A DNA stretch of 64,000 nucleotides from Entomortierella parvispora E1425 (lineage: Eukaryota > Fungi > Mortierellomycota), in NCBI GenBank assembly GCA_020891255.1, contig BQFW01000002.1, positions 3,928,395 to 3,992,394 on the forward strand. The letters are read 5' to 3'. Positions 1-64,000 of this stretch are shown here, one piece after another. The position numbers were made by a program, and so were the translations under genes. The notes below the pieces were generated by a model. That model had not been told where the DNA came from and did no database searches. It saw nothing but the letters and a program-made list of their open reading frames with translations. Every line of letters starts with the position of its first letter. Within the stretch, counting starts at the first letter, position 1.

Positions 1-2778
1 TCGGAGCGTTGGTTGAGGTGCTTACTCCAGATACAGCATCTGAACACTGGTTTCAGCGGATGAAATCGTTTTCATACCTTCAGTCCGATATCCTCATCTT
101 GTTCAACAATCCACCAGCCGTAGTCTTCAACTAAATCCATGTCATGCAATGACATCAACACCGATGCCATCTCTTCAAGGCTGACCTTGGAGCTGGGATC
201 CTTTAGTGTGTTTTGGAGCAATCTGTTTCGACGGTCATTATTGTAGGTTAGCTGTGTATCTGAGATCTACTTGTGGCAAAAAGGCGGAAGCCGAGAAAAG
301 GACAGGTTCTTACTTTTTCCATATTGACAGCACATCGCTGTGTTTCTTGTGCATCCTGTACCACACTGACAAGACATAGTGCTGCTTTGATTCCTTCAGC
401 TTCTGTTCGCAAATGTCCTCCTGGCAAGCGTTCTTGGACTCAATCAGCTGTAAAAGGTTTTCCGTGTCCTCGTTATCCACCCAGATACCCAAAAGTGCGG
501 TATCAGTAGCCTACAATTAAAATGGCAGGTAAGTAATCATAGTACACACAGAGACCCAGAGACTTCGAAAAAAAAATCGCCCTCTGTCGCCTACCTGCGA
601 TGCTGGCCCTGCCACCTTCTTTGGTATATTGTCCTTGTGGAATTTCAAGAGGAATGTCAGGAATACGTCTGTCGCATTCTTTAGCAGCATGTCCCGGAAC
701 TCGTCGCTCTCATCGCTTCCTGACTTGGAAAGACTTTTTGTGACTAAAGGAAGAGTCAGGATAAAATCAAAATCATGTTTTTGCAAGGGATGTAGAACAA
801 ACAATGGCCACGAGGTGGTCTTACTGATGTCAGGTACGGTTCCCAATTGCTCCAACTGCTCCTTCACGCCGCGGAACAGGCTCACGGATTGCATGATGTT
901 GCCTTGTTGAAGAACATTCGGAAACATGGAGATCAAAACTCGAGGATCGATCCTGCCTTTTTGTAAAAGACCGAACGCGTCGTCAAAGAGTGTTTCGCCA
1001 AGGTATATAAGTCCTGATTTTTGATAAATGTAATCCAGTTCAAACTGCAATCGCTCTCGATGAAGGTTCTCAGAAGAAAGCGTTGCCATCGTCCTTTCCG
1101 AGAGGAGCAATGCCTCTTCCACGCGTCCTTTTTGTAGAAGTCCGTCGGCCTACATGATATAAGACTGTGTGAGTATATCGATCCATAGAGCATGCAGCCT
1201 GAGCACCCTCAGTTGTGAGAATGTGAGAATACTAACATGCAACACCAGAGGTGTCGTGATCAAAGCCGAAACCGAATCCTTTCCAGCAACAAGAATTCGA
1301 GCGGGAACGATGGAAATTCTGTGAATATCCTTCGCCATTTTTTCAATCTCTGGCGAAGATGATCCTCCAGCAGAAGCGGTCTGCAGCGAGAGGACGTGGG
1401 CAAGCGCAGACATCCATACAGCCAGACCTGGACCTTGAGCGATGTTTCGGATTTCCAGTACCGGATCAAATCTCACGGTTTGTATCAGCTTTTGGTCCAA
1501 AATGTTGTGTATCTCGATGATGTTGTTCCGTAATAGAGCAGCAACGTAAGGAAACTCAATGCCGAGTGAGCGAGGGTAGCTCGACCATTGCAATGTTCCT
1601 CTCACTGGTTCGCCGGATCCCGAGCAAAAAATTCCCATGGCTGTCTGTCCAGAACTAGCAGCAGTTGCAAGTAAAAACTCGTTCTCGCCAATTGCAATGC
1701 ATGCAGGCTTCAGCACCTGGGTATTGGATCCAGTTGAAGCACTTTGGACAACAGGAAGGATGGGCATCATCCGTCCTACACGTAAATCGATCAGCTTGAA
1801 GTCGTTTGCATCAGCCACGCACACAATATGCTTCCATCTCGTCGCTACCAAAGCTCCATTTGCGAGGTTGAGTTCCTATTCCCGGTTGAAAGTTAGCAAC
1901 AAGGCGGGCAATGCATAGCTTCGTGTCTACAGGTCTGTGGCATGGACGTTACCTGCGGGTCTGATATGGCGTCGGGCCAGATGCTGTAGTGTTGAATAAT
2001 CCTTCGTTTTACGACACACACCCGAATGCTTCCATCCTCTGCAGGGCGTCCTCTTTGTGAACCATCCTCGCAAAACGCTGTAACTCCTCTGATGGGTGGG
2101 AACGCCTGCTGTGAACATGGTGTGAATGATGGGAGATTGAAGAATGACAAGGTGGAATCTATGATACGAAGGTGGTTAATGCACGATTTCGAAGAGCGCC
2201 TATACATGAGAATCCGATGACACTGACCACAGAGGACGATCGCAATCCGTATGCTTGGTAGAACCATGATCCTCTCTACCAGCTTCTTGCCGAATCCAAG
2301 AGGCGTTCTTCGGAGGAGTCGAGATCGTGGGAGATTCTAAGAGTTTGGGTCGGCAGCCAAGATGACAACACCGTGTCAGTTCATGTACTCGCAAAAGGCC
2401 GAGTGCAATTAAAGTCAACCACGTACCGACTCGGAAGATATCTGTTCCTCGATTACATAGTGCAGCAAAATGCCAAAGGATGTGCCAAGATAAAGATTGC
2501 TTTCTAGTGGAGTAGCGGTCATTTGTGAGTGATGGTCAGCTTCTGCTCCAAATGCCCTCGGACTAAAAAACAATGCTGTAGCATCAAACCAGAATATTAC
2601 CAAAGCTGTCCAGTGCCTCGATGATGGGCTTTCCACCTCTGTTGAAGATGCTTGTCGACTTTGGTGCGGGGCTGCTGGCTCCCCCTTGGGAAGCTCTTGA
2701 AGAGGATGCCTCGCCTGAAGAACTGTCATCCAAGTTCAGGCCACTCAGGAGAGGTTGGACTGAGAATGTCGTGAACAT
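1..2778 (-). CDS. Vps3/TGFBRAP1 (Vam6/Vps39-family) CNH-domain tethering subunit; multi-exon, 3' end runs off the window
   Basis: ATG at 2778 (MFTTFSVQPLL...KPIIEALDSF) splices to ESNLYLGTSFGILLHYVIEE. CNH-like exon has IVCVADANDFKLIDL and GEPVRGTLQWSSYPRSLGIEFPYVAALLRNNIIEIHNI (ORF 1150-1851). Later exon has LHRERLQFELDYIYQKSGLIYLGETLFDDAF...IDPRVLISMFP. GT-AG introns separate the ORF pieces. Confidence 0.8.
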
Positions 2779-2998
2779 TGCGACGTCTGAGCCTTGGTGG
2801 TTGGAGTCCTGCCAATGATGAAGATGGCGTGTTGAGGCAGAGATGTGCCTTGAGTCGCCTGGGTTGCATGCATGCAATGACCGTGTCGAAGCGGGTCGAC
2901 AAAAATTCTCCGCCCCTTAACTGACAACGCCCTCTGCAGCAGTATAATTCGGAGGCGCCTCATGAATTTAGAAGGCCTCTCAATTCGACTTTGAAAAG

Positions 2999-3811
2999 AT
3001 GGTACTGACTGCTTTCTGGGAACCAGGCTGTGCATCCATGATCATCCATCGTCAACCATCAACGGAGGATCCATCCATCGCCACCCTCGATACCATCCCC
3101 ACCCAAAGCTCATGTCGCTTCGATACCACTGGAACTCTGGATCACCGCCACAGACTTTTGGAGTTCTTGCTACGTCCTTCGCTGCATGGATGAGATGATT
3201 GATGTCTGATGACAGAACTGGAAGCTGGGCGATTGCCGCGAAAGGATGACACCAATGCAACCAAACCACTGCCACTTTGCGTGCAGGAGATCCCGTCTCC
3301 TGTTCATATGAACTTGACCAGGAATCTACATGGACCCAATAGCTGTTTACCCAGAGGAGTTCATGCAGGAACGGTCAAGTAGACTGTCGGCTCATTCAGT
3401 GTGCCCGCTATCTGCGATGTTGAACGAGTGCAAAGGCGAGATCCTTGCAGGATACATGATTCATACGACCACTGGACACGGACAATCAGAAACTGAGTAG
3501 AGATTTACAGTCAGCCCCAACATCAAAAAAACTCACAAAAAAATCACTTCGACATCTTAGCCTTCCAACAAGTCGTTCCTCATCAAGCGCAAGCTCGGAA
3601 AGAAGCAGAAGCAGAACCGCCCTCTGCCCAACTGGTGCCGCATGCGTACCGACAACAAGGTATTGTCTTGTAGTTTCCAGCCATGATGATGAAGTCACTC
3701 GGTGCAAGGATATGAAGTTCTTGATATTTACCATATTTCTACTTTTTTTTTGATCAGATCCGCTACAACGCCAAGCGCCGCCACTGGCGCCGCACCAAGC
3801 TGGGTCTTTAA
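2999..3811 (+). CDS. RPL39: 60S ribosomal protein eL39
   Basis: Exons 2999-3001 (ATG only), 3561-3659 and 3758-3811 give 51 aa: [51 protein letters not shown]. Confidence 0.97.
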
Positions 3812-3996
3812 ACTACTCGCCCTCGAGTTTTTCAACTGGATTTATCGTTTGTCTTGTTGCCCATTAAAGATCTCGCTCTTGCGTTTGAACTAAATATTCA
3901 TATCAACACCAGGAAAACGGGATTTTGTTCGGATATGATCATATTTATTTGAGGGAGATTTCGCCAAGGACGTGAAGCTACATCAGAGTATTAGAA

Positions 3997-4050
3997 GAAA
4001 CATGGGAAACATGGGAAACATGGGAAACATGGGAAACATGGGAAACATGG
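3997..4050. repeat. Perfect 9-bp tandem repeat (GAAACATGG)x6
   Basis: Read directly; intergenic between RPL39 and the next gene. Confidence 0.95.
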
Positions 4051-4498
4051 AGGGGATATGATTGGGGACTCAGAACACGGAGGGCACTGGTAATCTGATT
4101 TTCTCAGGAACCGCGTAGACCCAACGATACATAGGGCATGGACAGTTTTCAACCCTTCGCGCGTCAAGTACACTTCACTCTGGAAACAATACCCCAGGCC
4201 TTGCTTTCCTGAATTGTTTCTTTGGATCGGTGCACTGAGCGCTATGAAGGGGATACTGTGCCCTGCCTATGAACTCATCATTGTCAAAAGTACTCGCTTC
4301 TACTCCCGATCGCAATAGTTGTAGTCATATGCGTTTTGCATAGTATTTGGCTATTTTTCGTCACTCTGCCAAGATGGCCGTCGGGTGCAATGGGAGGAAT
4401 GAAGATGAACTTCGATTGAATCTCATCACTATTTATCGACCAAAATTTTGGCGGTCACATTCGCAGCGCACAGATGCCATTCTTTCGATCGTACCATC

Positions 4499-5186
4499 AT
4501 GTCGCCCAGCACTCACGTCCAAGTGGAGACGACTTATCTACTTGCAACGGACTTTTCAGGAAGACCGCCGCCCCCCAAAGGCGGATACAGCTGGGAGCAA
4601 GTCAAAGATGCAGTTGGTAAGAGCACCCTGCCTCCAAGATGTTGACGTAGACCATTCATTGACACCGCACCGTGCCCTGGTAGATTCCAACTCTTTGCAC
4701 GCTTTAAGACGGACAGACAAAGGACAGTTCGAGTATGAGCAATGGCAAGCTGGGATTGACCGTGCAAAGTACAAGAATGCTGGAGAATACATCGCCTTTC
4801 AGATCCTACAGTGGCCCAGCCTGACAGATCCATCCGAGGAAGCGACTGCAGGCACAGAAGGTACTCTGTCGGAGCGACGCAGGGCCATTGAACCTCGACT
4901 TACTCTCCGTCTCAACCACTTTCCGTTCCCCGTGGAAGAATCGATCCAATACTTTGTGTTATGGTCTACAAGGGACATGAGCGTGCCTGAGGAACGCGAT
5001 CGCCTTGACCGGTACCTAGACGCCAAGCTCACATGGCAAGGTAGCGACTCAAAATTGCAATCACCTGAACTCATTGCGCCTGGACTGGGGAAACATAAAG
5101 AATGGTTTTATTTCGTCAACCCACCCGAGCTGAGGAGTATTGCCACCGTGCATCATATTCATGTATTTGTTAGAGATGTCAAATAA
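4499..5186 (+). CDS. DUF3605 / GIG1-like (HIT-related) protein
   Basis: MSPSTHVQ...YSWEQVKDAV is spliced (intron ~4617-4684) to DSNSLHALRRT...YEQW. It continues LRLNHFPFPVEESIQYFVLWS and ends EWFYFVNPPELRSIATVHHIHVFVR, the motif set I recall for DUF3605. Confidence 0.75.
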
Positions 5187-5955
5187 ATTAGATTCTATTC
5201 GATCTCAAGATTTTTAGCCCGTAGTTCTCCAACATGTCCTTCCATTCAACATGCTGTGTCCAGCAATCGATAACAATGGGCTGGGCGGTCGATGGATGCA
5301 AATTAGTATTTGTAGCCCTCACAACAGTTCAGCTTTGAAGGTCTGGTATAACAACGATCTATTCATATCTCGGCCTCGACCAGGATCTCGCTCAACTGCT
5401 AATGATAGAGATCCTGTAGAAGCATGCTCCACACCATACTTTGCAGCAATACAATGCTGCGGCTGGTAGCAGGACCTAGATCGTTTGGTGTCATACATGT
5501 CCAGATACTATACTCATTGACGAAAGTTTCTGAACAACATGACTAATGGTAGGTAGAAAGAAGATATCAATTGCCTTGCGCATCCAGTCTCGACCGATGA
5601 CAGGGCGACTGGTGTTCCCTGGACCCAAGTCTAGGCACCAGCACAAATGAAGGGAGCTGGTCCGTGCTTGCCAGTTTGCGGAGCTGCCAGAAATGAGAGG
5701 GCCTCTCTTGATTGAAAAGGGCGTGATTGAATGACAGTCACCGGCAATTCAAGCCACCCGAAAAGATAAACAGAAACTCTTCTCAAAAAAAAAAAAAAAA
5801 AAAATAGCCATCAAGCAAATCATTTAGACAGTCTGAGCATTGCATCTTCACCTATCCTCCACCCTCTCTCTCTCTCTACATCCATCTCGCGCATCTGCAT
5901 CCGACAGACTCGCCAATTCCCCTTTCTTACATTCATCCCAAATAACATCCTCATT

Positions 5956-7112
5956 ATGAGCTTCAGAGGCGGTCGTGGTGGCGGTGCTCCCCGTGGAGGT
6001 ACGACAGTCCCTACGACTTGGACTTTTTGTTGACCCAAACCCGCTCTGCTTGTTACCCACCCTTCAGGATGCCATAGTACTCAAGAGACTAACCAACACC
6101 CTCGCTTTGCTCTTTCAATTGAACAGGCCGTGGTGGTTTCGGCGGCAGCTCCCGTGGCGGTCGCGGTGGATTCGGCGGTGCCCCCTCTTTCGGACCCCCA
6201 GAGTCGGTCACTGGTACGTTTGACCATGGACAGGACAGCCAACTTGAGGGCTATTTCTCGAGAATTGTACCCTACAGAATCGTTGAGAATGGGATCTATC
6301 TACTTTTGATATGGATCTTCTGAGATCTTTCCAAGGAATTGCTGGACTATCATATGGATCGACTTTGGTTATTTTGACATCTCACTAGACGCTGACTCCT
6401 CGTTTTCGCCTTTCAACCACCCTTTGTTTATTGATCTAATAGAGATCGGACAGTTCATGCACGCTTGCGAAGGAGAGATGGTTTGCAAATCTACAAACGT
6501 CAAGATCCCATACTTCAACGCCCCCATTTACCTCGAGAACAAGAGCCAGATCGGAAAGGTTGATGAGATTCTCGGACCCATGAACGAGCTCTACTTCACC
6601 ATCAAGCTTCAGGACGGTATGGTGGCGACTTCCTTCAAGACCAACGACAAGGTCTTCATTGCTCCCGATAAGCTCTTGCCTTTGGAGCGTTTCCTCCCCA
6701 AGCCTAAGGTTGTTGGTGGAAAGGGTAAGGAAGCACTGTTATTTTGTTCCGATCTATGTTTTGTGGTTGCTACAGCTTCTCTGATTTATACTCACGCATT
6801 CATTGTCCTGCTCATTTCTAGTTGCCAAGCGTGGAGGTATGCAGGGAATGAACGCTGGTCGCGGTGGTCGTGGTGCCCCTCGTGGCGGTGGTAAGTCTCC
6901 ATTCTCATGGCTTTTAGCTACACAGATAATGATACCCTGATACTGATCCTTTCCACTCTCTGTAATGAATAGCCCGTGGCGGACGTGGTGGTGCTCGCGG
7001 TGGCTTTGCCCCCCGTGGCCGTGGTGCTCCTCGTGGTGCTCCCCGCGGTGGCGCACGTGGTGGCTTCAGCCGTGGTGGTTCCAGCGGCGGTCGTGGTCGT
7101 GGCGGTTACTAA
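5956..7112 (+). CDS. GAR1: H/ACA snoRNP subunit Gar1
   Basis: RGG-rich N- and C-terminal exons flank the core [46 protein letters not shown]...[14 protein letters not shown]; ends RGRGGY-TAA at 7112. Confidence 0.97.
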
Positions 7113-7354
7113 ACAATCATCGAGTCGAAGTTGTCTAGTGTATTCTTTCGTGTGCATTTTTTTTATTGTTTTTCATATTTCATCACCCCATAAAAAAACA
7201 GATACTTGTTTTTTCTTGCAGCAACATGTTCCTCGAGATTTTGTTCTTTATGGGGTTCTGGCACCCTCAACAATGAAAGGGCGGTGATTTACTACAGCGT
7301 GAAAAACGCAAGGATGACACACGAGAACTCGAGTGTTGGAACAAATTGAACTAA

Positions 7355-8381
7355 TTACATACTGGCGAGTGCAAAAATGGTACCCACCGAACCCACAACC
7401 ATTCCAGCCAGCGCTGCGCCGACAATCTTGGCGCGCTGACTGCTTGGTTCTGGCTCCTTTGTTTCAGTGGAGTCTTGGGGTCTCTTGCGTTTGCGACTGC
7501 CTTCATTATCCAGAACTATTTCCACCGTTGTGGCCTTCAATTGCTGTGTCACGACAGAAGCCACGGTCTCATTGACGGTAGAGGTCTTGACTTCATCATT
7601 CCTAACCTCAGAAGACTGGACATTCTATCTCAGTTGTAAGGTGAATTTTGGTTAATGGATGCACTCTATACGTACCAACAGGGTCCAGAAGTTTTATTAC
7701 CTGGGTATTGGACGTGGTACAAGTAACAACGGCCGCCTCTTCGTTTTCCTTGACAACTTCCTCACTTGGCACGGTTTGTGGTAAAGCGATGGACGCTTGG
7801 ATCTCAAGTGTTTCAACGGCAGAGGTCCTCTGGCCAGACGAGACTACCCAATCTTCTTCGTCCTCGACCTCGCAGTTCCCTGTGTCCACCTCTTCGTGGA
7901 TTTCTTCATCATCCGACTCATCCTTTGTTTGAGTAAAGTCACTTTCTATGATTACCATTGTCGCAAAGTGAGAAGGCTATAAGGGACAGGGCGATACCTT
8001 CATTGCAGTCAATGTTGCTTTGCAGTGGACAAAAAATAATGACCACTTACGAGACAGCGGAGGAAGGAAGCGTGCTGGACCTTCGTCTCCCTCAAGACCC
8101 TCCAGGTCGAGATCAACCTCATCCAGGCTGTCGTAAGAGTCGTCAAACTCGTCAAAGTCCTGTGCGCTGTGCGTAGTAAAGAAGAGCCTGCGGCGTCGCT
8201 GCTCAGCAGTCGTCTCTGAGGAGAGGGAGGGGTCACTTGCTTCTCCCGCAGAGGATGTCGTAGTCACCTCTTCTCCTGAACAAGGTTCAGGCTGAGCACT
8301 GGTGGCGACTTTGAAGTCACCGAAGTAGACGTGATCACCATTGATAGATTGGTTCATATTGCGGAACTTTTCTTGTGCCAT
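7355..8381 (-). CDS. Hypothetical acidic protein with a C-terminal transmembrane helix (tail-anchored-like)
   Basis: Collinear ORF pieces 7977-8417, 7608-7958 and 7355-7564. The last intron (after ...TSNTQ) is phase-consistent. C-terminus is AKIVGAALAGMVVGSVGTIFALASM*. I could not phase the first junction cleanly. Confidence 0.5.
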
Positions 8382-8577
8382 TGAATGGGGGGAATGGAGT
8401 GAAAGAATGAAGGCCAAGTTTGCGCCTTTGCCCCTTTGCTTCCCCTTTCGTCCATATTCCCGTGATCATGTCAATCATTCAACCCACACAAAAAAAAATA
8501 GCGCTGGGTCCCTCCTCCGGTACTAATCATGTATGGTTTCCATGATTTATTGAATCAGAACGAGTTGGATCAAGCAT

Positions 8578-8843
8578 TTAAGCGACCAACTGAACGGCAC
8601 CACCAACAGCCTTGATCTTCTGCTCAGCAGCGCGGGAGACATAGCGGGCCTTGACAATGACGGGCTGCTCGGGGAGGCGACCCTTGGCGAGGACCTTGCC
8701 GAATCCAGCACGGAGGGTGTCAATGACGGGGACGACCTCGGTGTTCTTGGCAGCGTTCTTGCGAGTCTGCTCGGAGACAAGAGTCCAGAGGGTGTCCAAG
8801 TTGACAATGGGGCAGTGCTGGCCGTTGCGGGTCAAGTGGAAGC

Positions 8844-8874
<31 letters not shown>

Positions 8875-9718
8875 ATGGTACTTGTCCATGTTGATACGGT
8901 GGTGGTGCTGACCACCGGCAAGACCACGACCTCCGGGATGCTTGCGGTGCTTGCCTGAAGAGAAAAAAAATTGACGCAAAAAATGGTTGTTTGTATGAGT
9001 GGTCTGTCTGCTTCAAAGAAAAGTGTAGATCTCTGGATGTTGGTCCAATTGCTGTTCCATTCTGGGTAATGCCTTGCTGTCCACAATGTTGAAAAGAACC
9101 CAGTGCACACGTTGGGTAAGTGCCCACGGTGGGCAAACAGCGAATCCCCTTTCGTCAAAAGTCGTATCTGTAGAGAAACTCTTTGTCCAAGATGTTGCTT
9201 GACTGTGAAGTTTTCTTTTTGCCTTGATGTCCACTTTTCCTAGGTCGAGCTCAGCCTGGCAGAAACGCTGCTGTCTCCTGATACACCCTTCTGCCATGGC
9301 GGTGACTCTTCAAAATGGATCAAGTCGGCGTTCGACAGCTCTGATGATTGATGTTTCCACGACAGTCGAAGTCAAAGCTATGGTTTTAAAGATGTTGTCT
9401 CCAGACATTGGTGTCTCCCCACTGATGTGTTCCCCCGATTGCCTTGTGGTGGTGATTGGTTGTTGTAGGTCGTTGCAGTCCTACTCCCACAATGTTCCCA
9501 TGGATGTTTTTGATGTTGCTCCATGTCTCTCCAGACTCACCAACACGACCGTGACCGGCGCTGACGTGGCCGCGTTTCTTTCTGTTGTGATGCAGACGGG
9601 TCGGCTATATGAATAAGGATGGGTGAGTTAGCATCGGAAAGGATGATCGATGGTGATGGATGGGTTCATCTCATAGATGGATGAAGGATGCCCTTTGACT
9701 TTCAGCCGGTCATACCAT
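8578..9718 (-). CDS. RPL28: 60S ribosomal protein uL15 (L28/L27a)
   Basis: Exons 9718-9716 (ATG), 9604-9541 ([22 protein letters not shown]) and 8954-8578 ([10 protein letters not shown]...[14 protein letters not shown]...GGAVQLVA*). Confidence 0.97.
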
Positions 9719-9827
9719 TCTGGCTAATAAATAAAGAGAGAGAGAGACAAAATGGCTGTGCCAGCTGTGATCTTTTGTGGGTCCAAAATTTTTGCAATTT
9801 ACAGAGGGTGACACGTGACTAGATATT

Positions 9828-11342
9828 TTATTCTTTTGGCGGTGTGGATCCCTCCAAGTGGTCCTTGAGAGAATGCTTCGCGGTGCCGCGCTCAAGAGGC
9901 TTGTTCTGAGTAGGCGACGGCTTCCATCCGATCTGAGAAGAGAGAAATGAAAAAAGACTGTTAGATGTAGGCTCTCCTCTGTGTGCCTGATCTACTTTAA
10001 TGACATCTTCTCGTACCATATACAGGATTTGAAAGGTTGCAGGCACACTTCCATCCGGGTTTCCATAAATCTCTATTGGGAAGAAGAATATTCAGATGAG
10101 AACACGATACCGACATCTGTGCGCACCATCCAGAAGAGACATGTAGATGATATTCAACTTGAAAAGCCAAAGATGAATTACCCTTGTAAATGGCCGCTGC
10201 TGCCATCATTGTATCCCTCTTCAGGAAATGTCTCCTGTTGATGATGGCATTGCTCTCTCCCATCGCACGGAGGTCCTGCATGAGCTCGAGGGCGCTTGGA
10301 TAGTTTACCGTCACCTCATCTACATCAACGGTTGTTAAGGTGAATCCTGCGCGAGAAAGTAGACTTCCTAGGTCTCGACTGTCAGCCATAGGCGAAATTC
10401 TTGGTGAAATGCCTCCTTCCCGATCCTGCTCTGCCAATTGTAATGATGTTCTATGAGGATAGATAGACCAAGGTCAGTCGACAATACCAGAGATTGGCTT
10501 TGTGCAAAGCAAAAAGTAGATATCGTACCTAAGCTCATAGAGCGTGTCTCCACCAAAGAGTCCTGCAATGAACACGCCGTCAGGTTTAAGGCTCCTTTGG
10601 ATCTGGATCATGGCTCCTGGAAGGTCATTGATCCAGTGCATTGACAGGCTGCTAATAACGGCATCCAGACTGTTCTCTTTAAATGGAAGATTCTCTTCAT
10701 CCACAACTCTTCTCTCCACGGGCACTAGAGGTTGTCAGGTTTTCAGCATCCGCGTGTCAGTAATGGTGCTCCAGGCGAGAGAATAAGACTACCGATCCTC
10801 CTGAAGAGCTGATTACCTTCATATTCCACATCCTTGTCGCGGTTCAGCATGGTCTCTGACATATCGCACATGATCAGCTTTTTCATCATGTCAAGATCGA
10901 CATGCTTGGCAATATGGCCTGATCCCGATCCAAGCTCCACCACCTCATTAAATTCACGCTTGATATCCTATTTTGCAAAATGGCGTGAAGAGCACCTGCA
11001 TTAGTCTTGAGAGTGGATACATCGACATGACATGGCATGGCATGCTAATCAGCCCCTGTGGACTCTTACCAGCAGACGATCCACTACGCGGAAGGCGACC
11101 TCGTCCTTGACATAGTCGACCTGACGACTCAGCTCTACATCAGAGGCAGCTCGTTCCTTTTGAAGGCGCTTTGCCTTGCGGTCAAAGACCTGGAAGGTGG
11201 CGGGCACGGTCTTGTTGTTGGTAGGTGGAGCCGTGGCGTAGAATCGACTGGCCCGGATGCATCGGGAGGCGAGCGTGGGAGCATTGCGGCGGAGCGCGGC
11301 TCTTGAAGCAGGGGCAGCCAAGGACGCAATGTGAGGCAACAT
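9828..11342 (-). CDS. NDUFAF5: Mitochondrial complex I assembly factor, SAM-dependent methyltransferase fold
   Basis: Mitochondrial-type presequence, then [17 protein letters not shown]...[81 protein letters not shown] and IGWKP. Confidence 0.92.
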
Positions 11343-11790
11343 GGGTAGGGCGAGGGATCAGCAGTTCCGATGGAGACAGAAAGAGAGGGCGAAAGTGCGA
11401 AAGAGGGTGACTAGACAGGGCTGATCAGGGGCGGACATGCATGCAAAAAGGAAACAGGGCCGAGAGGACAGAAGAGAGAGAGAGCAGAGCGGGTTTCGGA
11501 GGTGGCTTTGCAGAGCCAATTGTGCTCTGCCTTTGGCTCGCACGCTTCGCACTGCCTTCGCCCGCACAACTCGGTCAAAAAAAGACTGCAGCGCAGGGCT
11601 GGGTGGTGGGTGGTGGTGGGTGGTGTGGACAAGCAGATCTGCCCCGAGAGACACTGCACGAGAAAAAGAGACAATCATCCTTCCTCCGACTGTTTGTCTG
11701 TCTCTGTCCATCTGTCCTTCCGCATTCATCCATCCCCGCCCTGCCTGTCCTTCCCTGCTGCAACCAGCCCTGCATTCCTCCACTTCATCC

Positions 11791-13060
11791 ATGACCTCGA
11801 CCAGAGACTCCTTCCCCATCGGCACCCGCAAGTCGGCCCTTGCCATCGCCCAGACCGTCCAGGTCCAATCGGCCCTCCAGCGACTGAACCCGGACAAGTC
11901 GTTTCCCCTTCTCCAAATGACAACCACCGGTGACAACAACCAGATCCAGCCCCTGTCATCCATTGGAACGACTGCTGTTTTCACTCGTGAGCTCGAAAAC
12001 GCTCTTGAGCGCGAGGAATGCCACCTTCTTGTCCATTCCCTCAAGGACGTGCCAACACAAATCAAGTCCGGCTTTGTAATTGGAGCAATGATGAAGCGTG
12101 AGGAACCCAATGATGTCATGGTCATGCGTCAGGGTGAAGTCAAGGCGCTCAAGGACTTCGGCCCTGGCGATGTCGTCGGAACAAGCAGTGTCCGTCGAGC
12201 CAGTCAGATCAGACGACTCTGCCCTGGAGTTCAAGTCATGGATGTGGTGGGTGTATTTTTTTTTCTTTCCTATTTTTTGACATCTTCGCTTTTGTTTTTT
12301 GTTTTTTTTGGCCCTTGGCTCCAAGGACCTCGAAAGCTAACATTCTGTTCCGATGCTCCTTGCCTGATTGAATCGATGATAGCGCGGAAATGTGTAAGTA
12401 ACCGATACTGATTCAAATGGCAGATCAAACAACCATCCTGTCCTTATGGCCTCTAACTATATTTACTCTTTCCCTTCAACCTACAGCAACACCCGCCTGG
12501 CTAAGCTCGATGCTGCTGATTCGCCATACACCTGCTTGCTACTGGCTGCTGCTGGTCTTCAAAGACTCAACTTGGAGGGTAGAATCACATCAAAGTTGCC
12601 TCCAGATGTCATGTTGCATGCGGTTGGTCAGGGATCTATCGGTATCGAATGTAGAGCGGACGATGCAGAAACGCTGGAGCTGATTAAGCCTCTTGACCAT
12701 TTGCCTACGCGCTTGCGTTGCGAGGCTGAGCGTAGCGTGATGAGGATCTTGGAAGGCGGATGCTCTGTGCCAATTGGCGTCTGGACCGAGTTTGATTCTT
12801 CGGACGCCGAGGATGTGGGAACGTTGCGCTTGAAGGCTATGGTCTCGTCTCTGGACGGATCAGAAATTGCCGTCTCAGAGGCATCTGCCGCAGTGAACGG
12901 AAGTGTAGAGCTCGCCATCGAGTTGGGAAAGACAGTGGCTTCACAGCTTTTGGCTCAGGGAGCAGAAACTATCCTTGCAAAGGTCCTTCAAGATCGCAAT
13001 CAAACTCTTGTCCCCACTGGAACTGGTGAGGAAAACACCATCAAAGGTTGGGAAGTATAA
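11791..13060 (+). CDS. HEM3: Porphobilinogen deaminase (hydroxymethylbilane synthase)
   Basis: IGTRKSALA, LVHSLKDVPT, VGTSSVRRASQ, RGNVNTRLAKLD (needs the 11-nt exon 12383-12393), HAVGQGSIGIEC and LEGGCSVPIG. Confidence 0.97.
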
Positions 13061-14975
13061 ACCCAGGAACCCCCTCAACCTTTTACTTTCGATAATAAAA
13101 CCAATGACAGTTACCCGTAAACATATAAAAGAATCAGGAGGGGCCCATTCCTCTTAAATCGCGCTACCCTGTTGTTGAGACTTCTCCCGGTGAACTCCTG
13201 CTGGTGGACTCCTGGTATCAGCAGTTAGGCCCCCTTCCGGGTGAATCTCGCAAAGGCCGTTAACCTGTTAAGAAGCGATGGTGCGGTTCGCGCCTGATGT
13301 AATCAATCTGTCTGGGATCGTGAGGGGGCGGAAGGCCGAAGGGGTTTTCTTGGGACCTCCGCTAGGAGCTGCTGGCTTTGCTATCCTCCTGAAGACGTAC
13401 TATTTATTTTTTTTGAAAGTACCACAGCCGCGGTTACCCCGCCTAGCCGTGCCTGCACCCAGTTGATGATGGACCCTTTACATAACCGTACACAGAGAAC
13501 GCGATAGACGGCTGCATCGCCATCCATGATGGCAACGCCGTGTTGTGAACGTGCGCAATCTTCCGCGACCCTGGTTGGTCGCAAACCCCATCTGCCTTTC
13601 CCGTCACCCCTGCCATCTAAATCTACACATTGATCTCTTTCGCGATCTCACGGTGCGTGGCGCCTTGGCTTGCATCTCTAACGACAAGAGTACGTAGGCT
13701 CGTGCCCATGTATCTCCGCGTCTACAAATATACGATTACCTGCCAACAAGATATCAGTTCGCAGCTAGAGCCAATTTGTAGCCACCATTCACACGAATCC
13801 ACCTCTAGATCGTCCAGTATGATCGCAAAATGCAGAGTCTTTGGTCAATGAGCAAGAGTTGAAACCTCAAGACGACTCCTTGGAAAACTGATAAACAACA
13901 ACAACATCGTAGTGTCTACAAAACATCAATCACCGCAACCACCCTGTCAAGGCCCAAGAGAGAAAGTGCTACTGGCCCCACCGCTCCACATGGAAGTTTG
14001 GATGCACTCACTTCCTCCTCACAACTCGGACACCGTGTATCAGAGATGGTGAATCAGACACACTTTGCCTTCCGCTGTAGGGACACCAGAATTTGCCCCT
14101 TTTACCCTTTCACACCAGATCCTTGTAAAAAGACGACTGTCATCTTAAATGAATCTCGCGCCTCAAGCGGACCCCTCCGCAGAGAGTGCTGGAACGCGTC
14201 TTCAAAAGCATTGGTAGTGGAGACACCACTGGGGTAATAAAAAAGAACATGAACGGCTCTTGGCAACACCAACAAAAAAAAACATCAGCTAGCTGTCGAT
14301 CACAGCCGCCACTTTAACCAATTCCAACACTCTATACGATCTCACCTGCATCGAATCTGTGGTGGCCATGCAAGGAACATCAATAAGCGAGCATGCGTAT
14401 TACGTGTTTAATATCCGAGAGCTGAGCAAAGGCGATCCGACGAAGAAGGCCTTGGGACCTGAGGTCCTAATTGTCGTTACTGAGAGGGTTAACTGGTCAG
14501 AACGTATCAGTCGAGTCGAGTTGTGTCGTGATAATAGCTACACATCATGAGGAGAGTGGTTCCTTTGCTCTTGTGGAGCCTAGGTTTACCCTTACATTGC
14601 TGTCGCGATTTCTACGTTTTTGCCGCAGAGGGGAATGCTCGGAGCCACTGTCTCCTGAGATTTTGTGGTTCCCCTTCTCGTCACCTCTTTGTCCTCCTTG
14701 TTCCAAGATGCTATCCAAAAGCTGGACGCATGCATACAAGGGAACAACCATCCACGTTCTGTAGACCCCGTATAGGATTTGGAGCAGATGGAATGGGGGA
14801 GGTTTCAAGCCCTTGTGTTCCGGGGGCCAGCAGGCTCTTTGGAGGCTGGATTGTATTGCCCTGAATTACTTTGTTTTCCAGAGGATGATCCGCCTCATCT
14901 ATTTAAGTAGTGCGTCTTGAGATGCGTACCTCTTCATCTTTATCTTTGCCTCCACCGCCGTCCCTACCTTGCACA

Positions 14976-15820
14976 ATGTTGAGCACCCTTTCCACGATCA
15001 CCTTTGCCTTCGTGGCCATTACTTCGTTTCTATCGTCCTCCCTTTCCTCACCTATCCCTAGTTCACAAGTCTCTACGCTCGTAAAACGGACACCCGCCAC
15101 CATCATCACGGCGTGCACGGTCCCAAACTCGTTTGCCATCACGTTTGACGACGGCCCAAGTATTTGGACACATGAACTACTGGATTACCTCGCGATCAAG
15201 AATGTCAAAGTTACGTTCTTTGTCAACGGACTGAACTACAATCTCATCACAGACCCACCAATTGCCGCGGTTGTGAAGCGCGCTCATGATGAAGGTCACC
15301 AGATCGGTTCTCACACCTGGGCACATGCTGACATTTCCGCACCGGGTGTTGATGTTGCCAGTCAGATGAAGATGTGTAAGTTTCTCTGTGTGCGCGCGCA
15401 GCCCATATCACTCACTGACGTTCTAACTTTCCACCCAATCCTAACACGACATTAGTGGATGACGCCCTCCTGAAGATCATCGGTGTTCGACCGATCTACA
15501 TGCGACCGCCCTACGGAAACACGTCTCCCGAGTCGCTGGAGTATCTCGGATCTCAAGGGTACAAGGTGATCAATTGGAATGTGGACACAAACGACTGGCG
15601 CCATCCAGAGGACCTTCAGTCGAACATTGAAGCCTACTTCGCTGCACTACAAGACCCCGCGGCTGTGGGGAAGGGTTTTATCAGTCTTCAACACGATGCT
15701 CAGCAACCCACGGCTGAGATCCTCTCCAAGCTAGCAATCGAGTACGCGCTGAGCAAAGGGTTCCAAGTCATGCCCGTGGGCACCTGCCTTGGAGACCCTA
15801 CTGGCTGGTACCGCCTCTAA
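14976..15820 (+). CDS. Secreted CE4/NodB polysaccharide (chitin) deacetylase
   Basis: Signal-peptide-like N-terminus, KR site, TFDDGP, GHQIGSHTWAH, MRPPYG, DTNDW and LQHD; one intron at ~15376-15454. Confidence 0.92.
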
Positions 15821-16309
15821 AGTACACCCGATCCTTCTTATCTACTTATCTACCTTAATATACACATCAACTACAATGCTTCCGAGGCATGATCTTCAAT
15901 GCTCAAAAAAAAAAAAAAACATGAGACAACGCCACCAAGTTGTAGGCAAGACGTCGTAAAAAAAAAAATCAGATAACGACGCGTGGGCCAGAGTTGTGTT
16001 TTTGACGTGTCTCGACAGTTGAAGCAAAAGACATCCAAGAAGAGAGAACCGGGATGGATGGTCCAATGTAATACGCTTCTTGGTGTCTTCAAAATGTGTT
16101 TCTAGGCACCATTCCGTCTGAAGATGCTACGCGCCATTAATGGATGAGGTCTGTGTAAGCGAATGGTCTTCTCTTCAGCGACGAAGTGCAAAAAACACGT
16201 CGCTAACGCGGAATGGGTCCAGCTCTCCACTCGTTCTCTTTGTTGCATTCATCTCCTCATCTCCGTACCATCCACTGAGCTTTTACCAGCTCTCCTTGTC
16301 ACTCTTACA

Positions 16310-17252
16310 ATGGCCACAAAGCTCACATCGGCCACTGTTGCCGCTCTGGTTTTTTCATTCGCAATGACATTCTCCGGAGCTAGCGTGATCCCAAATGCCC
16401 ATTCTGACAACGTCCAAGTCAGGTCTCTCGGCCCTTCTTCGCGATGAATCCTTCCACAACAATGATTTCAACACTGATATGGAGCTGGCAGCGAAACATT
16501 TTTTTGAAAAGAGAGACTCGGGTGGTGTTATCTCCTCCTGTACAGTTCCAACCACAGTCGCAGTTACTTTTGACGATGGCCCTTCAAGTTTACGGATGAC
16601 CTCCTTGACTTTTTGGACAGGGAAAAGGTCAAAGTCACATTTTTCATGAACGGCAAGAACGTCGGTGACATCTGGCAGTATGACTGGGTCGTCAAAAGGG
16701 CTTTCGAGGCTGGCCACCAAATCGGCTCCCACACCCGGTCCCATATGGATCTCGAAAAGGCTACAGAGGCTCAAACTCGTGAGGAAATGGCGCGCCGCAA
16801 GTGTTGACTTTGTTCCACTCTGACGTCTGTAGCAGAATGCACAATGCTGACTGTAAAATTAACCGACGGGATGTACATATCGACACAGAGGATGAGGCGC
16901 TCAAGAACATTATTGGCGTCTCGACCCATTTTCATGCGCCCTCCCTTCGGCAACCTGAATTGAGCTTCAGAAAGCTACTTGCGCAAGAATGGCTACAGGA
17001 TTGTCGACTGGAGTACTGATACCAACGACTAACGATTGGCGGCATCCTGAGGACATCAGCGCATCCCTGGACGCCTACAGGCTCACTGGACCAGACGCGC
17101 ACCGTCATGGCTTTATTGCCTTGGAGCACGACGCCGTTGGCACGACAGTTGAAAAGCTGGCGCCGCTTGTGATTAAATACGTCAAAGCCCAAGGACCCTA
17201 TCGGAACATGCCTGGGTTTGGATCCCAGCCAATGGTACCGCCAGTAATCTAA
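16310..17252 (+). pseudogene. Disabled tandem paralog of the CE4 deacetylase
   Basis: TFDDGP, GHQIGSHTRSH, RPPFG, TNDWRHPED and LEHD lie in different frames. There are frameshifts after DDGPSS (~16590) and before RPIFMRPPFG (~16921), plus an in-frame TGA after GNLN. Confidence 0.85.
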
Positions 17253-17853
17253 TTAGGACCATACATGTTTTAAAAGGTATGAGGGTAGACGGCAGAGGCG
17301 ACTTTGATTCAAATAAAAATATAGCTTCGGAAGTGGTTTCAGGAACTTCGCAGTAAAGATCACATCATGAGCCTTGTGTTTTTACCGTTGTGGGGGAGAA
17401 AGGAAAGAACAAGAGCACGGAACAAAGAAGCCTGAGGTAAGGGAACGGAGAGTCGAAATGCTGAGGAAGGCACGCGCGTGTCGGGAAACAAAAGGGAACA
17501 TGTAGGGCGTCTTGTCTCCACACACCCTGAAGGTGAGGATGAATGCCAGCCTGCTGCTCACATCCAACGGTGGCAGCTGGAAATGAACGTCGTGCGAGTT
17601 CTGTGTAACTTTGTCTGTATTCGGAAAGCGATTAGTCATCATATTCGCGACGCGTTTTCTGCATTTAGCGACCAGCGACAAGCCCTTGGTTCGGGGCTTG
17701 GCCACGACGCTCTCTCCCTTCTTTTGTCTCGTCCGCCTCCATCGAAGGATTGCATTACTCTTTTTTTCTCTTCTTTTTCTTCTGCATCCAACGTATACCT
17801 CCTTTTTCACTTTATTCACTCCTCTACTTTCATATACACTCTCCTGTCCCACC

Positions 17854-19878
17854 ATGCCGTGGAGATCCAAACCAGATGATCCATTGGAGGACCACAACAG
17901 ACTCTCCCCCTCTCCACATCCCTCAAGCCCATCCACCAACAGCCCTTACAGAGGTTATTCACGGCGAACCCCTGAGACCCCAGACTCTCTCAATGCCTCT
18001 CTATGTCACCGCCAGGACCAGGATGGATCTTCTGGAACGGAATCATCTGTAAGATTCATTCGAGAGGTCGATTGAAAAAAAAATTGGACAACGATTCTGA
18101 CGTTCACCTATTTTTTTTTTTTTTTTTTTTGGCTTCCAAAGTCCCCACTGGGTTGGCCAAGACCTGCAACATCACAAGCCCCCCACGATCGATCTGCCAC
18201 TGCACATTTATCATCCGCCTCTTCCGATCGCCACCTTCGACAGACACCTTCGGCCTTTGTAAAGCAGGGGTCAATTGAGCTTGAACCCCAGCACCGATCT
18301 ACTGTGCGAGCTGGTCCAGTACGGTCGACGGGCAGAGGAACACCAAAGGGACCATTGCCGATCCAGGATCAAATCAGTTTGTTGAAGAGCGTTCTCCGCC
18401 ATGATCCATTTAATTGCCCCATTCGACGAACTACACAAGTGTGGGAATGTATCGGTCGCGAGCAGGGCATTCGTGCTCGGACTTGCGCACGTCGGTATGA
18501 CAACATTATTCAAGCAAGCATCTCAGGGCAGGAGCGGACAAGCGGCACTGACGAACAAATTGCGACAAAAAAATCCATACTGGAACAACTCTTTCAAATG
18601 ATGAATCAGCCACAGGCGCTGCTCAGAATGCAAAAAAAGAAGCGGTATCGATCCGAGGATGCAGATCGACGGCTGCTTTTGGAGATTATTCGACTGAATC
18701 CATTTGGTCAAAAAGTCGGCCAGGTAGCGAAGGCCTGGGAAGATGTTCGAGATGCTCTCAATATGAAAGTGCATTCTAGACAGTGCATTAGAAGGGTAAA
18801 CAGGATGATCAAGCCGTATCTGGTCCGAGATCGAATGTACAATGGCGATATACCAGAGGCGATGCGGGAAGAGAATGATGATTTGATCAAGCAAGTTATC
18901 GACCTAATGAATGTGGCAGGACAAGAAGTTTCGCTTGACGAGGAAGAGGAGGACGACGAGGGAGCAGAGGCAGGGACGGTATTGCGTGGAGACGACAGCG
19001 GCACAGGAGTGTCGGACTCAGAAGAGCAGGATGATGAAAACTATGACGGGGCCAACAACCAATTGTCGTGCTCACCCAACCAAAGGAACGATGTCGCATC
19101 GCATTCTTCCACATGCTTGAGCGGCCAAATATACCAGAGTAGTTCACCTTGGCGTCCCTCAATCGGATTATCCAAGTCTCTAGTGCCAGGCGTGTCGATG
19201 CAGCAAAGGTCACCCACACTAAATGATCGCCGAGATAGTCAACCCTGGTCACCAAGGCATGCGCTAGACTCCCACCCTTACGCTCGAACAAGGAATCCAT
19301 CGCCTACAACGAGGGTACCACAGCACCCTCTCACCTCCCCTGCTCGACGGAGCCATAGCGACAGCGACAACCTCGGTAAAAAGCCAATACCACTTGCGAA
19401 CGGTGAATCCCATCTGCGAACGGTGGGCACATCCGATCAACCCCGGTGGCAAGACGTTGAAAACGAACAACAATCTCCAGACGAATTAGTTCGCCAAATA
19501 TACCACGAATTGCGATCATTACAAGGCAGTCTCGGCCGACTGAGTCAACAGCAGCAGCAAGAGCGAGATCTTCGTCGGTCTATGAGTTCTAGTATTTTTC
19601 AACTTCGGAGCCAGCTTGAGCAACAGCAACATCACATCTGGGATTTGCAGTATCAACTCAAACGTCTCCCTCTCCCTCCATCTTCCGTTGATTGTGTAAG
19701 GCAGGAACCAGGACATCAGATCGAAGCTCGACGGCCTCTAGAAAAAGATAGGGACGGGTTTTACAAACGGGAGCCTGCAATGCCTGTTTTTGTATCTAGA
19801 GTTTCCTCCACTTTTCGACATCGGGAGCGAATTGACACGCCATCTCCTGAAGAAACTCGGGAAGAAAGCTGGCGATAA
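17854..19878 (+). CDS. Protein with two tandem Myb/SANT-like (trihelix-type) domains and a low-complexity/coiled-coil tail
   Basis: ORF 18304-19878 has two related units, QDQISLLKSVLRHDPF...QVWECIG...RTCARRY and DRRLLLEIIRLNPF...AKAWEDVR...RQCIRRV. A probable first exon starts MPWRSKPDD at 17854. Confidence 0.65.
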
Positions 19879-20098
19879 GACGGCGCCTTCCAATTCTTGT
19901 AGGAATAAAGATGTATCACACACCCAAGGCCTTAAGGCGCAGAGGGGCAGACAGACAAGAAGACATACAGGACAGTGAAAAAAAGAGCGAGCACCGCTTC
20001 AAAATACATTTTACAATACCATTGAGAATGTATTTTATCCCGACGATTGGTCGCTTAAAACTATGTAGAATGCTCTATTCATGGCCCCTTCACATCTG

Positions 20099-21984
20099 TC
20101 ACAAGCCCTCGTCAGAAATCTGCCTCTCCAAAATCTCGTGTCGTATGTTGAACGCCTCATTCACAATCTAAAATAGGTCAATGAGAGGCACCCATTAGTA
20201 AACAGGAGTCATATCCTTTTTCCCACATTGCGTGCCGTTAAAAAATGAAAGCGTACCTGGTCCATATCTAGCGAAGGTAACCTCATGAGCATCGTTCTGA
20301 TTTCAGATTGCTCAAGCTCTTCCAAGCTCTCCTTGAGGTGCTTCAGGACTGCAAGACAAAAATAGGGGTGGAGGTCGATCCAGTCGGGCATGGCAAAATA
20401 TGTGTCCCATAGCCGCATCGTGTTCTCTAAAGAAAGCTCGCGCGAGAGCAAAAATTGAAGAGCCGAAGCAGCCCATTCCTTGATATCGACCTCCTCCTCT
20501 TCAAAATAGCTGTACAGGTCAGGGATACAGGTACGAAACAAGGTCATGAAGCTTGCGACTGCTTCATTGATACTCCGTGAGCTGAAGTGATCGTCTAACA
20601 TAAAAGTAAAAGCGACTAGAGAGTCAGAAAGCGTGGAAAATAGAAAAGGGAGGATATGGTACAAGCCAGAGAAATCAAAGAGATGGCTTACCGAGTATGT
20701 TGATCATCTTCTCAAAACAGAGAAAGGCATCGCATTCACGCTTGACAGAGTAAATGAACGGCGCACAGAGATTGACCATGGCCGGATAGTACTCGACGCG
20801 GTGATTATGGTTGCAAAAGGCGCTGATCACGTCTTCGAATATCCGAGGCATATTCCGACTGGACTCGATGTTGGTCTTGCGCAAATACCGCGAGATCTCT
20901 CCACGAACACGCTTGGTCATCTCGTTGGGGTCCTTTTCAATCTGCTCATAGTCAATCAGCTTTTGCTTCTGCGTGGAGACCTCTTTGGACCTGTCCGCCT
21001 CTTGGATCCCGAGCAAATACAACCAGACTTCCTGCATTTAGATATTGCGCGGGCAAAAAAGACATTAGTCAATGTAAAAGGCTCCACATTGTGATGACCA
21101 TTGAACACGCGACCCATCCGCTATCAACTGCAGCAACACGAGCAAGACAAGTGGAACCAAGAGCTTGCCCACTGTCGAAGTAAGCGACAACAATGGAGGG
21201 TGGGTAAACATAAAAGCCACGACGAAAAGAGGGAAAAGAGCGCAGCGTGGGGTGCAACGGGCGGAGAGCCATCAACAAGGAAGGAAGGTTTGTGCAAATC
21301 CAATGGGGATCCAGGGTTGGGCCACGCAGCGCCCTGATGCACGACAACAAACACAGAGGCAGACTGGGACTCGACGGGATGTGTGGGGAGGAGGAGGGGA
21401 CCATCTGCCTGCCGACAAAGATGGACCAAACAAGAGCGAGCACAAGGAAAAGAGAAGAGAGCGATCGCACGCGAGCAGAAAGGGGGACAAGACAAAGAGA
21501 CTCTCGCCCAACGCTGTGTCCCCTTCTGCCCCCTTGTCTGCATCGAATCGAATCGATTCAGGGCGTACAAGACAGAGGCCCACCTGCTGAGTGCTTGCCT
21601 GACCCGATAAAGCCAATGAAATAAAAAAACAATGGAGGCACTTACCCCTCGAATCTCTCTAGAAATGCCATGGCGGGCATAGTCCCTCAGCTTGTTGACC
21701 TCGACCCAGACTTCTGCATTCAGCACCTCTTCGTACTCTTCCACTGTGATCGACATGCTGTCCAGATGCTCCTGGCGGTACTGCTGCAATGTCCGCTTGT
21801 TGTATTTTGAGGGTGACGGGGTATTATGGCTGTTGTACAAGGAGTGCTCGCCCGGATTGTTTTGGTTGCTGTACGAGCTGTTACTGTGGTGGCCTGGCGA
21901 ATTGACAAGGCTTTGGTGATGGTGGTAGATGTAGGCCTGTCTGGGCTGCTGCTGCTGTTGCTGAGGTGGGGAGGAAAGGAGCAT
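20099..21984 (-). CDS. TBC (Rab-GAP-like) domain protein with degenerate catalytic motifs
   Basis: KLRDYARHGISREIRG|EVWLYLLG, YYPAMVNLCAPF, AFLCFEKM, FMTLFRTCIPDLYSYFEEEEV, EWAASALQFLLSRELSLENTMRLWDTY; final exon IVNEAFNIRHE...GL*. Confidence 0.85.
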
Positions 21985-22293
21985 GGCGGGCGGGTGGAAT
22001 GGGGATCAGAAACCAGATTCCGGTTCTTGAGCAGATCAGCACTTGGTTCACAGGCAGGAGGGATGCAATGGAGCGATGGAAAGACTTTAATGGGAGAGGA
22101 AGTTGGGGGGAAGGAGAGGAGGACTGGCAGGGTGGGTAAGAGAGGGAAGGTGCAGAGGAAGGAGACAGGGAGGGAGGACAGGACAGGGACAAACAGGACA
22201 GAGCAGGAGAGTTTTTTTTTCTTTTTCTTTTTTTCTGCTGATTGGAAAAAGGAAATTGTCAATTGGTGGGGAAGTCGCCAGACATCAAAACTT

Positions 22294-23773
22294 CTAGAAC
22301 CAAAAGCTGACTGAGAAGCTGGTCGATAGCGATCGGATGTAGTGCCACCACTGGAGCGGGATGTACAGCAGCTCACCTGCCTCCAACACTGCCTCGACAT
22401 ACTCGGCTGATGCAAACAACGGGAACTTTGTCAAATCTGGTTGCTCAACTTCCACCTGACTGGTATTCCCCAACATTGTGTTCACGCCCGAGTCCTTGTC
22501 AGTTGCCTCGTCCCCGGATTCTATTCCATTGCTTGTGGCAAAACTGTACAGCTTGGGTGTATCCTTGGGTGAGTACAGACGAACGTACTTTCGCCCCACT
22601 ACCTGAGCAAGTAGGTTATAGTAAGGGTCGGTGTGCATGGGGGAAATGGTGCCACCAGGCCCAAACCAAGCATTGAGGAGAACATCCTCTGGCGGTTGAT
22701 ATCCATCCTGCCGCCGAGGTGCAACAAGGCAGTAGTCAGGAATGTCAATATCTCGTCGTAGCCGTGGAATCTGGTCAAAAACATCGTGCTGGGCAAGGTA
22801 TCCCACTTGCCCCTTTGCGACAGCATCATCACCATCATCAACAAACTGCTCCACAAAATCCTTCATAGTCACAAACTTCTGGGTCCATTGCTCATCCGTG
22901 TACTGGCTCCCAATCTCTATGGGTACCAATCGATCAGGCCCTGCAATCCGGCAAATCATTCTGGGGTCCTTCCATTTCTCCAGCGCAGGCCAATGATCCA
23001 TTGCTCCTGTGATAATGAGGGGTGTACCTCCCAACGGTCCATTGATGTGTTCCTGAAATGCATCCATAGTAGGTAAATGTATCCGTGGGATTGGATATTG
23101 AATTCGAGGAATCTGACCTGTCCCGCCTACCCTGGTTGTCTTCTCCTTCTCCTCGTTCTGAGTTGCAGTGCTTTTGCGCTTTGATGGAAGAATAGACGGT
23201 ATATCTGTGCTTTGAATCCTGTCCTCCAAAGTCTTAATCAGGGCAAAGACAAAGTCTTTCCTACCTTGCCCTGAGGCGCCAGCCATGACCAATACTTGGT
23301 CGCAGGTTCTCAATGCCTTGCGCAAGAGGGAAATTTCGTCGTCCATTTCAGAGACAGCGCTCTTGTCGCAAGTAGAGCCTAGTATTCCCAGTGCCAGAGC
23401 CTTCAAAATCCCTGCATCCGTGTACAGTTCTCTCCAGCAAGCGGGTACCTCCCTGTAAGGAAAGGCATGTAGCATCTCTCGCGCAAGGTCCATGAGAACG
23501 TCCGACTGAAATAGGAGAAGCTTGGCGTGGTGCCTCCTACTTTCTTCTGTGCTGGAAGTAGGCTCCGTTTGAAGCGCAGCCACAACCTGCAACTGTGCCA
23601 CGGCGTCCTTCAGACCTTTCAACGGTGCATGTCCAAGTGTACTTTCTACTGAAAAAAAAAAGACATCATGTGAGTGGACCAATGGCAATTTCAGCTAGAA
23701 GGAATACACTCGAACACCCACCAAAGTCAGAGGCTGACCAGAGGCTGATGAATCGCGTCGATAGATCATGCAT
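22294..23773 (-). CDS. JmjC-domain hydroxylase, JMJD5/KDM8-like
   Basis: PLIITGAMDHWPALEKW, RLVPIEIGSQYTDEQW, YLAQHDVFDQIPRLRRDI, NAWFGPGGTISPMHTDPYYNLLAQVVGRKY, and GELLYIPLQWWHYIRSLSTSFSVSFWF (HxD...H triad). A short first exon is inferred at 23773. Confidence 0.88.
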
Positions 23774-24027
23774 TGCCGAGGAGAGAAAGTCAGCAGTGAG
23801 GAATGTAGGGACGAAAGATGGAGTTTGGTGGCAAATATTCAGCACAATGTTCGCAATAATTAGGTCACCGTATTTGGCGGTGAAGCGATCGACGCATGCG
23901 TTGATCTTGAGCGATCGCATTTCAATCTCGGACCAGCATCAGGAACATCCGCGAAGACGCGCTCAACAACCAGGAAGCAAGCACGCACGCACGACGACGA
24001 CGACGATCACTCCAGCATCTAGTCACC

Positions 24028-24799
24028 ATGAGAGAACTCCCCCAGAAGGAAGCCAACCTGTTCAAGCAGATCCTGGTAAGCATCAATCCTAATCGGACCC
24101 GTTTCTCCTGAATCTTGTCGCCTCTTCAGGATCTAATCTGGTCTCCTTCTACAAACAGAAATGCTATGAGAACAAGCAGTACAAGAAAGGGTTCAAAGGC
24201 GCTGAGCAGATCCTGAAAAAATTCCCCGAGCATGGAGGTATTTCGATGCATTGTTCAGTGGCGTCGCTTCTGTGCTTTCATTTTACTAATATAGCTACCC
24301 TTTCTTGACTGAAATAGAAACCCTGGCTCTGAAGGGACTCTTCTGCAATCATTTGGACAAAAAGGAGGAAGCTTACGAGTTTGTCAAGAAGGGCCTCCGT
24401 CATGACCTCAAGTCCCACATCTGTAAGCGAACGGACTGGTAAACGATCGACCCTTTCAATCAACCTTTCCTAACTTGACTTACATGTTGAACCTTTAGGT
24501 TGGCATGTTTTCGGATTGTTGTACCGTTCGGACAAGAACTATGAGGAGGCACTGAAGTGCTATTCTCAGGCTTTGAAGATCGACAAAGAGAACATTCAGA
24601 TCATGCGGGACTTTTCACTCCTCCAGATCCACACCAGGAACTATGAAGGTCTTGTGGACACACGCCACCAATTGCTCGAGCTTCGCCCTCAGAACCGACA
24701 GTACTGGATTGGATTGGCGATCGCTTATCAAATGATGGGCAAGCCTGACTCTGGAGTCAAGGTGTTGACCGCCTATGAGGAGACACTCAAGGTACGCCC

Positions 24800-24831
<32 letters not shown>

Positions 24832-27228
24832 TTGTAATTGGTGGAGTACGTTGTTTTCAACAAGATCTATTCTGTACTATGATTCTCATGCCATTTTCCC
24901 TCTCATGGCTCTATTTACTCCAGGACATTCCTACTAAGCCCGACTATGAGCACAGCGAGATGCTTTTGTACCATAATTCACTTTTGGAGGAAATGGGCGA
25001 CATCCAGGCTGCTTACGACCATCTGGACGCCATTGAGAAGCACGTTTGTGACTTGAAGGCGATCCGTGAGAAGCGAGCTCAGTTTCTTTTGGCCTTGGGA
25101 CGTCAGCAGGAGGCCGAGGCCGCTTACAGGACGCTAATCTCGCACAATCCCGACAATTTTGCATACATCGATGGTCTGCAAAAGAGCCTGGGACTCGGTA
25201 ACAAGTCCTTGACCGCCGAGGAAGAAGCCATAGTGGTCGGCATGTTCCAGGAGCTTCAAAAGGAATATCCTCGGTCCAATGCGGCTAAGCGCCTCCCGCT
25301 CCGTTACGCCAGCGGAGACTCTTTTGCAAGCATCGCGGATGAATACCTCCGCAGCATGCTTAGAAAAGGTGTCCCTTCACTGTTCGTCAACCTCAAGACA
25401 CTTTACAGCGACAAAACAAAGGAAGCAGTCATTGAGAAGCTCGCTCTTGGATACCTTGCTGCTCTTGATAAGTCGAAGGGATTCGATCATTCTGGTAAGT
25501 AATAATGACTGGCAAGGCACTAGATTGTGCAATCAGATCAAAATCATGTTGTTGACCTGGTAGTACATCCTTAGGTTCAATCGTAGAGCCACCAACAGCG
25601 CTTCTCTGGACCCTTTATTTCCTGGCCCAGCACTACGATTACAAGCGGGAGTCGGATACTGCCTTGGGATACATTAACAGGGCCATTGAGCACACCCCAA
25701 CGTTGGTTGAACTCCATATGACCAAGGGCCGCATTCTGAAGCATGCTGGAGACTTTAACTCGGCCATGGAATCTCTCAATGAGGCTCGTGAACTGGACTT
25801 GCAGGATCGCTTCATCAACTCGAAGTGCACAAAGTATATGCTCAGGGCCGACAAAGTCGCTGAAGCCGAAAAGACCGTTATTTTGTTTGCTCGTGCCGAT
25901 ATTGCCGACCCCTTGCACGATCTCGTGGATATGCAGGCACAATGGTACCTTCTTGAGGCGGGAGAGAGCCATCTTCGTCAGGGCCAGATTGGAAAGGCTC
26001 TTAAGCGTTTCCACCAAGTCGAAAAGGTATTGTGGCTGCTGGTCGTACTTGTGATAGTGTATCCATTGATTACTAACGACTTTGTGCATACTTGATAGCA
26101 TTTTGCCGAGTTCACTGAGGATCAGCTTGACTTCCATATGTACTGTTTGCGCAAGATGACCCTGAGGGCTTACATTTCGTAAGTAGAGGAGCTTTCCGGT
26201 GATAATCCTGATGCTCCCTTGAATTAGCGTGTGAGTGCGTGACAACTGACTTTTGTATCGCTCTTCCCCTTGCAGTCTTTTGAAGTTGGAGGATCAGCTT
26301 CGTTCCCACCAGTCCTTCGTGCGCGCCGCCCAAGGCGCAGTTAAGTGCTATGTGAGCATCTTTGATCAGCCAGACGGTGTGGAGCCTCCAGAGATGGAAG
26401 GAATGACTGAAGCTGAGAAGAAGAAGTTCCGCAGCAAGCAACGCAAGGCTGAGCTCAAGGCCCAGAAGGAGGCAGAGGAGAAGAAAGCTCAGGCAGATCA
26501 GGAGTTGACCAAGAAGGGCGGCAAGGTGGATGAGGATCCAGAGGGCGTGAAGTACACAAAGGCAGAGGATCCTCTCGGAGAGGCGTTGAAGTTCTTGAGA
26601 CCTTTGCAGGAATTAGCGCCGGAACGCATTGAGACCCATCTGATGGGTTTTGAGATCTACATTCGCAAGAGTATGTATTCTGCCACTGGTGTTTGGACCC
26701 TCTTGTCCTTAACGTTAACGTCGACTGACGCCTTTTTTTTTTTTTCTTTTGGGATGTGTAGATAAGTTTTTGCTTGCCCTGAAGTCACTCTTGAAGGCGA
26801 TCAAGATTGATGCTGAGAATGCCACTCTCCATGAACAGCTTGTTCGGTTTGCGCTCGCTGTCAAGAAGGCCGGTTCGGCACTTTCTCCTGCCGCCAAGAC
26901 TGTCATTGACAAGCACTGGAACGATCTGTATAAGGGACAGGACTTGGCAGCAGTTGGCAACTCATTTTTGAAGAAGAGCGAAGAGCAGGGCTCTGTGCCT
27001 CACTTAATCTCGGCTGCAATTGCTTCCTCACTTATCGAGCCAAAGAATGACAAAGCTGAGGCCATTCTGTTCTTGATGGCCGATGACAAGTACAAGTCGA
27101 CCCGAAGCTTGGAATCAGCTCTGGTGGCCCAGAAGACTCTCAGGAGCATGCGTTCGGGTCGCGTCTCAGAGTTTAGGGCAAAGGCTGCAGAGTGGTTCCC
27201 AAAGGCAACTGTCTTCCAGAGCGTGTAA
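24028..27228 (+). CDS. NAT1: NatA N-terminal acetyltransferase auxiliary subunit (NAA15/Nat1), TPR protein
   Basis: [16 protein letters not shown]|[11 protein letters not shown]..., [77 protein letters not shown]; multiple GT-AG introns. Confidence 0.97.
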
Positions 27229-27355
27229 TGGTGTATTTTTGTAGTTTCAAAACATAAAAATGACGGATGATTCTGTGGCGCATCTATCACGTGTGATCCT
27301 CGCTTTGACCGCGAATGGCGAGCTGACATGGGGTTGACCATTCATCCCTCCAAAC

Positions 27356-28522
27356 ATGATCCTTGGCCACTCCATCTCATCCATTCGACCCTTATCTCAG
27401 GCATCTCGACGGTGGTCAGCTATCGCGCCACAGTCCGTGCAGCAGTTCAAACGCTATGCCTGTCAGATTCACCACCCCACAAAGCTTGGTCAACTTCGAG
27501 CAAAGCTCCGTGGCTTCGGACAGGGACACGTTGAGCTGGACCTGAATCACTCCCCCGGACTTGCATTGCTAACCCTGTCCAATCCTGAAAAGCACAATGC
27601 TCTTACTGGGAAGATGATGGCCGAGCTAGCAGACTGTATTGACTTTCTGGAGGAGGCAGTGACTAAGCCTACCTTGCCGGTCTTGTCTTCTGAGTCTGCC
27701 TTGATTCTCAAGAACGGCGGAACGACTTTGAAGACTTTGGAGCCGGAACATCGCCAAATCTTGGAGGGTTTGGTGGGGATCATTGTGACTGGAGCGGAGC
27801 AAAAGTCATATTGCGCCGGGCTAGGTAAGAATCTTGTTCACTCATGTTGGTCTACTTCATTCTTCAAGATGCAAGAGAGGAAACTAATACGCGTCTCGAA
27901 AACAGATCTCTCTGCTGCCAAGACAACACTTCTGACTCCGCAAGCAGGATCCGAAATGGCCGCTCTCATGGTCTCCACACTTACGCGCTTCTTGCGTCTG
28001 CCTCTGATCACCATTGCTGCAATTGAAAAGGCTGCCATCGGAGGAGGTGCTGAGATGACGACCTGGTGCGACCATAGATGTATTGCAGATCAGGCAAAGG
28101 TGCAGTTCGTACAGACTCAAATGGGCGTTGTTCCAGGATGGGGTGGCGCCAGTCGACTGTTGAACATTGTACCAAGGTCAACTGCGTTGCGACTCTTGGG
28201 CGCGGCGGAACCAATCCATGGGGGACAACAGGCTCTTCAACTTGGATTTGCTCAGCTAACATCACCCAAAGGAGGGGCTGTTGCCAGTGCCACCGAGTAC
28301 ATGCAATCATACGTTTGGGAAAAGCGACCAGATCAAAATCTATCAGGAGGTGCAAGGCGCTATGTCCCCGCTGTTAGGGCAATGAAGAAGATTGTGAGTG
28401 TCGGCATGGATCATGACAATATTGAACGCGTTTCCGAACTTGAGAAGGATCTGTTCAAGCAGTTGTGGGGTAGTCCTGACAATCTGACAAGAGTGGAGGC
28501 TGCCTCCTCCAAGAAAAAGTAG
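27356..28522 (+). CDS. Enoyl-CoA hydratase/crotonase-fold protein, ECHDC1-like
   Basis: LTLSNPEKHNALTGKMM, YCAG|DLS, IAAIEKAAIGGGAEMTTWCDHR, FVQTQMGVVPGWGGASRL; one intron at ~27824-27906. Confidence 0.85.
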   Translation: MILGHSISSIRPLSQASRRWSAIAPQSVQQFKRYACQIHHPTKLGQLRAKLRGFGQGHVELDLNHSPGLALLTLSNPEKHNALTGKMMAELADCIDFLEEAVTKPTLPVLSSESALILKNGGTTLKTLEPEHRQILEGLVGIIVTGAEQKSYCAGLGKNLVHSCWSTSFFKMQERKLIRVSKTDLSAAKTTLLTPQAGSEMAALMVSTLTRFLRLPLITIAAIEKAAIGGGAEMTTWCDHRCIADQAKVQFVQTQMGVVPGWGGASRLLNIVPRSTALRLLGAAEPIHGGQQALQLGFAQLTSPKGGAVASATEYMQSYVWEKRPDQNLSGGARRYVPAVRAMKKIVSVGMDHDNIERVSELEKDLFKQLWGSPDNLTRVEAASSKKK

Positions 28523-28572
28523 ATATAGAGTCAAGCACATAGATAAACGACAATAATACAAGTTTTATTCTT

Positions 28573-30072
28573 TCAACCTTGCTTTTCATCCATTGATTCT
28601 TCGCGAGAAGATTGGACGGCTAAAGCATAGTCTTCCATTGCGTACATCTTCATCCGAGGTCCGCCATGGCCTGAATATTTGAATTCATGAACTCGCCATC
28701 CACACTTTCTCGCCATCTCCCGTGATGCCTCAATGGGTACTGTTCCATCCAGATGACCAAGGTAGGCGTTCACAGTGACACCTTCGGGTACTGTCAAAGA
28801 CGCGATATCAAACCCCACGTTCGAAATGCACATCTGGATCTCTGCGTTGTATCCACTCGAATGCTGCTGGTTCTATATAAAAATAAAAAAATAAAAAAAA
28901 GTTGATGGCGACGACGACGACGATGACAATGAACCATGGTTACTCATGTTGCTGCGGTGCGGCAGATACACACGCAACTCTTCCATTACTTACTATATCA
29001 TGAATAAGGGCTGGCATCATGACCTTCTCAAAAGCTCGCTCGTACTGCACTACAAACGGATCCCTTGGCTTCTTATCTTTTTGTCGATCTTGCAGTGAAG
29101 TGCCGCGCCGAGAACTTTTGTTGGAGGCTCCATTGGCTTCATCATCCTCGTCAAGCACGGCCATCTTTGACAGTTTAGAAGATACTCCAGTACCTGATAG
29201 TGCATTGCTTGACGACATTAGGGCCGAGCCCAAGTGGTTGAAGGAGCTGGTTACAGCCCAAACCACGCTTCGAGGAACATGCTTCAGAAACTTGAAAGAC
29301 TGACTTGTTGTCCCTGGACATTCATTAAAAGGCACCCAGGGTGTGATGAGGGCGATCGGACCTGGCAAGACGCGTTCCGGATATAAATCCAAGATCCGCA
29401 TGATGTAGTAGATCCCACACGAGTGACCCATCATCCCAAAACGAGCTCCCGGCAATAACTTATCAAGCACAGCCATGACCTCTCGACATACATGGTCGAC
29501 TCGCCTATTGATGGGTCGTTGTTTCTGAACTTTGTAGGGGTTCAAGTGGGTATCTGTTCCCGTATTGATATCCTGATTGCTGTCATGGCAGCTGCTGGTG
29601 CTGAAAGTAGCTTCGTGCCTGGATCCGTTTTTGTCCTTTTGTTTGGAGATTTTCGAAATGTTGAAGGGATCTGTGAGGCCTGTTCCAGGTCGGTCAATGC
29701 AGATGAGTTTGATATCAAAGCGTACAGCCTGGGCATGCAGCGTCGCAATCTGACGACTGCTACCTCCGAGTCCGTAAAAAAAGAGGACTGGCGATCCTGT
29801 CCTTGAACCACAAGTCGAATACGATACTGATCTTCTACTCGAAAGAAAAAAAAGAAAGATCGGGGGTGAGATCGTGAGCCGAGGAAAAACCAGCTGTCAA
29901 CGGAGTGAAGTAAGTACCCTGACGCGAGGACAATCTTTTGCTGAAACTGAGGTGAATCGACCAGGGCTTGTAGACTGAACGTTGTCACCAGAGGTGCCGA
30001 GATGAGTTCCTGGTGCAGATCCCTGGGCTCGGGTAATGGAGATTCTTCATCATTCTTAGCTTTGGGCTTCAT
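28573..30072 (-). CDS. Alpha/beta hydrolase
   Basis: After splicing the frame reads LASG|RSVSYSTCG...PVLFFYGLGGS...LICIDRPGTG (a frame not listed in the ORF track), then GHSCG (nucleophile elbow), HLDGTVP and SGHGG. Confidence 0.85.
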
Positions 30073-30180
30073 GGCATGAACAGATGTGTAAGATGTGAAG
30101 GATGCAAGATGGCGGCTTTCTTTTTTTATTTTTTGACGTATGATATTTCAAGGGGCAATGCAAGAGCCAAGAAAAAAAAA

Positions 30181-31417
30181 TTATTCGATGAACTGGAGAC
30201 CTCGGGGCAGGCGAGAAGTGCAAATGGTGGACCAACTAGAAGTCAAGGACGACGATCTGTTGGGCTTTGTAGGCTCTGATCGTGTTCTGGGGTTCTTGTG
30301 CTGCTGGTTGTGGTTCTGAAGCTGCACGGTTTTGCAAGGTCGCTGTGGCTGGTGACAATGACCTTGGCCATGGCCAGAGTCCCTTCGAGGGCGCTGTTGG
30401 TTGTGTTGGCTGTGCTGTTGCTTGTGGCTCGGTCTTTGGTAAGAGCGCGCGTGCGATTGATGTTGAGATGAGGCCCTCTCACATTCGTGACCCAGCAGCT
30501 TTGGGTTGCTTTGCAGGGTCTTGACAAACGATTCTGGCATAGGTTCGACCTGGTGCCACCCCGTTCCCCAAATGGATTCTGACAGAGTCGTACAGCCATT
30601 GTCTTTGCTGCAGTGCTTGGAGGGCAATGGCGGCGGCAGCTCTGTAACATGAGATGATCTTGCCGATTTACTAGAGCTCTGTTGATCATGCTTGGACTTG
30701 ATAGGGAGGCATGCCGAGGTACGGCAACAGTGATCTGGGAAGAAAAACCTGTCCATGGTTGGCCATGCATGCGACAGAGAAGATTTGTCTGCCTCTGAGT
30801 CGGTTTCTCTCGACATCGGACTCAGAGAGGCTGGATTGGAGATGGAGGGCGGCAAAATGGGCGAGAGTGTAGGTGGGGGCAAGGTCTTGTTGATTCGAAT
30901 GACACAAGGCCGATGGCAGTCGCGAACTGGCTCCTTTCCCCCGAGGCCACAGTCATTGGCCAGCGGCACGTTTGACACGGCGAGAGGCGGGATGGAGGAT
31001 TGTCTCTGATAATTGAGATCGGAAGGCACCTTACGATACTGCTGTTCCAGAAAATGTGCCCACTCGTCTACTTGGTGATGTTTGTTGGCCTGTCGCTCCT
31101 CCACTGGCAGACAGGCATTCCAGTTGAGCAAAGGCACGTACGGAATTTCTATAGCAGGGCGATGATGGTGGCAGAACTTCAGGTGGTCATGGTGTCTTGA
31201 GTCATCTGGCTGATCACAGCCATGGAAGGCACAGCATGCCAACGCGTCGGCTTTTCGGCAATCCTCGGAACAATAAAGGCTCGTCTGCTGTTTTTCATGA
31301 AAGCAACAATGGAATGAGTTGGGTTCGGAAAAGATGATCAAAGACGGAGCTCGATGTATTGCTTACAGTCTCGCTGTGAAAGTGCGTAGAGCACACGGCG
31401 CACCAGTTGCAGTCCAT
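30181..31417 (-). CDS. Ecl1-family (life-span regulatory factor-like) zinc-binding protein
   Basis: Exon 1 MDCNWCAVCSTHFHSET splices to QTSLYCSEDCRKAD (WCxxC...LYCSxxC...D signature), followed by a long S/P/H/Q-rich tail. Confidence 0.7.
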
Positions 31418-31643
31418 TTGGGCAAAGGTGGAGGGATGGAGGATAGGTGAGGATCAGTGTAGAATACTGATGATGATATGCAGTGAAGTAGGTGGAGCCT
31501 CCAAAGAGACGTGAGAAAGAGAGGGAGGAAGAGGAGGAAGGAGCGATAGAGGAAGAAAGGATTCATTGCGCCTTCAACCACATCTTTGTAACCGATGCTG
31601 TCCCCGAAAATGAGTACCCTATCGGTGACAGCTACACGTGATT

Positions 31644-34135
31644 TTATTTGGTGTTGCCATCCTCGTCTCTGCTCTTCACCCAGTCGGGAGGATCGCCCAC
31701 AGACATGGTGACCGGGTCTACTAGGCCATTGTAGCTCTCATACACTGTGTAGTCAAAAGTCTTGAACTCTCGATCAATCATCTCTAGCTGGGCAAGAAAG
31801 CGGTCTTTGTCGCTCAAGTTGGTAAGGGCCGCTGCTGCCTCGATGTTAACTGCTAACGGATGCATGGCCGCCATTGTTGGTTTTGATATCTGGTGTCGTA
31901 GTCGTGGAGGTTGAGCATGCGGCTTCTGCTGTGGAATGATCTTTTGTCGAGACACCGAATGATCCTGAGGTATGGGGATGATTACGGGCGATGTGATTGC
32001 CATCTGTGGTTGTGTTGCCTGTAATGGATCTTGCTGCTGCTGTTGATCAAGTTGTTCATCCTGAAGATGTTGTTGAGGTGGTTGAAACAGACCTTGCTTC
32101 GGCCCTTTGGTGCCACTCGTAGGAGGAGAGCGGGCCTGTTCTGGGCTAACTGGGCTAGGCTGCATCCCATTGTCGTCATTAATGCCCTTGGATAAGACCT
32201 GGCAGCGCACCATCCCTCTCAGATTCCCTTCTATCCTCGCCGAGGCTGCTTTGCGGATCTCATGAATATTGTTGTCAGCCAACGCGATCCTTTCTCCTGG
32301 CCGCATATCCTCGGCCGGTGGGATGGCCATTGTCGGTAGCAACGAAGTAGCAGGGTGGTTACAAGCCGGCGATTGAGGGTTCACAGTCGCTAAAGTCCTC
32401 CAGTCCACTCCGTGTGGGCCAGTGGTCATATCAGACGGAAAGGTCATAGACACTGGCAGTTCATGGTGAGCGCCTGGGTCGATTGGTGAAAGGGGTATAG
32501 ATTGGAATTGGGTTTGCCGTGCCAGGTCTGGATTGCTAGGCTTTGTCGAGAGAGGTGTCGTCTGCACTGGCGTTGGTGGTTTTTGGTCAATCATCGGCCA
32601 GAGGCCCGATTTCTTTTTTAGGAGAGCTGGCGATCTGCGTCCGGCAACTGAAGAGGCGTTCGAGGCACGGATCCTTTTCATGCTCTCCTCAATTTCCTGA
32701 TTCATAGCTTCCATTGCACGTTGCGCCGCCGCTGCTTCCGCGATGGCAGCATTCTCCTCTGTCTTGCGCCTCTCATTCTCTTCTTTCATCGCCCTGTCCT
32801 TCTCTTTAAGCATCCGCTGAGCTCTTTGGCGGGTTGATCGATAGGTAAGCGGCTCATCTTCCATCAAGAGCTCTTCAAGATCGAACGATATGTCGAAGTT
32901 GGCGTCATCTGCTGGTGGTTTGAAGCCAGGGGAGAGTTGCTTTAGCTCTAGCATATGCCACCACTGCTGCAAGTTCATCCTTGCCCGAAGAGCAGCGAAT
33001 TCGAAGCAAGCGTGCAGTTGGATGCCCTGCATTCCACCGTGAATTCCTAGACGCTCTGTTGGATCTCGAGTCAAAAACTGGAGGACTGTTAGAGTTCTGT
33101 ATGGGATGTGTAGTCCAAACAAAGGTTTTGGTCACTTACACCTTGTATGGCTGAGATGCACTCACGCGATATTCCCTCCTGTGGGGGATACTCGATCGAC
33201 CGATGGACAATATCTCTTTTCAGATCCGCAATGTTTTCCGACGTGAAGGGTCGTTGATTGTAGATGCATTCATAGAAGACGACGCCCAATGCCCACCAAT
33301 CCACGCTTGTTCCATAGCCTGTTCCTTTGAATACCTCTGGTGCCATGTAGGCAACTGTTCCCGATTGTGAGGTCAGAAACGGCCGATCCGGTGTCAATTT
33401 GCATCCAATGTTAAAGTCGGTCAGGTGTGCGTGCCCGTTCTCATCCAACAAGACATTGTCCGGCTTAATGTCTCGATGAACAATTCCAAGTGAATGCAAA
33501 TGGCTGACGGCTGAAGCGATCTCTGCTATCCAGACCTGAACTGTTGTCTCATCAAAAGTCCTCCTGTTGAGATGGAAACGAAGATCGCCCCCCATCCTAA
33601 TTCAAGAGAAGAAAGACGACTCAATTTTTGCAAGTCCATGGAAAAGGAGCTGTCCCTGTCAAGAATGCCTGCGACTCTTACATGAGGTCCATACACATGT
33701 ACATGTATTCGTCATCCTGAAACGCGAAACGCATGTTCACGACGAACGCGTGGTCCAATGACTCGAGTATTTGGCGTTCCCGCAGAATGTTTTTGACCGC
33801 CTCCATCTGGATGACTTGTGCCTTTGAGATGTATTTCAGCGCGTAGAGTTTTCCTGTCTCACGCCTCTCAACCATCCGCACCTAGAACACGCGAGAAGTC
33901 AGGCATTGCTTTTTGCCTGTTATTCGCTCATTCCTCTCGCCTCACCTTTCCAAAGGAGCCACCGCCAATGACTCGAAGTAGTTTGAATTGAAAGAGGTTG
34001 ACTAGAGATAGGAATGAGACACGGACGTTCAGAAGTGGGCCATCAATTCAATGCAGACGTAGAGCACCATAGAAGAAAATGCTTGCCTTCATTGGCAAAG
34101 ACGCCCTCTTGGTCTCGACTGGACCCATTCCCCAT
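31644..34135 (-). CDS. AGC Ser/Thr kinase, STK32/YANK-like, with a long C-terminal tail
   Basis: MGNGSS (myristoylation-type start), IGGGSFGK, YALKYISK, HRDIKPDN, LTDFNIG (DFN as in STK32), GTVAYMAPE and DWWALG. The first intron (34002-34086) has a GC donor. Confidence 0.92.
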
Positions 34136-34350
34136 TCAGTGATGGCTCGCTGCTGGTAGAGTGGACTAGGATGGTCGTTTTTGGGCTGGATTGTCCAGAG
34201 CGGTGTGAATGATGTAAAAAAACGAATAAAAGTTGATGGAGCTCGAATCAGGTTACACCGCAACGGCGAATGACTGAGTGGCTGTGCGGCAGCCGTTCGA
34301 ATGGGATTGCGCTCAAGGACCAAGTTTCTGCGCGCGCGGAGTGATGAATC

Positions 34351-34359
34351 CTTGGGGGA
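34351..34359. repeat. Left 9-bp target-site duplication CTTGGGGGA
   Basis: Identical to 41250-41258; abuts the TIR. Confidence 0.93.
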
Positions 34360-34614
34360 TAGGCTCGACCCAGCCCTCTCTCCTCACCACGTGACCGCCG
34401 CAGGTGGTCATGTCCTCGTAGAGGGGCTGGCGGCAAATGTGGCCCTTTACATAGGATGAATATAAAAGGAAGGTGCTTAAGGGTTGTCATTAAGGGTTTG
34501 TCGATCTGGGTCACATCGCTGTCGGTTGTCGAATCACAACGCCTCCCAACGATTCACCTTGTCACATTCCTTCCCCACATGCCATCCCATTCCTGACATG
34601 CCTTCCGTTTTCTT
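34360..34614 (+). repeat. Left terminal inverted repeat (255 bp)
   Basis: Reverse complement of 40995-41249 except one C/T difference at 34582. The ORF track shows the same peptide from both copies (34248-34514 - and 41095-41280 +). Confidence 0.97.
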
Positions 34615-34680
34615 CTGTCTTTCCTTTGTCATGTGTCAAAATTTAGTCAGAATATATTACTTGATGTGAAAACCCTCCTT

Positions 34681-35564
34681 CTAGTTGTTTTTGTTCCTCT
34701 TCCCGAATTGCAGCCCACACTCGGTCGGCCTGTAGTACTTCTGGTCGAGGCGTGCTCGTCTCAATATCTGCGAAGCTGGGGGGCCACTAGAGCCGCTGGA
34801 GCCAACAGAGGGCCTAGAAGGACTTCGTGCTTGATGATAGGGACTGGTCTCCCTAGGGCTGGGCCCCCTTGGATCAGATTTCATTTTCGAATTGTACTGG
34901 TGCTGTGCAAGAGAACTGGAAGTAGAGCTTGAAATCCACCTCTCGGTTTTCTCATGAATGCTAACAAAACCTGATAACCTCTCGTGCATTTGATAGGTCA
35001 TGTTGTCCAAAGATTGCAGTCGACGCGAAAAATCCGCAGTATTTGAATCCACTTTCTCGTTGAGCTTCCTGAAGAGATCCACGACTAGATGTTGTGTCTT
35101 TGATTCTTGATCCGTAGGTGGTCTGTACTGCTCACTAGTGCCAAGTGTGGCGGAAGTAGAAGGGGGCGATGAAACAGCCAGAGTTGAAGTAGGTGACTAC
35201 AAATGCCACAGGAGACAAAAAATAAAAAGACATGGCGTTAAAATCTACATTACAGTATATGATGCGAACTCGCATTAATCCATTTGTCATCAACACGACG
35301 TACCGGTTCTGAAGCTGGCTTGGGCAACAGTGTGGCGGAGTAAAACTTTGGTACCACATGGATATTTTTCTCCGATAACTCTTGTATCAACAGGGGCTTG
35401 ATGAGAGTACATGCCTTTTGGAGCTTGCGCCCTTCAATGTGGTCCTGTAGAGTTTGAGATCTCGAGAAATCCCTCCCGCAGACGCATACGTGTGCGAAGA
35501 ATTGAATCTTAACATCACCCTTGGGAATGGTGATAGTAACACTGAATTCAATGGGCTTGGGCAT
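34681..35564 (-). CDS. Transposon cargo gene: degenerate C2H2-like finger + coiled coil + S/P-rich tail (~268 aa)
   Basis: Exon 35564-35274 (MPKPIEF...CVCGRDFSRSQTLQDH...WIN) joins exon 35196-34681 (SPTSTLAV...DLFRKLNEKVDSNTADFSRRLQSLD...NKNN*) in phase 0 across a 77-nt GC-AG intron. Confidence 0.6.
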
Positions 35565-35828
35565 GATGTTTTTGCGCTTGATGAAAGATGGAGGTGAAGT
35601 GATGCTGTCTGCGGTGTGGAGAAGAGAATTGATGAGGAAAATAGAGAAAAATGAGAGCGTATCATCCCCTTTAAGTATGTTTTTGCAATTGGGAATGCGA
35701 TCAAGTATCGAAGGCACACAAAGCGGTCCACGGCGCATTGTTGGGCTTGATGTCAGTGCGCGAACGAGAATAGTGCTGGCGCGTATGCAAAGAGTGCGTG
35801 ATCAAAGAGGCACTGACACATGAACAAT

Positions 35829-36132
35829 TGTCGCGTATGCAAACAGTACGCAACAAAATCGCATGGGAATAAAGGGGGGCCAGTGAGTCCTGGCGCGTAT
35901 GCAAACAGTACGCAACAAAATCGCATGGGAATAAAGGGGGGCCAGTGAGTCCTGGCGCGTATGCAAACAGTACGCAACAAAATCACATGGGAACAAAGGG
36001 AGGACAGTGAGTCCTGGCGCGTATGCAAACAGTACGCAACAAAATCACATGGGAACAAAGGGGGGACAGTGAGTCCTGGCGCGTATGCAAACAGTACGCA
36101 ACAAAATCATATGGGAACAAAGGGGGACAGTG
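35829..36132. repeat. 62-bp minisatellite, ~5 copies, inside the transposon
   Basis: Units start at 35829, 35891, 35953, 36015 and 36077 (TGGCGCGTATGCAAACAGTACGCAACAAAATC...); a partial copy lies near 35777. Confidence 0.95.
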
Positions 36133-36213
36133 CGTGTGAAAACAGTGCCCGATCAAAGGGGTGCTGGACAGAGCTGATTTCATTCATTCAGAATGAAGGT
36201 TGAGACGAGGAAC

Positions 36214-36320
36214 AATGCGAACACCAAGGCGAAGAACAAGGTGAAGGACAAAGCGAAGGACGAAGCGAAGAACAAGGCGAAGAACAGGGCGAAGAACAAA
36301 ACGAGGACAAAGCGAAGAGG
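36214..36320. repeat. Degenerate 12-bp repeat (AAGGCGAAGAAC-like), ~9 copies
   Basis: Read directly; translates as KAKN or EEQG repeats depending on frame. Confidence 0.8.
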
Positions 36321-36453
36321 ATATGAAAGGAAGAGGTGGGCGGCGCCCGAGACGAAAAGAGAAGTCCCTGGACACGGAGTGCAGGCCGCACGACTCAACT
36401 TCTTGTCGATGGTCGCACGTCCAATTCTCGAACAATGAACCTTTCTCCCTCCC

Positions 36454-36543
36454 ATGTCGTCCCTTGTCTTCCTATGCCGTCCCTTGTCTTTCTATGCCGT
36501 CTCTTGTCTTCCTATGCCGTCCCTTGTCTTCCCAGGCCGTCCT
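36454..36543. repeat. 20-bp tandem repeat (ATGCCGTCCCTTGTCTTCCT), ~4.5 copies
   Basis: Units start at 36454, 36474, 36494, 36514 and 36534. Confidence 0.9.
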
Positions 36544-36707
36544 GTGCCATACGCTATCTTCCCATGCCTTCCCGTAACGTCCGCTCTCATTTCATGTCTT
36601 CCATGAAGCGCTCTCCTCCTTTCATCGTTTTCTCAAGCTTCGAACTTCACTCCATCGACATTCTGCCTTACGCAAACACCTGTTGTTGAGCCCTCGTCTT
36701 TCGCAAA

Positions 36708-39067
36708 ATGAATCCTTCACCAACGAAGCGACCATTCCAGTTCGTTGAAAGCCTGTCTGTTCAAGAGATTGTTTTCGAATTCATCGGACAACTGGAGAGG
36801 CATCAGGTCCCATTATTAGCTGCCTTGCGAACTTTGTTCAATTCGACTCATCCAGGCACTGAAAAGGTGTTGACCTATTTCTATCGGGACGGCGGGGCAG
36901 CAGAGGTTGTCGGCATTTGGGCAGCAACGAACAAGGATAAATCATTCAACAAGGCTGTCACGGCCATCGTCGTCAAAAATGGAGGTGCAGAACTCAACCG
37001 TTTGTCCAAAGTTGAGGAACTTCGACATCCAGCAAACGCGATCGACCTCGACAAACTCCAAACATTCGAGCTTGACTTCATTCAACAACACATCGAGGCC
37101 TGCGCTCCAACTGTTCTTGAAGTTATAAAAGGACTTGCCTCTGTCAACAGCGTCAAGAAATCGGCTTCCACGATTGTGATGATATGTAGCGTTCTCCTCT
37201 TTCTTCGGAGCCAGAAGTCGAATCATTTCCAAATGATGATGGGCCTCTACCTTTACAGCTGTGGAAGTCCAAGTGCCGTGGTTCACCTTCTGTCCAAGGC
37301 TTCAATCTCTGTGTCGCACACCTCAGTTTTGCGTGCTCTCAAGGGTAGGTGTTTCTGAACCTCCCATGAATCGTACTTGAAAGCGCCTGTGCCATTGATA
37401 TTTTCGTAATCTTAACGATCGCTATAACGCTGCACGCACCATAGGAATGACGGATGCCGCGCTGGAGAAGATTCGTAAGGCTGTGGTTGACAAGCCTTGG
37501 TATCTTGTCTATGACAACATCAACTTTGCGAGTCGAAAATCGGACCAGCGGATCGACAATTCTGACTCATTTGAGAGTGGCACCATGGCTACAGTTGTGA
37601 TGATGGATGAGACGATTAGCCGTGATGATATCCGGCTATCATACCACCGACTTTGCCTCTCAGACCTCATACCTGGCGCTGACAGCTACGGGCACATGCA
37701 GGCTGTCACGGAGAACGCTCTACTAAAGGTTCTTGCTCGGTCATCCAAGGGCTATGATTGCTGCCGCAAGTCAGATCCAGCACGAGACAAACTAGCCACA
37801 GTGAAAACCGTCGCTCACCCATTGCCTTCAATGCATATTGATCAGTCAAGCGTCGCCGGAAACCTGGAGGTGCTCAATACCATTATGGAGAAGACGCTTC
37901 GACTACCTCAGGCGTGGTTCGACGACAATCGAAAAATCCTAGTTGCAGGCGACCAGCTTACCATCAGCAGGATCTCGACGGCAATGGAGTACAAGGCAGT
38001 CGATGTCTCACCATTTCATCGATTACAGTTCGCAATGCCTTGGTTACAGCTTTTTCATCTGGAGATGGCGTTCTGTGGCCTCATTCTCCAAACTCATTGG
38101 GGTTTAGCAATTCAGCCAGGGTCGTTACATTTCAACACAGTTTTTCTGAAGCGGAAGCGGGTCAGCCTGAAAGATTTTGATTTCCACGCTGCGCACGAAC
38201 TCCTGGAACACACATTTGAGGCGATCGTCATACGAGTTTGGGAAGTCTATCTCGTAGATCTACCAGTGGCTGCTGAAGGGATGAGCAGTGATCAGCTGCA
38301 GGAGATTGTAGCAGAGAAGGTCGGACACATTGTGAACGATCTCATATCGCCAGATCAAGATGAACTGCTTTATCACAGCCGTACAAACAGGAACATGGCC
38401 CTCCTTCTTCGACACCTGCTTTACTACTTCGAGCTCCGCGCAGCAATCAGAGCCGGCGACGTTGGCAGGATTGAGGAGTCGCTGAGATGGATCACGATCA
38501 TGTTTCAAAATGGCATCAACAATAACTATGCCCTGGAGCTGTTGCGTGTTCATTGTGCCATCCGATATACATTGACCCCCCGAAATGAAGAGAAGATTCA
38601 TGGCAACTTGGTTAGTTAACACTAAGGGCAAAGAAAATGGATGGATTCCGACCGACATGTATCAGGAACACAACAACAAAATAATGAAGGCTACCTTTGA
38701 GTTGAAAGGGAGCAACTCAAAGTGGGATACGCGAGAGTCATCGATATCGGTCAACATCCGCACCTTTGAGGCAATTAGGAAACAGTTTGACGAATGCTTC
38801 AATCGGACCCACAACTCAAGTTACCATTCAGCTGTCTCAGCAGAGAAGGATATAAATCAGCTCGTGTTGAAATTTCGCCAGTGCAATATTCTGAGCGAAG
38901 ATTTTAGTGCCGGGGACCCTGATTTCGAGATAGCTTTGGACAAGGATCTGTATGCCTGTGGCCTGGCACTCTTGGTTGAATCGAGAATTGATAATTTTAA
39001 AAAAACAGGGACATTAGATGACAACGAGGATGAGGATGAAGATGCTCCAGATGATCCTTTTCAATAA
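36708..39067 (+). CDS. DUF6589/Academ-type DDE transposase (~752 aa after repairing one +1 frameshift)
   Basis: Exons 36708-37344 and 37445-39067. Motifs: SQKSNHFQMMMGLYLYSCG, YDNINF, GDQLT, LFHLEMA, RAGDVGRI, NNYALELL, then WLVNTKG...IPTDMYQEHNN in the next frame. The frame switches at the C6 run 38576-38581. Confidence 0.85.
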
Positions 39068-39251
39068 ACTTACTGCTCTTGCCTCCGAGTAGAGGAGCAG
39101 GAAACTAATTAATGTTTATTGCGGGATTGCAGTGCTGAAGAGCTCTTCATACGAGGGCATAGTCAGTATGAACCGTGGGTCAGGGTACATTATGTTGGTT
39201 ATGGTACGTTGGTATCATGGGCTGACTACCCCATCTAATTGCTGATCTATG

Positions 39252-40799
39252 TCAGTGGTCCCAGCTTTCAGACATAAGCCGAGCCACCTCGGAACGAGTT
39301 TTCCGTACTGTATCCTGAACGAGATCAGAAAGCTCCTTGAAGTGGCTTGGTTTCCAAGGAGACCAACCGACGAGGGTTTCCTTCACGTCTTCTGCCCGTA
39401 AAATTCTGGGAGCTCTCTTGATAAGCTTCATAATGCAATCGTCGGATAGCAACACCTCGGGTTTGAACTGCAAGAAGGTGGTAAGAACAATCTCATCGTA
39501 AATCCCTTTACGCCATTTCTTTAGCGCCTTTCCTAGAGCAGCCCTCTCCTCGTAGTCAAGTAACTCGCCCTTGCGGATGGGTGGAAGAGGCTTGTTTCGG
39601 CGAGAGGTAAATGGTGGTAGTCCAGCAGCGTGATAATCCTTTTTACAAATATCGCAGCAGTTTTCGGCAATAACTCGGGGAGCATTGCGAAATATGTTGT
39701 TAAGAACCTGTCGACGACATGTCTTTGTCGCCAGGAATTCATTAAGCTGTACGTCCTCGTGCTTGGCATATTGTTGCTTGAGTGTACAGTATACAATGCC
39801 ATATCCTTGCATATCGGGGCTTCGCGCCGCACGTCCAAGTCGCTGAACAAGCGATAAGACAGAATCCGGAACTCCAAACTGTATAACACAATCAACATCA
39901 CTGATATCACAGCCCATTCCGACCGCGTCGGAAGCGAAAAGGACTCGAACTTCACCCCTCCTGAACTTCTCCATAGTGTCAGACTTGTATTCGTCAGACA
40001 AGATGGCAAAGTAACTTGCAAACTGGCCATTTGGTCCGGAGAGGTTGAGCAGGTGCTTATGTGCTTTGTGTAGATCCCGAATCAACTCAAAATAGACAAT
40101 GGTTTTCCTCTGGTCCGTCAGGAGAAATTCGAGAGTGATGGCCTGTGGTGAATGAGTCCGCATCACCATGAGCTTCACATTGGGCCTGTCATTGCCGGTA
40201 TTAATGACTGGGACATTGAGTGCAAGGTTGAGGGATGCCTTGACTGTATGAAGAACGTGTGGGGGCAGAGTGGCAGACATTGCTACGAAAGCAACATGAG
40301 GTGGGAGCCGAGGGCGTAATAGTCCGAGCTTTGAGTAGTTTTTCCTGAATTTTGCCCAGGTGTGGATGCAGTGGGCCTCATCAAGGACAACTGCACGTAG
40401 CTGATAGTGCCACCGTGGACTGGACCAGAGTTCCTCCACCAAGTCGTTCTCGAAAATGACTTCTGGTGTCATGAAAACTGCTCGGAAGACACCAGCGGCA
40501 AGCTTGGCAATTTCACCGGGATTGATTGACTGGTCTCCACCGCCTAAGAGGCATAGACTTCTAATACCAAGGCTTTCCAGTTTTCCATGCTGCTCCTTCA
40601 TGACAGCTCGCAACGGAGACACAATAACAATAACACCTCGGTCCCAGAACAACAACGGCAAGAAGAACACCAGCGACTTGCCCCAGCCGCATGCAGCAAT
40701 GAGAACAATGTCCTTTCCATGACCAATGGATTTCGTTACTTGCAACTGCTCGCTCTTTAGTCGGAACCCGAATTGATTCCCAGCAAAGCTCCATTGCAT
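39252..40799 (-). CDS. RecQ-like SF2 helicase encoded by the transposon (515 aa)
   Basis: AACGWGKS (I), MTPE, LDEAH (II), MSAT (III), FASDAVGMGCD (V), QRLGRAAR (VI), zinc module CRRQ...CCDIC, and a helical HRDC-like tail. Confidence 0.93.
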   Translation of the reverse strand: MQWSFAGNQFGFRLKSEQLQVTKSIGHGKDIVLIAACGWGKSLVFFLPLLFWDRGVIVIVSPLRAVMKEQHGKLESLGIRSLCLLGGGDQSINPGEIAKLAAGVFRAVFMTPEVIFENDLVEELWSSPRWHYQLRAVVLDEAHCIHTWAKFRKNYSKLGLLRPRLPPHVAFVAMSATLPPHVLHTVKASLNLALNVPVINTGNDRPNVKLMVMRTHSPQAITLEFLLTDQRKTIVYFELIRDLHKAHKHLLNLSGPNGQFASYFAILSDEYKSDTMEKFRRGEVRVLFASDAVGMGCDISDVDCVIQFGVPDSVLSLVQRLGRAARSPDMQGYGIVYCTLKQQYAKHEDVQLNEFLATKTCRRQVLNNIFRNAPRVIAENCCDICKKDYHAAGLPPFTSRRNKPLPPIRKGELLDYEERAALGKALKKWRKGIYDEIVLTTFLQFKPEVLLSDDCIMKLIKRAPRILRAEDVKETLVGWSPWKPSHFKELSDLVQDTVRKTRSEVARLMSESWDH

Positions 40800-40994
40800 T
40801 GTTGGGGATCTCCTGAATGTTGAAGGAGGGATTAACGTCGGAGGGATTTAATGTGTCCATTTGTCGCCTGGTCAATTGGTGCTACTTTTGTAAGAATTTA
40901 ATAAAAGAGGCTGATGGAAAATAATACTGTGAAAGACATGGAAGACAACGGATGGTATGGGAAGGAAAGAAAGGGAGGGAAAGAAAGGGAACAT

Positions 40995-41249
40995 AAGAAA
41001 ACGGAAGGCATGTCAGGAATGGGATGACATGTGGGGAAGGAATGTGACAAGGTGAATCGTTGGGAGGCGTTGTGATTCGACAACCGACAGCGATGTGACC
41101 CAGATCGACAAACCCTTAATGACAACCCTTAAGCACCTTCCTTTTATATTCATCCTATGTAAAGGGCCACATTTGCCGCCAGCCCCTCTACGAGGACATG
41201 ACCACCTGCGGCGGTCACGTGGTGAGGAGAGAGGGCTGGGTCGAGCCTA
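40995..41249 (-). repeat. Right terminal inverted repeat (255 bp)
   Basis: Partner of 34360-34614. Confidence 0.97.
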
Positions 41250-41258
41250 CTTGGGGGA
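41250..41258. repeat. Right 9-bp target-site duplication CTTGGGGGA
   Basis: Identical to 34351-34359. Confidence 0.93.
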
Positions 41259-41347
41259 CTGGTCCTTGATAGACCCTTAAGTTTTCTCCATAAGATCAGC
41301 CCCCGGAGGAGTTGGCTGAGTTCTCTCTTTCTCTATCTCCAATCAAA

Positions 41348-42313
41348 ATGGTTAGTCACGTGGAGTGCAATCCATCGCTGACCGGATCCACCCAGGATCG
41401 CCTGCCATCCATCCATTGCGACACCAGTGGCAACAAGCGAACCATCCGCATCGGCAGTACGATCCAGTTCAAGATCAGGAGTGGAAGCGCCAATATCATC
41501 ATCGACACCCAAGACCGACATGAACGAAAAGATGAAAATAGGATGTGACATGGAACAAGTCATCCAACACAGCCATGACACCCGACTTTGCATTGCGAAA
41601 AGGACCAACACAAATTTGAGGAATAAGAGCAGGATGGAGATCTCCTACCAGTCAGCACCATCATCAATTCATCAATCAATTTACTGGGAGCTCTTAATCC
41701 TTCAAAGGACAACAGCTCGAGGGAGAGCATGGCCGGCCCTAGACAGCGACACTTTGATTTCTTTTACGTCTGGAAGTTCCCATGGATGAATCGACAAAGT
41801 TTTTCAGATCCTTTGGTGGCAACACGGTGTCATGGATGCAATTAGTCTCAACGAACAGAACCTTCTTGGGCGAGCAACGCTACGACAAAATACTGATCAA
41901 CTGTCTTTGTCCCTGTCCATGTAGGCTAAGCGCACTAAGAAGGTCGGAGTTGTCGGTAAATACGGTGTCCGTTATGGTGCCTCGCTCCGTAAGCAGGTCA
42001 AGAAGATGGAAATCACCCAGCACAGCAAGTACACTTGCACTTTCTGCGGTCGTGTAAGTTTCTGCCTGCTTTCTTGGTTCTCAGAGCTACGTTGTATTAC
42101 GGAGCACCTCCCTTTTTTCCAGACATGAAACGCTTGCTCATACTATTTCCTTGTTGTTGTGAATAGGACGCCGTCAAGCGCCAGGCTGTTGGTATCTGGG
42201 GCTGCAAGGGATGCAAGAAGGTTATGGCTGGTGGTGCCTGGACTTTGTCCACCACTGCTGCCGCCACTGTCCGCTCCACCACCCGTCGTCTCCGCGAGAT
42301 CATGGAGGTTTAA
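41348..42313 (+). CDS. RPL43: 60S ribosomal protein eL43 (L43/L37a)
   Basis: ATG-only exon 41348-41350, 574-nt intron, then [43 protein letters not shown]|[16 protein letters not shown]...RRLREIMEV*. Confidence 0.97.
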
Positions 42314-42648
42314 GCATTTTCTTCATCCTGCTCACCCAGATGGAGAAGGGCTTTCGCAGCTTTTCTTTTACCAATAAAAAAACACAACCAAACGCAAACC
42401 CCCTCGTGATTGTTGTACAGTACAATACATCGCAATAGGCCACACACTAGGGGCTAGGATATGTTGCGTAGTCCAGAGACGATACACGGAAACACAGACC
42501 AAGGGGTCAGGAGCTCAGAGCCCATTGTCAACTTTTGCAATAAATAGTCGATGCGATGATGATGCTCTCTACCTTCTTTTATATATAATAGTGTCCAGCG
42601 GACACTCAAGAGTTTCCTAAAGTTCCCTCTCCATCCAACACATATCTA

Positions 42649-42999
42649 ATGAGATCACCTCATCTATCAAAGGTGAACAAAAGCCATCGCCGGTCCACTG
42701 TCGCCTTTGGACTCTGCAGCCTAGTCGCAATTTTGCTCTTGGTGATATATCCACTCTCCGTATCCAGCCTGCCTCTTGAGCGTCGTCGCAACCCTTTAAT
42801 TTCAGCCCACCTTGGAAATGGTCACGGACAGGGAGGTGGAGTATCGATTGGACTTGGTGGCCTCATTCACCTTCGCCAACCCCCGCCACCCTTTGTCCGT
42901 CGAAGCGAGCTGGGCCAAGAAGAAACAGCGGATAGTTTTGAGCCGGAATCGGGAATGCAGCCTCACACTACAATTCAGCACGATACAGCCCAGAAATGA
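42649..42999 (+). CDS. Small putative secreted/processed protein (116 aa)
   Basis: Hydrophobic segment VAFGLCSLVAILLLVIYPLSVSS, basic sites ERRR and VRR, and a Gly/His-rich core; no family recognised. Confidence 0.4.
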   Translation: MRSPHLSKVNKSHRRSTVAFGLCSLVAILLLVIYPLSVSSLPLERRRNPLISAHLGNGHGQGGGVSIGLGGLIHLRQPPPPFVRRSELGQEETADSFEPESGMQPHTTIQHDTAQK

Positions 43000-43207
43000 A
43001 TGGTAGCACAGGTGTGAACGCCCTGGTATACGCCAATGAGCGCCAATGTACGCCACCTTTCAATAAAATTAGGTCTGTATTTCGCAAATCGTCAAAAGGA
43101 GCAAACCTTTTCCAGACGGTTGTGCAAATTTAATAGAGAATATTTGTAGTTGTAAGAGAAATACACGAAGAAAGTCCAAACATGAGGATGCAAAAACGAC
43201 GTATCGA

Positions 43208-44295
43208 TTAGCAGCAACCCTGTACATACAAAAGAAAGAAGCGTTAGAGCGATTGCATTTTGCAGTATGAATATAACCTCATAGACCCTAATGTTTACCT
43301 CAAGACAGCAGCACAAGCAGGCACCAAGGGCACTATAGACAAAGAGAGCGGTCGGTTAGAAAAGAGTACAACTTTGAGTTTTGTTTTCTCCACCCTACAC
43401 AAACTTCTAGGGCGGCTCACTCGATCAAGGAGACAGCAGCAGGAACCACAACAGAAGTAAAGAGATCAGGGACTTCTCTCCCTGGGAACACATCAGCCCA
43501 CAATTCCCGTCTTCGAATTGATGCAAGGGAAGATGATAATCCCTCATGGAGACTCCAAGGGGTTCCTGTTCGTTGAAATATGCAAGCAACCCAGCAGCAA
43601 AGGTCGCTCACTTGATTGTCCAAGGTTTGGCTGCAAAACAGAGACAGCCCATACAGCTCAAGAACGCCAACTGTGCTTGTGTCACCACACTATCGCTCGC
43701 CTTCTTCAGTTTCCGCCACAGTTTCACCAGTCGTCAAAAAGTTTTAGGGAGAATGAAGGCAGAGTGGTGAAGCAATAGGTTGGTTCCAGGGGAGCGAAAC
43801 CTTTGGAGCCGCCTGCTGCCAACACTTGCAGAGCAAAAACGCTGTCCCAGAACCACGAATCTGCTTCTGTCCTCTCCTGATTCATGTGGGAATTGGAATG
43901 AGAGATGAAAGGCAAGAGCCGTGTCTTACCATCCGTAGCACATGTCGTCCTTGTTGCTTTGTTGAGGAGGGGCCTGCTGCTGGATGATCACGGGCTGGGG
44001 GGCGGCTGAAGGAACAAGGAGCGATAAAAAAGGGTCAGTCGTGGGGTTGCGTTTTGATGTGATAGGTGGGCCGGTGGAGAGACTGATTGTACTTACGCTG
44101 AGCGTAGTAGCCTTGCTGAGGCGATGGTGGGTAACCAGGCTGGCCATAGGCGGGTTGAGGAGCTCCGTACTGCTGAGGGGGGTAGCCGGGTTGGTAGGAG
44201 GCGGCCTGACCGTAAGCGGGTTGACCGTAGGCAGGTTGGGCCTGCTGGGGGTATTGAGGAGGCTGGGAAGCGTAGTAGCCCTTATCTTGCGACAT
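43208..44295 (-). CDS. CYSTM-family Pro/Gln/Tyr-rich, Cys-rich tail-anchored protein
   Basis: MSQDKGYYASQPPQYPQQ..., then spliced ...KDDMCYGC|ALGACLCCCLE|GCC*. The final exons at ~43332-43299 and ~43219-43208 were found by reading. Confidence 0.85.
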
Positions 44296-46304
44296 TGTTG
44301 ATTAGCGAGAGAGCGGAGCGGGGAGAGTGGGGGTGCAGGAGAGGGGAGTGGAAAAGGGAGGATGGAGTGGAATGAAAGAGAAGGATGAGTTTGAGGGATT
44401 CAAAAAAAAAAAAAAAAAAAAAGAGAGAAAAGAAGCAAGCAGCACCAGGAGGACCAGAAGGACCTGATTTGAGCCTGCGAGGCAACTGAGGCCTTTTTTC
44501 GTGTGGGCTGTCCGTTTCTTTGCGCAAAGTTGTGGATCGGATTGGCCGTCTATTTTTGAACCCGGGACGACGACAGGTCGAGCCGTGTGCCAAGAGGGAG
44601 GGATGGACGGCACAACAACAACAATTATCAGCCCCCCTTCCTCTTTGGTTCTGGTCTGCTCTGGTCCTCTCCTGGTCCCCCCCTCTTTGCTTCTCTGGTC
44701 CTCTCGTCCTCTGGACTTTCTCACTTTTGGGCTTGGCTCGCACGCCTCTCCTGTTTGCCCTTGTTGCAGTCGCTCTCGACTCGTTGGCTCACCCGCACCG
44801 CCCTCTTTGTCTGGACAAGACGCGAAGCTCTTACCTTCTTTCGCCATGTTGGGGTCACCCGTGATTCTACACTGTCCAGGAGCCAGCATGGAGTACAAAG
44901 TCGACCATGGTCCCATTTCCCTTTACTTTAGATATCGTGGCTCCGGCCTTCGCGGCTTCGGAAGATTTCGAGCCGATCACTGGTCTCCTGATTCAACTCA
45001 CGTTTCGATCCTGCGACCAGGACATGGACATTGTTGGACAAGAGAGAGAAGAGATCGTCCACCAAGAGCCAGACGCCACTCTCCCACCTGCGCGTTTAAC
45101 GTTATGAGGCAATGAAGCAACTCCCTACTGACATGTGTAGAACTACCTTTCTGGTCTATTCTATTCTATTCCCTACGACGAGCGGTCGATGCAGATCCTA
45201 ATCGCTTCTAGGTGTCATCAGTCCACGTCTTGGCTGTCAACTCTTGTATTCACACATTGTCCAAACGTGAAAGTTCACTTCAGGTTGCAGAGCGGACCTT
45301 TGTACTGACGATAGCTGGTATCGATTTACTTGATGTGGAGTCAGTAGGCGGTTTTTTCTTTCTTTTTTTGCGCAGGTGTGCTCACCGTTGACCGTAACCC
45401 GTTGTCTCTTCATTGCCCAGTCTCCGCCTGAGCAGCAGGGCTCAAGGTCTATTTTACTTCGAGTGCTACGAAGCCACATCCGCGAAGGAAAATCGACAAG
45501 TTTGTTTGCGATATCTCGATATTCCCAACTGCACAGCAAAAGTCATTTAGAAATTCTAGTCAACTTTCCCCAGACATGAAGCTCATAAACAAAACTACCG
45601 AGCATTCAAAAGCTCCAGAAGCAGGAAGGGTGTCGTGCAGCTTTTATGTAGGAACCGAAATCTGATGCAGAGGCAGGAGGCGGATTGCTATACACTATAC
45701 TACTCCTTTTAACTCCTTCTTTCCCTATTCGCCTCCACTACTGCCAAACCACCTGCGGTCTGATCAACTTGTCATGAGATTCAGCGGCTCTTGATCTCCA
45801 GATTTTCGCGAAGCAGTCGTCATGAATAGGAAACACCAGAAGCGCACTAAATGACACTGGACTTCAAGTCTTAAGCGACAATCGGCCATCTCAACAGCTA
45901 CATTAGACGACCAGTATCTGTCCTAACTCCTCACGAATGGCCCACCAAGGTTATGTTTGACAATTGCTGGATTTCTTTAAAAAAAAAAAGAAAAAAAAGA
46001 AATACATCAATGTGGACTTTTGACGCGCTTCACGTCAGCGTGCAGTGGAGCAGCGCCAGAGCGATGCAAAGGAATGGGTCACAGTGCCACCCCCTGTCTA
46101 TCCTCCTTCTCCTCCTCCTTCTCCTCCTCCTCCTCCTCTCTTCTTTCATTCATTCATTCTCTCTCTCTGCACCCAAAGCAGCCAGAGTTCTCATGAGGAC
46201 TTGATAGGCGGCAGATAGTAAGTTGGTGTATCGGTAAAGACGAGAGGAATAATGATGTGCAGTGTATTTCCATCGACCATTCGCTACTATTACTCGGCTT
46301 GTAT

Positions 46305-47420
46305 TCAGTAATCGTCATCAACGGCATCGAGTTCCTCGTTCAGCTCTTCGACAGCGACATCAGTGTTGGCAGCGATGCGGAGGCAGGCCTCAAGCGCGTT
46401 ACTAGATGCTACCACAGAGGAGAGACTCAATTGTGCGTAGTTCTTGACATCGTCCGTAGTACCAAGACGATTGACTTCCTCTCGGTATTGGTCCAGGATA
46501 TCTGCCACAAAGAAGGAGCGAGTTTTGAGCAAATCATCGTTGCTTGCAGGAATTGAAGCCTTGGATAGGTTCACTACTGCCTGGGCTCCAGAAACAGCAC
46601 GTTCCAGATTCTCAGGGGCATCGGCTGGCAGTTCAAATGGCTTAGACGCGACCTCGTCAACTGTTCCTCGGTATAAATCAGCAAGGAAACCGCATGAGGC
46701 GACACTGAATTGGTCTTCGATCTTGTTAGAGACGGAGCTGGCTGAATTGAAGCAAGCGACGGCTGCATCAAGAGCCTGCTGAATCGCGCTAAAGGGCCCT
46801 CCAATCAATTCGTCGGGGAGCAAGCCTGTGTATGAAAATACAATATGGAAGGCCTCCTCAAGAGCATGACTCGCGAGGTTGGCACCATGCAAACCACTTT
46901 GAATAGCAACAGCAACACTGGCTTCTGCAAGCTTAAAGCCCGACTTTGGGATTCCAATCAACAAATTAATAAATTGAGAGAATAGTGGGATATCGATCTG
47001 GCTTGCTCCCTCGAGCAACTTGTCGAAAAGGCTGCTGAGAACGGACATTGCTTGATAACACTTGCCGGTGCCCGATTGCACCGGTCCAGGTTTGGCAAAA
47101 GATTCCCACTCGCTCTTGAGTTGCTGCGACGGAATGGGTCTTGAGAGGAGAGCAGAGCGAAAATGAAGCTCACTGATCTTGTGCGTCAGTTCACTGTCCA
47201 GTAGAGCTCGCTCCTCAGGAGTAGGTCCCCGGCGCTCGTTCACTTCTAATACTCCTGGTTCCCAACATGATAACGGAGCACGAGTGGGTCAATTCAAACA
47301 AGTAGAATTGATTTCGGTGCGTGGAAAGGCAATTGAATGTAAATCAAATGTACCTTGCTGAGATTGAGCCATTGCCACAGAGGCGAAAGCCAGGCAAGCA
47401 ACGATGCGAAGAATCTTCAT
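46305..47420 (-). CDS. Secreted protein of unknown function (~340 aa)
   Basis: Exon 1 MKILRIVACLAFASVAMAQSQQ (signal peptide) splices in phase to GVLEVNERRGPTP..., continuing the 312-aa ORF 46305-47243. Confidence 0.75.
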
Positions 47421-48589
47421 GATATTGTGAATTGTAGGCGCGGCAGAAGGAGGAAAAGCTGAAATGACAGTAAGAGATTATTGCAAAAAAAAAAAAAAAG
47501 TCATTTATATCCTACTCTCATTTGAAAAAAACGAGCTGGGGGTGCTTGTGCATAGAGGATCCCAAGAGTCCAGGGCCGAAGAGCCATCTCGCTAGCGACA
47601 TTCTTTCCATGTCTTGTCTCCCCTAGTCCTCTAAGCTGGAATCGAGCCCAATGACCTCCTCGGACATGACGGTCTATCTTCTGTTCACGAGTCCCGACAG
47701 GAATGGGCGTTTCTTTACACGCTCGTTTAGTTGACGTACGAAGGAATCGGAATGGATAACTAGAAAAACAAACAAAGGACTGGATCATGTTGCGATATGT
47801 GAAGTTCAATGATCTCGCCAAGTCGTTTGGTTTGATGCCCTGTACTCTTGCGCACATCAAGGGGCACTTGGCGCGACAAGAAAAAAAAATCGTGCCCTTT
47901 TTGACAAAATGGAAAAAAAGCAGGGGATTCGATCACGTACCGCAGACTCAACGCAACCCCTTGTGCTGGTGGGCTCGATCATTTCCCTTTATGATGAGTG
48001 GCAATCGGCGTAGAACGAAAAGCACAACTGCTGTTATTGCAATTGCACGTTCTGACATGCGCGAGCTTCTCGCCCTCCGTTTTCCGCTTTCGTGCTTCTT
48101 TTTTTTCCCACACATCCACCGATTGTCTGTGCTTTTCTTTCTCTGCCAAGTCGGCAGGGGTAACAGCATGATGTGCTCATGAAGTGTAGGTCCTCTATTG
48201 GGTCAGAATTAGCCATTTTAATAGAGGCAGCCCGCCATCCCACATCAGCGATTCTCGGGAAGTTGGTCGACTTGAGAAGAAGGTGAAGAGAAAGTGGAAT
48301 CATTCCGGAGCACTGCAGTGGTGACGGGAAATCAGAGCAGCAGTATAGATCCGAGAGTATCACCGTGAGGGCAAACCAAGCCATCGGAGCATTTGAACCC
48401 TGTTGCTGTTCTTGAGTACTCTATTTCCATTATTCAATCCTTCCCTGCAATGCACATCAAATCCCTATTGTTTCATCCCAAGTATTGTTTATTATTGCAG
48501 GCAAGTTGCAAAAAAAAAAAAAAAAAAAAAAAATTCAAGTGCTTCTAACAGCATCAGGTTTTGTGAGTACTCCTGGCCTTCAATCATCT

Positions 48590-49480
48590 CACTCCAAACT
48601 TAATACTTGAAGCACTCGGGGTCTTAAGCTGGGCACGATTTGTGAGGTTGATTGTCGTGACTGATGTCGACACCATGGTCGTTCGTTGATTTTTGTAGAC
48701 CAAGCTGTCCCGGGCTTTCTCTGCACAGGAGGAAACCCCAGTTTCTCGAGCATCAGTACCTGAATCTGTGATCTTGACAACAAAAAGATCGGGTCCAGAC
48801 TTTACGTGCCCCTAGAAATGAAAACGATTGCAGGAGATCCCAAGTGTACAGAATCATGGCCCTGGAGTTGTCCTCATGACTTCGTCCTTGGTGGTTTTCA
48901 TCAGACCTCCCATCCAATGATCTCTAGTGCCGCCATGAACCAGTGTATCGATCACAGTGGCATGCACCCTTGAATCCTCGAATATGACCAAGCGCGACGC
49001 CCACTGAGCTTTCCTTTGTGTATTATAAATCCGCTCCCGAAGATGAATGACGTTGTCAAAATCTTCAATATGTCCCTGACGACTTTGAATCATCGAACCG
49101 CGCTGGATCTGCAGCATCCGTTGAGTTTAACATGGAGACACCTAAGAAAAAACTCTTTATCGATGGCGTTGGTGAGAGAGTCCGCCGTGATCACTGGGTC
49201 CATGACGTTTTGATGCGGTTTCTTCGATGTAATCGGGTCGTCAGTCGGTTGCGATGGGGAAGGATTGGCCACGAGAGTTGCAGTGGAGCTTGCTGAGTTT
49301 GTCCTCAAACTTCAATATTATCGCACAATAGCACTTCAACATTGCCATAAGCAGGGAGAACTGGGGCACGTGAAGGTCGGGAGGTCTGTCAGCATTGAGT
49401 TTCTGAAATCGATGATGGGTGCTGCCTTCCTTGCTCCCTACAAAGGTTGCCACTTGTCTTGGCGAAGACTCAATGTCGAT
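48590..49480 (-). pseudogene. Decayed coding-like fragments, family not identified
   Basis: Several collinear, protein-like minus-strand ORF pieces broken by stops and frameshifts (49241-49483, 49090-49308, 48854-49117, 48589-48783). Confidence 0.25.
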
Positions 49481-52199
49481 CAACAGGGCACTTCATGGAA
49501 TCGCCCTCCTCGAAGCAAAGCAGTTTTTTGGGCAAACACACTGCCAGCAGTAACAACAAGACGTCGAAGAGAAAAGGAGCGTGGTCTAGGAGCACAGCAA
49601 TGTGATGGCAAAGGGGAGAAAGAATGATGAAGAGGGGATGAACGAAAGAAATGCGGTGCTTGCAGCATGTCCCTTCTGACGGACCTGACAAGATGGCACT
49701 CTGGGATTGCTCCAGCTGTTGTTGTCAAGCTGAGGATGGAACAGCATCATCGGAGGGTAAAGGTAAAGGCAAGGGACAAAGCCATAACAGGCGGAAATAA
49801 CGCGAGAATCAGCGAGGAGGAGGAGGAGCTGGAGGGGTGCAAGGAGAATGATTCCATGCAAAAAAAGACCTTGCTCTCCTCTCTGGTGGCTTGGCACCTC
49901 GGCCGCGCGCCTGTCGCGCTTGCTTTTTCGCGTCGATGCAATCCATCTTCTTGAAATCGCGACGCCATCCCACGACCAACAGGATGAACTGTAGTTGGCT
50001 CAAGCAAACGGAGCGGTATCGACCAATCGCATCCAAAGTGCAGTGGACATGTGTGGCAAAACAAGAACGGCGAATGAAGGTAAACCTTGTACGTCTTTGT
50101 TCACATGCAGCAGCCCATCCAGAACCGAATGGAGCACACACACAACAGCCTGTCTGAAAAAACACTGCTAGGTTGGTTTTGACTTTTCTTTGTCCGACCT
50201 CCAATCGACTTGTTCTCCAGGAGCATTCCTTGCATCCTGTCTGAGACGAAGCACCGGTTCGTCCATGCAGAGGGGAGGAAGCAGTTGAAGAGCATATGAG
50301 CTTTTCAAGGAGGAGAGGTATTCCACGTTGGCTTGCGCATGCATGGTCTGGTTTGTGGGCTGGCCACAAAAGTTGCATCTTGCTCATCTAATTCCTTGAA
50401 TTATCATCCTCTTGTCCAGCTTCCCTCCCTACACTCGAGAAAATGACGGGCAGTGGCAGTGGCAGTTTGAGATTGTAGATCTTGAAGTAAGTTTTGAGCA
50501 GGCACACAACGGGACATGACAACTGCTTCCTGTTCTCACTCTACACTTTTATATCATGTCATAATAACTCTAGCTCCTCAACAAGCCCTTGAACCAACAT
50601 CGACGACGACAACCTTCAGGAGGTTTGGGCTTGCTTTGGTACGGAAAAAGGCAAAGTCCAGCAACTACTGATTGTTGATATTTGACGGAGGCGATGTGCG
50701 GCCCTGCCGATGCTTCTGAAGGAGCGATTGGATCCAGGAAGCATGTGTCCAACATGGCGACACATCGTGAGAAACCGATACTGGCGATGACCTGACCCAT
50801 CATTCCATACTAATGATGGTGCTTATTTTTATCCTATGATGGTGAAATAGAGGATGGCAAGTGGACTTCAGTGTGCTTCATCTGGACGGGGAGCGAGCCA
50901 TTTGTGCATGTCGACAATCATAACAGGGGTTTGGCCAAGGATATTGAAACTGGAGCTACATCAGCATCAACGACCGGATTGCCATTGCGGGAAACATATC
51001 ACAACTCTGACCTTGAAATGCCCAGGTCGTCACCAAGGCTACCATCCGTGGCACGGTTTGATGTCTATCAAGAGAAACAGTATCATTCACCCTAGCTGGA
51101 CCCTGAAGGAGGCACGACTGCGAGAACAACCCCCTCTTCAAATCAGCCGCAGGTCCAAGTAAGTTATATGCTATTTTCCAGCAATGGGAAACAATACCAG
51201 GATATCTCCACCTAGCCTCTCCACCACCACCAAGGGATGTTAAACTCTTACTCAACTGGACTAGCACATGAGATCATGGACGCCGATATCTATGGGTCCT
51301 ATTCTCTCCCTGTACCAACATTTGCCCCAAAGAAATACTTGCGCCGGCTGTCTCCGCTTCACCCGGAATTCTCACAAGGACTTTGGACGAGGACAAGAGC
51401 AAGAGTGCCGATTTGATTAACAGATGCGGGGTGAATTCCGAAGATCTCTTTGAAGAGCCTCTCCCCCCAGGTTGCTTCTAGGAGAAAGTCTGTCTTCTCA
51501 ATAGACGTTGTTTTCCTGTTGCCTCTGTTGGGACTGATGTTCAGATCGAGGGCGGTCAGAGCTCGCCGATGTTATTCTCTCTTCTCTCTCTCCTCCGTTT
51601 CAGGAATGATCCGAAGATCTTGGGAAGAGCACTTTGTAGCTGCTGGCGTTTAAAAAAAAAAACCCCCCCCGATCAGGGTAAAAACCCAAGGACCCCTCGC
51701 ATGGTGTTTTTTGTTTGTTGTTCGCAAGGGCTGATCGTTCCTGAGCTGTCCCATCTTGTTCATTTCGTCTTCCCTCTTGTTCCTCTCTTCTTGCTCTTCT
51801 CCTCTGTCAATCCCCAAGATCTGTCCCTACTGTGATCCACTCCTTTGCTTTCTCGGTCACTAGGCTTGAGAACTTGATGTTGCATTGGCAGGGTGCAGTA
51901 TTTATTATTACAAGTCGAGAAAGGCTCCAGTAGCGCTGAATCAGCTAAAAGCTTGGCTGAACAATGCAAACATCAAGCCTGCCGGAGCATCAGTTTCTGG
52001 ATCTGTGCGCCCTACTATGAAAGTAAGATCGGAGCGAGACTCGTATACCTTAGGAAAGCGTGGCGGCAAAATAGCTCCGTCGTTCCCAAAATCATGACAG
52101 AAATGAACATTCATAATCTGTCCCAAGCTCATGACTTCAATCCTGGAAGTCCGTACCGTGCAAATCCAATGATATTTGATTTGCGAGGGACATCTCTTG

Positions 52200-54100
52200 T
52201 AGATGCATCGCGCCGTTGAAGATGTCTTTTGAGATGACCTTGTCATGGAGTATCCCTTTCCAGTTTGCTGATATAATTCAATCCCGATTCCACCTACGAG
52301 CAGCCTCCCGAGAACATGTTGCATATATGTAACGCTGGTGCCAAGCCGAAAGTACTCAGGATCCGTTCTCCAAAAAAAAAAAAAAAGAGGTCTGCTACCA
52401 TGAGCATGACCACCCATAGATAACTTACTGAGTAGCCTGAGTCCATGCATCCTCGAATCAGGTCAAATGCAACCGCCACCTACTCCAGGATCCCTTCCTT
52501 CTACGTCCAGCGCCCGCCCTGAATGATAGAAGCCAATATGTCCTTGATACGTTGGAATCGGTCGAGGGCGAGCACCGACAAGTTTGGCACGGAGGTCATC
52601 GTGGGTGAGTTCCTAGTCAATAGTGCTAACTGGGATAAATCTGTTGTCATTCGATACATAAAGTCGTTGAGGTGCTTCGTCCACGTCGTCAGATTGTTGT
52701 TCCAAAGCAAGTCTTCATTAATATATACGATGGGCGGATTGGCGACGCAAGTCGCAACAGAGCCTTTGACCACATCCTGATGAAGAAGACTAGCGAGCCA
52801 AGCCCTTGCTCTCAAGTCCAGTGCTTGATCCCGATCCAACAGATTTTGTTTTTCGTGCATCCGGAAAGTTTGCTGGCAGTCTTTGTAGTATCAAGTTCAT
52901 TTGCTGAAAAATTGGTACCTGATGAAGAGCCACTAGACCATTCCAGCTCATAGTAGCTCAATCCCGCGTGTCATGGTATGGATGCGAATCTTGACCTCGT
53001 CCTACAGTGTTGAAGCTCGCTGGAGTTTGTGGAGTTAAACCAGTATGGGCGGAATGGTTGTATGGTCCATGTTGAGGCAGTCCATCGGGAGCCTTCCCAG
53101 CACTTGAACATCATCCAGAATCAAAATAAACCTGGCCATGCTTGTAGTGCACGTTCAAGAAGTCGCCTTAGTGTCTCTTTCATGCAAGTCCACGCATAGG
53201 GTTGGTGATATTGAGGTTCCAAGAGTCGGAAGCCATGAGCCACCAGTCTGACATCCTTGAAAAGGCCCCCAAGCACATACAGGAAGGGTGGTGCTGCCTT
53301 GCAGGAGTATATCCACCTTCTGCAGGAGAGCGAGGGCGAATCTGGTGGAATCTCACTCTGTACTCCAGAATCAGAAGCCGCATACAGAAGGCCGAATGTC
53401 AAATCTCGCACGCGGTCTGTGATTTGCTGTTTGTTGTTCGTTGAATGGATGTTTGGGGTTATCTGACAACGCCCGTACAACGCAAGCATGTCGTTCGATC
53501 TGGGATCCTTCTTATCCGCTTTGACGTAAAGGCCACATGTTTTCAGCTGCATCTCGGGACGTTGATGGACCCACGGATAGTTGGTGAGGATGTCATCTGC
53601 GCCACTTGTTGAGTTTCTAGAACGTGCAGATTTTGGCAAGCCAGAAACAATGGCGGTGGAACTTCTTCAGCCATCACTTGTCCGCGCTTCCCTGCTCCTG
53701 AGATCCTGCTCCCGAGATCCTGCCCCATGCGATAAGTCCTGTTCCTATGGTGGTCAATGCGACTATTTTGAAGAGATGAGTAAAACGGTAATAGACGCAG
53801 CTGTGAAGGGCACGCGCGATTAACTTACCAGGTACATCTGAGTATAGAGAAGGGGAAGTGGGGAGACCTTGGAGAGAGATGAGCAGATACTGGAGTATGG
53901 ACATCGGACTCAGCGCTGCCGCCACGGTTACGTTGACGCCCTGATACCCAACCATTACACCTAGAAGCAAGAGTAGTTTGTATGAGCGCACGTACAAGGG
54001 TTTTCGCAGCATTAACGAAAAACGCAGACATTACCTGATGCTGGTCCTTCGGCAATGAAGTCGGTGTGGTCATCGAGATTCTCGGGAAACAATGGTCCGT
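52200..54100 (-). pseudogene. Heavily frameshifted pseudogene loosely resembling Crinkler-type/P-loop proteins of early-diverging fungi
   Basis: Collinear pieces in alternating frames: FFVNAAKT, RLLILEYR, WILLQ...FKDV, FILILDDVQV...PPILV, RARAWLASLL. The resemblance is from memory only. Confidence 0.3.
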
Positions 54101-57100
54101 TTGTTCTGCTTGGTCTTCACTTCAAGGCGTTGATCATTTCGACTGAGTCCTGATTGGCATCCGGATTGGAAACGCACCAGAGGAAAGGTATGTGTGTTCG
54201 AGGTTTGCAAGTCTGTTGATTTTCTTGACGTTGATTGAAACGTTGAGGTACCAATTGTAATGGCAGAGTGCAATGTCGACAGGTTTGGGCTTTCCATGAA
54301 ACAAAGCAGCATGTTGCGCGTGTCTCTGAGATGAAGAAACACCGCAAGCACCGCAAGGGGGAAAATGAAATGTAGGCTCGAGATGAGAAAAGTAGGAGCT
54401 AGGAAACAGCGTCGAGACGGGAATGGCGTGGAAGAAGGAGGACCAAGAGGATGATGTGTGGGTCTCCGATGTTTGTTGGAAGGAGACGGAAGGAGGCATC
54501 AGAAGCAAGCATGGTGCCAGCTGCTGTCGTTATTTCCTACTCTGCAGGGAAATAAAGAGACCATGCCTGCCTGGACCGGCACTTACTTTTTTTTTTTTGT
54601 GGGTTCAGCATCGACCTTTGTCTTTCTCGCTCCCCTCTACATCCTTGAATCCCGCTTCATGGACTACCGCGATAGATATCGATAGACCATCCCGCCTGGC
54701 TGACTGACTGAAGAACAATGATGACAAGATATGGCCATTGAGGTCACGGTTGACCATGCCTTTGCACTTCCTTCTCCTTGATAATCGCCAGACACCACGC
54801 CACTCCAGCAGAATGCAGGGCCATCTGGAAACAAAAGAAGCTGAAAGTTGGCCATAATGTCAACGCCTCAGAGCTGGTTGTAGACCCGACAGTCAAAAGC
54901 AACACTTGCAAGTACGCGTGAAATCCACCAAGTGCAGAAAAAAGAAATGAGAAAATGGCTATCATGGATCGACCTTGAAAAGGCTGCCTTGATCTCATGA
55001 TCCGTGTCGCAATATCGGCGATGTATGTCCCTGCCCCTTCTCGAACCACCAGGAACTTGGATCGAACTTGGCATGCATTTCCGTTGTAAGATTGTTATTG
55101 TCTCTCAGAAATATCGACTCTCCTTCGTCAGGTCCAGCTTGTTATTATTACCTGCCGGATGATGAGTCACTTTCCCCTAGTTCGCTTTGATTCAACAGTA
55201 GGCCTGTACATCCTACACCACACAATTGTATGTGGCTCCTTACCTTGTCCTCCAGTCTGCAATTCATAATAAACCATGCCTTTCGGCCCTTTTCGTATTC
55301 TTGCCCTGTCTGGTCGTGACAACGACTCTTTGTCTCCTCGAGAAGTCCTGGCTCATGACTTGTCTCCCTTGCACTTCAGATAAGTCATGGGAAAAGCAAA
55401 TCGAAACAAAGTCAAGTCGTGTCAGCTTTCTTCTCATGTATCGCTCTCCTCCCAATCCTTTCTTGCCTTTGTCTTTCCCTTCGTTTCATTTTTCTTCCAT
55501 CTTGCCTCTTGCATTCCACTCGGCCGCCAACTAAGTGGATATATGAACTACATACCCATTGATTGAGCCAGGTTCGGCTGCTTGTCTTCTGTTTATAGTC
55601 CTGATTGTTGATGTGGCGCGTTTCGCGTGGAGCCCATCTCTTCTGTTGATAGACTGCCAAACCAAAATGTTCCTCTACATTGTCCTCTTCTAGCTTTCGT
55701 GGCCTCTTTCTCTGTTGGAGCACCACTGCCTAAACCAAGATCGTTTCATCTTGAGGTAGGCGAGTGCCATAAGCAGGGCAAGGACAGTGAGGAGCCGAAA
55801 AATACACGATCCTGTGCTGCGGTTATCTGCTCTTGCGGGACAGATCAATCTCATTTAGAAGAAAAAGCGGAGGAACTGCCTTTTGCGATTACCTGCTGAG
55901 AAGGCGTCGGAGCGAGGAAGTTCCACGAGACTCGAAAGAAATAGTTGTTCTTTTGATGTACCTCTCTGTCGAAGCCTTCATCTTTCTTGCCTAGTGAGAG
56001 GATAGCCTGCTCAGTTGTCTTTGTCGTGCGTGCCCTTCTCTTCAATCCCTGGATCACTGAGGGAAGCAGCACAGATACATGTCAAATGGTAGGGTGCGAT
56101 CGATGGGTGAACGCGCAGGAAGAGGCTGTGGAGGTAGATTCAGAGCATTCGTTCATGGTCGGATTAATGGAGACCCACTTGTCCTTGACTTGGAGCCCTA
56201 TTCCCAGTGGCACCTGTGGAAACCGGACGCGGAATCCAAAAAAAAAAAAAAAAAAAAAAAATCGCGTCTTGACGCGCTTTCCTCTCCGCCAGAGCACAAC
56301 AAACCGAAGGGACTTCGAGGAAGAGGTCGCACCATCCACTGTGACAACCCTCGCACCGTGCCTGCATCGAGATGCACATGTCCATCCAAGATCTAAAGAA
56401 GGAGCAATCTTGGAGAAGCACTTTGCGGCCGCCGGCACAAAAAAAAAGTCAGTGACTCTTCACCGTGTTGTCGTTTGTTGTCCGCATCGCATGGACTGAT
56501 CGTTCCTGAACTCTCTTGCCCTTCTCTTCTCTTTCCTCTTGTCCCTATCTTCTCTTCCCTTCCATTCCCTCTCGACAATTATCCCAAGACCATTGTAGAG
56601 GGGGAGAAATGCGCGTTGTAGTTTGTTGCCGTTGGGACTGAACTAGTCTCTTTTTCTCTCCCTTCCCTCCATCTCTCTTTGTCTCTTACCTTCCTAGGCT
56701 TGCCATCTCGTCTCTTCCATGCCTCTCATCTCTTCCATACCTCCTCTTCCATTTACAGCATTCCGTCATGCCGGACAGATGGGTGCTGACCCGACCTTGA
56801 CTTGTTGGAAACAAATGCCCTTCAGCTCCAGCAGCAGAGGAAACTTCAAAAAAAAAAGGGGACAAATGTCCTCATGTTCTGACAAGTCGATCCAGGCCAT
56901 TCCCTGCGGCGCGACAACGAAGAGAAGTGGAAGAAGATATTGCGCTGCCGACTGTGGCATCTATCTCCGCATCAGAGTGGACATGTCCATCCAAGGGAGA
57001 AGTAATTCTTGGAGGAGCAGTTTACAGCTTCTGGCGAGAAAAAAAAAACCAAGAACCCTGCCCCTTTTTTGTTTGTTGTCGCATGGACTGATCGTTTTTC

Positions 57101-57385
57101 TCTCCTTTCTGCTCTCCTCCTCTTTCGGAACTCGCTATCTTCCCTGTTGCTTCTCTCTTCTCTTCTCTCTTGCTCGTCTCTTCTTCCGCCTTGTCCCTCT
57201 CCTCTTTTCCCTCTTTCTCTTCTCTTCTCTTCCGTCTTGTTCCTCTCGTGTCTTCCCTCTCTTCTCTTCTTTCTTGCTCCACCGTTTTCTTCCTCTTATT
57301 TTCCTTTGCTGATGTCTTCTTTTCTCTTGAACTTGTCAACTGTCCCTTTCTTCTTCTCTCTCCCTTCTTTCTCGTCTTCTCTTCT

Positions 57386-57530
57386 CTCTTGTTCGTCAGA
57401 CTTGATCGTCTCTCGTCTTCTCGTCTCTCTTGTTCGTCAGTCTTGATCGTCTCTCGTCTTCTCGTCTCTCTTGTTCGTCAGTCTTGATCGTCTCTCGTCT
57501 TCTCGTCTCTCTTGTTCGTCAGTCTTGATC
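57386..57530. repeat. 41-bp CT-rich tandem repeat, ~3.5 copies
   Basis: GTTCGTCA recurs at 57391, 57432, 57473 and 57514. Confidence 0.9.
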
Positions 57531-57950
57531 ATTTCTTGTCTTCACTCTCGCACTTTTTGGTCGCACGATGTGAGTTTCGTGCTCGTCCACCCTTCCTCGG
57601 GATGACAGCGCAGAAAAAAAAAAAAGCACAAAAGGGACCCGCATGGACTGATCGCACCGGGGTCCTCTTCTCCTCCCTCTTGTTCCTCCTCCCTCTTGTT
57701 CCTCCTCTTCTCCTCCCTCTTGTTCCTCCTCTTCTCCTCCCTCTTGTCCCTCCTCTTCTCTTTCCTCCTGTCCTCTTCCCTCCCAAGACCAATGTTCTTT
57801 TGGATGGGGCCAGTGCAGCCTCCATTTGTCAAAAAAAAAAGGCCGAGGGGGAAACGGGCGGTTGTTGTTTGTTGGATGGAGCGTCCCTGACCTTGTGTCT
57901 TTTTCTCCCGTCTTCTCTAGCCATCTCAACCCATCCTCCTTTCATCCCCC

Positions 57951-58198
57951 TCGTCTCTTGCATTCATCTCGTCCCTTGCATTCATCTCGTCCCTTGCATT
58001 CATCTCGTCCCTTGCATTCATCTCGTCCTTTGCATCCATCTAATCCCTTGCATTCATCTCGTCCTTTGCATCCATCTCATCTCTTGCATCCATCTCGTCT
58101 CTTGCATTCATCTCGTCTCTTGCATCCATCTCATCTCTTGCATCCATCTCGTCTCTTGCATTCATCTCGTCTCTTGCATTCATCTTGTCTCTTGCATC
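57951..58198. repeat. 18-bp minisatellite (TCGTCTCTTGCATTCATC-like), ~13-14 copies
   Basis: Read directly; translates as CIHLVP/CIHLVS repeats. Confidence 0.93.
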
Positions 58199-58424
58199 GT
58201 TTGACCTTCTCGTCTCCTGCATTCCACAGTTCTTGCATCCCTCTCTCTTGTCTCTCTTTTTTTGCATCCCTTTCCTCTCATGTCTCTCGTCTCGATTCCT
58301 GCATCCTTCCTTTCTCCTCGACTCTTGCATCCATCCTTACCCTGTCCTCCCGTATCTAGCATCCGTCTTCTTTTTTGGATCTTTCGCCTCTTTTGCATCT
58401 CTCGTCTCCTGCCCTTTTCCTTTT

Positions 58425-58936
58425 TGTATCTCTCTTCTCTGTTGCATCTCTCTTCTCTGTTGCATCTCTCTTCTCTGTTGCATTTCTCTTCTCTATTGCA
58501 TCTCTCTTCTCTGCTGCATCTCTCTTCTCTGTTGCATCTCTCTTCTCTGTTGCATCTCTCTTCTCTGTTGCATCTCTCTTCTCTGCTGCATCTCTCTTCT
58601 CTGCTGCATCTCTCTTCTCTGTTGCATCTCTCTTCTCTATTGCATCTCTCTTCTCTGTTGCATCTCTCTTCTCTGTTGCATCTCTCTTCTCTGTTGCATC
58701 TCTCTTCTCTGTTGCATCTCTCTTCTCTGTTGCATCTCTCTTCTCTGTTGCATCTCTCTTCTCTGTTGCATCTCTTTTCTCTGCTGCATCTCTCTTCTCT
58801 GCTGCATCTCTCTTCTCTGCTGCATCTCTCTTCTTTGCTGCATCTCTCTTCTCTGCTGCATCTCTCTTCTTTGCTGCATCTCTCTTCTCTGCTGCATCTC
58901 TCTTCTTTGCTGCATCTCTCTTCTCTGTTGCATCTC
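58425..58936. repeat. 18-bp minisatellite (TGCATCTCTCTTCTCTGT/C), ~28 copies
   Basis: Read directly; open in several frames (REERCN, CCISLL, MQQRRE). Confidence 0.96.
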
Positions 58937-60193
58937 ATCTCGTGCATCCTTCTCCTCCCATGAATCGAGCTCACTTCTTTCACCTTTTGCGGCCGCCGTC
59001 TCAACCGACCCAATGCATCCAACTCGACTCTTACATCAAACATCAGCGGGTCTTTTGTGCCCCTGTCTTCGTTTTCGCTCTCTTCTTTTCGTGTTGACGC
59101 AAGGTTGGGCGTTTCCTCTCGCTTTCTCCTTCCTTTCTCACGCGTTGCTCGCTACTCCTTCCCTTTGTCGTCAACAACTTCTTTTACATCTAATCATACG
59201 GAGAAAGCTCATTCAATCTAGCCATGAACCAGACTGGACCTGCGACAAACGAGATTCATGTAGGAAACGTGGTGGTCATTAATTCAGGCGCGCACTTCTC
59301 AGGTAAGTCCTCTCTACCATCAACTGCTAGACTTCTCAGCCCCTCAGGTATAGCATGCAGTAGCGAGGAATGAGTCCGTTCCAGGGCAAAGTCACCGCAG
59401 TCTCATGTGTTTTGCGCCCTCGTCTCTGCCCTCTTGTTCCTACTTTTGTCTAGCGTGTACAACTTTTAATAAAAAAACTACGTGACAACTGCACGAGCTG
59501 ATGTTCTTGTCTGCATGCACGATGAGGAGAGTAAACACTGCAGACTTGGCTCTTTTTCCTTCTCGTACTTCATGAAATGCAGCCACGAATTGTCGTAAGT
59601 GGCTAGCTCTCGGCTCCTGTCACCACTTCACTCCTCCAACTTAGGAGAGAATTTTTTTTTCCAAAAAAAAAAGAAATCTAAGAACAGCAGTTACGCATCA
59701 ACCACCTTGTCAATCGCCAATTTTTTCTTCATGAATACAGTCCTTTGATGAATAGCCACCTCCCCATATGAAAATCACGTTGGTCGTCAACGTAGATATC
59801 AAGGAATAAGCGTTCGATTTTCACAAAAAAAGAGAATAAAAAATGCAATTGCCCAAGATCTACCTTATGGATTGACGATTTTGTTGGCTTGATAGAATAC
59901 TTATGAGGAGAGCTCTCTGATGCACCGTATCTCATATCTCTACGAAGGAAAAAAAGCACCTTGTTTTTATATCTTCAGAAAAGCAAGGCCGAAGCCGGAT
60001 TCGAACCTGGGAGAAAAAGTAAACAAAAGGATTTACCTAATAGTCCAGAAAGTCTAAGCCACCCTAATATCAGACATTTCCTTTTTAGGACAAAACAGAA
60101 AATGTATCGTACGGTCGGTCAGAATGGCGCAAACGATGCATAGACGCTCTAGGACGTTGTTAAACTGTTCAAATACGCGACTTTAGGGCGAAT

Positions 60194-60282
60194 AAACCCT
60201 AAATTAAGGTTTAGGGTTTTTTAGGGGTTTTTTAGGGTTTTTTAGGGGTTTTTAGGGGTTTTTTAGGGTTTTTTTAGGTTTT
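60194..60282 (+). repeat. Interstitial telomere-like tract (T5-7AG3-4)x7, preceded by an inverted AAACCCTAAA
   Basis: The A of each TAG falls at 60213, 60223, 60234, 60244, 60254, 60265 and 60276. AAACCCTAAA (60194-60203) and TTTAGGGTTT (60210-60219) form a perfect inverted pair. Confidence 0.85.
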
Positions 60283-60333
60283 AATTCTTTAATGGGGTAT
60301 GCCAGTCGGCTCAATGCTTGATGGTTTACGGGG

Positions 60334-61137
60334 CTATCTGGGGCCACGCCTGGAGGCGGGGCGGGAGTGGTATGGTTTGGGGCGGGAGTGGGCACGCTTG
60401 GGCTTGGGATGGGCCTGTGGCCTGAGGCGGAAGAGGTGATGAGAGATCTGATCACTCAAATCCATGAACTGGTCCTCCAGGTCATCCAAGCCTTGCATCG
60501 CCGAATGTTCGCCTACTTGGGCTTGCTCGTGTATCCTGAGGCGCGCTTCGACATACTCGAAGCGCCTTTGGAGAGTCTGAACGAAGGTCTCCAGGGCCTG
60601 GGTATATTGCCTCGGATGCATAGGGGTTGGGGCGTCTTGTGGTTGGTGAACGTCAACCACGGGCGCCTGGTCGACAGTGCCAGTCGCTGCCTGTGACAGG
60701 GGGGGGAGTCCACCCCCCATTGTCTCCAGCGGGCTCTGTGGCACCATCTCCAACAGGTCTTGTTCTTGCTCGAGCGCCGGCAATGGTTGGGTAGCCTCAT
60801 CGTCCGCATCAGCCACGTACGTGGTGTCAGCAACGTGATGGCCTTGCCCCGTCTCGTCCTCCCTGTCCCGAGGGAGGGTCCGTTATCTCGGCGTCGTCAT
60901 CTTGGTGGTTGTCCTCCTTGAGTCCTCGCTCCCCTGCCCCTCGTCATCGGACCCGCCGAAGACGGTGTGGGTGGGGGGAGCCCGCCTCTGGCGGGGGCGG
61001 AGGTTCATGGGTCTAGGACTCATCATGGAGCCCTTAAGGTGGCTGTGGGCCTGTGTTAAGGGAACCAGGCCATTCTCGCCAACAAAGTCGTCGATGGTGA
61101 CCTTCTTGGGGGTTTGGACAACTGTCTTGAAGCTCAC
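60334..61137 (-). pseudogene. Disrupted ORF (acidic/Pro-rich with a coiled-coil-like segment), possibly a mobile-element relic
   Basis: ORFs 60883-61137 and 60334-60816 share a frame and are separated by a single TAA at 60883-60885. Confidence 0.35.
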
Positions 61138-61503
61138 TGGGGGAGTGCTGGGGGGCAGCGTGGCGGTTCATGGTGGGAGTGCTGTTGTTGGTGGGGGTGG
61201 GTGGGTGGAATGGAGGAATGGAGAGAATGGAGAGAAGAGAAAGAGGTCCAAATTAGGTTGGGCATCTCTTTCATCTTTTCCATCTTGCTCCATCTTACTC
61301 CATCTCAATCCACCCTGACGATGGCGTGATCGATGGAACCCGATCGGACCAATCGCATGCATCCACGACCCTGACAAGATGCATGAGGGCATTTCTCCAA
61401 CTCTTGGTCTCTTGGTCACACCCAAATGACCCCCCTGAGTGGGGGTCAGGGGAAAGTTGGGGTCTCTGGGGGGAGACTGGGTGGACGGACTTTAGGGTGA
61501 AGA

Positions 61504-61567
61504 AAACCCTACAATGGGGAAACCCTGCAATGGGGAGACCCTACGCTGGGGACACCCCAGATTGGGG
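61504..61567. repeat. 16-bp repeat x4 (ANACCC...TGGGG)
   Basis: Units start at 61504, 61520, 61536 and 61552. Confidence 0.8.
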
Positions 61568-61889
61568 TGAGCTATGCCCAGGGCACCCAAGTTAGGGTGC
61601 AAGGTGGGGAAAGTAGGGTGTCCTTGTCTTGTCTTGTCTGCCTGCATGGGAGGAAAGCCCGCCCATGTCACCCCAAGTAGGGGTGAGCGGGGAATAGGAG
61701 TCCTTGCTTGCGCGCTCGCATGGGCGAGCTGGGATGCGCAAGCTGGCAGAGTCTTGAACGGCAACGGTGAGCAGAAAGGCGCAAGAAGAAGCTGCAAGTG
61801 CAAGCTAATGGGATAGCTGATGGCGAGTGGCCTCCCGAGCCCCATTGCCACGGCTCACGAGTGGGCTATGGATAGGGCTGCTAAAACCT

Positions 61890-62735
61890 CCTCTGGCCCC
61901 CAGTCCCCGGGGGAAGTGGGAGGAAGCCGGCCAGAGGGGGGCAAAACAGACCAACTTGGAGCAGTCAGTCTGCAATGGGCTTGAAGGATGGACCGCAGGG
62001 AGCGTCCATCGGTGGTATCTGGGGCAGCCGCGGCAGAGGGCAGCAGCAGCAGAGTCAGCCCCAAATCTCTATTTCTCACAGGTGAGGAAGATGAGCAAGT
62101 GGGGAGAGAAGAGAAAAGAACCCCCCTCCTGGACCTATTCCTCAGAAGGGAGTGGGGTGGCGAGTCCGGCCAGGGGGGAAGATCCACGTCGAGATCAACA
62201 ACTTGACCGAAGGGAATCAGCATGCAGCGACATGCGACGGGCTTGAGTGGATGGCGCGCAGGAAGCGTCCATCGGTGATATCTGGGGCAACAGCAATAGA
62301 GGCTGCTGCAGCAGAATCAGCTCCCAGTCCCAACTCCCATCCCTCACACAAAAGGGATGGGCAAGTGGGGAGAAAACCCCCTGGCCCCCAGTCCCTCGGG
62401 GGGGAGTGGGCAGGAGCCGGCCAGAGGGGGAGGATCCGCGCCGAGATCAACAACTTGGCTGAAGGGAATCAGCATGCAGCGACATGCGACGGGCTTGAGT
62501 GGATGGCGCGCAGGAAGCGTCCATCGGTGACATCTGGGGCAATAGCAATAGATGCTGCTGCTGCAGAATCAGCCCCCAATCCCAACTCCCATCCCTCACA
62601 CAAAAGGGATGGGCAAGTGGGAGAAACCCCCCTGGCCCCCAGTCCCTCGGGGGGAGTGGGTGGGGGCCGGCCAGGGGGGAAGATCCGCGCCGAGATCAAC
62701 AACTTGGCCACAGGGAATCGACATGCAGTGACATG
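61890..62735 (+). repeat. ~250-bp tandem repeat, ~3.3 copies (spacings 252 and 249 bp)
   Basis: GAGATCAACAACTTG starts at 62191, 62443 and 62692; a more diverged copy lies upstream. Confidence 0.9.
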
Positions 62736-63161
62736 ATGGTCATAATTGAATGGAGCGCCAACCAGTGACAACTAGAGCAAATAGAGGCAAAGACCAAGAT
62801 CGACCTCCTAGCTCAGTCTCCAAAGGGAGAGAAGGCCCAACCAAAAGACCACTGAAGCGAGAAGCCCGGCTGGCTGTGGTCTATGTGAACAAGAAAACAA
62901 AAAGGACATCAGCATGGATTCTTTTTCCAAGAAGAGAGCAACACCAAGCGCTTGAGAAGCAACACCTACTGCAGAAGTGGACAGAACAACACGCTGGAGT
63001 GAAGCTTTTTTTTTGTTTCCGCAAAAAAAAAAAAAAAAAGATCAAGCCCGCAGGACAGAAGTGAATAGCAACTATGCAGGGAAGCGAAAAGTCCGTCCAT
63101 TGTCAGATCCAGTCAGGAGGGTTTGGCCAAGAATAATGAGCCAAGAGGAGGACCAGGGCTA

Positions 63162-63506
63162 GGAAGAGCCAGGACCAAGAAGAGGGCCAGGACTAGGAAG
63201 AGGGCCAGGACCAAGAAGATGGCCAGGACCAGGAAGAGGGCCAGGACCAGGAAGAGGGCCAGGACCAGGAAGAGGGCCAGGACCAGGAAGAGGGCCAGGA
63301 CCAGGAAGAGGGCCAGGACCAGGAAGAGGGCCAGGACCAAGAAGAGGGCCAGGACCAGGAAGAGGGCCAGGACCAAGAAGAGGGCCAGGAATAGGAAGAG
63401 GGCCAGGACTAGGAAGAGGGCCAGGACCAGGAAGAGGGCCAGGACCAGGAAGAGGGCCAGGACCAGGAAGAGGGCCAGGACCAGGAAGAGGGCCAGGACC
63501 AAGAAG
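63162..63506. repeat. 18-bp minisatellite (GAAGAGGGCCAGGACCAG), ~19 copies
   Basis: Read directly; frames give KRARTR, EEGQDQ (with TAG stops), or PGPGPL/LVLALF on the reverse strand. Confidence 0.95.
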
Positions 63507-64000
63507 AAAAACCCCCGACCTCGACCTGATCCGAAACTTCAGTCGACTCAGAACCAAGGTCAAGGTCACTGGCTAGGTTGGCAACAGCAAGAAGAGACCA
63601 CGTTAGAATGCATTTCGTTTTTTTTTCCCTTTCCGCTGTCCGTGACTTTTCGCAGCACTTTTCTTTCTTTTTGCCTTTGCGGCTCTGAGAAATCACTCTT
63701 TCCCCGTTCTTCAAAAGATACTCTTCTCAAACTTACCGTACGAACGGATGCAACATCCAGGACAGCAAGGACAGCAGGGTGCAACCAGTCTATGTCTTCT
63801 GTGCGAATGTGGACCCATGCAACAAAAAGTACTAGACTCGAGGCATGGCTCCGGCGTTTTAGAAAACCAGAAACTTGAATCGAGACCGTGCAGAAGCAGG
63901 ACAACGCAGGTTTTCATGCAAAACCTCAAGACCCACAGGTGCAGGTTATGGGCTCATCCTTCTGGACATCCGGTCCTCGGAAGGAGCAGGAGCGGAGGGT

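Follow-up and report, generated by a model that had tools for sequence, protein, structure and literature searches.

AcademH is reportedly a lineage of the Academ superfamily that goes back to Kojima 2020 (Mobile DNA 11:15), and the target-site duplications (TSDs) of the Kolobok superfamily are TTAA. A fungal Kolobok lineage that carries a RecQ helicase has been named KolobokH (PMC9587614). AcademH is described as the combination of a DDE transposase and a RecQ-related helicase, found in animals and in fungi, including Mucoromycota (PMC10799480, PMC10045372), and it makes TSDs of 9-10 bp (PMC10045372). From early-diverging fungi, Muszewska et al. 2017 listed Academ in Mortierella alpina and M. 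elongata (PMC5751038), and Oggenfuss et al. 2024 cite Kojima 2020 for AcademH in Mucoromycota (PMC10799480). Since Academ and AcademH were thus already on record for Mortierella and Mucoromycota, the new host range proposed by the initial annotation of the locus presented here is unsupported. More than 100 DUF6589 proteins of Mortierellaceae are likewise already present in public databases.

The locus lies in Entomortierella parvispora, within a window of 64,000 nt (the whole stretch of DNA analysed, to which all positions refer). It is read here, with a probability of roughly 0.85, as an autonomous DNA transposon of the AcademH type that moves by cut and paste and has been active recently, probably to this day, membership being judged against the published descriptions of AcademH. 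The likeness comprises a DDE transposase accompanied by a separately encoded RecQ-related SF2 helicase, terminal inverted repeats (TIRs) and a TSD in the 9-10-bp range, together with a low copy number and a fungal host, and it agrees with the earlier view of a complete AcademH-like element with long TIRs. Beyond what these descriptions mention, the element possesses one more transcribed gene, an orphan, and a 62-bp array, both located between its left TIR and the transposase gene; its helicase transcript starts inside a TIR, and 26 nt at its ends are conserved in relatives of the Mortierellaceae type.

The complete element spans 34360-41249 (6890 bp) and is flanked by an exact 9-mer, CTTGGGGGA, at 34351-34359 and 41250-41258. 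Its termini, TAGGCTCGACCC...GGGTCGAGCCTA, are of the TAG...CTA type, and the 21-nt terminus occurs twice in the whole window, both times at the element ends (0 expected by chance). The inverted-repeat arms, located by an inverted-repeat search and counted base by base, match over 255 nt with one mismatch at offset 223, and can be extended to 259 nt with a second one at offset 256 (99%), so that the ends, the TSD and the 255-bp TIRs initially annotated were all confirmed. At this greater length the left arm covers 34360-34618 on the plus strand and the right arm 40991-41249 on the minus strand. The left TIR holds the conserved 26-nt terminus (34360-34385) and a TATAAAAG box (34461-34468), and the right TIR holds the same box, read on the minus strand (41141-41148), and the start of the helicase mRNA. 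Neither arm contains coding sequence.

The transposase gene lies on the plus strand, where a 2769-nt RNA contig covers 36204-39073. Its coding sequence (36708-39067) is interrupted by an intron at about 37345-37444 (RNA joint 37343->37444, GT..AG) and specifies 752 aa, identical at 100% to P0175 over residues 1-714 and to P0174 over residues 177-752. As the profile check suggested by the initial annotation had anticipated, both pieces match Pfam DUF6589 (6.6e-65 and 7.1e-21), which we take to be the Academ transposase on grounds of architecture, TSD length and distribution. The motifs YDNINF, GDQLT and QEHNN, rightly ascribed to a DDE transposase, carry the catalytic triad D236/D382/E620 (numbering of the read-corrected protein), conserved among relatives in 26/26, 28/28 and 26/27 cases, respectively. 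The fold was read from an AF2 model of a 79%-identical relative (pLDDT 85.4), in which D236 is placed on beta1, D382 after beta4 and E620 at a helix start. According to this model, the catalytic domain adopts an RNase H-like DDE fold into which a large helical part is inserted, and the nearest solved folds in VIA-align are Hermes (Z 11.7), the P element (Z 10.5), ISCth4 (Z 7.9) and RAG1/Transib (about Z 6). Since the modelled core resembles Hermes and the P element, cut-and-paste chemistry is likely. Both the CTTAAGGG repeats and the 26-nt terminus are candidate targets for the N-terminal 212 aa of the protein.

The helicase gene is separate from the transposase gene and is arranged tail-to-tail with it on the opposite strand. 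Its coding sequence runs on the minus strand from 40860 down to 39252 (535 aa) within an unspliced transcript (39120-41051) represented by a 1966-nt RNA contig. The open reading frame at 39252-40799 matches Pfam DEAD and Helicase_C, and the alignment to E. coli RecQ (1oyw, 7.6e-38) extends through the zinc module. The motifs GWGKS, DEAH, SAT and QRLGRAAR and the cysteines C361, C381, C382 and C385 are invariant among relatives. The product is thus, judging from its sequence, a RecQ-type SF2 core with all ATPase motifs and a four-cysteine zinc module, in line with the RecQ-like helicase that had first been noticed. With the RecQ family (1oyw, WRN, BLM, RECQ1) it shares the two RecA lobes, motifs I-VI, the aromatic loop and the four-Cys zinc subdomain. 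It differs from that family in being encoded inside a transposon, in the short N-terminus, in a C-terminal region (about 130 aa) peculiar to this family, and in the RQC winged helix and HRDC domain, neither of which was found by Pfam search.

A third gene, ORF3 (34643-35564, minus strand), follows the left TIR and precedes the transposase gene. It has an intron at 35197-35303, and its RNA contig spans 34634-35518 and contains the joint 35196->35304 (CT..AC). In the reads, 34777 is followed by a G that is missing from the assembly, and the read-corrected product has 271 aa, the length annotated in one of the other copies of the element (copy C). Exon 1 contains a weak C2H2-like motif, for which the Atlas returns weak C2H2-like leads alone, and no Pfam family matched ORF3. 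Its non-self relatives amount to one among 1.84 billion representatives, in a short locus that has no transposon context, and no counterpart exists in the diverged relative L002; by sequence comparison, the product is an orphan protein, whose gene may be either captured from a host or native to the element. The tandem array, with 4.9 units of 62 bp and 97% matches (35832-36132), separates ORF3 from the transposase gene. RNA depth across it is near zero and the transposase RNA contig begins just downstream, at 36204, which makes the array a candidate for an upstream or promoter region that the two genes share.

All three genes are transcribed, as RNA contigs cover each of them; the contig set X2, labelled 'DNA?', consists of RNA contigs, recognised as spliced. 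The 5' end of the helicase mRNA falls inside the right TIR, at about 41051 (equivalent to 34558 in the left arm), and represents a contig end with adapter, as distinct from a mapped cap site. A TATA box, conserved in a diverged relative, is located about 97 nt upstream of this start, and the 5' UTR contains four upstream ATGs. Transcription of the transposase gene begins internally, near 36204.

The relatives of the element keep the convergent transposase/helicase pair, and in diverged relatives the terminal 26 nt are near-identical. In comparison with L002, identity is 84.6% over the terminal 143 nt and about 70% in the coding DNA; the TIR of L002 is 538 bp long or longer, and transposase-like first codons lie within it. 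In a profile search with the transposase, the best 120 of 159 matches were all from Mortierellaceae, while helicase relatives are present in Agaricomycetes. Two Amanita muscaria loci contain a convergent DUF6589 transposase/helicase pair and a TAGTCTCG terminus, so that the terminus TAG(G/T)CTCG recurs in an Amanita element of this composition, and a Schizophyllum helicase locus has no DUF6589 neighbour within its contig. A metagenome scan with the terminal 20-mer returned five loci, of which three have genuine termini; as these lack paired ends, they yield no further TSDs. The remaining two (L003 and L005) seem to match over 21 nt by chance.

Three copies of the element are present in the assembly, with no clean substitution between them; their alignment differs at 16 columns alone, nearly all of them 1-nt indels. 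The k-mer depth, 240-252 in the element and 79 in the unique flank (about 3x), agrees with this number. The other two copies, both cluster members, are annotated as EMPS_01012/01013 (L010) and EMPS_06690/06691 (L009); the TSD of the former is CTGAAAGAT (9/9) and that of the latter ACTTTGTCC/ACTTTGTCG (8/9), giving matches of 9/9, 9/9 and 8/9 bp over the three copies and answering the copy and TSD-length check that had been called for. A segmental duplication with shared flanks was ruled out for the 20 bp on each side of the copies. The element is very young, as is seen from the three copies devoid of clean substitutions and from its transcription. The youth of the insertion was therefore correctly perceived at the outset, but not on a valid basis: TIR identity gives no date for a cut-and-paste insertion, and as an insertion clock it was rejected because the single TIR mismatch is common to all three copies. 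For the empty site, nothing from the isolate data set X7 aligned, and the contig of another strain (X8, about 10% diverged) aligns as far as 34152, short of the junction.

As the assembly letters stand, the element could be taken for a dead relic, with the transposase frameshifted before its catalytic glutamate and the start of the helicase shifted. A C6 run at 38576-38581 breaks the transposase frame 44 codons before E620, and the corresponding NCBI models are cut short at 603 aa and 515 aa. However, the extra C at 38576 is missing from the source-sample DNA contigs (depth 240.6/240.6), from the RNA contigs (33.2/33.2) and from copies B and C, so the frameshift is an assembly error and no mutation, and the transposase of 752 aa is intact. 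The break for which repair had been thought necessary is thus real in the letters, not in the gene. Copies B and C also lack the extra base at 40779, which shifts the helicase start; this base is specific to the present copy and probably an assembly error as well. With the base missing in both other copies, the 535-aa helicase is considered intact, and P0172 and P0173 begin MDTLNPSD...ELCWNQFGF. Within 6 kb, the assembly departs from the source reads by four further indels besides 38576, and homopolymer errors in the assembly have shortened the public gene models EMPS_02079-02081. A relic is accordingly an extremely improbable reading.

The active element might instead belong elsewhere than in Academ, as a member, equipped with a helicase, of a different DDE superfamily (KolobokH, MuDR/MULE or hAT-like), which appears very unlikely. 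Hermes, a hAT element, and the P element provide the nearest solved folds and share with the transposase an RNase H-like DDE core split by a large all-helical insertion (Z 11.7 and 10.5), but identity is about 10%. DUF6589 is the sole transposase family matched in Pfam, with no MULE, hAT or other family, and the C/DxxH signature is missing, as no [CD]xxH occurs from D382 to E620, nor in P0002. For hAT, where the fold alone is similar, the TSDs of 9 bp instead of 8 bp, the accessory helicase and the lack of a match to the dimerisation domain (Dimer_Tnp_hAT) led to its rejection. The 9-bp TSD and long TIRs would suit MULEs too, and they are the only likeness to MuDR/MULE, which was rejected on Pfam and on C/DxxH. 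KolobokH resembles the element in uniting a DDE transposon of fungi with a RecQ-type helicase (PMC9587614). In KolobokH, however, the helicase is found downstream of the transposase domain; the present element encodes it in a gene of its own, convergent and on the other strand, and has a TSD of 9 bp and not TTAA. Together with the missing [CD]xxH, this spoke against KolobokH. It is also unlikely that elements combining DUF6589 and RecQ form an undescribed group at superfamily level, distinct from published Academ. Such a group would fit a mention of DUF6589 in the preprint literature that makes no link to transposons. Nevertheless, the definition of AcademH, as cited above, is matched point by point in DDE transposase, helicase and TSD length, the published range includes Mucoromycota, and profile searches had already found Academ in Mortierella (PMC5751038). 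In addition, look-alikes of the N-terminal domain in the Atlas, which serve as leads only, come from Basidiomycota, Ascomycota, Mollusca and Cnidaria, which would match the reported range of AcademH.

What is new here is the explanation of both apparent frameshifts, the three copies, the three transcribed genes, the helicase mRNA start in the TIR, the conserved 26-nt termini and the recurrence of TAG(G/T)CTCG in Amanita. In the mechanism proposed, the transposase would bind the conserved 26-nt termini, excise the element and integrate it through a 9-bp staggered cut, and integration may favour open promoter DNA that lies some 100-130 bp ahead of start codons, as three sites suggest. The helicase would act as an accessory factor, which may either unwind or process DNA at the ends or the target, or promote homology-directed repair of the donor gap, by which copy number would rise. 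A more comprehensive picture, put forward tentatively and with considerable doubt, is that of a currently mobile AcademH element whose TIR is the helicase promoter, its ends carrying transposase-binding sites and a transcription start. An acquired cassette, consisting of the orphan ORF3 and the 62-bp array, would have displaced the transposase from the TIR promoter and supplied a new one, and integration would show the above preference for the region upstream of start codons. If true, this would provide a tractable system for the function of a RecQ helicase in DDE transposition.

For annotation, the large DUF6589 expansion in Mortierellaceae would consist of transposase genes. As a lineage, AcademH has been defined by computation, and the present family makes the role of its helicase testable at the bench: the genes are intact and all transcribed, three identical copies exist, the 26-nt termini are defined, and the host can be cultured.

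The element at window 34360-41249 (6890 bp) proves to be a real AcademH-type DNA transposon, complete and very young. A repeat search of the window recovered inverted TIRs of 259 nt that are 99% complementary (left, 34360-34618; right, 40991-41249). The initial annotation described 255-bp TIRs with only one mismatch, which base-by-base comparison shows to be exact: offset 223 is the sole mismatch within the first 255 nt, a second lies at offset 256, and similarity stops beyond it. The element begins with TAGGCTCGACCC at the left and finishes with GGGTCGAGCCTA at the right, and the 21-nt terminus occurs within the window only at these two ends; chance alone would give none. Directly outside them stands the 9-mer CTTGGGGGA (34351-34359 and 41250-41258), the exact 9-bp TSD that had been reported. 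TSDs are 9-10 bp in AcademH and 3-4 bp in AcademX (PMC10045372). All the AcademH defining features examined are present, and the assignment is made by these features. The ends are intact, as are both genes after error correction.

A piece of the transposase matches EMPS_02080 from Entomortierella parvispora (Mortierellomycota; GCA_020891255.1, contig BQFW01000002.1) at 100% identity. Public annotation places a protein kinase gene (minus strand) on one side of the element and RPL43/L37ae (plus strand) on the other, with a 258-aa gene (minus), a DUF6589 gene of 603 aa (plus) and a helicase gene of 515 aa (minus) in between. Elsewhere in the window, the strand composition of 57001-59000 is extremely skewed (GC skew as low as -0.54, AT skew as low as -0.69); the window ends where the contig ends, and this stretch close to that end may be a subtelomeric repeat.

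The 90% clusters of transposase and helicase each contain two further E. parvispora members, encoded at loci L009 (EMPS_06690/06691) and L010 (EMPS_01012/01013). These are copies B (L009 7612-14497, 6886 bp) and C (L010 7612-14502, 6891 bp) of the window element, copy A, and the flanks of the three are mutually unrelated. The TSDs of the other copies agree in length, being CTGAAAGAT for B (9/9) and ACTTTGTCC/ACTTTGTCG for C (8/9), alongside the 9/9 of copy A. K-mer depth in X1, the DNA contigs of the source sample, is 240-252 for element unitigs, 430 for the TIR and 79.1 for a 9.6-kb unique flank contig; the ratio of element to flank indicates about three copies independently of the assembly count. 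The lone TIR mismatch is common to all three, so TIR identity is uninformative on age and identity between copies is the informative measure. The copies differ in 16 alignment columns, nearly all of them 1-nt indels, with no clean substitution, which bears out the very recent insertion proposed earlier, although not by the TIR clock.

Each of the three copies sits in 5' intergenic sequence (window 34135-34359 and 41259-41348; L009 7233-7612 and 14497-14608; L010 7481-7612), copy A splitting the divergent kinase/RPL43 promoter. The distance to the nearest start codon is 98 bp for A, 111 bp for B and 131 bp for C. These distances point to a preference for open promoter DNA and may reflect promoter-proximal targeting, in a sample of three in which selection may confound. 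Copies B and C adjoin other mobile elements (L009 16781-17608; L010 15968-17578), with a Ty3-like integrase/chromodomain gene and a MULE transposase gene, and copy B is also near a gene with a Crinkler-like domain.

In the assembly, the plus-strand transposase ORF is split into three reading-frame pieces. The second and third of these match Pfam DUF6589 (6.6e-65 and 7.1e-21), and the profile positions run on without a gap (332/333) across the second break. Window 33400-39399 was compared with X1, which is unspliced, and with X2, a second contig set from the same sample labelled 'DNA?' whose adapters and spliced joints identify it as RNA. The first break (37345-37444, plus) is a GT..AG intron, removed in an RNA contig with the joint 37343->37444. 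At the second, a run of six C (38576-38581, plus), one letter at 38576 is absent from both X1 (240.6 of 240.6) and X2 (33.2 of 33.2), and the frameshift is therefore an assembly error in a homopolymer. The gene actually encodes a 752-aa transposase without interruption, and the read-corrected sequence is 100% identical to the database proteins P0175 (residues 1-714) and P0174 (residues 177-752). The same 6 kb holds three further indel discrepancies, the contigs adding a G behind 34777 and omitting single letters at 35222 and 35224. The extra C at 38576 and an extra base at 40779 are found in copy A only. Judged against same-sample DNA or RNA contigs and/or the other two copies, the public assembly thus carries 1-nt homopolymer indel errors at 34777, 35222, 35224, 38576 and 40779, which shorten the NCBI models EMPS_02079 (258 aa instead of 271), EMPS_02080 (603 instead of 752) and EMPS_02081 (515 instead of 535).

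The fold of the transposase was approached by AF2 modelling of P0002, a relative that shares 79% identity with the 390-aa exon-2 piece (pLDDT 85.4, pTM 0.86). In the model, strands and helices run beta1-beta2-beta3-alpha-beta4-alpha-beta5, after which comes a long helical insertion. Hermes (hAT) is the top Foldseek match and also leads by VIA-align (Z 11.7), ahead of the P element transposase (10.5), ISCth4 (7.9) and Transib/RAG1 (about 6). The candidate catalytic residues are D236 (YDNINF) on beta1, D382 (GDQLT) just past beta4 and E620 (QEHNN) at the start of the helix following the insertion, kept in 26/26, 28/28 and 26/27 relatives, respectively. On this model, the protein is a transposase with a predicted DDE RNase H fold; the three motifs named at the outset fall on that fold and accompany the DUF6589 match.

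The helicase matches E. coli RecQ (1oyw) at 7.6e-38, then WRN, BLM, RECQ1, RECQ5 and RECQ4. GWGKS, DEAH, SAT, QRLGRAAR and four cysteines (C361, C381, C382 and C385) are invariant among its relatives, upholding its description as RecQ-like with a zinc module. It shares the core with bacterial and eukaryotic RecQ, whereas a Pfam search found neither RQC nor HRDC domains in it. Its close relatives P0053-P0055 begin about 25 residues earlier (MD..QEIP.NA.ELCWNQFGF); the window encodes this extra N-terminus in a different frame, with the shift within the GGG run at 40779-40781, and the helicases of copies B (535 aa) and C begin MDTLNPSDVNPSFNIQEIPNNAMELCWNQFGF.

All three element genes are covered by RNA contigs. 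That of ORF3, the third gene (34634-35518), has a minus-strand intron (joint 35196->35304, CT..AC), the transposase contig (36204-39073) measures 2769 nt and the unspliced helicase contig (39120 to about 41051) 1966 nt. The latter ends, with an adapter, inside the TIR at the position equivalent to 34558, at offset 199 counted from the terminus. A TATAAAAG box at offset 102 lies 97 nt upstream of this point and is kept, with its surroundings, in L002, a diverged soil-metagenome relative. From this contig end, as opposed to a mapped cap site, and the conserved box, the TIR very probably contains the helicase promoter. Four upstream ATGs precede the helicase start at 40860 in its leader (40861-41051, minus strand), making uORF-mediated translation control possible. 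The transposase transcript stops short of the left TIR and starts just downstream of a tandem array (35832-36132, 62 bp x 4.9).

ORF3 matched no Pfam family and gave weak C2H2-like leads in Atlas; its sole non-self relative among 1.84 billion representatives is on a 1.8-kb contig without context, and it is not present in L002. Two repeats occupy the transposase leader, one with a 12-bp unit (x9.5) and one with a CT-rich unit of 20 bp (x4.7), at 36206-36318 and 36450-36542. The CT-rich repeat resembles DNA just inside the right TIR (40940-40991), a likeness suggesting that the left TIR or leader was once longer and received an insertion of 1.8 kb that holds ORF3 together with the 62-bp array.

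The contigs that encode the transposases most similar to that of the element also encode the most similar helicases, and the two genes again converge. In L002 the proteins are 65% and 57% identical to those of the element, and the terminal 143 nt are 84.6% identical, against about 70% for coding DNA. Its TIR is at least 538 bp (L002 1-104 and 6029-6566) and holds about 31 transposase-like first codons, the N-terminal coding segment being repeated at the helicase-side end through the TIR. L002 has about 1.9 kb of extra DNA on the helicase side, while the window element has its extra DNA on the transposase side. Further metagenome contigs whose interiors are unrelated also carry the 26-nt terminus TAGGCTCGACCCAGCCCTCTCTCCTC. 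L007, a contig from a soil metagenome, joins at 739-800 (about 60 bp) the conserved terminus to its near reverse complement (TAGGCTCGACCCAGCC...GGCTGGGTCGAGCC); this may represent a mini-element, or else the product of an excision or an abortive event. In L004 (6769-6873), a complete terminus of this family directly adjoins a fragment that corresponds to TIR positions 47-85, an arrangement that looks like one related element inserted within, or in tandem with, another. In X8, a different isolate that bears the same species name, the element interior is absent and many related termini are present; their summed depth (window 34359-34453) reaches about 1000 vs 70 for single-copy sequence, and the flanking kinase gene is about 10% diverged. 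At two Amanita muscaria loci, a helicase relative lies tail-to-tail with a DUF6589 gene in a 5.8-kb element (L012 7771-13544; L013 1-5774) with 132-bp TIRs starting TAGTCTCG. The two own flanks of L012 do not match each other; CGGAGATT is found to the left of the L012 copy and to the right of the L013 copy, as if the contigs had crossed at the repeat.

The suggestion of a new host range for AcademH is not supported in view of earlier reports: the passage of PMC10799480 that cites Kojima 2020 gives AcademH as low-copy in Basidiomycota, Ascomycota and Mucoromycota, and PMC5751038 lists Academ as one of a small number of DNA transposon superfamilies found in Mortierella alpina and M. elongata. 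In the proposed mechanism, the transposase would recognise the conserved termini and carry out cut-and-paste transposition with a 9-bp stagger, and the helicase may assist at the ends or target, or else in donor-gap repair. What is new here is an AcademH-type element with genes proven intact, a burst that left three copies, transcripts from each of the three genes, among which the helicase start, by its contig end, lies within the TIR, an extra orphan gene and a deeply conserved terminus.
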